Source: Podarcis liolepis (taxonomy: Eukaryota). Taken from it: a DNA stretch of 64,000 nucleotides. Shown here one piece after another: positions 1 through 64,000 of the stretch. The stretch lies in the NCBI GenBank assembly GCA_965112155.1, contig OZ218103.1; one strand, written 5' to 3'. Both the position numbers and the translations under genes were made by a program. How positions within the stretch are numbered: the first letter of the stretch is position 1; each line of letters opens with the position of its first letter. The notes beneath the pieces were generated by a model that was given only the letters and a program-made list of their open reading frames with translations, did not search any database and was not told where the DNA came from.

Positions 1-121
1 TAAAGGACGCAAATAGGGACTGTCCCAACAAAACCATTCATCATAGCGGTGATTCCAGCGTTTGAAATGGATTAGCACTTTTCCTTCCTCATAATCAATT
101 TCTTCAATGTGAGCTGGATAC
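1..121 (-). CDS. PHF20: PHF20 second coding exon (Tudor domain 1), truncated by window edge
   Basis: Minus strand reads tttctttgcatag|G TAT CCA GCT CAC..., giving (W)[40 protein letters not shown]. This matches recalled PHF20, not PHF20L1. Phase fits the upstream exon (TG|G = Trp). Absent from the ORF track. Confidence 0.95.
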
Positions 122-1440
122 CTATGCAAAGAAAGTTAATTTAAAATATTCTTGCCAAAAAAGTTGAAATAATTATCTTGAAAAAGGAGTAACTCTACTA
201 CAAAGCCATACATTTTGGTAAATGTATGAATATGATATACAAATAGCTTCAATTTCACCTTTTTGTGATCAATTTAATCTTGCTGGTTTTTTATTATTAA
301 GCGAAACTGCTTTCTTTTTCTAGGAAATATGACAAACACCTGAAATCAACATTAACAAAGAGCCGACAGTTTATGTGTTTATGGCTGTGTCTTGTGAATT
401 CTTAAGTCATGGTTTCCATCAATGCTTTTGCTGTGCAGACCTTGCACTTTTCGTCACAACTAATGTTCTAGCCAAACAACCTTGCTGGTGCTATCAGCAG
501 TATATGATAGAAAGTTAAAAATCTTATGCCATCGGAGAACAACAAAAGGAATAGCTAGGAATAGCTGCTTGGTATCCTCAGGATGATGACAATAGGCAAT
601 GCTAATTTGTCAGCACCACGACCTGACACTGCTGTTATCGGTGGCTGACATCAAATTGTTCCCAAGTGCTGGCAGACAGACTGCATACCCACCAAATCTG
701 CCTTGGCAAGTTACAGGACCTTGTAGAAATATGGGGAGGGGACTGAAGGAGGACGAAGAAGAATGGGAAATCTACTTTTGTAATGTTTGATGTCACTCAG
801 TAGTGTTAAGAGTTAGTCTATTTTAAAAATTAAACACAGATTCATACAAGATGTACATCCCTACAATAGCTTAATCTACACTTTTGTTAAGGGTAACTTC
901 AAAAGTAACAAACAACAGCTTATCCCATATGACAAAGTAACCTGGGAATTTTCAATTGTGCAATAATCATGTGGGTACAGAAGCTGAGAAGGACTCCTCA
1001 GACCTATATGCTTGTTCCTAGAGAATAATCAGTTCCTCCTGATTGATCCTCAACCATTATGGAGCAAGATGCTTTTTAGCAAATCATATTAATCAATCCA
1101 TCTTCAAGCAGAGAACATTTTCATAATCTCCTACTGATATCAGATGAGATGAGCAAAACCACCTTAATCAATCTCTGACTTTTGTCTTCTGGGTTTCTGG
1201 GGGTTTTCCTGTTGTTATTCTGCCTCTCACAGCTACAATAAACCTACCATTAAAATTATGGACTGGTCTTTTCTTCGTCAGAGGGTAAACAAGCAAATTT
1301 TGCAGGGGATCAAATACTTTTTCCCTTCATTGTATCTTTACTTTCATATACTGGCAGATTAGTCTCCTCTCAGAATTAGGAATTGAAAAAACAAGTTCTG
1401 AACATTACAAATCCTTGACTACACATCAATATCCGATACA

Positions 1441-1572
1441 GCAGCTTTCTCCAACCTGGTGTCCTCCAAATGTTTTGGATAACTGTTAACAATCTCAGCC
1501 AACCTGACCAATGGTTGGAGATGATGGAAGTTGTAGACCAACAATATCTGGAAGGCATCAGCCTGGGGCAAC
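1441..1572. mobile_element. Short non-autonomous element with inverted ends (related copies ~2010-2115 and ~30700-30810)
   Basis: Imperfect inverted repeat ccaacctggtgtcctccaaatgttttgga ... ccaacaatatctggaaggcatcagcctgggg; recurs within the window. Confidence 0.6.
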
Positions 1573-2929
1573 ATACTACCAGAGCATAGCCAAAAAACAA
1601 AACAAAACCCTATTCATCGATGGTTAGCAATCCTATGGCATTTATGGCATTTCTTCTCCTTCTACCACTCCTTGCTCACTGTTAATTACCTGTCTTTGAA
1701 CTGCTATCTTAGGAGGCTCTCTAAACTGGACCCAATAGCAAGAATACCCTTACAACCATAGAATTCTATACAATATCACATCGGCTATAACCACCAATCA
1801 TTTTCAACTTCTTAAGGACTACAGTTCTTGTATACTTAAATATAGTAATTTAAAACTAATTCTAATAATACAACTTCTCATCTAACACTTCTGAACTAAT
1901 TTTATTTCATGCTCCAAACGTGTATTTTGCTATAGTAATACCTACATTCTTCTTCAAAAGGCTATAGGCTACATTAGACTCAAATGCCTAACACCAGGAA
2001 TAATCAACATGACACGCCCCAATTGTCATTGGACTACAATTCCCATGAGCCCTAGTCAATCAGCACTTATGGAAGTTGGGAGTCCAACAGAAATTGAGGA
2101 CATTACATTGGTAATTTGGGGGGGGGGACACCAGTGCAGAATGATACACACAGGTCCCACTTTCCCAAGAAATCGTTCTTTAGCAAGTGTTTACTAAGTC
2201 TACAATTCTCAGAAAAGTTAATGTTGTTCTTTTCAAACCTAGAATCATAGTTTAGCATATAAACTCAAGTTCAATAAAGGGCAGACCAGGTTGCTTTATA
2301 ACTTGACAACGGCAACCCACCTTCTGCCTCCAATTATCATGAAGTCTAATACAATTCTTGCTGTGTTGCTACTGCATCAAGAAAGCTTAGCTCCTGAAAA
2401 CAACTAGGGTTATGTCAAATATACTGATTATACATCCCCATCTATACTTGCAAGGAGAATGACATAACACCAGCATCTGCCTAACAAGCTACAATTTTCT
2501 CTTGCAACTCAGTATTGCTGTTTTTTACTTGCACATTATGTGCAATGAAGTGTTTATTCAAAAGGTTTCTGTTTATAAGGCCTACTGTCAAGGAAACTAT
2601 AATTAACTAGCTGTTCAGTATTATGTTTCCAGTTGTTCAGATATTTTAAATAACAAATGAAAAGGTAAGCAGCACATAGGCAGCAAGAACAGATAAAACC
2701 AACATACACTTTCATACATTCATATAGACAGAAAAAGCTCATCTACAAGCAGGCTTGTATCGTAATGCAACAGTGACCCACTAGCTTATACAGGAGTCTT
2801 GTATGCACATCAGAGATCCCTAATGTATTAGGAGCCCTTGGTCTGAGCTGATTAGTTTATTATTTACAGCTGGTATAGAATTCAATGGCCAGCTTGCTTG
2901 GGGCAAGAGACTCTAGGTAGTTAACACTA

Positions 2930-3430
2930 ATCCTGGCCAAATTGCACTGGCTACCAATTAGATTCCAAGTCTTATTCAAATGCTGGTTTTGACCTATAAA
3001 CCTTTATGCAGCTAAGGACCGCAATGCATCAAGGACAACCTCTCCTCATATGAACCAACCTCGACCCTGCAACCATCATCTGAAGCCCTCCTTTGTGTGT
3101 GCCCCTCCTCAGGAGGTCTGAAGGGTGCCAACATTAGAAGAGTGCTTTTCAGTGGTGACTCCTTGTGCTTAGAATGCTCTCCTTGGGGGTGGCTCACCTG
3201 GCATCATCATTGTAGAGATGTAGACACCAAATAAAATAAAAATTCACCAGGGCTTTGCTCTTAATTATCTGTGGTCCCCTTTAGTGGATGGGGAATTTTT
3301 AATCCTGCCTTTAAAAAGAGGATTGTTTTTCTTGGTTTTTCTTTCATGCCTGGTTTAATGTATGTGTTTGTTTATACAATGTAAGTCACTTTGTGGTCCC
3401 TTGCTAAAAAAAGTGATCAATAAATTTAAC
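2930..3430 (+). mobile_element. Old L2-type LINE 3' fragment
   Basis: Degenerate LHWLPI..F..LVLTYK motif (ttgcactggctaccaattagattc...gttttgacctataaa) followed by a typical 3' tail. Confidence 0.65.
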
Positions 3431-4919
3431 AAATAAATTTAAGACATTTGTATACCACTTAATTATTCAAATTTCTAAGTGGCGAACATTATCTTCAGTG
3501 ACCAAACTAGTGACACTAGTTCATTCATTGAAGCATTTCAAAAATAAACTAAAAAAATGAAATAAAAATAATTTTTTTAAAATAAACTTCCAATGCTACC
3601 AACCCTCATCTTCAGCAGACTGCAAACTGTCCAGAATGCATCGTTTTAGATACGTCATTTGCTATAGCCTTGATCTAGCCAAAACAAGTTCTCATGAAAG
3701 CATGTTTCCATAATACATTAACCCAAGAGAGACAGAATGATTTAAAATGAAATGTGTAGCTGTCCTTTCTATACAAATGTCTAGTATCAGTGTTCTGCAG
3801 TGTCAAGGTTCAGCTCAGTCTCTTAAAAAAGATTGATTCTCAGTTTTCCTATGCATGGTGGGTCCTCAAGAAGCAACGTCAAAAAGTGAACTTTCCAGTA
3901 TTCTCTATTCATATAACACAAAACAAAGTTCTACTTATCAATTCAGAACAGTACAAATAATAAATTATTATTATTAGTTTTTAATGTGTGACATTTTAAT
4001 GTATTTTTAATTTTTGTTTGAAGCCGCCCAGATAATAATTACAATATCACATTCTACTTTCAACCTCCATAAAGTCAGAATGAAAAAGTAATCCACTAGT
4101 TCACCCCCTTTTAAAGCATTCCTCATGATCAAAGTTTTTATTTCAGCCACTTGACAGGGGTCCTTCATTTCAAGGTGCAGGGTATTGAAGAGTAAGGACA
4201 CTATACCTCAGGGGAATGGGATATACCCTAACCATATTGTTCTTTTTTATAATTTATTGATTAGAGTATGCTCCCTTCTAGAGTAAATATACCGTTCATG
4301 GCTGTTTACAACGTATAAACATAATGCTTCCATAAAAATAACAAAAAACAACAAAAAAATTCAGAATATATCCATATATGTGTCATAAAATAAAAGGTCA
4401 CAATGAAATGGTCTTCAATAGCTTGCAAACAAAAAACAGCAAGGGAGACAGCCAACCACATTTCAAAAGGCAAAGCATCCCATGATACCAGTTATCTTCT
4501 CTTGGCCCACTCAGTTGTGCTTCCACTCTAGGAAAGACAGAGAAGAAACATTCCTTCCGATCTTAGAGAGCGACTAGGATGACATGGGAGAAGGCAATCC
4601 CCAAATGATCAACTTGTTGACTCAAATGTCTTTTTCAGAGCCTCTTCCAAGATCCCTTACACTTGGCACCTCAGAAACAGTAATACTATGATAACAATTA
4701 AAATGGTGTAAAGCAGAAGGTCTCACTGTGGCTTAGGAAACAGTCTCACGCCAGATCGGACTATTGGTCTATGTAGTCTAGTACTGTCTACTCTAAATAG
4801 TCATGGAGATTCCAGATCCTGAATCAGAGATTATTTTTCAAGAAAGTGCAGATGGGTGTTCTTTGTGCAGGAAACTCAGGCTGAACCCTGTACCAACTTC
4901 ACAACAGATTTAACACAAA

Positions 4920-5010
4920 GGCTGCAATCCTATACCCACTTACCTGGGAGTAAGCACCATTAGGCTCAATGAGACTTACTTCTGAGTAGACATGTATAGG
5001 ATTGCACTGT
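4920..5010. mobile_element. ~90-bp hairpin-type short element (decayed relatives ~23768-23845 and ~51738-51830)
   Basis: Inverted arms tgcaatcctatac / gtataggattgca with inner gagtaag / cttacttc pairing. Confidence 0.6.
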
Positions 5011-6649
5011 ATTACAGATCAGCAGACATTAGGTGAGGGGAGCAAAATCAATAAATACTATATGAACATTTGCAATCAGAACAAAGTTAATGTCAGGGAG
5101 TCAAACCGAACCCTTTTTTAAAAAAAAAACCTGAAAACCCAGCATAATCAGAACCTACATAATCATTGGTGATGTTAGCTGTCTGCAAACTTTTATTATG
5201 CCCGAATTCAACTGTGATCCACTTTATAATTTCTGCCGTATTTATTAAAAAAAATTATTTTAAAATGTCATTTTTATTTATCATTTTTATTAAAGAATAC
5301 CATGCTAATATTATGTGCTGTATAAATATCTCATTTCCTAAATACCCAAAAGTATCTGATCTGAAATGTTTGATGTTATATTCAAGCGAATGCAAAGCTG
5401 TACTATTTTTTAATGAAATGCTTATCAATATTGACATTACAATTCAGTAACATCTGCGTCCTCAAATTTTAAGGTGGACAATGAAGGCACTGAAAATGGT
5501 TAACATGCTCAGTTTTAGCATACTCAGTGCTATATCTGCATGCACACTTTGAGGGGAACAATCCATTTTGACTAGTTATTTTTATCCAGTCATTATTTTT
5601 AAAAAACAATTTTATGAAACAATGCAGTTTTAGAAATAAGTCTTTTTTAATGTGGAAAAACATAGCAATGGAATTTTTTCCATAACCGAAAATATCCTGT
5701 ACCACATCACTGTTTGAAACAAGAATGAGAATGCAATCAGAAAAAAGGGCAGGTTATTAGTTTGGAATAAGCGTTTGACTAAAAACTGAAAAGATAGCAC
5801 TTACTGACTCCAAAAACAAAGAATTATAATAAACTACTAATGCATTCACAGAACTAATATTGAGAAGAATGCAATGCTAAAATCATGGTTTACTGCTATA
5901 AGAACAAGGTGTAAAAGTATTGAGGAAAGTCTTAGGCTTGAGTGCTTCCCCACTGTCAATGCAGTCAGGACTTTTGCCAGCATTTGTAATAAACCAGATT
6001 GTGGAAAGTAAATGTCCTTTTCCTGGTCAATGAAGAAGAAATGAAGGAAGTGTGGGAGCATGAGCCTCTGCTCTGACTCACTCCAGCTAGTGCATATAGT
6101 ACTACTAAACAATAGTTTAGCACTGTGAACAAATGCAGCCAATATGGTTTGCAGGCAGAGATTAAACTATTTTTCTGGTTTAGATATCACAGAAACTGTG
6201 AATTAACCAGGCAGTTTTCGCCCAAGCTGAGTGTGTAAACGAAGGGAAGATAGGAATACTAAAGTTCAGTGCACAATACCATTACACCCAAACTTTAAGT
6301 TTTTGAAACTTTCTACTTTTACAATGTGACATAAAGATCGTTAGATAAATAGCTGCATCTGTACAATATATTTAAACATTTTGTATTATTGACATTAGGA
6401 TAATTATCATGTTGATACTAATCACCTTATCATATATGTGAACCACCATTTACGTTTTCCTCACATAAAGTAGAACAAGACTAGGTGGTTCGGATACTCT
6501 GAACCAGTTACTGAAATGCTACTGGTCTGATGCAGTTGAATCAGAACCAGACCTGAACTGGAACTTTTGTTGGTTTGACTCCCTGTTTGTAGCACAATGT
6601 GACAGCATCACAAAAATGTATCCAAGTTTTATCATGAAATAAGAAATAC

Positions 6650-6732
6650 CAGTTTTTTAATCTGTCTCGGGCTTCCAACTGGGCTCCCACTTCAAAGCTG
6701 ATACCTCTTCTGTTTGGTGGATGTTTTCTCAT
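6650..6732 (-). CDS. PHF20: PHF20 first coding exon (83 nt CDS; whole exon 6650-6760 including 5'UTR)
   Basis: Encodes [28 protein letters not shown], the PHF20 N-terminus. Acceptor ttttcag| at 6761 and donor TG|gtattt at 6649. Confidence 0.96.
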
Positions 6733-9700
6733 TTTGTTATAAGCCGCTGCTTTTATTCCCCTGAAAAATGCAATTAAATATCAATCACCAGAACCTGTGT
6801 CAATTGCTAATCTGTCTAATCAGATAAAATAATTCATATTCCAATGTTTCAGTTATGTAAGTTTTCTTTGCATTCTTTATACTGTATGTTGAAAAGAGTG
6901 CCCTTAAATATATAGTCTCTTCATTACAAAGACTGGCTTTGTATACCCCAGATCTTACTAAAACTCATCTCTGGATGTCAAAGTGGAGCACCTAGGTATA
7001 CTGTGGAAACAGTATCATTGTTGAAGGGCTCCCTCCGGTGTTCAGGTACCAACATATCTGTAATGCTTCTCAAATTAAATTCTTTGTGGTCAATATTTTA
7101 TTGATAATTCAGCACAATTTTGTACATCACTGTTTGTTGTTTCCAGTCCTACCTGTCTACACTTTGATCCATGTGCTATGGCCACCACCTTTAGAGTTTA
7201 CTGTGTTGTTGCCACGTAACATGTTGTTGGCTTACCACCTGGATTGTCATCTCTAAATGTTTCTCTAATAGTACGTTTTGTTTTTTTTAAAAAACCCAAC
7301 AATCCTTGCCATATGGACCAGGTATCATGCAGAACAAATTTTGAGTAACCACAAAGCTCATGCACTGTCTGAAGAGGTCCTTAATTTCAGTCCTGCAAGT
7401 TTACAGATATGATGCACTGAACAGTGCTAGCTTTTACACAGTACAGGAATCTTAGATTTAGTGTATGTAGTGTCTTACAGAGAACTGAACAGATGCTACT
7501 GGATTATCTGGGTTATTTGGTATATACTGCTAAATATATTATCTTTCCTGCAAATGCCTTTGTTCTTGCACTTTTTGCTTCAAGTTCATGCTAACAGCAC
7601 TACAGGCTTTTACTGCTGCAATTTTGTTAATGTTGTTTTGTGATTTATCAACTCCTTCATTAACACCATAAGTCTCAAACTAATGAACAGTGGCATATAA
7701 AAGAACTGTTTTGGAACAGTGATCTGGAACATGCACACCACTGATCTAGAACATGAAAATCATTTGCAAAATGAAACAGCCTCGACATGGTGGCTCTTAG
7801 TGACTTGTGTTTTAGACATTACAATAGAACTGCAATGCCTTTTTCTAAAAGCTTTCATCCCCCCCCCCCCGGGTAACTGGAACATTTGTTGACTCCTAGA
7901 GTTGTTTTTATTTTCAGTTCTAAGTTTGATGTACAGCTTAAAATCATAATTTTAAAATGCTATTGTGAAGTAAACTACAATTTTTTGCTGAAATTTGAGG
8001 TGCTATAAATGTGAGCTACCAAGAAGCAGTGGGCATTAACAATGTTTCAAATATTAAAAATATGTTTTGCTGGTTTACATGGCTCTGTCAACAACATAAC
8101 AATTGGACTACAGTAACAAATCCTATACACACAGAAACAAGCCAACATTTGATAACCAAGCCAAAATTTGCAGTTGCCAGTAGCCTGCCAAACCCGCTGA
8201 ATCCAATGAAGTCACTGTGTGGGTGGAAAGACTGCTCATGTAACAGATTTTCCCCTGTGCTCCCCATACCGCCCAAATCTGCTTCAGAAGGTTGGGGGTG
8301 CATGAGGAAGAAGATAGGGGACGTCCCACTGCACTAACAGAAGTCATTCTACTCATACAGTGCCTCTGAAAGGCTTAGCACAGGTGTAGGGAACATCACC
8401 ACCCATCCAGCTCTGAACTAAAGGTGGTAGGTGAGCCAGTGGTTGCTTTTCTGGACAGCCCAGCACCAAGCTAGCCTTCTCCAACTGGGAGCTGGTGTGA
8501 TAGGGATCTTCCCCATAGTTGGGCTGTGCTTCCAGTACAGTCCAACATCTGAGACAATCCCTACTCGCCATCCACGTCCAAGGCAGAGAGGAGGGCTGGG
8601 CTTTGTCTTGTCATGCATACCAGCGAGTGATGAGACACACACTGAGTAGAGTGTCTTAATACAACTGAAGAGTGGCAACACATCTCCCATCTTAAATGCA
8701 ATGCAAACATGATCCTGCTTAGCCTTCTCTGCACATCTAAAAAAAAATTAAATTACTGAGACATATGGAACCATGAGCTAAAATATAACTTGAAGACCTC
8801 TACTAAGCATGTGAAAAAGAATGACACCCTCTCCTCCGAAATAGCTGCACAACCGAAAAGAGAACTGAGGCTTCCATAAGCTTCTGAAACTGGACCCCTA
8901 CCCAAGGCCTATATGGTGCAGTGATGCAACCAAATACACATTTATTGAATGTAATTTGTTCCCAATTTAGGCAGAAATAGAAGACACAGACACACAGCTA
9001 AGGTTTCTTCTTCTGTAACTTGTTGCTGGTGAAAATCTGGTCTTGGTTAGCACAATTATTTGCGGTAACTGTATTTTGCCTGCCAGATCACCACTTTGAT
9101 GAACACTATGTTTTATCAGACAAAAAGGTATGAAAGATTCAAAACAAGATTCCATAATTTTACATGTCAGCTTATTTTATTGGTCTTGCAGTGCGCACTC
9201 TCTCTCTCCCTCACACACGAACAAACACACAAGCTGCAAACTATCAAAGATGTATATGTGGATAGCCAATCCTGCTACTATGGAACACACTAGAATGGGA
9301 CATTTATAAGCATGTGCCTCCCTTCTCTGATTTAAAAGGCCAGTATGTATAGCAAACCTTAAGCAAGATGCTGGCAACTAGCTCCAGACAACAGCTGCAG
9401 AGTGTCCTACTGTTTCTTACCCAGAAAACCAACCTATTAGACACCTGTACAAGGTATAATTTCCCACACCTCTTTGTAAACCAGGCAGACAGGGTTTCTC
9501 CCTTAATACAATACTATGTATTCAATATACAACACAAAAGAAAGGAAGTCTTGTCCATCTGTGTCACTGGATTCTGGGCCCAGAAGGCATAGACAGAGAT
9601 ATATAGCAACTTAGCTCAGCTCTGCATATGGGAAAAATGAATGAAGGGACAGGAAAGCTTTGACAGAGCCGGGCAAGGAGCAGATTTCATGTGAGAGAAA

Positions 9701-11434
9701 AAGGGGGTGACTGATATTTCTATCTATCCTGTTCTCTTTTTGGTTCAGGGTGGGTTACTAAAAATTTTGTCTTTAGGCCAAAGAAATAACTGCCTAAATT
9801 TCTAAGACTACTGAGCACTATTAGAAAGAATTACTGTACGGAAACTGTCAAGCAGGCCTCCAGTAGCGGCTATCAGGTACATAAGCAGCAAGTATTTTTT
9901 TAAAAAGTAAGTTTTAAGGTCTCCTAAGTCCCCTTTGCATGTAATGCCTAGCCAGAGGCTGTAACCCAAAGCAGCTAATCCAATAGTCACCAAAGGGACC
10001 ATGACACCTCGCCAGTGGAATATAACTACGAGATAAATCAAAAGCCTTCACGGGCTTTCCAACTGAATGGATGAAGGAGCCTGAATACATTTTAAACCAT
10101 CTGTGTGAATTGAGTGTGTGCTGAATCCTCATGCACAGAGCATAATATGCTTAAAATGTGTGGTCTCCACTTCCTAGGTGGTTCTTCCTCAAACAGAAAC
10201 TACTTTTCCCCCAAAAGCTTTAAGACATTTAATATGTAGATGCAATTAAATGTATTACAGAATGCTGAGCTGCTCATATTAGTGACTTTCCCACCAGATA
10301 AGGGCTTTCCACCATCAACTTCTTAATAGCACTGAAAAGTAACCTAGTTTTCAAGAGCACTGCATTTTATTTATTCTGTCATGCTGAGCTTGAACATACC
10401 ACAGCCAGGTGAGTTCAGGACATGCACCAAGGCTAGCATTTGTCTATGGACAGCTATGCTTTATTACTGGAGTCCAAAGGCTATTTCCTCCCACAATGGA
10501 ACTGACTAGATCCAACTGACTTTGGTCAAGTCAGTTTATTATTGGACTATTATCATCCTGCATTATTCATTTTATTTATTTCTCCTTGCACTTTGTTCCT
10601 GGTCTCACCAAAGGCCTGTCTCTAGATTCTAATTCTGTTCTTCAACACCCTAAACCGATTCTATGATAATAATCATGCTTCCATACAACTGCATATTCTA
10701 TTTCCTTTGCTGTATCCAGCCTGGAAAAGATTCAGCACTCATAACCTTTACGTTCCATTTCCACAATGCACAGAATGTCTGTAATACTATGTCTCTGTCT
10801 GAAGACCAATCCAAGAGAGAGGGATAGTACCTGCACATCAAGCTCTGTTCTTGACAAGCAGCCATGGACTCCAAGTGCCAGGTTAAAAAAGAATGGTTTT
10901 ATACTGCAGTAATGATTTACAGATTTAAAGAAACCACAGATGATCACACTATTTTTCATATTAACTGCTCCTGCTAGTTTACTCATGTTAATGTGTGGTA
11001 GACATTATGGGGCCCAGTACAGACATAATGCTAGCTCCCTAAACTACAGGTGGAAGTAACCCATGCTTGGGAATATACAAACTGCCCTCTTTCTCCTCCA
11101 CTTTTTGGCACAGGTTTTCCTATTTTTTCTCTTGTTCACTTAACTGTAGGTTATCATTGCATCTGTACTGATATTTGCCATGATTAATGCTGACCAGGGT
11201 TTGGAAATACAGTCTTAAGTGCCGTTATGAAGGGACCTTTTTATATGATTAGCATTAACTGTGCTTAGTACCACTGTATGAAACTGGGTATTTTCAAGTT
11301 TGGCTGTAAAAATTTCATGGTGGTTTATGAATTGGAGCATATCAATGTCCTACAATGTTTCTGCATGCCTTCATTCCCACTCACTCCACCATTTTGTCAC
11401 TGAAGTAATTACATAATGTGCTTTTACTATACTA

Positions 11435-11669
11435 CAGTGGAACCTCGTGTTACGTACCGTCCTCCTTGCGAACGTGTCAGGTAACGAGCTCTGCTAACCA
11501 GGAAGTAGTTGCTCCTGGTAGTGAACTTTGCCCTGGGATGTAAGCACATCCCAATGGCATGTGTGCAGTGGGAGGCCCCATTAGCAAAAGCGCAGCTCAG
11601 GATAAGAATGGTTTCATGTTAAGAACGGACCTCTGAAAAGAATTAAGTTTGTAACTGGTGGTACCATTG
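11435..11669. mobile_element. MITE family B2
   Basis: TA|CAGTGGAACCTCGTGTTACGTACCGTCC...GGTACCATTG|TA. Confidence 0.85.
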
Positions 11670-14216
11670 TATACTATACTTTTTCTGATGAATGTGCCGT
11701 GATATATTGCTCCAATTTATATTTATATCAGTCATACACCTTATGTGCAAATTGCCTGGAGATGGTGGTTAACCAATTAATAAATCAATGATAATACTTA
11801 TTTCATGATGATTATGATTTCTGTTTTATTAGTTTATCAGTGGCTCTCAAATTGGAGGCTGGAAGAGACAGAACACCTGAATGGGGTAAAGCATTCAAAG
11901 GCAAGATAGTATCACTGAAGAGAAGGAATCTTTCTCCTTTCACTACCCAAGGTTTGTGGGCTGAATGCCTTCTGGCAGACATCACTCACTGATGCACACT
12001 GAGTTTGCAAGAGTGACTGCATCCCCACTATCTCATCATACCACTCTCATCAGAGAAGAAGGTTGCTAAGATAGACAGGGTGCCTTATGTGTAACTTTAG
12101 AAAGCATATTCTTCTCTAATAGCAATATTTGATTGGTAGCAAACATATACTAATGAAGCAGCAGAATGAACACAACTGTGTACGAGATTCTCCACACAAT
12201 CACTTGTAGCACACATTACTGGCGTTGGTTTACAGAGCTACATGGCACAATAAAATAAAGAAGTTTGAGATACACTGAGATAAGTAATATAATCATAAAT
12301 ACTCAGTGGCGACATGTGTTGTGCATCATACCATAAGTAATGGCAAGAACAAATAAAATCTCACCCAGTTCACCCCCCGCAATTTGCATGCCCTCATCAG
12401 AATTGGTCAGTCCAAAGTAGGAGTGGTGAATGTCCATGATGCCTGACACAATTACGATCCCTTGCAAGTGGATGGCCACAGCCAGGCTGCGCTGAAAAAC
12501 ACACCTGCAGGTAAGAAAAGGCAATTGCTACATAAGGCTAAGACCAGCACTACTATGGTTTTAACATTCCTATAAAAATAGGCAGCATTCCTGGAGCAAA
12601 GATCTATAAAATATCTTCCTTGACCCACACACTGTCCCAAATACAGAAATGTATAAACGATTCTAGGTACACACACTGATCTCGACCCCAAAATGGAATT
12701 TTGAAGGTAAATAAAAGGATTCCCCTTGAATTGAATTTCCTTATCTTTAAATAATGCTGTGTAATGTAATGTAAACCTATAAAAGGATTAGGGATGAGAA
12801 AAGTATTCTTAACTACACAAAACATAAAAAACTAATGGGCTACATTCAAATGTTTATTTCTCCATTTAGCATGTAATTTAAGCACATATGATCCTTTAAG
12901 TCTTTACTGACACATTAATGTATTTTTTAAAAAAGTTGTTGCCTGGTATATAACCCAAAATACTTTAATTATTTTCTTGAAATTCAAAGCTCTAAAAATG
13001 TAGATTTGTATTGATTACATTTAAGAAACTGTTAACTACTTGTATGAAGAGAGCTGAGCCAGTGGCAGATGAGACGATTACCTCATCCCCATTAGATAAC
13101 TAGCACTAGCAGACATGGAGACAGATGGAGGTTCTGCAGGTGACACTGCACCTATGGGCAACAAATTAACAGGTGGTGATCCTATTCCCACTATGGCTGG
13201 CTACTCTTTGTTCCTGTCCAGTTTCCCTATCTCTTCCCCCAGGATTCTGCTTCCACATTTCTTTGTATTATCTAGATCTGTTTATCCAGGACTGACTTCT
13301 TACTGAGGATTCATGCACACTTTTAACTGTGCAGGGCAGACCCTCAATTTAGTTACTGCCTCCAAGTATGGGAAGTATAATCAGGAAGGGCGGCGGGGGG
13401 GGGGGGGGAGAGGGAGGGAGGGAGGGAGGGAGAGAGAGAGAGACTTGAAATAACTAATTGTTATGGTCCAACCATTTCGTGAGATTTGGTCTTACAGCAG
13501 CAACTGGCAGTTCACCCCTGCAGAGGTAAGTAACCCATTAAGAATGTCTGCCTCCAGAGATTTCAAGAATGAAGCAGGTCAGATGACAGCTAGAGCACAT
13601 ATGGTGCAAGACTTGCCACAAATGCAATTGAGCGCATGCTAAAGGGCATGACTGTGCCTCCTGTGAGGTGACAACGGGTGGCGAAGAAAGTATACTCTGT
13701 CACCTCCATCTCATCCTTAAGTAGCCATGGAACAGAGGTTAACATCCATCCCAATAAACAGGAGCGTAGGAAGCCTGCTGTGTTAAGTTTGCAAGACACT
13801 TCAATGATGAAATTTACTGAATCCATGATGATTTGGACAACACGGCTGTAAAAAGTCTAGATAAAGTGTAGTCTGGTTTTGTGAAAGCAGTTTTAGCTTT
13901 TGAGGTCTGAGGATGTGGAACAAGGTGCATGTAGCTGTTTGACTGACCTTGCAACTTCTCAAACTTTTCTCATTGTGGCTGATCTGAACAAGCTTGTGAT
14001 GGGTGTTGTGTTTTACTGTGTAAGTCCAAGGCATGGTAAGTGCATATTTGTGTGCAGAAGCAGTGCCTGCCATTCTTAAAGAAGCAGGAGTGCAGCCACT
14101 CTTGAAGAAGAAGAAAAACAACCACCTGGTCACAGAGGCTTATGATAACTACTTTTTAGGGAAGGTGCTTAAGAAGGGCGGTGGCAGCAGCAGTTTGGTT
14201 CCAGGTGCTCCAAGAG

Positions 14217-14563
14217 CAGGGTGGGCCAATATTTTCATAACCAGTGGGCCACAAGAATACTTTGTTTGGGAACCCATGGGCCGCACACTGTCTTGTCATG
14301 CAGGGATGGGGAGGCCAAAATTTGATGCTGCTCCCCCTACCTCCCATGCTGCCTTCCAAAAGCCAGGTAAGTGAGTTCCTGGGCTTTGGGAAGGAGGTGT
14401 GAGGACTCTAGGACCCTATCAGAGCCCTCATACATCCTTTCCAAAGTCCGGTGCCTCACTTACCCAGCTCTGAGAAGGCAGTGTGAGGGCTGGGAGGGGT
14501 CAAATGTTGCTGATGGCTGCCCAAAAAAGCCCTAGGCCTTGGGCTGTGTGTTGGATCATCCTG
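14217..14563. mobile_element. hAT-type non-autonomous element
   Basis: CAGG...CCTG ends flanked by a near-perfect 8-bp TSD, TCCAAGAG (14209-14216) and TCCTAGAG (14564-14571). It interrupts the L2 reading path. Confidence 0.7.
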
Positions 14564-14702
14564 TCCTAGAGGAAACTGATTATCTAGACTCATTCCAGTC
14601 TGGGTTCAGAACTGATTTGGCCTTGGTTGCCTAATCATTTACTTTCACAGAGAGATTCAGTGTTGGTTTGATGCAGTCTCTCTCCCTCTCTCTCTATATA
14701 TA

Positions 14703-15066
14703 CTGTATTTTTTGCACCATAGCACTCACTTTTTTCCTCCTAGAAAGTAAGGGGAAATGTCTGTGCGTGTTATGGAGCGAATGCCTGTGGGTGGCGGGGG
14801 GGATCTGCTGCAGTCGTGAGCAGAGGATCCATGGTTCCCCTTCCTTCCCTCCTCCGTGGTTACAAAGCATGGATCCACATGTATCCTCAGGATTTTTGCA
14901 TTGGGCTACTCCAAACTCACTGTCAGATCACATGTCTGTGGCCACAGCATGAACCACAAAAATCATATATCCACTATTTCGTTTAGAATATTTTTTTCTT
15001 GTTTTCCTCCTCTAAAAACTATGTGCGTGTTATGGTCTGGTGCGTGTTATAGAGCGAAAAATACGG
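14703..15066. mobile_element. Tc1/mariner-superfamily MITE, group A (TIR C(C/T)GTATTTTTCGC, TA TSD)
   Basis: TA|CTGTATTTTTTGC...GCGAAAAATACGG|TA; ends shared with copies at 17214, 50395 and 61709. Confidence 0.85.
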
Positions 15067-15070
15067 TAAA

Positions 15071-15465
15071 TGTCCAGTAGCACCTTAGAGACCAACTAAT
15101 TTTGTTTTTGGTATAAGCTTTTGTGTGCATGCACACAATACACTAGTATCTGAAGAAGTGTGCATGCACATAAAAGCTTATACAGTCATACCTCGGGTCA
15201 AATGTGCTTCAGGTTGAGCGCTTTCGGGTTGCGCTCCGTGGCAACCTGGAAGTAATGGAGTGTGTTACTTCCGGGTTTCACCACTAGCGCAGACCATCAA
15301 AATGACATCACGCACATGCGCGGAAGCAGCAAAACGTGACCCGCGCCGTCGCGTCTTACGTTCCATTCAGGATGTGAATGGGGCTCCGGAACGGATCCCG
15401 TTCGTATCCCGAGGTACCACTGTACCAAGAACAAACTTAGTTGCTCTCTAAGGTGCTACTGGACA
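15071..15465. mobile_element. Older fold-back PLE fragment of the same family as 22918-23142, interrupted by a MITE
   Basis: Inverted ends tgtccagtagcaccttagagaccaactaa ... ttagttgctctctaaggtgctactggaca. Degenerate hammerhead gtatCTGAAGAagtgtgcatgcacatAAAAgcttata at 15146-15182. Confidence 0.8.
15183..15422. mobile_element. MITE family B3, nested in the PLE fragment
   Basis: TA|CAGTCATACCTCGGG...CCCGAGGTACCACTG|TA. Removing it and one TA restores the PLE sequence gcttaTAccaagaac. Confidence 0.85.
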
Positions 15466-17213
15466 ACCTATCTATCTATCTATCTATCATCTATCACAGA
15501 GACAGAGGTGAAGTGCAACCTTGTTGCTTCTATTCAATTGTTTCATGGCTTTCAACTGTAGTACCTTACTGGACCAGTTCAGCAGGATCCCCCTCCCTCT
15601 TTTAATTGTAAACATGCAAATTGTATTGATGAAGCTAAATTGCTTGACAACAAGAAGTGGAAGAAGTGGTAAATATTCTGCTGTTTCACAGGCAGTTTTC
15701 CATACTTGCAGGAACTAAGCCGGCAAGTTTTTTAATCTTGAGAAGGAGAATGCTTTGTCCCGTGGTACATGGAACAGGTAGGCTGATCATATAGCTTATC
15801 CAAAATAGTGGCTAAGTCTTCAGTAAACCACTGTATTATAGTGGTTCCATGCATACCTACAAGGCCTGTTCTACAGCAGGGCATTGGGTGCCTGCATCTT
15901 GGCCTTGTGGGGGGTGAAGCAGGTAACTTCTTGTCTCTATTGCTGTTGAACATGAAGCTGTTCAAGACAGTCATTAGGAAATTTGGGGTGTGATGTCATC
16001 AGTATGCAAATGACTCCCAGCTCTACTTCTCTGTTACATCAGAGTTAGGAATAGATATGCAAGTCTCCCTGGACAAAGGGATTGATGAGCTCAGTTAAGA
16101 TGAATCTTGATAAAACAAAGGCCTTGTCAGTAGGAGGTTCCCAGGTCTGGGGAGTGGACACATTGCCTGTTCTCTCTGAAGAACAGGTGCAAAGTCTGAG
16201 GGTACACCTTCATCCACTATTGTTGCTGGAGGCCCAAGTGTCCATGGTAGCCAGGGGTGCCTTTTACCAACTTTGGCTGGTGCACCAGCTGTGACAGTTC
16301 CTGGACAACCTAAACACAGAGATTCATACATTGGTAACGTCAAGGCAGGATTTCTGTAATACACTCTTTGTGGGGACGCGCTTAAGGTTGGTCTGGAAAC
16401 TGCAGCTTGTGCAGATTGCTGCTGTTATGTTGCTGAGTGGAGCTATACCAATACCAATAGTATATGACAGCACTTTGGAAAGAACTGCCCTGGCATTTTT
16501 ACCACTAAATAAAATCAGCATTTCCCCCATGTGATTATCAGTAAGATATTGTTATATATTATTTTAATTTGCTCTGTCAATGCTTAAGAAATAAAATTGA
16601 CAGATATGTGAGCGCATGTAGCTTAATGCTCAAGACTGGCATGTCTGTGTACATTGTTTTTTGAGAATTGCTTGTTGTTTGAAGAAAAGATACAACCTGA
16701 ATATTATACAACAGATAAACACAAAACTACTGGGAAAGTTTTAATTCCCCAAGGCTGATTCTAGTAATAGTAACTGTTTGGCGGAGTCAAACGAAATATA
16801 TTGTGATAATAAGGACTGTTGGGAAAAGAATATTTAAAGAAAAAAATGTTTAGCAGAAATCATCAATATTTCTGTTTTTCCTCTATCCTTTCTGCTGCAT
16901 TTGCAAAAGCTGTTCCTCATAAATCTATAGTAAATTTTATTTACCATTTCTGCATCTAAAATACCTCTTCCGTATTTGGGTACCAATACCCAAGTACAAA
17001 ATATATTCATATCATATTGTAACATACTGTATATAGTGTGTGATGAATTTATACATTGCCACCAATTGTATTTTCCTCTTCCTAAAGTGCATTAGTTCTG
17101 CACTCTTTGATTGAGTCTATCAAGTATTTGTAGTGATTTAAATTAATTTAAATTCATGTTAACCAGAGAGGATCTGTAATGCCCACTGATACAATCCTTT
17201 AAAAGGATATTTA

Positions 17214-17791
17214 CTGTATTTTTCGCCCTATAGGACACACTTTTTCCCCTCCAAAAATGAAGGGGAAATGTGTGTGCGTCCTATGGGGCGAATGCAGGCT
17301 TTCGCTGAAGCCTGGAGAGCGAGAGGGGTCGGTGCGCACCTACCCCTCTCGCTCTCCAGGCTTCAGGAGAGCCCCACCGCCAGCCCCACAAGCTCGGGGG
17401 ACAGCGGGGAGGCGGAACGCCGCCATCCCGCTGTCCCCCGACTTGATTAGAAGGCTGGCAGGGGGGGGGAGAAGCCTGCTCCTCCCCGTCGCCAGCCCCG
17501 CAAACTCGGGGGACAGTGGGGAGGCGCAGCGCGCCATCCCGCTGTCTCCCGACCTGGTTTGGAGGCTGGTGGAGGGCTCCCCCCTCCCCCAGCCCCACAA
17601 GCTCCTAGAGCGATGCCAAAGCTGCGCGCAGCTTCGGCATGGCTCTGGGTCCCGTTCTGGGGGCGGGGGAAGCTCGGGCTTCCCCCGCCCCAGCCCCGCG
17701 CCTGGGGAAAAAAAAAATCCCCCCCCTTTATCCCCCCCCAAATCTAGGTGCGTCCTATGGGCCGGTGCATCCTATAGGGCGAAAAATACGG
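17214..17791. mobile_element. MITE group A, long GC-rich young copy
   Basis: TA|CTGTATTTTTCGCCCTATAGGAC...TCCTATAGGGCGAAAAATACGG|TA. CpGs retained; internal 62-bp palindrome (17305-17366) and internal tandem duplications. Confidence 0.9.
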
Positions 17792-18012
17792 TAACTACAA
17801 TGCGGTGCTAAGGTTCAGCCTACACAGCGTATTCAAAACAGTATCCACACTAGAGGAATAAATTTGCTGCTGTTATAGAGCAAATTACAACTGTATTCAG
17901 CCACTGATTTCTGCTACCACTCCACTTGAAAAACTGAAACTTCCAGCTTACTAGAACTACCAGCTACTGATTCTTCCTCCTCTGCCCTTGCTCAGTTTGC
18001 ATACCATACCAA

Positions 18013-18162
18013 CATATGAAGCTGCCTTACGAGTCAGACCATTGCTGGATCTAGTTCAGTACTGCCTACACTGACTGGCAATGATGCTCCAGGGTTTCAG
18101 GAGTTGCCAATAACTGAACCTGGGATATTTTGCATACAAACCAAGTGCTGTACCACTGAGCC
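18013..18162 (-). mobile_element. tRNA-derived SINE (squamate type)
   Basis: Minus-strand head gctcagtggtacagcac...cccaggttca (A/B boxes) and tail ggtctgactcgtaaggcagcttcatatg; similar to 30910-31086. Confidence 0.7.
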
Positions 18163-19539
18163 AGGACTCTTACTTTAATTTCCTAAGTCTACATACATAG
18201 CAGTTTAAAGGACTGAGTGGGTAAATGAAGGTACTGCAAATACAGCTACTTTGATTTTTCCGATAATCACACAAAGCAACAGGATTATATTTGTACAATT
18301 TCCTTGAAGGTATTTATCAGGCTGTGTGGTCGGTCTGCAGCATACACACCACAAGTTGCATAAACAGCAGGAGTGTGTGGCACATCTGAGCAGGAGCAAG
18401 AAGTACTGGGAGCCTGGCTACAGCAAAGTGTCATCACCCCCATGCTCTGCTGGCCTCTCCTGTTCTGCATACTCCTAAGGTTAGTAGGGTCTGAGGTAAA
18501 ACCAAACCATTGTCGAGAGGTTGCCTGTACTGTATAATAAATCTAGCATACACAAATCTACCATACACCTTTTCATTCTTTGGGCTTGAAATACTGTGGC
18601 ACATTTGCTTAAAAAGTCATCTATTGTTGCATTTAGAAAAATGAGGAGGGTCAGTAAAACTATCCAGCTAATTATGTCTTCAATTTACTATTTATTTAAA
18701 TATCATTATATTTTCCCTTCATTAAAATAATAACATGGATGATGGTAGTATTCTGTTTGATTTACAGCCCTCCAGATCAGCTTTGTCATCTTGCCACTGA
18801 AACACACTGTGTGCTGATATCTTAGCTTCCAAGTAAAAGAGGATCGAATTATAATGCAGTAGCATTAACAAGAAAGGAAAAGTAAATATAGTTTACAAGC
18901 GGGTGATATACTAAAGTTTTAGCAACTCTGGATAAAAGCTGTCTGAGTATCTTGGTCCTGAATTTACTTTGATCCCACAGGCAATGTTTATTGTACAATA
19001 AGTTAAAATACATCCTCCCATGTGGTTTTCTGTGACAGGTTGAATATGCCCAATTCTTTGGGAACAAAATATATCTAGGTTTCTAGGTAAAATACCCAAG
19101 AATACTTGCCACTCCAGCCTATTTTCCCATAGGCACAGAAAAGGTAAGCAAAGTGAATTTGAAACACGCAAAGTGAAACCACATTTCTCAAAAGGCCTTA
19201 CAAACGAATACCCACAGCCAACATGAAGGGCACTGACCTATTCTAACAATATAAGCCCTAAGGGCAAGCAATTAGGAAAACATATGTTATGTAACTGCAA
19301 CGCCCATTATGACTGTCAAGAAAATAATACAGACTCCAGGTCCCAGCAATTCATCACCACCTTTAATTATTACAAGAGATAATCTCTGCCCAAGGAGAAG
19401 AGGGAACAATTATCAAGGGTGTCACTACGCCCTAAGTGGCAATTATTGCGGCCACTACTAGAACACTTTCCTTAAAAAAACCCCCCACTAATCGTGGGGC
19501 TCTCAATGAAGCCAAAGTAGCCAATGAAACAAACCACGC

Positions 19540-20720
19540 GCGCCAGTCCTGTGGTACAAAAAGATGCGTAAGCTGGCGTGTTATTAAAGGGGGGGGGGGG
19601 ATGAAAGCGCAACTGCGTCTCGATCCAAACCGGACGCTGCGCCTTGAAAGGGATGAGCGGAGTCTTGGCTGATGCAGAACCTGCCACGACCAAGGTCACG
19701 TTACTGGCATCCTAGAAACACAGCATCCCTTCTTGCCCAAGAGGAGGAGGAGAAGCTCGCCTCCCCTTTTGGCTTTCCTCCGCTGACGGGGGCCGAGCGG
19801 CGTCAGCGGCTTCCGACGAACAAGAAGCATGGTGCCGGGAGGAAGCCGAGCGCTGCGAAGAGACACGCCGCCGACACCCGCCCGCCCCTTCGCAGGGCAA
19901 GAGGCGGCGCGGGAGACGTGACGGGCCCCTCCGGGAAAGCCTCGCGCCGGTCCCACGCGGGCGCCGAAAGCCGCTCGGAAGCCGCCGGAGGGACCGGCAG
20001 GCCAGCCAAGCACCTTCCCGGCTCCCGCTGAAGGAGCCTCCGGGGACCCGGAGCCCGGAGGGAAGAGGCGCCGCCCGGGCCCCGGGACTCCCTCCTCTCC
20101 GCCACAGCCGCGGCTGGTCCCCGCCCCTCTCCGCCTTTGTGAGGCCGCGGCGGGAACTCTTCTGCGCTCGCTGCCGGGCTCCCCCCCCGCCTCCCTCTCT
20201 CCGCGGGGCCGCCTGGGGAGCGCCATGTCCTTACCGGGGAGGGGGGGTTGCTTCTCGTACGTGCCAGGGGCTCGAGCCGCGGGGGCAGGGGCCGCCAGTG
20301 ATCCGCTCGCGAGTCCAGCCCAGCGCCGCCGACTGAGCAGCGCCACAAAATGGCCGACGCGACTGCGGCGCTGCTAGCTCGCCCGCCCGCCCGCCTGCCG
20401 CGAGGGGAGGGGAGGGTCCTCCTGTGGGAGGGGCGAAAGGGCCAGGGGGCGTGGCTCCGGCGGAGAGGGCTCGGGGGCCCTCGCGCAAAATCCAGGCGGC
20501 GGCGGCGGCCCGTCACGCGCGCATCCATCTCTCGGGACCCGGAAGGCGCTGCTGCTTTCCCGTTGTCCAGTGTGAGTTCGCCAGTGAGAGGAACTCACGA
20601 CACGGGCAACGAGCGCGTGCTTTTTTTAAATACGCGCTGCTGCTGGGCTCAGGTGTATTAAATCCTTGGAGAGAGGGACCGCTTTTAAGACCACGTTTAA
20701 GACATACCAAACCTTTCACG
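19540..20720. promoter_or_regulatory. CpG island / PHF20 promoter
   Basis: Very GC- and CpG-rich ~1.2 kb block in otherwise CpG-depleted DNA. Contains GC boxes, a YY1-like CAAAATGGCCG (20346-20356), a CTCGCGAG palindrome (20306-20313, BANP/ZBTB33-like core) and an E2F-like TTTTGCGCG on the minus strand (~20482-20490). Confidence 0.9.
20235..20380 (-). other. PHF20: PHF20 non-coding exon 1 (5' boundary approximate)
   Basis: Strong donor CCG|gtaagg at 20234 inside the CpG island, just downstream of a GCCATTTT (YY1-type) element. This is the only extended CpG island upstream of the ATG exon. Confidence 0.7.
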
Positions 20721-20766
20721 CGGGGAACAGAGCAGAGTTCAGTGACTGGAGTACGTGCTTCGTATA

Positions 20767-20992
20767 CAGTGATACCTCGAGTTAAGTACTTAATTCGTTC
20801 CGGAGGTCCGTTCTTAACCTGAAACTGTTCTTAACCTGAAGCACCACTTTAGCTAATGGGGCCTGCTGCTGCCGCCGTGCCGCAGGAGCACGATTTCTGT
20901 TCTCATCCTGAAGCTAAGTTCTTAACCCGAGGTACTATTTCTGGGTTAGCAGAGTCTGTAACCTGAAGCGTCTGTAACCCGAGGTACCACTG
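20767..20992. mobile_element. Tigger/pogo-like MITE, family B1 (TIR CAGTGGTACCTCGGGTTA, TA TSD)
   Basis: TA|CAGTGATACCTCGAGTTA...TAACCCGAGGTACCACTG|TA; close copies at 41819, 44623 and 45287. Confidence 0.9.
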
Positions 20993-22394
20993 TACACAGC
21001 AAGTTCTCTCTGATCCCAACCACAGCCACTGGTGTAGTGGTCAACTCTGAAGTGCAGGCACGCTTCAAAGATAGCGATGCACCTTGGCTTGTGAGCTTAT
21101 ACAACAACAAAAATTAAATATGAATTTTTTGACCAATGCAGACATTACGGCTTCGGTATCAACGCATTTTTCTGCTCACTCGCTCTTCCAACCAAGGGCG
21201 TACCTTGAGGTTGGCCATGTTGGCTCTTAGCCCCCCTGCCAAGGGTGGGTGGGTGTGCAAAAAAAAATTGCTTCTCTCCACTCTGGTTTGGAGTGGCTAG
21301 GAGCCATTTTGCTGGGAGGAGAAGCAAGTTGGTTTAGAATCTTGCTGATTATTTAGGGTGCTCTTTTCTTTTAAAATGCAGGTTATCCTTGTCTGTTATT
21401 TTTCTGGTTTTTAAAAATGTTGTTTTAATGTTTATTTTAATGTTTCTTCTCAACATTTTCCAGGAGAAAATCAGGACCAGATTCTCCCCTTTCAGGTTTT
21501 GGAGGAAACAGTTAAATAAGGTTATATAACATAACTCCTCCTCAGTCCGATGCTCTGAGCAGCAGTCAGAATCTCTGATGTTGGCGACGAGATCACTGAC
21601 CATAATCAGAATACAGCGTAAAGCGTTACGGAGTCGAGTTTCGCCGGCTTTAGAGACCTCTTCATATATAGTTAGATTCTTACACTGGCCATAGGGTGGC
21701 AGTATTTCCCTAAACACATTCTTTGTTTCCATTCCATTAACTGAAGAAATCAGCCGCAGGTTATCGAGAATGAGCAGCAGTGCTTTTTTTCTTAAAAAAA
21801 TGTTTACGGGTACTCGTTCCCTGCCAAGTTTTGATGGGCAGAATTTTACTTATTCTGCCTAATAATATGGACAAGTTGTTGTTGAAGATTGAGACCAATC
21901 ATATACCCCCTTGAAACTGCCCCAAGCAGTGTTGAGACAGCTCTTGCGATGAGGGAAGGGTGCTTCCTGCACGCTCAAGAACACATTCTATTATTTCACT
22001 TTTCTGGACTAAGCCAATGAGCTGAAATCACTACTGTTAGAAGACAGACAACAAATTGCAAGCAGGAATGGCTGGTAGGTAAAAAGTCAGCTAACGGAAT
22101 TGGAGGGGGGATAAAGCCCGTTTTCATACACTCCTCTAGATATTCCTAACCAGAAAACTTCGAGCTGCAGAGTTCACAAATATTGACCTGCAATGTATGA
22201 ACCTTTTGACTGATATAACCTTGATGTTATTTGCATTAGCACTAAGATTAGGAGCTAATATGCATTCCCGGGTAGTGTAACCTGGAAAATGATCTGTCGT
22301 GGGTGAGGACCAATTTTTATATAAACCTATATAGTATGAACTGTTTGCTTTGCATATGCTTAACATTTATTATTATTAATTATCATCATCATCT

Positions 22395-22745
22395 AACTTT
22401 TTATTGCCCAAGGCAACTCAAAGTGGCTTATAACCAAGCAACTCCCCCTCAATACACACATTAAAACTGAGAAACAAAAATATATTAAAAACATCCAGGC
22501 CACAGATAGTTAAGAGGCTAGAGGCCTGGTTAAAGAGGAAATATTTTGCTTGGCATCGAAAAATATAGAATGATGCTGCCAGGTGATCTTCTGTGGGGAG
22601 AGCATTCCACAAACGGGGAGCAACCACTGAAAAGGCCCATTCTTGTGTTGTTACCCTCCAGACCTCCTATGGAGAAGGCATACAAAGAAGGGCCTCAGAT
22701 GATGGTCCATATTGGTTCATATGGGATGGTGGTACCTGAGGTTCT
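22395..22745 (-). mobile_element. Old L2-type LINE 3' fragment
   Basis: Minus strand encodes FSVVAPRLWNALP, an L2 C-terminal motif. Similar to the 2930-3430 copy. Confidence 0.7.
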
Positions 22746-23004
22746 GGTAAAATGAGTACTCTGCTATGTCCCAAAACCACAAAAGGGACACCACCGCAAA
22801 GAACTCAAAAGTAGGATGATTTTTTAAAAGACTGTCTGCCATTAACAATGTAAATAAGTTATAGTCACTACTCAGCCAGGAGAAAAGGTGGGGAGAAAGC
22901 AGATATTATGAAAGGTACAGATAGGTAGCCGTGTTGGTCTGCCATAGTCAAAATAAAAAAAATCCTTCCAGTAGCACCTTAAAGACCAACTAAGTTAGTT
23001 CTTG

Positions 23005-23042
23005 GTATGAGCTTTCGTGTGCATGCACACTTCTTCAGATAC
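23005..23042 (-). ncRNA. Mirror-image hammerhead motif on the minus strand
   Basis: Exact reverse complement of 23049-23086 within the palindrome. Confidence 0.72.
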
Positions 23043-23048
23043 ACATGT

Positions 23049-23086
23049 GTATCTGAAGAAGTGTGCATGCACACGAAAGCTCATAC
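23049..23086 (+). ncRNA. Minimal type I hammerhead ribozyme motif (PLE type)
   Basis: GTAT-CTGAAGA-A-GTGTG(CATG)CACAC-GAAA-GCTC^ATAC: CUGANGA and GAAA cores, stem II, stem I GTAT/ATAC, UH cleavage site after C23082, vestigial stem III. Confidence 0.75.
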
Positions 23087-23246
23087 CAAGAACTAACTTA
23101 GTTGGTCTTTAAGGTGCTACTGGAAGGATTTTTTTTATTTTGATTATGAAAGGTAGTTTAAATTCATGCCTTTAGTCAAGGCACAGTTTGTCTAAATCTA
23201 AATCGGTGTTTAAGAACACATAGAAAACAATGATGAACCACAGATG

Positions 23247-23252
23247 TTTAAT
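23247..23252 (-). terminator. Candidate poly(A) signal (ATTAAA) of the ARHGAP39-like gene, implying a ~3.35-kb 3'UTR
   Basis: Minus strand reads aagaataATTAAAcatctgtggttcatcattgttttctatgtgttctt, with a GU/U-rich tract downstream. The interval 23250-26590 is relatively TE-poor, like a UTR. No transcript evidence. Confidence 0.4.
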
Positions 23253-26200
23253 TATTCTTTAACAACAGTAAGGGACAGTATGTTTTGCTGATTCACATTT
23301 ACAAACATGTTGGCAAAAAGAAAACAATATCCAGTGTAATTTTTAGCCTATTTTACAGCCCTTGAGGGGGGAAAGCATTAATATAACAGCCTGTCTATGC
23401 TTCTGTTAAGTGCCAGGGAGAATTTTAATCATTACCCACTCTGTAGTTGGCCGCAGTGTTTAAATCTGGGAAACGTGTGCACCCAGAGGACATCCCAAAA
23501 CAATTTTTAAAAGCCTTTTTTAAAGGAGCAGGGGTGTATGGCATACTAAAAATTGGTCAACACTTCCCATTTTTCAAAAGAATTATTTGTGTAAAATGTA
23601 GTTGCTCTATGGTATGGCCACAAACAGAGTCAAGTCCTTAGTATGCTGCATGGATATGAGCTCTGTGTGAAACGGAGAAAATAAATTTACATCAAGATTT
23701 GTAATAGAAGCAGGCCCAGGGTACTCTGTTTCAGGCAAGTTTGGGAAGTGTCAAAAGTAGGAGTTTTTCTAATCCAACATATTTACTTGGGAATAAGATT
23801 GAGTTTGATGGGACTCGCTCCCAAATAAGTGTTTGTAGGATTCCAGTTCTAACAACCTGGCACAAAGAGTGAACAGCACTGGCCAAATTCTGAAAAAGGA
23901 GCCTTTTTGAATAGCACCCAGCTCCTCGGAAGGCTCAGGCTAATCTACTTCATCAAGTGCAGCTCAGGAAGAGATAGCAAGGAGCATTCTGCACATGTCA
24001 CAGTGATTGCCTGAATTCTGGATTCAGCTCAAACAACATGTTACAGGCAGCTGTGTGGATATCACCCACATGTGTCTCCCTGGCAATGTAAGGGGTGGAA
24101 AAGTCATATGACATGCTGCAATGCAGTTTCTGTAGCCACCTGCCTTATGTAAAGTAGGGAAACATGAATGCGTTACTAGTGAGATGTACATGTCCACATA
24201 ACATGTCGTTTGGGTTCCAGAGAATGGCTCTGTTCCGATACAAGAAATCAGAAATCCCCAAATTTCTTGGTAATTTAATTGAAAAGTAGCTAACTCTCAA
24301 AAGATAGCTAGAAAAAGGCACACTATAAAGGTGAATGGGAACTTTGGCATTACCAAATAAACCAAGCTAAAGGATCTTTTACAGCAGAACTGGCTCAAAT
24401 AGGGAAACAGTAGCATACTTTGGTTCCACATAATGAGATGGAATAATCTAGTAAGAGTCACAGTGTCTGGAGATCAAAGGATAATGTGCATTCCTCTATC
24501 CATGAAGATCACATCAACCGCTATCTGAGAATTACTAATTCGGTCCGAAGACTCATCACACTGGCACAGGAAAGGCTCAAAGCACTGACTGTAAAAGAAT
24601 ATACAACCTGACTCAATTTTCCAAGATTCTGTCCTTGTCATTTCCATCAACTGGCCTCTTCCCAAGGAACCCAAGCCTGCAAGTCTGTTCAAGGGCTTTC
24701 TGAAGGAGCGACACCCATTTCCAAAATGACGGAGAGGCAAGGACATGGAAGGCTCCTGTTTCAGGTATGTGTCAGCAAAGTGGCAAGAGAAAGGTGTAGA
24801 AGTACTGAGGCAGCAGTCCTACCCCTTCCCCTTAATCAGCAAGGACTCCCTGACTAGTGGAAGGGCAAAGTGGTCAGAAGACTTCAGCCTCGGTGAGAAA
24901 AATCCAACTTTCTGTGAAAGGGTGAAATGAAGTTCAGAGTATCATGGCATCAAACTGCTCTTCTTGCTTAGCATAATTGCTCTCTTCTACCTTAAGACTA
25001 CAACCTGTGTTTTTCAAACCAGAAGTACTGACTGAGGTCCTAACTAATATGGATGAAGGAAATCCATGATCAGATCTCCCAGTGTCTTTTTCTTTCATTT
25101 AAAAAGCAGTCACTGGCGGGGACTTAACCCTTTACTCCTCTCGCTATTTGCCCTAAAGTTCAGAGATGAGGGAAGAGACAGGTATTCTACAGATACTGAT
25201 TTTCCTACCACACTGGATCATGTTTCTCAGCTAACAGCAGCTTGGGAAGGGCAATGTAAGTCTGGAAAGTGCAATGGACATGAAGGGTTCAGCTCCAAAC
25301 CAGTTCAGCCTCCCTACAGCTTCTTTTAACCAAAGAAATAGATATCAGGAGATCTGATCAAGGAGTTCTCTCGTGTTATGTCTAGTTTGGCTTTGTAAGC
25401 CTGAGTGGGAAGCAGAACACAACAGGCATATCTTGAGCTCAGTAAAAGCCTTCATGCTGATCATGTTTGCTCATAACATCTTCACAACAACTTGATACTC
25501 GATTTTAGTCTATGTTGAAGTAAGGAGGAGAAAGGCAGCAGGAGTCATAACTGACTGCATTTTTTAACATATAGAGAAAGTTCCATTCTGGAGAAACAAT
25601 CTGTAAGCTATTTACATTGCTGTGACCTAGCTTAAACTCAAGGGGACAAGGATCATTGCCATTTGAGACATCTAACCCAATGAAAAAGTATATTTGGGCT
25701 AAAAAAATAGCTTGAAATTTAATCAGCCTCTTTCTAAGGTACTATACAGCAGGAGAAGAAAGCAACAGGCAGTCTCCCAAACTCCAGTCCATGACTGCTT
25801 TTCACTGTGGGAAAAGGTTGCTGTTAAATAGCTTGACCTTGGTTTCCAACAATGCCTTCCACTTGGTCCTTCTAATATGAATTGAGTAGTAAAAGTACTC
25901 CAGGCATGAGGAGAGTCAACCTGGATCGGAAGCCACAGCTCATCCAGTGCTGCCAAACTGAACCTTTGGTAAGAGTGGTGTGTTTTAAGGTAGCAAAGAC
26001 AGGTAGAAGAGTTGGAGAAGGATGCAGCCAGCAATTTGAATGGCAGTACTGGCTGCAGCAGGTTTGCTCCAAGGCAGGATATGTGCTATAGTAGCCTGAG
26101 ACAACAACCCTTTTCCTTCTGGGGGTGAAGCTTGATTAGTGAAGTTTCCAATCTTCAGGTGGTGGAAGCAAAATCCCAGTATCTGAGAGCAGTTGGTTCC

Positions 26201-26591
26201 CAATAAACATTCCACTTTGAATGTGCAGTGGATTCCCAGTGTAATGCAAAGCGGTTCCAACTTTTGTGCTTTGACAATGCAGTGGCTGCTGCCTCTGGCA
26301 TCTTGACTTCCTAGGAATCAACTGCTGCAGGTTCTTAGGAGTGCCCTCACAGCATGGTCTGAGAGTTGGCTCCCTGATGCCTCAAAACCCTTTCTAGTAT
26401 GATGACTTCATTATTATAGGGTTTCCTTGGAGACATTAGCGGTGTTGCTGGGGCAAGGAAACAGCTGTTGAAGCAACAGAAGCAACCCGAGGAGCCCGGA
26501 GCCTGCAGAGGGGAAGTTCCATGGCTCAAAGAAGGTAATACTGGCAAGAGATCCTTGCTCCCTTCACATGGTGTTGCCTGAAGCCAACCCT

Positions 26592-26819
<228 letters not shown>

Positions 26820-27034
26820 TCAAAGATACATAGATGTAAAATTCTGGAAATAGCCTAGAAGATTTAGTTGTCCCACAAATAATCACTTACTCCCGCTAGT
26901 GTCGATACGCTGTCAACTTTAAGAAATAATTTCATATAGGAGATATAAATATATTATTATTGTGGGTCCTAAGACCCGCAGCCAAGGCTGCCTCTGATAC
27001 ACGTTAGAAGAAATGAAGTTTGAATCTTCAGAGG

Positions 27035-27328
27035 GTTTTATTCAATTGTCATTCTTCCCCTAGTGGAAGGTTCTTTGATTTAGCAATGCCTTTTGTCTGT
27101 TGAGCAGAGATAGAAACATTCATCGGCTACTTCCCTTTTCTTCGGCAGCCCCCGCCCCACCTCAAATCTCCTCTCAGAAGTTGGCAAGCCCTTTAGAACA
27201 GCATGGGAGGTGGCAACATGCGGAGAGGAAATACTTCGAGAGGTTCTTAATCCCTGTTCCACTGATGGAAGGCTGTGCTGGATTAAAGAGCCTTCCACCA
27301 GTGGAAGTATATCAACTGGATATAATCC
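27035..27328. mobile_element. Old fold-back MITE in the last RhoGAP intron
   Basis: Imperfect ~85-bp inverted arms (cttcccctagtggaaggttctttgatttagca / tgctggattaaagagccttccaccagtggaag). Similar cores near 8260, 44430 and 49200. Confidence 0.55.
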
Positions 27329-27449
27329 AGAATATTTGCAATGCAGAGTAAAGCGAGATGTTCCAGAGTGCAGCTACCGTATGCTGCTTCAGAATGCCTG
27401 TGGCTTGTCTGCTGCTTCAGAATGATTCCTAGTCTCAGAAATGCAGTTA

Positions 27450-27767
<318 letters not shown>

Positions 27768-28541
27768 CTAAATAAGACTGTTCTTCCCCAGAGGAAAGAG
27801 AGCACCACCCATTTCATTGAGATTTATGGTTTCAGACCTTTGAAATCACAGGACACAAATCCTAAAGGGGCTAGGGTAGCAATGGCCTGTGGCTTCAGAA
27901 GTAGGTATTAAAAGCTTTGGTTTAGATAGGAGGGAAGAAACATAAGAACACAAGATGGATCTATTTCAGTGTACTGTGATAGTGTGACTGAAATGTTAAG
28001 GTAAGAGGGAATCTACTGGAGGGCAGAATGCTGGAAATGGAGCAGTTGGGTATGGAAAAGGAAGTGGGTATGGAACAAGGGTGGGTGGGGAGGGAATGAG
28101 TTTTTTGGGTTAGGAAAAGGTCCCAAATCAAAGATCTCCTGTTTTGAAGGCTTCTGAATAAAAGTAAGTTCCTGCTATTTATTTGATTCCCATTCTCTCA
28201 TGAATGAAAACAGTTATATTGTCAATCTGGGTCTACTTTCCACAGAATTGAAGGATTTGAGCACCTCCCCACAAAAGTAATGTATTAATGGTGAGGCTGT
28301 GACGGGGGACAGAATCACAAAAAGAAAACAGGTCTTTTCAGCAGTGCAGCCTTTCTCCTGCTGGTTGGAATGTTCTCCCAGATGATTGAGTAATATTTTT
28401 TCTTGCAACAGTTGGCAAATGTGGGGATGGGGTGGTGGGGTGGTGCTGTTCTGCAGAGGTCAGGGGATGGTGGGTCTGTTTTATGGTGTGATTGTACTTT
28501 TAATCTTTAAGTTGTTGTGAGACCTTTTCATAAAGTAATCA

Positions 28542-28709
<168 letters not shown>

Positions 28710-30263
28710 TCATCAATAAAGACCAACTGAACAGAGGAAGCAAATCCCACAGATCCAGGAACCAGAGGAACAGACAAGACTACATACTTCAGAAAGCCAT
28801 GTACAGAGTTGTTTGACAAGAATGCCATAGTTAGTGTTATACAAGTAGGACACGAACCAAGATATTGCAGTTTAGAGTGCATCTGTTTGATATTTCCCCT
28901 TAAATGGGGGTGGGTTGGGGTAGGGAGAGGGGTACTAAAGGTGTCTCTACCTGCTCTGCTTAAGGACCAGAAACCTTGGCTCTTCCTCTCCCTGAGTCTT
29001 TCAATTCCAGCTGGTCATTACAAGAACTCTATTAACTAAGAAATAGTGCCAGAGTTTGCTTTTCCCCTCTTATCTCCCAAACTCTTTTCCTTTCAGGTCA
29101 TGACTTTTATAAACTTTTAGACTAAGCCTCAAGGCATCATTATCATCAACATTTGTAAACTGTTCTGGGAGCCTTTTATGGCAGAAGAATGTGACTTTAA
29201 AATGCTATAAACAAACAAACAGACCAAGCCGCAATATTTGGGGGGTCTCATTAATCTACTAATTCCTCCCTCTTGAGCATGGCGGCTGTGGCTAAATGAA
29301 GAGTCATGTTCTGAGAGTGAGTATTTAATTAATATAGAGGATTCATTTTTAAACAGTTTTTGCCAAAACAATGGCCTTATTGGTATGGCAGACATGTTGG
29401 GGGTATGTTATATTTCTAAAAATGCCTTTATCAGCAGCAGCCCTAGTACGGGGATACAAACTACCACAATGAGACTTCCTTCCTTCAACTATGATGCAGA
29501 TGTCAGCACTGCCATAAATCAAGCTCTGGCTCTAAATGGTTTAAACAAGCTAAGCAGCTAAAAACGCAGCCCCTTCCCCATGTTATGCAAGACAAGTTTC
29601 TTTACAACTTTTCAACTTGTGGTCTACGGGGCCTGTCCAGTTTTTTTGTAGTGGCTTCTTCATTCTATAAATATTTTTATTAGTTGTTTCCAGATGCAAT
29701 TCCTTGCCCTTGATTTTCAGAACAGAGTGCAAAAACAAAGTAAATTCCCCACTCTCAAGGCCCTAGATTAGGTAGTATCTCTACTGGGGGGAGGGGGTGA
29801 GCAGTGGCAATTCCTCTTCCCATCCTAGCTAACTCTGACAAAGCTAGCAATGGCTAAATGGCCTTCACAAACACGGTGATATTCTAGGAAAGGAGGAGAT
29901 TAAATCGCAGAAAACATGCACAGCTGATGCACATGTACCACAGTTCTCTCCCCACCCCCAATCCAAAATATGCAGATGGGTAGATTAGAGATTTTAGCCT
30001 CAGGTTTTAGGAGCGAGTTCATATGTACTAGCATAAGCCTATTTGTTTGGAAGCAACTGAGAAGGTGGCACGAGTCCCTGGAGACCTCATAAATCTTTTG
30101 CTGTGGTTTGAAAGCTGCTTCCTCTCCTAAAACTGTTTGTAAAAACGAGGCTTGAGAGGATGCAGTTCCACTAGGGCAAGGGGCAGAAATGCCATGCATC
30201 TCCAACTATCCGGTCAGCTATACAGTAATCAATCCTTTATGTAGCTCCGGTCGGCCAACCTCA

Positions 30264-30464
<201 letters not shown>

Positions 30465-30909
30465 CTATAAGCAAAAAGGGGAAAGGAAAAGGATGGAAAA
30501 CAATGATGAACAGATTTGCATACGAAACAATCACATGGAAAGCCTCCTAGGAAAGCATTTTGTATTTGCTCTGAATTTTTAAAAATAATTATGTCAGAAC
30601 CTGTGTGGATGAGCATGTTAGCTGTGGCCTGTTCGTGCTGTATGCAGCACCCATGGGGGGGGGGAGGATGCATATTCACAATTAAGCCATGGGTAGTTTA
30701 TGCAGTGCCCTCCAGATTTTGGATTCCGATGCCCATCAGCTCTAGCAAGCATGAGCAATGGAAGTTGTAGTCCAGCAACATATGGAGGGCACCATGTTGC
30801 TCTCCCCTGGCTTAGTGTGACATGGTAACCAGCCTACCCACTTCTCCACTGGGGGAAAAAGCTGCAGTGGGGGCATAGAGACTCAGTATGATGACAGTGT
30901 CACACACTG

Positions 30910-31086
30910 GAAGCTGCCTTACACAAAATCAGACCATTGATCCACTGAGCTCATTATTTCTACACTGAGTTGGCAGAAGTTCTCCATAGCTTCAGACAGG
31001 AGTCTTTCTCAACGCTACCCAGAGATGCCAGCAGAGATAAGATTGGGAGTGTCTGCATGCTAAGCATATGCTCTGCCACTGAGCTA
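30910..31086 (-). mobile_element. tRNA-derived SINE (same family)
   Basis: Minus strand tagctcagtggcagagcatatgcttagcatgcag...ggtctgattttgtgtaaggcagcttc. Confidence 0.7.
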
Positions 31087-31915
31087 ATGCGCTTTCCCAA
31101 GAAAAGTACTTCTAAAATGATACACATTTTAAAATGGTCATAGCAGAAAAACTGTGTGTCCATGGAGCTGTCATCCTAGTATTATTCCTCTGTAAATGTA
31201 ATTCTGGCCTTCAATTGCTGCTGATAAGTTAGTGGAGCGTGCACTCATATTAGCTATTTATTCATCGTTTTTGCAAACGTAAGGTAATGGAACATTTCCA
31301 ATCCAGACAAGAACTTGTATAATTCCTCTATGGTACTTTGATGTCATGCATAACAGGAAGAATTCAGCCTCACAGTGCACACATGACTCAGTCAGATGAT
31401 CACATCTATGCCAGGCAAGAGTACGCCATTTTTCCAGTAATGATAAATATGCTGAAAATGTCTGCATCATAATGAAATTGATCTCAAAAACCGTGAGTGC
31501 TAGAAATTCATTCTTCACTTTGGGAAAAATAAGGAGATTTCCAGAACTCACATAAGTGTTTTACTATATGTGACCTTGCTCACCCAATCCTGCAGCATGT
31601 GTTTTATAAGTACAATTCCACGGCCCCCTATCTTAATTCTGATTACCAGGGCATCTTCCCACCCATTTGTTGTATGAATATTCAAGACCTATGAAAATGA
31701 AGATTTCATGTTATTTTGTCTTTCCACTGAATTTGTCTGTCTTAAAAAAGGAAAAGTAGAAGATTTCTGGCATATCATTCCCACACCTACCACTGACTTT
31801 TCCATTAATGTCTGCAGATTTCCAATCTATGCTTCTGATCACCATCAAAATAATGCCAAAGGGGCAAGAGAACAGTTCACTTAAACTACTAAATGAGAAT
31901 ATGACACTGACTCAC

Positions 31916-31989
31916 CTTTTTGCCTCCAGTGACTGCAACTTTTTGAAGCTTCCGGTAGCAGTATCTGGCATAAGTGCTGATAGGAAGAC
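31916..31989 (-). CDS. ARHGAP39-like exon: end of MyTH4
   Basis: tttgttag|GT CTT CCT...AAA AAG|gtgagt gives GLPISTYARYCYRKLQKVAVTGGKK; 74 nt, phase 1-0. Confidence 0.93.
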
Positions 31990-33404
31990 CTAACAAATGG
32001 AAATAAATAAAATGGGAGTTTTAGAATAGTTGTGGAGAACTTCAGAGGAGAAAATGGCCCCAGAGCACAAATGTTTGTATTCTCCCTAACTGACCCTCAA
32101 GCTTATCCTTCTGAGCAAGTGATAAAATAAGTGCTATAAAGGCCTTATTACTGTTTTACTGTGCAATAAATGTGCACTTGTTGTGGCAGATCTAGATATC
32201 CTTTCTCAAGATAGCACTTCTGCCGCAGGGTTATTTCATTAGCCTGGCACTCAGAATAGTCTTCCCCTCCAACTATCACATCCATTGCAGTTTGGAGTGC
32301 TGTGAGAAATGTAATTGAATTGGGGTCAAGTGGTACAACTCCTTAAAGTCCGTGGCATTTTGTGAATTTTTATTTTTCAAAAGAGGGATTTTTTTCCAGT
32401 GCAGGAAAACACATACAGTATTCTAGAAGGGAGAAAAGTTCTGATGAACATCAGAAAGGCAGTATTTCCCCCATAGCAATGTTCTACATTTTGTGAACCT
32501 TTACCCATCAAAAACACATATCATACTAAACTGTATGTGCTTTTTCTCTAGCACTAGTGCTTAGACTTCCCCTGATAAAAACAAAAACAAAGCAATGAAC
32601 AGATCACTTTCTCCCGCACTGTGTAGGACTAATATTAGTTTCTGACAGACTTTAGTATAAAATGTCATTTGGCCACTGTCTGGAAAAGCACTCAGAGGGA
32701 GCTGCTAGGCTGAGGTCTCTGTGAGAAATGAGTTGAACAGGTCTTACAAACTGCATGTGCAGTTCTGCCTCCTAACATGAGATAATATAGATGTGCATTA
32801 TTTCACTTTTGCATACGTGCTTCACAGTCTCATATAGGCACATAAAGCTGGAGATGGCAACCCTCTAATTTCTTTGGATTATTATCCCACCTCCTGCTGC
32901 TATTCAAAATGACATACAAAAGCCCTCTAGTGCTGCAGTCCTGAACGTAACAAAGTACAGATACATTCTCTTTCCTGAAATGCCCTCACTTAATCATGTT
33001 TTCTGACAAGTCTGGGGTCCAGGTGACGAAGAATGCTCTTCTGGGAATACAGAAAAGGGCACGGTGAATGGGCAAATTACTCTGGGCATCTTCTGGCTTC
33101 AGATAATGGAACCAGCCGGGTTCTGTCATCACATATACTGAGGAGCACCTCCTAGTGCATTCTTAATCCTTGATGGAAATCAAAGCTCCAGACCCCTAAA
33201 TTACTTTGCCAGATCAAGTCCAATTAATTTCAGTGAGACCCGAGCTTGGGCTGACATAGTGTTTTGTGGATGAGTGCTGAGGGAGCACCAGTACAATTCT
33301 GGAGCAGGTAAGCAGCTCCATGTATGAGAGGCCTTCTTACTGCCCTGTGCTTCCAGAAACAGGGTCATCCTAAACTAGCCAAAATGAGGTACCCTGGGCA
33401 ATAT

Positions 33405-33945
33405 TAAAGCAAATCACTGAAGGTCAACACTGAATTATTTGAGATTGGAAAAACATAAATGAATTGTGAAGAGCTCCAAAAGGACCTCTCCAAATTGAGT
33501 AATTTGGAGGCAATAAAATCACAAAAGTAGTTCAACATAAGAATCAAATGCACAGTTTCAGATAATGTAACTCTCCTATGAGGAGAAACATTTTAGTTTA
33601 GTTGAGGGCTTTTTAATTTAGAGAAAAGACATGTAAGGGAAGGGGGGACACAGAGAGAGAAATAAAACTGCATGGTATGAGGAAAGTGAATAGGGTATTT
33701 CTTCCTCTCTCATAACTAGTAGCCAAGAACAGTAAGTGAAGCTGAACATTCAAAACAAACAGAAGTACTTATTCACACAGTGCATAGGTAATCTATGGAG
33801 TTCCCTATCACAAGATGTGGTGATGGCCACCACCTTAAAAGAGGATTAAACAAATTCATGGACGATAAGGCTGCCAATGACTAGTCATGATGGCTGTGTG
33901 CTACCTTGAGGATCAGAGGCAACATGTCTCTGAATACCAAAGGAA
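33405..33945 (+). mobile_element. CR1-type LINE 3' fragment
   Basis: Degenerate motifs ctccaaaaggacctctccaaa, ttcacacagtgcatag and aaaagaggattaaacaaattcatgga; shared with 41395-41670. Confidence 0.65.
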
Positions 33946-34606
33946 CACAGAACACAGGAAGCTAACTCATAGCGAGGGCCCCATTGCTCCATCTACCTCA
34001 GTATTGTCCTAATTTCAGACAGGAGGCTTATCCAGCCCTCTGTAAATTGAAAAGGAACTCTTTAGCTGCTAGATAAGATGGGAATGCAGTGCTGCTTGTC
34101 TACACTGAATCCAGTGAATCCATCTCGGGACTTTTGCTGTCAAAGTTCTCAGACTAGAAGAGAAGGGAAGGAAGCCTACCCATCTACCATAAATGTAGGG
34201 TACAAAAATAGCTAAATAAAGGTGTCTCCTAAACCCTGCAGTTGAAAGTCTATTATTAACTAATCCCATCTGAATGGAGAGATCCAGTTTGCTCTGTGAA
34301 AATAAGACGGCAACACATCTTTATTTGGAAACACGTTCTACTGAAATCAATTGGACTTTAAGTGTGGTTAAGATGTGCTGTTAATCATTAAATACTGCTT
34401 ATCAAGTGTTGCATACAAATTTTTATCAGTAGCCATTTTGCAATTTCCTCCATTCCCAAAATGTTGATGCTTGTACAACTCCTGGGTCTTATCTTTCTAC
34501 AATAAAGCCCGTACAACTATATCTGAGGTCAATGGCACACAAACACAGACATGTGTAGTTGTGTCTCCTCTATTATTAGCCCTCCTCATAATTCAGTTAT
34601 TTTTAC

Positions 34607-34696
34607 CTTCATCCTCTGTATTTTGCTTCCTCTTTTTCCTGGATTTTGAGTTCTTTTTGTTTTTCATATCCAGAAGCTCCTTAATGCGCTGGGTAA
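34607..34696 (-). CDS. ARHGAP39-like 90-nt lysine-rich exon
   Basis: ttttcag|TT ACC CAG CGC...GAA G|gtaaa gives (I)TQRIKELLDMKNKKNSKSRKKRKQNTEDE. Phase 1-1. Resembles the recalled ARHGAP39 segment VTQHIKELLERNTKKKSKLRKK. Confidence 0.88.
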
Positions 34697-35970
34697 CTGA
34701 AAATCCAAAGCATCGTTGATTGAGTGATGGCAAAAACATTAAATGCTCACTGCCGTTTTACTCAGCCATGGCAGAAGAGGGGCCCGTATTTACTGAATTC
34801 ACACATCACAAAATCAGCTCTATCCATCTCCTTTTCATTACATGTCAAGATCAGTTTTCATTACAAACATCAAGATCAGTTTAACAATGAATGTAAGAAG
34901 AAGGAAGTTCAGATTCTAAAAAAATCTTTTTCGGTTTATTAATTTGATTAAAAATCAGCTGGAATGTTTACCATTCATGGACGGAAACTTTTCAGGATTA
35001 TGGCTGCTGAAGGGGTTATATCTGATCCCAGGGACAAAAAAAGGGTCTCATTTCTTACTAATGAAGTCTCCTAACCAATTATTTTCTTTTAGCAACCTTC
35101 AGGATACTGTACTTGGAATAAAACCATTGCACTGAATGCTTTCTCTTCACTTTCTAAAGCATTTAACATGATATAGAGCAAAAGTTCTTGAACTGGGTTA
35201 ACACAACTCCCCAAATGTATATCTTGACAAACAGAGCAACATGAAAGACATTTGGCCATTTACTATGAGTGAGCTTGCCAGCTGTGATCTAAAAAAATGT
35301 GATACATCTGATACAATTATTTATGTCACTGTTTTTTCCATCTACTTAATTATGTCAGCCTTCCCTTAGAATTCTTATAATAGCTTATCACCAAGTTCTA
35401 AAGGAACATTCCAAATTGCTGCCCCCCCTAAAGAGGCTAGATATTTTCACTCAAAGAAACAAGCTCAATGGGAGCAGATCAACACCTTAAAATAGCAGAA
35501 ATGTTTTTTCTTCTTAGTTGTTTTCCAAGACTGGAGTGGAGAGAGAAATCTGCTTTGTAATTGTTATTGTTATAATTTGGCTATTATTGGGGTTCATTGG
35601 AAAACTAATAAAAAATGTATTAAAAGAAGAAGTCTGCTTTGTGCAAAAAGTCAGGTAAACCTTTTGTTGTAACACCAACTCTATTTCACTTGCTAGCAAA
35701 GAAATAACTGTTGCTTTTAATCCTGCTGCATTCTTTTGAGCTCCTTTACTATCAGAATGTACTGAGCTTTGTTATTACTTTTCACTTACAGTACCTATTA
35801 CAGTAAGAATAAAATATATTAAAAATTATACAGATAAATGTCCCATAGATAATAATTCTAAAACTTCCTTTTCCCTAAATCTGGAAATGAAAAGGTTGCC
35901 TACTCCTGCTGAACAGGATCTTTACTCAATTTTATTTGCTATTGTGCTGCAATGTATTTCACCCTTATTA

Positions 35971-36564
<594 letters not shown>

Positions 36565-38743
36565 TTAAAAGGGGGGGGGGGGAGCTGAGCTACTCATATT
36601 TCCCTGAGCAGAACAGCTAACTATAGTCACTTCCAAAAGAGGGGGCAGTCTTTCTATGAGTCCCAGTGTCTACTGACAACTTGAGAAGCTCTCTCTCTCC
36701 CTCTCTCCGTACCTCTCCAGTATCTCCTTGTGCCAATGTCTGAAACTTCAACTCAAACCCACCCTTTCACACCCTTCTAACTCGGTTCCTGCTTTTGTAA
36801 TATGAGGCCTTTCTTCATATGTCCCCTCAGAGGGACGTGGCAAAATAAGAACAGGCCTTTTCAATGGTGGCTCCCCAATAATGGAATGCTCTCTTCAGAA
36901 ATACGCATCTTAGGCCATCCTTATCAATGTTTAGATGCTAGGCAAGGATGTTTACTCAGGCATTTGGCTCTTAATTGGGGTCATAGGGTATGATACTCTT
37001 TTAGTAGGGTTGAATAGGATTCTTCCTATTTATGTTATTGCAGAATGAGCACCTTTACTCAATTCATGTTCATTTATCTTTCCTGATGCATTTTAAATGT
37101 TGTGTACGCATGCTTTTATAGAATTGTACTTTACTTTGACACATTTTTGTAGTAAGCAACAAATAAATGCAGTAATAATAGTTATTGTTGTTACTGTTAC
37201 TACAGAAGCTCCAGTTTTCAGTGAACAACATCTTCCTTACATATTTGTCTCTGTAAGAAGGCAGGGAAAAACATGGAGCCCTATTACTGGTAATTTTGTT
37301 AATTTTGTTCCTTATGAGATGCAATGATCTCTGTTCTCTGTCACAAAAGAACAGCTGGGGAGATCTGGGTGCTCACAGATGAACAACAGCCTCAGGGATG
37401 GGTCCTGGTGTTGTCACAAGGAGGACAGCTGTCCCTTGTGCTAGTGACAGGTTTGTCATGCTGGATTCTCTTAGTTGTTGCCTCAGTGCATTAGGCTGTA
37501 GGGGAAACCCATAAGGAGTCCTCCAGAAGTAGAATTTTTCAATACTGTCAGCTCATTCTAAAAATTATTAACACCATGAACTTTTTTCTTTTCTTTTCCA
37601 ATTCGAATTTTGGATTTTTTTCTTTGCTTTTTAGCTCAGAGCATTTAACATTTCAAAGCATTGCTGTAGAAGGACAAAATACCATAGCTTTATTTTATTT
37701 TGTAAACTACCCTGTGTTGAATTGTTTTAATTCATAGAGCTTGTTAAAAAGCACCAAGTAAACATCTTATGTGTTATAAAGCATGACAGTTGCAAAGTAG
37801 CCTCCACAAAGAGCTGAAATGGGCTTGTGGAAAAGCAGGGAGGTGTCTTTGCAGCTTGTTTGCGTGGTGACAATGCTTAGACACCTCTACAACAGCTAGA
37901 GGGGAAATGGAGGAAGCTCCAGTTCAGACTTTGGAGGTAGCTAGGAAGAGCCTTGAATGTCTTCCAGAAGTTGTGTCAGTTGACTGGTCTGCAGTGAAGG
38001 GCATGCTACAGAATGGGAGAAAACCTGTCTGGGGGGTGGGAGGGGTCAGGATCTACAGATTCACTAGTCACAGGTTCTAATCCTTTAGGTTAAAGTAGCA
38101 AACTTGGTAATATAAGAATGATGATTCCAGGTTTGTCCAAACATATAAATAAAACTTTCCAAAAATTCTCTAAAGATGACAATGCTGTCCTAATTGTTAA
38201 GTTTTTACAGGATATGACAAATACGATACAGACATCGTATAATGTACAGACACACACACACGATAGAATTATAGTCTGGGAAAGATCTAAAGGTCATCCA
38301 GTTCATCCCCCTGCTGATGCGTTCCTGCAGGTGACCATCCAGTCTTTGCTTAAACTCCCCTAACAAAGTCTAGCTCCTTCTGAGGCAGTCTGTTCCACTG
38401 CTGAATGAGTGGCATGAGGCATGGAGTCAAGAGGGCCTTTCAGGTCCCACTAACTGCTTCAGAAGTGGAGCAAGGAGAAGTGGCTCGTGGCTCCTTTAGG
38501 AATGTAGACTTTCTGTTGGCTATCCTGACAGATTTATATAGCAACATCTCTTCTAAAGCAATTTTAAGAGGGCCCAAATGATTCGATAATTAGTGACACC
38601 CTTTTAAACGTAACCCCACCACAGGTGCCCCAAAACTCTCCAACCCACCACCACTTGGCCAATTGCATCCAAAGGCTTCATCAACTCCATTTCCACAAAA
38701 TGCCTTGCTGCCTGATAAGAGAAGATTGTTAATAAAAGAATAC

Positions 38744-40052
38744 CTGGGATGGTATCTGTGCTGATTCAGACGAAGACATATTTATCTGACCGGACACATT
38801 CTTTTCTAAAGAATCTATTTTTTCGTAGGTTCTCTTCTGCCTCACAGTGTCTTGCTGTACTGCTGGATCATTTGAGAGGCTCCCTCTACTGTCCATTCGA
38901 GGTCTGTATAATGACCTGTTACTAGAAGTCACATCATCTCTTGAGCTCCTGCTATTACATTTTTTCAAGCGCTCCGACTGAAACTTAATTTTGTTACCCT
39001 CTGGCAAACTAGCATTTTCCAGCATTTCTGCATCTAAGCTACCTTTACTTCCTCTGCAGGCTGCTGATCGATTCACCACAGCACGCATTTCTGCAATCAA
39101 CTTGTCATTCAGAGCACTGAGTTCACTGTTGCTGCCCACAGAGCCAGGTCTTCCCTGGCCAGGAGCCTGTCGCCTTCCTTTTCTCTTTCTCAGGCTTGGA
39201 GAAGGTCCTGTTGAATAGCCAGAGTCTTGCTGACTTATAACTGTAGGATACTCTTGAACCTGAAGACTGTTTTGCCGACTGTGGTGGGCCTCCATATTTT
39301 TGAGAACGTTTGCCTCCAAGATTTTCCAAGAGTGTTTGAAGCTGTCCCTGGAACTAAGCTGCCCTAGCTGTGGTTTAGCAACGCCATCAACTATCACACC
39401 TGTAGAGTTAGGATTTCTGGATGATTGGTCAACATTGACCATATGTTTAATATACTCTCTTCCAACAGGGCTGTACTCTGTTGCAGATGGATTTCTCACA
39501 TGCTTTTTTCCAGCTTGGTGCTGCTGCATACTTGGATGCTGTAATAATTTAACTGGTTGGGGTTTCTTATTTAAGCTGTTGCTTGGCGACATTTGTGGAG
39601 TTGTCCCATTCACATTTACACTCCCAGTGTCCATATCTACAGGGGGCTCATCATAAATTGGGGAATCAATAGATGGCTCATCATATATTGGTGCTGGAGA
39701 AGCATACTTGGGAGATGAAGGCTGTGGTGTTTGCGTCTGACTTCCTGAAGGACTACTGAGCCCATTAGTTAACACTAGACAAAACCCTCCATTCTCTGTC
39801 TTCTTAATCTGCATTGACTGTTTTGTTTCTGCTGAAGCTCCTGGTTTCTGCATTGCTGGATTTGGGGTTATAGCCTGAGGTTGGGCATATATAACTTGTT
39901 TTGCATGCAGAGATTTCTGGCTGCTGGTTTCTGCGCTGTTCTGCATCTGAAGCGAATTGCTCGAGGTGGAATTAACTTGTCTCAGGCTGTTGACTTTGAC
40001 CAGCATGGCTGCTTTAGTCCCTGGTAAAGGCTGCCACCGGGTAGGGGTGTCT
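38744..40052 (-). CDS. ARHGAP39-like large exon: S/P/Q-rich linker
   Basis: 1309-nt open exon, ccccatacag|A GAC ACC... to ...TCC CAG|gtattc. Motifs AAMLVKV, PIYDEPP and EYSPVGREYIKHMVNVDQ parallel the ARHGAP39 long exon. Confidence 0.92.
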
Positions 40053-41394
40053 CTGTATGGGGAAAATAAAACATTTAGGAAAATAAAGCAAAAAATGCAA
40101 TACTACCTTCAAGTGTAAAATACAGTCAAAAGTTTTATCCAAATATCCAACTGGACCTCCAGTGAAGAGGTTGGGTATGCATGCATCAGCCATGGAGGAG
40201 GATGGTATGTCCATGGAATGATATGTGGGCAGAGATCTACTGCTGGTGGTGCTTCTGCCAGGAGTAGGCCCCCAAACTGCATTTCTGAGATGTTTTGGTG
40301 AGTGGCCTTGAACCAAATGGCTTCAAAGATCCTTATTTGCTCTGAGAGGCCCTAGGATTGAGAGGCCTATCATCTATGCTAGCCTGGAGGTTAATCCTGC
40401 TCCCCAGGATACAACACACTTAGTATTGTTCTGTCCACAATTATTGTATTAGGAACAACTTCCATATCCAACCATTGTGCAGGCATTTCCTTTGTTTCTA
40501 TCGGAGCTATTCAAGTTAGTAATGGAGAAATAATAAATCATACCTGCAACAGGAAAATGCTGCTCTCAGGGAGTCTGTCCCCTATCCCTTGGACAAGCCC
40601 TCCCCTGTTTAACTCCATAGGACACCGGACATTTATTTTTCAACATCCAAACACTGCATATGGTCTCTAAAGTGCTACTTTTCAGATGTAAGTAAAGATC
40701 ATATTTTTGTTGTCTGCTGATTTCTGTTGAGTCAATAGGCTGGATTCAACTACCCCTTTTCCGCTAGCAGAAGCCAATATAAAGATGCCCACTAGCGTAA
40801 CTGGGCTTTCCTGCCCAAATCCACTCTGGAGGATAGGGGAAACCCACAGAACAGTGCATTTGGTGGGGTGGAGAAGGGCAAACAGAAATGCTTGTGCTGA
40901 CATAATGATTGGCTTAGGTGCACTCCACTGATTTCCACCCACATAATTTGCATATATTCAGAGTTGCCTTTAAAGTTCCTGGAACTGAATGTGTCACTCC
41001 CCAAGGGCAAATGCCAGGGTGACATTTCTATAAGTTTTGAAAGGAGGAGGAAAACAAATGAAACAAAAAGTAGAAATAGCAACCATTTAAATGCTATCAT
41101 GCCTCATCGCTACAGAGGATCTGGCTGCTTTCTCATATTGTGGGATTATTCTTGCTTATGAGAAGGTTTTTTATGCTGTTCCTCCCAGAATAGTAAATAA
41201 ATGAGTTCTCTTTCAAATGAGTCGGGATCCGATCCAGGTCCATATGCAGTTCCACACTACTAGTATGAACTCCAGAAAATCACGTGTTGTAACAGTTATG
41301 CAACTCATCACCAATTTATTTGCCCAGGCAATTAGCACTTGCCCATCTTCTCACCAAATCCAGAGAATTGCATTACAACCCCCAAATTCCTAAA

Positions 41395-41670
41395 TTGTAG
41401 GGATGGCTGTCAACTTGGATGGCTTAAAAGAGGATTAGACAAATTCATGGTGAATAAGGCTACCATGAAGGATAATGGCTACTGATATGTTTTACCTCCA
41501 CAGTTGGGAGCAACATGAATACTAGCTGATAGTAATCATAAGTGACACCAGTGGTGTTGTATGAAGGTTTCTGCTTGAAGGCTTCCCATAGGCATCTGGT
41601 TAGACATTGTGAGAGCAGGATGCTGGACTAGATGTTGGTTTGATCCAACGGCACTCTTATCTTCTTATGA
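41395..41670 (+). mobile_element. CR1-type LINE 3' end
   Basis: caacttggatggcttaaaagaggattagacaaattcatgg...caggatgctggactagatg...ctcttatcttcttatg tail. Confidence 0.7.
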
Positions 41671-41818
41671 GACAGAAAGAGTAAGAGGAGGACAAAGACT
41701 GGCATCTCAATAGATACTTCTGCTGTTATTTTCCAAGTGGAGGAAACAAAACAGCATTCTCTCTATCTTGTTAAGAATACAGAGTCCAGAGTGACAAGAC
41801 TAGCATTTCAGGGAAATA

Positions 41819-42044
41819 CAGTGGTATCTCGGGTTAAGAACTTAATTGGTTCCAGAGGTCCGTTCTTAACCTGAAACTGTTCTTAACCTGAAGCACCACT
41901 TTAGCTAATGGGGCCTCCCGCTGCCGCTGCACCACCAGAGCACGATTTCTGTTCTCATCCTGAAGCAATGTTCTTAACCCAAGGTACTATTTCTGGGTTA
42001 GCAGAGTCTGTAACCTGAAGCGTATGTAACCCGAGGTACCACTG
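41819..42044. mobile_element. MITE family B1
   Basis: Same TIRs and body as 20767-20992, TA flanks. Confidence 0.9.
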
Positions 42045-42046
42045 TA

Positions 42047-42238
42047 CAATGGAACCTTGTGTTACGTACCGTCCTCTTTGCGAACACTTCGGGTTACGAG
42101 CTCCCGGCTGCAAACTTTCCCCAGGGATGCGAGTAGATGGGAGGCACCATTAGCGAAAGCGCACCTCGGGTTATGAACGGTTTGGGCTTAAGAACAGACC
42201 TCCGGAATGAATTAAATTCATAACTGGAGGTACCACTG
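42047..42238. mobile_element. MITE family B2, abutting the B1 copy through a shared TA
   Basis: CAATGGAACCTTGTGTTACGTACCGTCCTC...GGAGGTACCACTG|TA; homologous to 11435-11669. Confidence 0.85.
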
Positions 42239-44622
42239 TACAGCACTGTTATATGACAGCTGGGGTGGGGACATAATCTGGGCAGGTGAGCAGAGCAGGT
42301 GACAGGCAGAACACTTGTTTGCAAATATCAGATGGCATCAACTGAAGCTAATGAACAGTTTCCTTCTATTTCCTATTACCAAACAGTTACCAATACAAGA
42401 GCCAGCACGACCAGGAAGTCTATTCTTCAAGTTTTGCCTATGTGAAAGCTTTATTCCGAATTCATCGGTCCACAGCATGAAATGCAGTCTGGTTAACCTA
42501 CATAATGTTTTCATTTCTGTTTCCTGTTAATTATAGCTTTTGTGTGGTTGCTTAGGCCTCATGGTTGTAGTCTTGAGTTAAGCTACCTGCAGTAAGACTC
42601 ACCACAGATTAACCAAACTATATCATATATACTAGGAGCAAACTCAATTATCCAAGTGCCGTTCCACGGCACCACCCACCCACAAAATATTCCAAAACAG
42701 TCCAACAAGGGCGTAGCATGCTCAGTGGTGATGGAATGCTGGCTGGCTGTTGTGGGGGGAGGGAATAGAGTAGTTGGGCAACACTTCACACTGCAACATC
42801 TTATTGCAGATTGCACTTGTAAATATGTAACACTAACCCCCCCCATCAGTTGTCTGCCCAACCAAGCAGGGGTTGCTCATACAAAGTTTACTGGAACTTA
42901 TGCCAGACTCAAAGTGGGTCAAATCTATCTGGATGAAGATTGAGTAAGTTAATGAATTAATTGCATCAGTTAGTTAACCAAGTGGTCTTTTGATGAAGCA
43001 GCAGAGTTTAAATTTGGTTAAATACCTGGTGCATTTTATTATATATTACTTTTTGTATAAAGTACTGAGGGAACAATACTTGGAACAAATTTTTGGGAGG
43101 TATGTGGAGAGGTCCTTCCAAGAGACTATAAACTTTCTGCTCTGTAGCCAAGACAGACACGTTACTGTAAAGACTGCATGTTTTTTAACCCTAGTAATTG
43201 ATGATAGAAGAATTTTTTTAAAGGAGAATACTGTGTCTTCCCAGAGATATTCAGAATTTTAAGTTTCTTACTGTTTTTATTTTATTCAGATTTGTGTAAC
43301 TTTGATTTATTTGAACATGTGTTAAAATAGGGACCACTTTTTCATGGTAAACACTGATTTGCCTGTGAATTTTAGAATCTTACATTTGTTTATGTTGCAC
43401 AATATATATATTTTTATTTGGAACTCTCTCAATTTTGTTTACCTTGACTTGTGTTACTTTCATATGGCTATGTACTTCTCTTTGTTAAACCCTCTTGCTT
43501 TGTGATGGTCTGATGACAAATGAATCCAAATGGCAGTGGCAGAGAGAGTTGGGTAGTTAGAACAAATGGTCAGGAAACCCAATGAATTTAATCCCCAGTT
43601 CTGCTCTTCAGAAGAATTAGCAGCAATCACAACAGAGAACAGTTAATTTGATGACTCCCCAAAAGTATTTTTAGCTTGTCTTCAGAAAAGGAAATATTTT
43701 TATTTCACAACAAAGAAACAAAGGGAAACACACAGGGCTGCATCCTGCATTTGATAGGATACAAGCGAGCAAAATATCCTTAATATAAACTGGCATGGCA
43801 AATACGACTGCACCAAGTTTGCTCAGGAAAAGCTTATGGAGATGCAAGAGCCACTGTTTCCAACCCCCCCCCCCCAAAGTTGTAACTCAAAAGCATATTT
43901 ACCAATGGCTCAAAATACATTTGAAGAACACAAAGTTGAGAAAGATCTAGTATAATCACACTTACAATCTAACTAGACTTGACACATCTCTCCCCCCTTC
44001 CCTCAACAAAGATTTATGACTGAATTTTATTAGCATTTAGAACAGCCATGCTGGATGCCATATTGAATTTTCAGCAAAACTCTCACCGTGCTCAAGATTT
44101 GCACAGAGAAATAGTAAAACCTAAAAGGTGGGTGAACCATTGCTGGGTGAGAGAGATTCTGTCACAACATCTCCACAAACTGTCACCTGAATCCTCTCAT
44201 TGCACAAAGAGGCGTGGTTCACTTAATACACAAACTAGTCCTCAGGAAAAAAACTTGCATGTGGATTAAGTCCAGTCATTTTGGATATTGAGCGTGATGG
44301 TGAAGCGCAATATAAATTACTACAGCAAATAAGTAAATAAAACAAACTGGGATGTATCAAGTAAAGGCATTGCACTCACAAAACTCCTGCACATGCAATC
44401 AAACTTTCCCTTCCTCTCCTCCACTTCCCTAAATCTGCTCTTGGGGTCCTCCTAACCCTCCAGAGCAGATCTGAGGGGCACACAGGGAAAGGAGAAGTAG
44501 GGAAAGTTTAATCGGAAGTCATTTTTCAAGTCCAATATTTCATTGGCTTCCACCCATTACATCTGACACAGCCATACTGTTGATGATGAATTTTTTAAAA
44601 CAACTTTAGAGTGTATATTTTA

Positions 44623-44873
44623 CAGTGGTACCTCAGGTTACAGACGCTTCAGGTTACAGACACTTCAGTTACAGGTTACAGACTCCGCTAACCCGGAAAT
44701 AGTACCTCGGGTTAAGAACTTTGCTTCAGGATGAGAACAGAAATCGCGCAACAGCGGTGCGGCGGCAGCAGCAGAAGGCCCCATTAGCCAAAGTGGTGCT
44801 TCAGGTTAAGAACAGTTTCAGGTTAAGAACAGACCTCCAGAACGAATTAAGTTCTTAACCTGAGGTACCACTG
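44623..44873. mobile_element. MITE family B1, reverse orientation
   Basis: Body is the reverse complement of the 20767, 41819 and 45287 copies; TA flanks. Confidence 0.9.
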
Positions 44874-45286
44874 TACACTGCTGGAACATTTGAGGACTGA
44901 GAGCCTCTTAACATTTCTACTCCCACAGTTCCTCCTTCATCTACCATCAGAGCCTAAGGCTGTGAGGAGAGATAGTAATATAGCAGCAGCAGCAGCCACC
45001 GCCCAATGCGGAAGCCTTGGTCTGTGAGGGACTAATTAATACCTGGTTGCTGCAACAGTCAGTTCTAGGCCAGGAGTTCCAGCTGCAGAGTGCCACGTTG
45101 CAACAACAGAGAACTGGTGGGGGAGGGAGGGAGATTTCTATACACCTTTGCTCAGCTCTAGAAAACATTCTTCCATTGTCCTTTTTATTGTGTTTTAAAT
45201 ATATTCTAAGCTGCCTCGAGAGCTTCAGCTATCCGCCTTGGTAGCTCAGTTGGTAGAGCAAAAGACTCTAAGGAGCAGTAGAAGTA

Positions 45287-45503
45287 CAGTGGTTCCTCGG
45301 GTTAAGTACTTAATTCGTTCCGGAGGTCCGTACTTAACCTGAAACTGTTTTTAACCTGAAGCACCACTTTAGATAATGGGGCCTCCTGCTGCTGCCGTGC
45401 CCCAAAGCACGATTTCTGTTCTCATCCTGAAGCAAAGTTCTTAACCTGAACCTGGGTTAGCGGAGTCTGTAACCTGAAGCGTATGTAACCCGAGGTACCA
45501 CTG
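45287..45503. mobile_element. MITE family B1
   Basis: Same TIRs and body with a small internal deletion; TA flanks. Confidence 0.9.
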
Positions 45504-47982
45504 TACTCCAGAAGGCAGACAGGCAGGCAATGTCAGGATTCCCCACCCCCACCCTGACATCTTCGGACAAGGGCATTTCTCAAGTTTGTCCTGTGCAACC
45601 CTGTGAATTAGCATACTACTTTGTAATGGCAAAGCTACAGCACTGTTGGTGCAAAAGACTGGCCTTAAAAACACACACACAAAAAAACAACCGCACAAGT
45701 GTGCAAACGTCAAGATTACGCCCTAAGAAATGAATGCAGCTAGTGCAAAGCCTGCTATTCCACCTCTCTATTTTAAGCACCACTTTCTTCCTCCTCTATG
45801 AAAGCTGGTCTCAAGGCAAGCTCTTCCACCTGCCACGTTGTTGAAACCTGAGAACTCTCCATGTAACAGACTGATAGGTTAGAACAGATGCGTCTCAACA
45901 CCACCAGGGGGAAAGGCTGCCAGCTTGCATAATTCTTTTAGGCTTTGCCAGCTTTCGTTTAGAAAAATAGCCTCATAGGTGCCAACTCTATACGTGTGTC
46001 AAAAATGCAAACGGGCTTGCATTCTGCACAGTTTTCAACAGGTGTTATATCCTTTTTGTGCAGTTGTCTTTGTCTATATCAGCCAACGATTAAAAAACGT
46101 CATCGGCAGCTGTTCATATGGGATTATGTGAACTTATGGCTTTATAATATTTTGTCTGCACTTCTGTCTCAGTTCTGCCTCACAGAAATTCTGTGTCATC
46201 AGATTTGTTTTATTTTTCTTCAAGCAAGCAGACCCTAGTATTCTCGGGCTCATGCAATAGCTGGGAGATTTAAGAGGGGCCCTGCTAACTAATCCAAATC
46301 TGCCATGGAGCAGGGAAGAAGATTTTTAAAGAGACAGAAATTCATTGGGGAAGGAGGTGAGAAATGGAGTTTAGCTGTTAGGTTTGGGATCCAAAGAAGA
46401 AGGGAGACTAAAAGTGCTCTCACTACCTGAAAAACTCTCAGCTTCATACACAAATTAACAGTTGGAAGAAGAGCAATCAGTAGCAAAAGCTCACCTTATT
46501 GCTCCAAAACACCCGCTCAGAACATGGAGAAATATCACCATGGAAATGATTAACCTTGTAGACTTAGTTTTAGCAAACAAACCCTTTTTTCAAATACAAT
46601 CATATGTCTGACTAGTCAGTGAATGTAATACCATTTTTATGAGGACCAGCCAAGGTTTCAAAATGCAGTTTGCAAAGCTTTATTTTATTTGTCTAACATG
46701 TACATCTTTATTGGAACTGTTTATTTTAAAGTCAGTGTACAGTTTTCACCCCCACCGTATCCCCGTATACATACTGGCACCAAATTTCGGTAAGGACTCC
46801 CCCAGCTCTGGGAGGGGGAAGGGGGGTACAATGTAAGCCTTCACATCTAGAGACTGGGAAGGAGATAAACCTACACAGCCCATTTCTATTTCATTGTTGA
46901 TTTTTTGCATGGCCAAAAGTAAATAAAAATCGGAAGAGGACCAAGTTTTTTTGTTTTGTTTTAAGGCGCAAGATACAGAAAAGACACTTGTTGGGTTACA
47001 TTTGGGAGGGGGAAGGTTTCTAAGCTTGCAAAGCTTTTGATTTCCATAGAGATATTTATCAGGCTGAGGTTAATGTTGTATTTAGATTTGTCAGGGAAGG
47101 ACACAGACTGGTTTTTGTGTTTTCAAAAGGAGCCATGTCCATTTCTGCTTAGTCCCAGTGGGCTTTGGGCGACTTTAGCAGGCGGACTAGTCTTAACTTA
47201 ATCATATCTGTGAATATTTCCACCATTCTAAAGATGGCAGGGGTGGGGAGGGGGAACCAAAGCAAAATAGCAATAAGGATAAGCTGGACTTTATATCATA
47301 CCAGAAACACCTACTTTTCCCCACACCCATCTACTTATCTACACACACACAGAGAGAGAGAGAGAGAGAAAGAGAAAGAGAGAGGGATAACTATCTTACC
47401 TAAATAAGAATTCTGAATAACTTAAAAGCTCATATATGCATTTTGATCTGCAAGTTAGTCATAATACAAACACAAAGTAGCATCCTACCATTTTTGTGGT
47501 TTTTGAATTAGCATGTAGTCACTGCTATAAAATAATTTTAAAGTTTTATTTTATTTGCCACACCAGCCAAAAATGTGCTGCTAAACATTTGTTTTGGCAT
47601 GAAACCATCTGTCCATTTAAAATTCTGCATAGGGTACAGTTGCCGGTTTCTTCCCAATTATCTTCCATACTGGCATTTTAAGTGATTGCATAACAATATG
47701 ACCATCTTTTAGTTTTTAGGGCAGGGAGAGTATTTACTTTGCCACTGTCCCTTGGAAAAAAACATACAAATGCCTATGTGCTCAGCAGATGTGATCCCAA
47801 GGCTGAAAACACAGTTTTAAAGGTGTCAATTTCTTTCCGAAAACAGTGTTTTCAGGTGAGTGTGGTTTGAAAAACCCCAGTTCCCACTGAGCTCCCCATA
47901 GGTGTGGATGGGATCAACTTTTTTTTAGCACAATCTACACTTCATTATGCACAGTTCCATGTTCCAGGAGCAGGCTGGGCTG

Positions 47983-48018
47983 GGCTAATAAGGCTAATAA
48001 GGCTATTAGGCTAATAAG
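47983..48018 (+). repeat. (GGCTAATAA)4 minisatellite, one variant unit
   Basis: ggctaataa ggctaataa ggctatta ggctaataa. Confidence 0.85.
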
Positions 48019-50394
48019 GCCATTATATTTTGTAATTCCTCAATTTTCCATTTGAGACCTTGGGCCTGTCACTCTTAGGGAAATCCAGGTATGCCATTTT
48101 TGACCCAGGGAAGAGTAAATAAGGCATTAAAAAAAACCCTGAAGACTGTCTCTGTAAGCATTTTAAAATGTTATGTGTGGAAATGGGCTAATACAAAGTC
48201 TAATACACATAGCAGAAGTATCATGTGTTGTGGATTGTTATCCTGAAGCAGTTTCATTTGGGAGATTTGCCTCTCCCCCCCCCCCCCAAATATACCAAAC
48301 ACATGCATAATGCTCAAATCCTTCTTTTTGGGACATGTTGGTTTGCTGAAGTGCCAGCAGTGAAGAAAGTCTACTTGGCTGGACCATGTTATTATAGAAT
48401 CCAATGTGAGAGAATGGTATAATCCTCTTAGCAAAACATTCACAAAGGTGAGTGGGGTTGAAGGTGGTGCAGTCCAAACAAACCAGGGATAAGCCAGGAA
48501 AACTCACTTTAGGTTCAAAACATGATCTAAAAGCAAGGTTAGGCAATAGTCCAAGGTCATTGCCACAGGGATCCCAGCCAAGGTGCAGCTCAGCAAGGAG
48601 GGGAGAATGGGTTTGGGACCAAGGAGCCAGAAATCTCTATTGTTTCCAGCAACTGAAAGGCAACTCAAGAGGATTCTCAGCACTGGTTCCAGGGGACCTT
48701 GTCTGAGCCTCAAAGTCCTTGACCTGCAAAGTGGCTAGTTTGTCCTCTGACGATTCTGTTTGACGCCATGTCAGAGCTAAGCATTACAGAACGTTTCCCA
48801 AATGTCACAACTGCTTTTGGGTACTAATCGTAAAATGTGCCTTCTCTTTTCTAAAATGGGTAAAGAATATTTTCTGATCCGTCATGAAAGAGCCTTTCAC
48901 AGCTTTGTCCCTCTTGGTCACCAACAGCGAATTTATCAGATTTCTGAACTATGATTACATCACTCGTGATTTTGTCATAGCCAAGGCCAGGAGAAACACC
49001 TGGCAATTGGTATTCAGTTGCATATTGTCTCTGAACGTGGAGGTTCTGGTTAGCTAGCAGGGCTAACAGTCCTTGATAGAACTATATAACTTTGATTTAA
49101 ATCACTGGGTGGCATTCAAATAATAGTCACACCAGCACAAAGATTAGTGCTAATGCAATGGGATTCCCCTGCTTTCCTTTCCCCCATGTGAGCTCTGTGC
49201 TGTCCCCAGATCTGCTCCCATGCATTGGGTGAAGTCCCAGAACATATTTTAGGGAGCACATGGGGGCAGTACATTCCATTGCACAAGGAGAAATCCTTGC
49301 ACTGACAGAACATTTTGCTCAGTGCTATGTTGAACAGAACCTATTGTCCCCTTGTGTTGGTCTGTACTCGGGATAAATTCCTTCTTTGTTGCCTTACGTG
49401 ATCCCCTCTCTTGCCTGCATAAAACAACAAATTTGATTTCGGGAGGCACAAAGAAAGGAATAAATCCTGATTGCAAGCAAGAGGGCTTCAGCAAGCCCTC
49501 TAGATTAAGGATGCAAGATCTGTAGGTTTCTTTACATATAAAACTTCAGAACAAATAGGATTCACATATAGGGATATTATCTTACAGGTAACAGAAAAAC
49601 TAATCATCAATAAAATACTCTTTATATATAATTAAACTGAGCTCTACATTATATACATTAAAATGCATGCTGGTAGTGTAATGATACTTGTAATAAAGAT
49701 TTTTTTGTGTCTATATGCCCTATAGTAGAGTTAAAAATTGTGACAACAGGGGAAGGTTTAAATATTGCTTAAAACTGGAGTAGATAGTGCTAGGGAAACA
49801 CCCTTGGCCAGAAGCAACAAACTTGTTTTCTTACAATGCAGTGTTACTTGCTACCAAAACCCACACTGGCAGTTGGCCAAGTCTGCGCAAGAAATAAATT
49901 CCATGATTTTTGGGCTGACTTATTGGGGAACAGAAAACTGTGAGCTACCTAAACAAATGAAATGCCACTTTGAGTTTCTTCAGCAAGTTGTTGACAAGTT
50001 TAAGCACTACAACTTCAAGCACGACTCTCAGTGCCTCCAGCACAACACTCCAGCAAGGCTTAGCCAGCAAAAGAAAGAATGGGCTGACAGCTGCAGCCTG
50101 AAGAAAGGATTTTGCCATTCCAAGTCCTGGCCAAAATCTGGAAACTCTGCTTACGGAATGTGATCTCACTTTTCAGAGAGTTATAGCATTGTCAATCCAC
50201 CAGAATGGAGGACAGAATAGGTTCAGACTAGAAACCATATACTTAGGGTGCGGGGACAAGACAACAGGGATGTCTGCTGCCTTCATGCCCTGCTTATGAA
50301 TCATTGAGTTGGATTCTCCTGGAAACAGAATACTGTACTGGACTCTACATTTTTGGGGGGCTTTCCATAGGGGCAGTTCTTAGCTAAAAAATTA

Positions 50395-50652
50395 CCGTAT
50401 TTTTCGCTCTATGACGCACCAGACCACAAGACGCACCTAGTTTTTGGAGGAGGAAAACAAGAAAAAAATATATTCTGAATCTCAGAAGCCCGAACAGCAA
50501 GAGGGATCGCTGCGCAGTGAAAGCAGCAATCCCTCTTGCTGTTCTGGCTTCTGGGATAGCTGCGCAGCCTGCATTCGCTCCATAAGACGCACACACATTT
50601 CCCCTTACTTTTTAGGAGGGGAAAAGTGAGTCTTATAGAGCAAAAAATACGG
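50395..50652. mobile_element. MITE group A, opposite orientation
   Basis: TA|CCGTATTTTTCGCTCTAT...ATAGAGCAAAAAATACGG|TA, with an internal hairpin at ~50482-50552. Confidence 0.88.
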
Positions 50653-50799
50653 TACTTGCCGAGTCCATTCTAAACACCTTACAAGGGCTTCAGGTACCAG
50701 TGTTCACAGGAAAAATGAAGGGAGGTTAATTACTTTATTCAATTTTTAGGCCTCATAATTAGCACTCAGGAAATAAGATCTGTCTGGGTAAAACCTGGA

Positions 50800-51200
50800 C
50801 AGGGGCATCTTATTCATAGAGGCTAGTGGTGCAGGGCGCCAAGTTCTGAAGGGTACCAGGGAAGAGGCGGAGGCTGGATGTGGCGCCTCCCAGCGTCAGC
50901 TCTCCACCCTTGCCTGCCTCCGCCATGCCACGCTGAAGCAGTGCTGCGCCCGGAGCCTCCGCCTGCCGTGGCCACCACGGCACAAAGCAGCCAGCTGAGC
51001 TGGGAGCCACCACGTCCAGCCTCCGCCTCTTCCCCACCGGAGGAGCTGCCCTCCAGCTGCTGCCCACCTCCTCCAGACCCGCAAAGCTGGGCGCGTTGCT
51101 GGCAGCGCCGTCCTCCCTAAAAAAGGTCGGCAACTCTGGGAAATGGGGGGCATGGAGGGATCTTTGCACCACGGCGCCCCATATGCTTAAGACGGCCCTG
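50800..51200. mobile_element. GC-rich hAT-like non-autonomous element
   Basis: Imperfect TIRs CAGGGGCATCTTA / TAAGACGGCCCTG and subterminal ggcgcc repeats. No clean 8-bp TSD. Confidence 0.5.
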
Positions 51201-52172
51201 TTTGTGGAAAACAGAACTTGGCATATTATCACATTTCTGGCCATTCTGCACATGTCCCTAGTGCTCTGCTCTCCATCAAATGATTTAGTGGACTTTGAAG
51301 GCAATGAACACAATTGTCATAGGCAGTTGGAAAGAGGCATGGATTGCATTCCAGGATATGATACTACGAAAATACTAGTGCCAGTTTATTATGTCTGAAC
51401 TGACTGTAAGCCAAATGAGTTGGAGTTCATCTAATCCTTATCCAGAAAGTAAGATGACTAAAAAGCTTTCAATATCAGCAAAATCAAGAATAACTTCCAA
51501 GTTGCTTTTGTGTTCACAGAAATCTTACAAAATAGAGGACAAATGAAACACAAACAACAATGAATGACAACACACAACAGACTAGAAATGTTTTGAAAAC
51601 ATTGCATGACGATTTCTGCAACTGCCCCAAGTTTTTCTAGACATAATTATTTTTACAAAATGATATTGTTATCACAATCCTTCATGGATATATTAACTTG
51701 TAAAGGCATAGATCACCCACTCTCAGGGGGACAATTTAAAGCTGCAATGCTACATACATGTAACTGTAGCCAAGCCTTGTCAAACACAATGGGGTTTATC
51801 TCTGAGTAAACATGCAAAGGAATGTGTTACACATCTCATGCCAACCTACAGCCTTTACCCGTTCTTCACACAACCATGCTAATCTCATGAAGAACAGAAC
51901 GGGGGGGGGGGATGCTCATTAATGTTAATGCATAAGAGATTATTTCAAGTCCTTTCTCTCAAATTCAAATTCAAAAACAAAAGCCTAGTTAAGCAACTGA
52001 ACTTCAACCTTTGCAGTTGCTCTCCAATGCTGTCTTTCCCATGCAAGCTACGTTCAGCAAAATTTCCTTCAAGTGATGGTTTTCTGACTATTGCTTATTA
52101 ATTTTGGATTTTACCACTTCCCCAAGGAGACCATTTCATGTCCCAATATTACCCTGACTGGGTGATTGATTG

Positions 52173-52174
<2 letters not shown>

Positions 52175-52223
<49 letters not shown>

Positions 52224-52540
52224 TTATTTATTCCCCAGCCACTCTGGGCAGCTTCCAACACAGTATTAAAATACAGTAATGCCTCAAACATTAAAAGCTT
52301 CCCTAAACAGGGCTGCCTTCAGATGTCTTCTGAAAGTCTGGTAGTTGTTGTTCTCTTTGATATCTGGTGGGAGGGCGTTCCACAGGGCAGGCGCCATTAC
52401 CGAGAAGGCCCTCTGCCTGGTTCCCTGTAACTTGGCTTCTCGCAGTGAGGGAACTGCCAGAAGGCCCTTGGCACTGGACCTCCGTGTCTGGGTAGAATGA
52501 TGGGGGTGGATATGCTCCTTCAGATATACTGGACTGAGGT
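52175..52540 (-). mobile_element. 5'-truncated L2-type LINE 3' end with (TTA)16 tail
   Basis: The (TAA)16 array at 52175-52222 abuts ...tttattccccagccactctgggcagcttcc... The body agrees with L2 3' coding sequence (RGPSR...PPSHQISK). Confidence 0.75.
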
Positions 52541-52788
52541 CTCCTTAGTCCAGCTCAAACACCCTGATTCACACAGCATACAAAAGTTCTTACAATGAGT
52601 CCAGTTACTTTTTCTCAAAAATCTTTCTCAAGGGGCACTTCCTGAGTAGGACAGACAACTTCAACTTGCCTTTTTTCCCATAGTCAGCAACCAGATCACC
52701 TTAGGACTATCTCCGTCCTATGACTTTTTCTAGAAGCTGGCATGTGGATGGGCCCCTTTAATTAGTTATATAAAAGAGAATACTGTTA

Positions 52789-53277
<489 letters not shown>

Positions 53278-56200
53278 TTACGGGCTCATGGCCACAGCAT
53301 AAGAACCAATTGATTGCAGAGCCTGAGTCAAACCTACATCTAACAATGATTATACAGACAACCTACCATGTTTAAAACATGGATTTGCCAGCCTTGTTCA
53401 AAACATAGTTTAGCCACATCAAATTCCCGGTAAAATATTTGTTAATATGTCCAATCCCAACCTGCAAATTGCATATTTGTAGCCACATGAAGTACAACAG
53501 ACAGAATTTCACACGATAAGCAATTTGTATGAAGTGGCTTCCCATGTGATTTAGAAAATTCTCACACACTTAAAGTAATTTAAACAAAGTGCTTGCCACA
53601 TGGGGAGTTTCTACCACATGGCTATATTTTAGAAGCACCCCCCCTTCTGCTACAATCTGCATGCATGACAGAAAAAGCACATTGTTCTACCTTATAGGGG
53701 TTTTTCTTTTGTAAGAAGAAATAAAGGACAGCAACACATTTTGCACTCCAAAATGTTTTAAAGTATTAATAACTTGCAAGCTCAACTATCAAATCTACCA
53801 TAATTCAAAAAAGCAATGCAAACTTATTTTTCTCCACTATGGACTCCTTTAAGCTCAACATTTAGACAGAATAAACTGTATTTGTTGAGATGATGGGGGC
53901 TTAGGCAGAGTTAGCAGTAAATTGTACCAGTCCCTCACCCTGGGGAAGGGGGCAATGCTATGGGAATTAATGCCTGGGAGCCTTTAAATACCAAAGCATT
54001 GTTCTCACAAGTGTAAACAACAGTGGCTCCAACTTTGTCTGATCTGAATGCTACTGCTTTGTCAGGGAAATTCTTAGTACGCTCAGATTCCACTTTGTAA
54101 TATTCAGCATGCCACAGAAAAATGTCCCCATTGAAAATCTGTATGCAGGGCCTCTGTAATGAAAGCAACTTTACAACAGACCAAGAAATCGCTGCAAAAA
54201 TGTGCTGCATAATTACCCACACAGCTGTGGAAGTCATTAACAAAAGTTCTGTCTGCATTAAGCCATTTGCAGCTTCTCACATTTCCTTAATCTTTTCATT
54301 TATGTAAATGGGGAACCTCTGGCCCACCGGTTCCCTCAGTCTAGCAAGCCAGGCCCATGTCAGTGGGCCTTACCCACCTGTCAGTCATCCCACATCGTCT
54401 CTTAAACAGGCATAGGGATCTCAGTGCTGTGAATTCAGCACTCCCTCTGGGAGTGAATGTATGAGTGTGCATGCCTGCAAGGCTTTCTCTGTGAGAGGAT
54501 ATGTAAGAATGTGTCTAGTGCATGTGTGCTTATGACAAGAGAAGGGGCAGAGGTACTGGTATATGATATTTATTTATTTATTTATTTATTTATGCATTGC
54601 TTCATTCAGAAGATCAGTCAAATCAAATTTCATTTTTCTTTACGTTTTGTCTATCTTCCTCTGACCTACTCTCCGTTCTAAGACAATATCCTAACCCTTG
54701 GATCTTAACATCAGACTTCAAAATACGTAATTAGACCTGAATGCACATTGTTGGATTTTCTGAAATGTCAGCAGGAACATCAAGACTCGTGTTTTTGAGA
54801 ACCTATATGGTGTCCCATTTGGCTTCTAGGCTTAATTCCTCACATCCTACAAATGTGCCCCTTTCACTATGTCTACCAGTAACTTGTATGCAATTCCAAT
54901 CTTTGAGCAGGATCCCTATGCCAGGATCTCAGTGTGGATTAGGGGGCCTGCACCTGCAATTTACTTTGGAGAGCAGCGAGTGGCATTTCCACCTTCAACA
55001 CAAATTGCAGGCTTATGCGTATGTGAATGGGTGGGTGGGGTGGGGTGCAAGTGAGTAAGAAAAAAATGGAGTGGGTTTGCCCCATTCACTTTTGGCTGCA
55101 GCCCTCCCCACCACTGGCACGGGGGGGGGGGGCAGAAACGTTTCTCACCCCAGCTCTAGGGCTGCTAAAGCTATGTATGTCTTAAAGGGCGTCCTCAACT
55201 GCAGGTGGGTGAACTATTCTACACAAACAGAACTTAAATAAACGTAGTTCAGGAGTTTATGCCAATTGTTTTCAAATCTCAATGTTCAAACAAAATCAAA
55301 ATGTTTAGGCTGAACGCACAAACCATTATTGTTCATGATTTCTAAAACCAGTCTTTTGGCCTGAAGTTTTGCTTTTAAGCATGTATGGAATACTGTTGTC
55401 CTTCACAACCATGAAGGATGTAAAACTTCTTCAAAAAGGTTTGTAAGGGTTGAGAGCTACTAAAATTACAAGAACTGGCAATCATGGTTGAGTTTGCCTG
55501 TGGAATGTTTTTAACAATATGCCTGCAATAATAAAATCCACACACTAGGTGTCCTTGGAATAAAAGGGAGTTGTTTTTGGTCAAGAGTTTCCCTTTCATT
55601 GGTGGTATCCTTTGTTTTTCAGTAAGTACCTGATATCATACAGACAACGCCCTACAAATCAGCAAGAGAAGTCAGATACATCCTAGAAAGAAAATATCCT
55701 ACACAAAATTAGGAATTCCTATAGCATAGACTACCCAAAGATTTAGAGTCAGGCAAACAAGGAACGGGTAGCTGGAGACATAGCTCAGGCTCACTCTTAG
55801 ATGATATTTTATTTCCTATACAGTAATCGACAGTGTCATGCATCCTTCTACCATTTTTGTGAATAGAAACTTAACAACCTTTTCTGACAACCAGAGCTAA
55901 CCACGAGCTATTCTGCTGCAAGTGCAACTCGGCAGACGTTCCACCTCAAATAAGCAGTGATGGTCTCTCTGCCCAAGTCCCCTAGTGATTTGCTACCATG
56001 TGAAAGCGTTAGCAGCACTATTGCTGAATGCCCATGAACTGAAACAACATTGAAGTAAACAGAACGCCAGTGGCTCTGTGGAGTACTGCCTCCTTTATAA
56101 TGTCAGAGAGAAAGAAGCAGATCAATGCCGGCGTCATTCAAATACTATTGAGAGTTAAATTCGGGGTTAAGCACTGTTTGCGTACACTACATCTTGAGGA

Positions 56201-57175
56201 GGCCAGCTGAATCCAGTGGGCAACTGAAGTTCCAGGGACAATCATGCGCACTGCCTTTCTATTTGCTGAGGCTGGAACCAGACATCATTTGGGCAAATGC
56301 ATGGTTTCAACCACCTCCCAAATTGGATGAGACCATTTAAAATGTAGAGATGATTGGCAGATGGGAAGAGCAAATGCTTTATGCCTCCTATGCCAATGCT
56401 TGCAAACCCCACCCACCTCACCTCAGCTGTCATTTTGCTAGCTGAATTAACTTCCAATTTTGGAGCTTGGCTGGCGGGGGGACGGGACCAAACTTTTAAG
56501 TATTGTGAGTAGGGGAAGAGTTAAATACTCACTTCCACTCACCAATTTTCTGTTCTGCAAATGCCATATCCAACTCTCACATTAACTGCAGGGGCAAATC
56601 GAGGGTTGGGAACCAGTGATTTCCTCTGTAATGTCTAATTACTGTAGTTCCAAATCAAGCATGATTCTTTACCATCTTTTCCCTTGTCTCAACTACTCTC
56701 TCCCCTCACTGCTATGCTACCTTTCTTATTTCTTTCCATATGAGTCCCTTTTTAGTCAACAAAGTAGATCAGGTAAGAGACTAACTACAAAAGCCTGGAC
56801 TAGACTGTGATTTAGTAAAGGTGCTCAAGTTACATAGGTAAAGAACAACATGCATGCATCACTCCAAAAACCCAAGGCAGGCATGGTAATGTTGGATATC
56901 AGGACAAAACTAATATAAAGAACAATTCATGCCTCTTTTATTGAAAATATCTGCTAGCTTTGCAGAACGATGCAAATGCAACATGCTGACTAATAAGTGT
57001 TAGTAAATCTATAATCGGTATTATGTCATTCAAAATATACGAATAAGCCACTTCAAAACAATATATGTATCATATAACACATCTCACAAAATATACAAGT
57101 AACTGCAAGTTATTATATGTAACAGAGTCAAACAAAGATTCAACCAACCAATGAATAGCAAGGAACGCCAAACTG

Positions 57176-57240
57176 TCTCTCAAAGGAAGACGTCTCACAA
57201 AAGTCTCAAAGGAAGACGTCTCTCCGAAGTCTCAAAAGGA
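57176..57240 (+). repeat. Short tandem duplication of gtctcaaaggaagacgtctc (~2.5 units)
   Basis: Read directly. Confidence 0.8.
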
Positions 57241-60200
57241 CAGTGCATCCAGAATAGTTCAACTGTTTTGGAATCAAGTCTTCATCAGCGAATAATTATC
57301 AATGAAATATACATAATTATCCAGTGAGCACTGATCCACTAGTATGATCTTCACTAGTATGTATATATTCATATATTTTGAATGACATCATACCCATTAT
57401 ATATTTACTAACAGTTATTAGCCAGCGTGTTGCGTTTGCATTTTTGTAGATTGTCACATTTTGCAACACAGGGGTTTGGGTTTGTTCAGCTTTGCAGAAG
57501 GAGGCAGAAAAGGAACCAAATTCAATTTCAGTAAACAGAAAGTCACAATTCTGAGGCATAGACCTTGGGAGCAAACAGTTAACATTATAGTCCACCAGTT
57601 GCTTGAAGCACCCTTACTGCCAGGAAGAGCTAGTAGCCTCAGACTATGCAGCTGTCCCAAAAGGAGGTGACCCAGCCCCAGCGTCAAAAATATCTGGTGC
57701 TACCTGGCCCTGGTTGCTGGGTAGTTCACTTCCAATGGGGACAGACACTATTTCCCCATCTAGTTACTACAGAACTTTTGAAGAGCAGCAGATGGAGCAC
57801 AGTCACTTCTGCCTTATTTAAACAAAAATCTTATATTTAATGTAAGTTGCTCAGGAGGCCAACTCTCGGGCAGAAAGGTGGGATATAAATATTGTTAATA
57901 AATGCATACCATCATGTCAATAAGAATATTCCGAATAAAGGTTTGTTCTCCCGCTAGAAACAATTTGCATATTATGTTCATGAACCTGTATCATTTAAAG
58001 TGACCTTATCTATGGTCCCCCCCTTGCTTAATTTATAATCTTCTAAAACCTTATTTGGTGAAAACTATGGATACAGTCTGATTGATACAAGAAGTCTGGA
58101 GAATGAGTAACTTTGCAAAGAGAAAGTGCAATCATTTAGCTGAGTGTAGTGACTCAGAAAGGGGAAGCCTCAATGTACGGAATAACCCAGATGTGCTTAA
58201 AAGAAAACCAACTGATCTAAGGGCTATTAATATCCTTGCAATGAGCTCTCTTCTCCCCCCCTCCCCCACCTGCTCCAGGACTAGAGCCTGTATGAACAAG
58301 AAATAAATCAGCCAAATGCTCTGTGGGATAGATAATCACATCATGTAGCAATGACCAGGCACCAGGTCTAATGCTTCGCCTGTAAAGTGGTTAGTGAGTG
58401 TGTGAGTGTTATTTCCTGCACTGTCATCTCTAGCTTTCTTTGTCACACTTTTGGCATTTAACATCATTCTGAAGATGCAAGAATGGTCCACTAAAAAGGA
58501 ATGAGAGAACTGGAACAGACACTGCCCTACTCAAAAGATTCCTAGCAGATGCCTATCCAACCTTTTATTGCTGGCCTGTAGATTTTACAGTTTCCGCTAG
58601 CCATTTATTTACAGGTCTCAAATTGCAACGCACAGCTGGATTAAGGATAAATATTGGGCAATTTGCTATTCTCCTGCATTGTTGTTGTTTATTTGTTGCC
58701 TGTCCTTCACCCAAAGGTCCCAGGATGGATGGGTTACAATGTTAAAACACAATTTCAAAAATGGTTTAAAACAACTTACAATCACAAAAATAAGGTGGGT
58801 CCTAAAAATAAGTGTCAAAAAGCCAGGGCAAAGAGGGCAAAGAGGGCAATAAATATGGTGAGCCCTTGACTGGTAAACTCCACATATTCCTCTCTCACCG
58901 GGGAGACAGTATATGAATATCCTGCCACAGCAGATGCAAGCTCAACGCACACCCTCTTCTAGACTTTATACACTGCTGAGGTTGGGAGGAGCTACACCCT
59001 CACCACCTCTACAGTAAAGCAAAGCAGGCAGTGAGCTGGTTCACACATAAGGTTGAACAATAGTTTGAAATAAATTATGGTTTAATAAGCATTTGCTCCA
59101 TCCTTACTCCCGACTGTGCTGCATGGCAGAGGAAACACACCGGAAGCAAGTCAGAGTCTGTCTTGCCTGTTCTGTCTGAAACCGGACTCATGGCTTGTTT
59201 CTCTCCAAACAAACCACAAGAAGCCACAATTTCTCATTGGTTTATTTGGAGGAAACAAATCATGAACCTGCAAAGACCTGGGTTCACATTTAATGCAAAT
59301 TGAATGCCAAGTCAGACTGTGGCTTGCTCCGGTCCAGCGGCTTGTGTGAACCAGGCGAGGGGCACGTGCACCGGATGGGGGGACCGCTGCCCAGCCCTTG
59401 CCACTGATGCCGCTGCAGCAACTCTACCCTAACCAGAGGAAAGCATGGCCGCGCTGAACTGCCTGCCCACCCATGCATTGGGGAACCTGACTGGCCGACG
59501 AGACCCTTGGCGGATGGAGAGGAGCACCCAGGTGAGGGCGCCTGGTTCATGCCCTCAGAAATTTGTGCACCCAGGGCCCTCTGGCACACACACCTCCACA
59601 TGACACCCCTCCAGTCTTCTTCCCTCCCTGCATGGCACAGTCAAGAGTAAAGAAGGCACAAAGCACTTGTGTTTATTAAGCCATACTGTATTTTAAAGTC
59701 TAGTTTAATCCTGCCTGTGAGAGGCTGCCCCCTAAATAACTATGTGCAAGGCTGTTCTATCTACTATTAATCCTCCTCAGATGGTTCAGTGAATAATTGG
59801 TTCTCACTCCAGCCTGAGGATGTCACACTTTTCAATGAAGGTGGACTTTACAATTGGGACAGAACCGCTGTTCCTTCACAGGGCTCAGTTTAAGTTTGAC
59901 TGTTGCTGTATCCACATCAGAGCTCTGCTCTCCTTTAGCATTCAACCTGAGTCCAAGAAGCACAGGGGAAAGCAAAATCCTGCCTAATAGAAGACTTGCT
60001 TTCTTCTGGCAATTTTTGTGCTTCTGCTTCTGCTTCTGTACTAAAAATATCAAACCAGGAGCACAAAATGCTCCAGTGAATATATGCCCCTATAATTATG
60101 CTATAAACGCCATTTGTTCCAAGATCTATACGAAAAGACACTTCGTTCAGGAGTAACTTTTTCAGCCATACCCCCCGTTTCAACTGAGCGCTTTGACATG

Positions 60201-61708
60201 TTTTCCAGAAACCCCAAAGCCAACAAATGTCTGCTCAGCTAGTCAGACTACACACTCAAGTTATACCCACCAAACCAGAGAGAGACTTGAAAAGAGAGCA
60301 GCCTGGGAACCTTGAATACCACTTAGGAAAACAAATTCCAGTCAGTGGTCCTCCAGAGAATGATCTGGTGCCAGGACTCGCTGCCAGAAAAGTTGGTTTG
60401 CATGGCAGCAAATGGGATGGTGGACAAGAGGTCAGTACCTTGTACGGCTTTTAACTCCTTGACTTCGCTTAGTTAGTATGATTCATAATCCTTTGCATGT
60501 CATCACAAGGTATTTGCAGGAGCTTGCTGTGATGATATACCCCCTTTCAAATGAAGCCCAAGTACTTTTTCCACTCAGCAGACACAGCTGGCTTTAGAAT
60601 GAAGAGGATTTTATGAATTCTCATAGTTTAAATATCAGACTGCAAAGCGCAGCAACATAATCTCCGCACTGGCATGAATGTGGACCATGAATCATGCCTA
60701 GTAGCAAACAGGAATCTACTATGTTTGTATAACGTGCTATTTAAGGTCCAATAAGCAGCTTTAGTTTTTGACTGGTTCTCTTGCATCATCCAGCGTTAAG
60801 CTTTCCAACATGCTAATTGCAAGGCGCTGTTATCTGTGGCAAGATAAAAGGAAGAACTGGTTGCAAGGATCACACTACAGAAAAGGAAAGGAAAAAAATC
60901 TGTATTTAACAGTAGCCAGAATTATGATTTTTTAAATCTCATTAGGTACGAACAACATTGGGTATCACTAATTTGTAGAGAATACTTTGTGTAAAAACTT
61001 CCCCATATCTACCTGCACCACTTCCCCTTTAGGCAGTCATAAGGCGCAGAGTGTTCATACACTTTTTTGACCCCAGCAGATCATGAGGCCCAATCTTATG
61101 GCTGAGACACAGCACTGCATATGACCGCTTCTCAACCAATCTACCCAATCTTGTGACACATGGAGTACGGGTGCAGGGATACCAGATGTCTGTGTGGGAG
61201 AGGAAACAGATCCGTATGGAAGCAGGCTGGCACACTAAACAGCACACAGTATATACATGGCACACTGTGCCCATATGTTTCTTTCCTCACAGCTGTATAA
61301 TATGGAGCAGGTGGCTAGCTGACCGTTGGTGTTCATGATGGCTGTGGGAAGTTCCATCCAATGGCCACAATCTGAAGTACTGTAAAACTAGTTCTGTGAA
61401 CATGAAGTAAGGCAAGCAATGTTAGAATTGATATTTCTGAATAGGAGTGATTCTCTCTCCCCCCCCCCCCCCGGACTAAAGACAATTTCAAAAAGCATAT
61501 GTGGGACAAATGTTTAAAAGGGGGAGAAAGATTTTGCATAATCCTAAACAGATCTTTGGATCTTAGCTACTGCAGCAGAAGATTTATAGCCTAGCGAATG
61601 ATTCCAGTCAAGTCAGTTGACTGTAAACCCCAGAATTGCTGGTGGTGAAAATAGTTTAATAAGACCACCCCTCTGCCCCAAACCAAGTTCTGAGAGTAAT
61701 TTCATCTA

Positions 61709-61952
61709 CCGTATTTTTCGCCCTATAGGACGCACTTTTTCCCCTCCAAAAATGAAGGGGAAATGTGTGTGCATCCTATGGGGCGAATGCAGGCTTCAGG
61801 AAGCTATCTGCAAGCCATGGGAGAGCTGCGCAAAGCTCGGGCTTCCCCCGCCCCAGGGGGGGAAATATATTTTTTTTCCTTTATTTCCCCCCCCCCCCAA
61901 AAAATTAGGTGCGTCCTATGGGCTGGTGCGTCCTATGGGGTGAAAAATACGG
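61709..61952. mobile_element. MITE group A, short copy
   Basis: TA|CCGTATTTTTCGCCCTATAGGACGCAC...GAAAAATACGG|TA; first ~90 bp nearly identical to the 17214 copy. Confidence 0.9.
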
Positions 61953-62071
61953 TAAATTAAAGAAAACATAAGGCAGCCAAAGGAGGAAATGTAATAATGG
62001 ATAACTCCTTCTCACATTGACAAGGGGTTCTAACTTAGCTCTTAGGTTAGCTTTCTATCTACGGAGAATAG

Positions 62072-62110
<39 letters not shown>
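62072..62110 (+). repeat. (GATA)n microsatellite, ~10 units
   Basis: Read directly. Confidence 0.95.
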
Positions 62111-63849
62111 TCTAATAAGCACATTACATGATACAGCAACATCACAATGTAGATACAAGTAGGTGTACATTTGTAAACTAAACAGTTAATTTTATTCAGT
62201 CTATCATGCAGGGAATTATTTTGTTTGAATAAACATTCAGTCCTGTTAGTCCTCAACTGGCGGCTAAAGCAGTACAGTCTAGGACACAGGTTTACCTCTT
62301 TATCGTTAGTTTGTGAGAACTAGGCCAAAGATTTTCCAAGTTACAAGTACAAACTCGCAATGCTGGAAAGGAACCAAAGCACAATGAGAACTCACAGAGG
62401 ATTCAGTAATATCTCAAAATGACCTCATCATTTCTCCCTTTTCTGACCTCCTTCAAGTCTTGCCAATTGGAAAAATGTGAAAAGACGAATCATGAGGACA
62501 AAAAGAAAACAAAATATAAGCACCTAATTTAGTTTTACTGTCCTTGCTCTTTGATTTTTTTTAAAAAAGAAAGTAGCACAGAGTCTGCTACTTATGCCTG
62601 TGGTGCTGGTTTTCCAACTTGGAAGAGTTACAAAGAATCAGATGATTATAAAAGAGCACAAGAACAATTTGTCTCACATTCTGTGAAGCCTTTTGAGAGT
62701 TAGCAAAGCAGGAGAGCCATTTCCAACTTTCCTTTGATTTTTAGAATATTTCTCGTTCATTTTAGTTGCTCAACAATAGCAAAGGATGCCTATATTCTAA
62801 TCTACCAACAACAAAAGCAGTGAAAAGAAGGGGGATAAAAATCTTTGATGGGAGTACCCAGAGACACACCATTGACGAATTACTATCCATTACCACCTCG
62901 CCAAGTCAGTGCATTGCTGCACAGTACTGTGTTGTGACAGGTCAAACTATAGTTTGAATTATGCTTTTGCAAAATAATGGGATGTTAACAACCTAGGATT
63001 CAGATTTATCGTGTTTATGGTGTTTACAACATATCAAGAGAGCCAAGCACACCAGGGCAGGAGAGGTAATCGATGCAAAACCTGTAGTCTTCACAGATGT
63101 GAAATTCCAACAATCATGCTAGAAGATGTTGAGAAGCGCGACATAAGTCCCCTACTAGACCAAAATGCATGGTCAATTCCCGGATGAAATCTGGAGAAGT
63201 TTGCGGCAAGGATAAAACTCTAACCCCATGCAATTAATATTTTGTCAGGACCTGACAAAAGCATGCAGCTTGACTGAATAGCAAAAACTTGTACTTTCAG
63301 AGGGAGATCTACTTCAAAGGTTTTAAACAAAATGTTCACAATTAAAGAGTAATGGGAAGAAAGGACAAAAAAAAATTTAAACTACCTCTACCTAAAAATG
63401 AAAAAATGGCAAGGATATAATGGTTATGTGATGAAACAATTTGAGACACAGCATTGTGCTCTGGCCAGGAGCAAAACTGGCAAGAATTTGGCTCTAAAAA
63501 CAAAACCTGTCATTTGAAGCATTGTTATTTCCTGGGAAAGAGGGAGGATGGAATATTTGCAGCTAGGGGGTATGCTATAGAAAGCAACTTCAAAAACTAT
63601 TCCAATGGCATTCATCCATAAGTTTATTTGCATTGTTGCTAACTATAGCTTGTTTTCCTCTCCTGGCTACATTAACCTTTGACCGCAGAGGCAGTTCTAA
63701 CACAAGGGTTTAGCTGGTGGCCAATGTTCACTTCCGTGTCCACAGGCTAAAAACAATGAAACATTTAACAAGGGTCATGACAAACCTTATTTTATTTTTG
63801 TGTGTGCGTATGTGTATATACACACACAAAACCTTACATATAATAAATC

Positions 63850-64000
63850 CTGAATTGAATCCTGACAAGACAGAAGTACTGTTTTTGAGGGACAGGGGGC
63901 GGGCAGGTGTGGGGGATTCCCTGGTCCTGAATGGGGTAACTGTGCCCCTGAAGGACCAGGTGCGCAGCCTGGGAGTCATTTTGGACTCACAACTGTCCAT
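63850..64000 (+). mobile_element. Young 5'-truncated L2-type LINE (post-RT region), runs off the window
   Basis: Uninterrupted frame from 63855, LNPDKTEVLFLRDRGRAGVGDSLVLNGVTVPLKDQVRSLGVILDSQLS, homologous to the decayed copy at ~16100-16240. Confidence 0.85.

Follow-up and report, generated by a model that had tools for sequence, protein, structure and literature searches.

Introduction

In the twin priming of L1 retrotransposons, both strands of the target site prime reverse transcription, and the resulting inverted arms do not overlap and meet at a junction that holds microhomology or inserted bases. For Penelope-like elements (PLEs), head-to-head pLTRs with a palindrome at their junction, a tail on one side only and a target-site duplication (TSD) have already been described (PMC3846280, PMC8557442). 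How PLEs insert and come to have inverted ends with a one-sided tail is a mechanism that three reports leave open (PMC3846280, PMC8557442, PMC11167929); the published model, drawn from rotifer elements, is self-priming on an antisense template (PMC3846280). In vitro, the protein of Poseidon (PAc), a PLE of the anole Anolis carolinensis, cuts both strands and extends them, starts at two sites that bracket the tail and is predicted to dimerize; that report is not known to link the two sites to inverted arms (PMC11167929). The minimal hammerhead ribozymes that PLEs carry are described as weak on their own (PMC4209133, PMC11167929).

Here we analyse a palindromic insert in a 64,000-nt stretch of DNA, the whole of which we refer to as the window. 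The insert resembles Pen2a_Av and related rotifer elements in its head-to-head inverted, 5'-truncated pLTRs, junction palindrome, one-sided tail of ~30 bp and TSD; further likenesses are a pLTR with TATA and Inr-like motifs and a pLTR that, together with the tail, covers the first codons of the ORF (as described in PMC3846280, PMC8557442). It differs in being a minimal form without any ORF that is very abundant, and in a TSD of 12-13 bp, compared with 8-10 bp in the rotifer; moreover, the present data speak for twin priming more than for the self-priming on an antisense template put forward for the rotifer elements (PMC3846280). Its ribozyme motifs share with the minimal hammerheads of metazoan PLEs a short helix I, an extra base between positions 9 and 10.1, the G10.1-C11.1 pair and a palindromic 15.2-16.2 segment, as well as thousands of dispersed copies and nearby dual motifs on opposite strands. 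Unlike the motifs detailed in PMC4209133, which lie 100-700 bp apart, those described here are 6 bp apart, have a 5-bp stem II with a self-complementary loop and are known from sequence.

With PAc, which cuts and extends both strands, the family would share this activity and two reverse transcription starts that bracket the tail; both have AT-rich targets and a hammerhead, which in PAc is protein-assisted (PMC11167929). PAc belongs to a different clade, the present ORF having a CX4CxxC linker; here the hammerhead lies wholly in the 5' leader and the starts flank the ATG, whereas the text on PAc places its starts ~110 nt into the ORF (PMC11167929). The L1 layout recurs in three of our insertions (L050, L052 and L146); in contrast to L1, the arms here mostly cover each other almost completely, each of the two starts is fixed, and most insertions are inverted. 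Non-LTR retrozymes, as characterized in bioRxiv 10.64898/2026.07.22.740005, are likewise non-coding, PLE-derived and equipped with a type I hammerhead. They form head-to-tail tandem arrays, whereas the window insert is one head-to-head unit with no sign of unit replication; as a retrozyme would have at least two head-to-tail units with complete hammerheads, we rejected this identity.

Layout and age of the insert

The window contains a perfect inverted repeat at 22948-23143, 196 bp in two loop-less arms of 98 bp centred on 23045/23046, exactly as the sequence-only reading had described it, and no other perfect palindrome with arms longer than 9 bp occurs in the 64,000 nt. The 13-bp TSD, ATTATGAAAGGTA, is present in exactly two copies in the window (Table 1). 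That earlier reading had both copies flank the palindrome; both copies and their empty site are there, but the left one does not adjoin the repeat, being separated from it by 30 bp that are unpaired on the right side. Because of this one-sided tail, the insert proper is asymmetric and covers 22918-23142 (225 bp). A23143 is at once the final base of the palindrome and the first base of the right TSD copy, and at its junction the right arm is a near-match to the target. In pLTR numbering, where +1 is the A of TTTCAGTGTATC, the insert consists of two head-to-head pLTR ends that both begin at +2 and extend to about +98 in one case and about +128 in the other; it has neither the pLTR TATA box nor an ORF. 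We infer that the central AT is where two cDNAs that had reached the start of the RNA were end-joined by their 3' ends.

Contigs from run X3 (organism B) and run X4 (organism C) join 22904 directly to 23143, which leaves an empty site with a single copy of the TSD. A contig of X1, which is possibly the assembly's own sample, crosses the right junction (23119-23198) with 0 differences, and contigs of X5 end at both edges of the insert, which fits either presence or heterozygosity. Absent from two related organisms, the insertion is young, in keeping with the very recent event that had been proposed.

Table 1. Positions of the insert's parts, of a second fold-back in the window and of copies of the parent element
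Feature	Position	Strand	Remark
Left TSD copy, 13 bp	22905..22917	+	single copy at empty site in X3 and X4 contigs
One-sided PLE tail, ~+99 to +128 of pLTR	22918..22947	-	holds the ORF's first ATG and first codons
Left (tailed) arm, 5'-truncated pLTR end	22948..23045	-	inner end +2
Minimal type I hammerhead motif	23005..23042	-	predicted cut after 23009
Centre, AT	23045..23046	.	2 non-element bases; flanking arms each begin at +2
Right arm, tailless pLTR end	23046..23143	+	stops at U-rich tract just before ATG
Minimal type I hammerhead motif	23049..23086	+	predicted cut after C23082; descriptor PMC4209133
Right TSD copy, 13 bp	23143..23155	+	empty site
Older fold-back, related subfamily	15071..15465	.	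core G12 lost; TA-flanked MITE-like insert
Regions of L136-L143 (parent copies)	C1:5950500-5958000; C1:101117500-101130000; C8:70764500-70773500; C3:23279500-23290500; C2:93628500-93637000; C1:132638500-132646500		

Parent element and genomic abundance

Directly linked to the same pLTR is a repeat unit of 3,008 bp that contains an open frame of 926 codons, in which profile matches place RVT_1 at residues 457-602 (E 1.4e-11) and GIY-YIG at residues 824-876 (E 2.1e-5); longer copies carry the end of the GIY-YIG frame upstream of the ribozyme core. A parent with reverse transcriptase and GIY-YIG domains supports the derivation of the insert from an EN+ Penelope-like element, and the Penelope-like origin that had been suspected is thereby upheld. 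Upstream of GIY-YIG, at residue 786 of P0001, stands a CX4CxxC linker. A CX2-5CxxC linker is given as a mark of Neptune and Nematis (PMC8557442), and the parent would accordingly be classed as a Neptune-type PLE by a marker that Neptune shares with Nematis. In the pLTR, TATATAGA starts at -30 and the hammerhead occupies +4 to +41; the ORF's first ATG follows at +100 (reference L138), and the tail corresponds to the first codons of that ORF. The pLTRs occur as partial tandem and inverted units in L136-L155. Several copies in L136-L143 keep intact 926-codon frames that are mutually 99.7-100% identical and lie in tandem-plus-inverted arrays of up to ~11 kb, which suggests that the family is currently or was recently active.

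By exact pattern searches of the genome (G000), the 39-base ribozyme core has 9,801 exact copies, against 0 for a reversed control. The sequence-only reading had surmised that the fold-back architecture recurs and had suggested counting fold-back against single-arm copies: tight fold-backs, with two cores no more than 8 bp apart, number 582 loci, so recurrence is borne out, and among 100 consecutive cores 35 are without an inverted partner. Twin priming, if it operates, is thus not obligatory. A TSD of at least 10 bp accompanies 9 of the 19 single-arm copies checked. Inverted insertions form a continuum from ~180 bp to >6 kb with outer ends that are alike. Their centres differ widely among the 50 tight loci listed; the exact centre of the window locus is found at 9 loci genome-wide, and the 5 others that were fetched carry different subfamily markers (tail, T-tract). 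Varied centres, together with differing markers where the centre is the same, indicate that the palindromes appear to be formed anew at each insertion and have no master copy. The window insert is most likely a dead by-product at an ordinary locus, in the shortest common insertion form of a young and abundant PLE.

Ribozyme motif and its folding

Each strand carries a 4-bp stem I, CUGAAGA, an extra A, a 5-bp stem II with G10.1-C11.1, GAAA and the palindromic AGCU. The core boxes CUGANGA, GAAA and NUH, stems I and II, the extra 9.1 base and the palindromic 15.2-16.2 segment are thus all present, and position 17 falls on C23082 of the plus strand and on 23009 of the minus strand. A regular-expression search combined with a test of stem II located hammerhead-type motifs in the window only at 23053 (+) and 23038 (-). 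The earlier claim of a minimal, dimer-type hammerhead on each strand agrees with the descriptor published for such motifs, as far as it is set out in PMC4209133, yet the covariance-model check proposed for it went the other way, the Rfam hammerhead models giving no match to the whole window (E up to 1) or to a single arm (E up to 10). Matches of Rfam miRNA-hairpin models over the palindrome all scored below the gathering score; they reflect hairpin shape only and were discarded.

Since single arms fold no better than shuffled sequences (z +0.3 to +1.0), their minimum free energy is no evidence for a ribozyme. When two cores are cofolded, a weak prediction has them pair through the self-complementary stem II and not through the AGCU dimer helix. 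In 30 of 211 older-family matches, which are decayed copies of uncontrolled relatedness, stem II has 69 Watson-Crick pairs out of 120, compared with 47.5 after permutation (1 of 2,000 permutations reaches this value), and stem I has 50 out of 120, compared with 39.9 (73 of 2,000); this excess over permutation, weak for stem I, may point to a genuine RNA structure in the parent elements. Among L156-L185, at least two older PLE-like families keep the hammerhead core with differing stem I and stem II sequences, and several of the older copies have TCA directly before stem I, like the young family.

As RNA, the full insert is computed to fold into one long stem (-180 kcal/mol, z -30.6) in which the hammerhead pairs tested have probabilities of ~1e-19 for stem II and ~1e-45 for stem I; shortened transcripts enter the hairpin already before the sense core is complete. 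A read-through transcript is thus predicted to form a 96-bp stem that excludes the hammerhead fold and traps the ribozyme, just as had been anticipated. A self-silencing ribozyme follows from this fold as a predicted consequence, whereas the idea is not supported in so far as it implies a selected function, to which nothing points. No adaptive reading of the trapping is needed, because the insert lacks the TATA box and is absent in two relatives and because the older fold-back has decayed.

Geometry of inverted insertions

The sample was drawn from three sources: the 100 exact cores that come first on contig C1, 46 of the 50 tight loci listed, and 20 stretches that surround ORF-bearing matches. 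Some loci gave no arm pair for want of an anchor, and the 105 candidate pairs were reduced to 89 by dropping 2 duplicates and 14 pairs without a TSD of at least 9 bp, several of which were pairings of separate insertions. The 89 comprise 39 insertions unselected for shape (from the first 100 C1 cores and biased to young copies), 38 tight ones, including the window locus, and 12 long ones, the tight and long sets having been chosen for being inverted.

The TSD measures 12-13 bp in 67 of the 89 and is 72% AT; among 300 mismatched flanks used as a control, 2 reach 9 bp and 0 reach 12 bp. In 88 of the 89, one arm is tailed and the other tailless, with median ends at +131 and +95; L005 has two tails. 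At the inner ends, 45 of the 100 consecutive cores begin between -1 and +4, and 5 between -2 and -20. The mode is +2 (19 of 100), with 14 at +4 and 2 at +1, the search pattern limiting ends to +4. An apparent pile at -94 was disregarded, having arisen from extension without gaps against a reference that contains an indel; gapped ends were used instead. Of 38 unselected insertions, 22 have a tailless arm that extends inward past the tailed one by at least 5 nt, 6 show the reverse and 10 are tied (p=0.004), and at snap-back-type junctions the inward-longer arm is the tailless one in 13 of 20. Between partner arms, the positions of the inner ends show no significant correlation (Spearman 0.21, p=0.21). 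Overlap with the target is alike at both ends (mean 1.9 versus 1.5 nt), which gives no hint of L1-like annealing being required at the upstream site.

Sequence variants tie the two arms of an insertion together. Minority variants common to both arms number 104 (with 56 private to an arm), whereas permutation gives a mean of 8.9 and a maximum of 37 in 500 permutations. Ten insertions of the long set show 0-2 differences between arms over 230-2,727 bp, closer than all of the 52 cross comparisons made for each; in the older L010, L014, L029 and L046, the arms differ by 1.1-2.4%, and 3-10 of the 52 cross comparisons are as close. A GGAT/GGAA marker in the window arms was left unused, as it is a homopolymer site at which arms disagree in 10 of 76 insertions. 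In L050, L052 and L146, the inverted tail abuts the tailless arm, the two being nearly non-overlapping, within a single TSD of 10-16 bp.

Many junctions, among them the centres of L051, L064, L036, L103 and L115, hold short templated copies of nearby sequence, which we take to resemble polymerase-theta end joining. Unrelated sequence lies between the arms in L022 (1591-1885, with a tRNA- or SINE-like beginning) and at the centre of L058, which suggests template jumps. Short head-to-tail duplications of the pLTR end are seen in L027, L017 (1647-1696) and L087; where such duplications hold two complete cores, they could form a dimeric hammerhead in cis.

Mechanism of insertion

We propose, at a probability of roughly 0.7, that an inverted insert is made of two cDNAs reverse-transcribed from both nicked strands of the target and joined mid-way. 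The parent element, the TSD, the tailed and tailless arms, the variants shared by the arms and the pile-up of inner ends are direct observations, around which the following steps are reconstructed. The GIY-YIG domain would nick the two strands 12-13 bp apart; one 3' end would prime at a downstream start near +129 and so produce the tail, and the other at the upstream U-tract near +93. Both would copy one RNA, or RNA of one source locus, toward its 5' end. This end is predicted to fall at +1/+2, with TATATAGA 30 nt upstream and stem I of the hammerhead immediately following. An RNA start at this place would centre the palindrome at the edge of the ribozyme. The two cDNA 3' ends would finally be end-joined, with AT here and with microhomology or short templated inserts elsewhere.

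Several observations argue for this sequence of events. Inner ends that pile up 30 nt after a TATA box suggest run-off at the RNA 5' end, and shared minority variants together with near-identical long arms indicate that both arms come from one source. Where the tailless arm extends further inward and the tailed arm further outward, neither arm can have been copied from the other. An account with two cDNAs is matched by the anole PLE protein, which extends both strands from two sites that bracket the tail. Against twin priming, the RNA start is deduced from the distance to the TATA box and from the points of truncation, and arm-to-arm gene conversion after insertion can also equalise arms; moreover, the tailed arm is the longer at both ends in 6 of 38 insertions, an outcome that fold-back could give as well. 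The two tails of L005, the inner-end mode at +2 instead of +1, the uncorrelated inner ends of partner arms and the more divergent arms of the four older insertions count on the same side. It is an even call whether this family inserts by default through double target-primed reverse transcription, with two fixed starts on a single RNA, in which the polymerase primed at the tail displaces the upstream cDNA, the palindromes being double strong-stop cDNAs whose centres map the RNA start. If twin priming holds, the inversion of the pLTR, the presence of a tail on one side only and the palindrome at the junction would all follow from a single mechanism, which would replace the antisense self-priming model; the element would also seed the genome, as a by-product, with perfect hairpins that could silence it. 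A search of the freely accessible literature found no paper stating a twin-priming model for PLEs, although one may be in print in subscription journals, and none on a palindromic hammerhead Penelope of Anolis or a palindromic Neptune of lizards.

Private variants common to both arms would equally arise if a single cDNA (or antisense RNA) snapped back at its 3' end and copied itself, an endonuclease later trimming the tail off one arm. Such a fold-back would suit the templated snap-back pieces at many centres, the natural snap-back junction at 39 loci and the several long insertions in which arm ends lie within 20 nt of each other. We nevertheless consider it unlikely: fold-back of a sense-templated cDNA cannot give the inward-longer tailless arm seen in 22 of the 38 unselected insertions and at 13 of the 20 junctions of snap-back type, abutting arms without overlap exist (L050, L052, L146), zero-loop centres would be hard to prime, and the antisense version requires the extra trimming step.

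A different doubt concerns the inner ends, whose pile-up at +1 to +4 could reflect a stop of the reverse transcriptase or a processing site, set by structure or by the TTTCAG before stem I that looks like a 3' splice site, and not the start of transcription. The sequence before +3 does resemble a splice acceptor, a small alternative hairpin is predicted across -4 to +11 with the inner-end mode at +2, and in Drosophila virilis the end of an intron is mapped to the 5' end of helix I (PMC4209133), which counts for the processing site. Against this stand the position of TATATAGA 30 nt upstream, the more than half of the 100 cores that read through the +1 to +4 point, and the junction sequences displayed, in which no shared upstream exon is visible; TATA and Inr-like motifs similar to these are on record for rotifer pLTRs (PMC3846280). 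A stop or processing site is, on balance, a doubtful source of the pile-up.

That the palindrome is itself a replicating non-autonomous element (MITE- or retrozyme-like), kept for switching the ribozyme off or for siRNA silencing of the family, is highly improbable, and the non-autonomous insertion envisaged earlier is not supported in this sense. Hundreds of near-identical fold-backs exist and the computed trapping of the ribozyme is essentially complete; PLEs yield small RNAs in a rotifer (PMC3846280), which counts for a silencing role, and read-through into the insert is possible from a minus-strand gene whose stop codon lies ~3.4 kb away. The centres, however, vary, with only 9 of 582 loci sharing that of the window and the 5 others fetched differing in subfamily markers; sizes run continuously from 180 bp to >6 kb with the same ends; the insert has no pLTR TATA box and is absent in two related organisms; and the older copy in the window is decayed and interrupted. 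An assembly artefact from a fold-back read can be all but dismissed, since the empty sites in X3 and X4 confirm the TSD, the right junction is present in X1 and the tail is one-sided with the same geometry throughout the family, even though none of the contigs compared spans the centre of the palindrome.

The family is young and offers thousands of clean insertions besides several 926-codon frames that are intact, and for it our preferred reading, twin priming, makes sharp predictions: nicks 12-13 bp apart, starts near +93 and +129, an RNA start near +1/+2 and a single template. These predictions are suited to the existing in vitro assay. The hundreds of perfect 100-bp hairpins may, in addition, supply the host with double-stranded RNA.

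Second fold-back and gene context

The second fold-back, which the sequence-only reading had cited as a recurrence, does show the architecture again but belongs to an older subfamily (82.5% identical). In each of its arms an A replaces core G12; the left arm is cut short, and the right one is interrupted by a MITE-like element. A TSD of at least 6 bp was not found at this fold-back. The MITE-like element (~15184-15422) is flanked by TA and lies immediately 3' of the point at which the hammerhead of this older copy is cleaved. It has relatives at 20762-21002, 41816-42050, 44617-44878 and 45284-45506, and its ends are presumably of Tc1/mariner type.

A Pfam scan of the window (286 of 288 stop-to-stop frames of at least 62 codons) revealed pieces of WW, MyTH4 and RhoGAP domains on the minus strand, with a stop codon at 26592, and we take this domain order to be that of ARHGAP39. 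The insert lies ~3.4 kb past the stop of this RhoGAP gene and brings in the first AATAAA after that stop on the minus strand (23134-23139), which is preceded by ATTAAA hexamers at 25718, 24274, 23424 and 23247. Judged by these signals, the RhoGAP transcript could have its 3'-end formation changed by the insert or acquire a hairpin from it. A CpG island at 19700-20650 (within ~19-21 kb; GC 0.65, observed/expected CpG 0.9) holds a likely first exon on the minus strand, with a splice donor near 20233.
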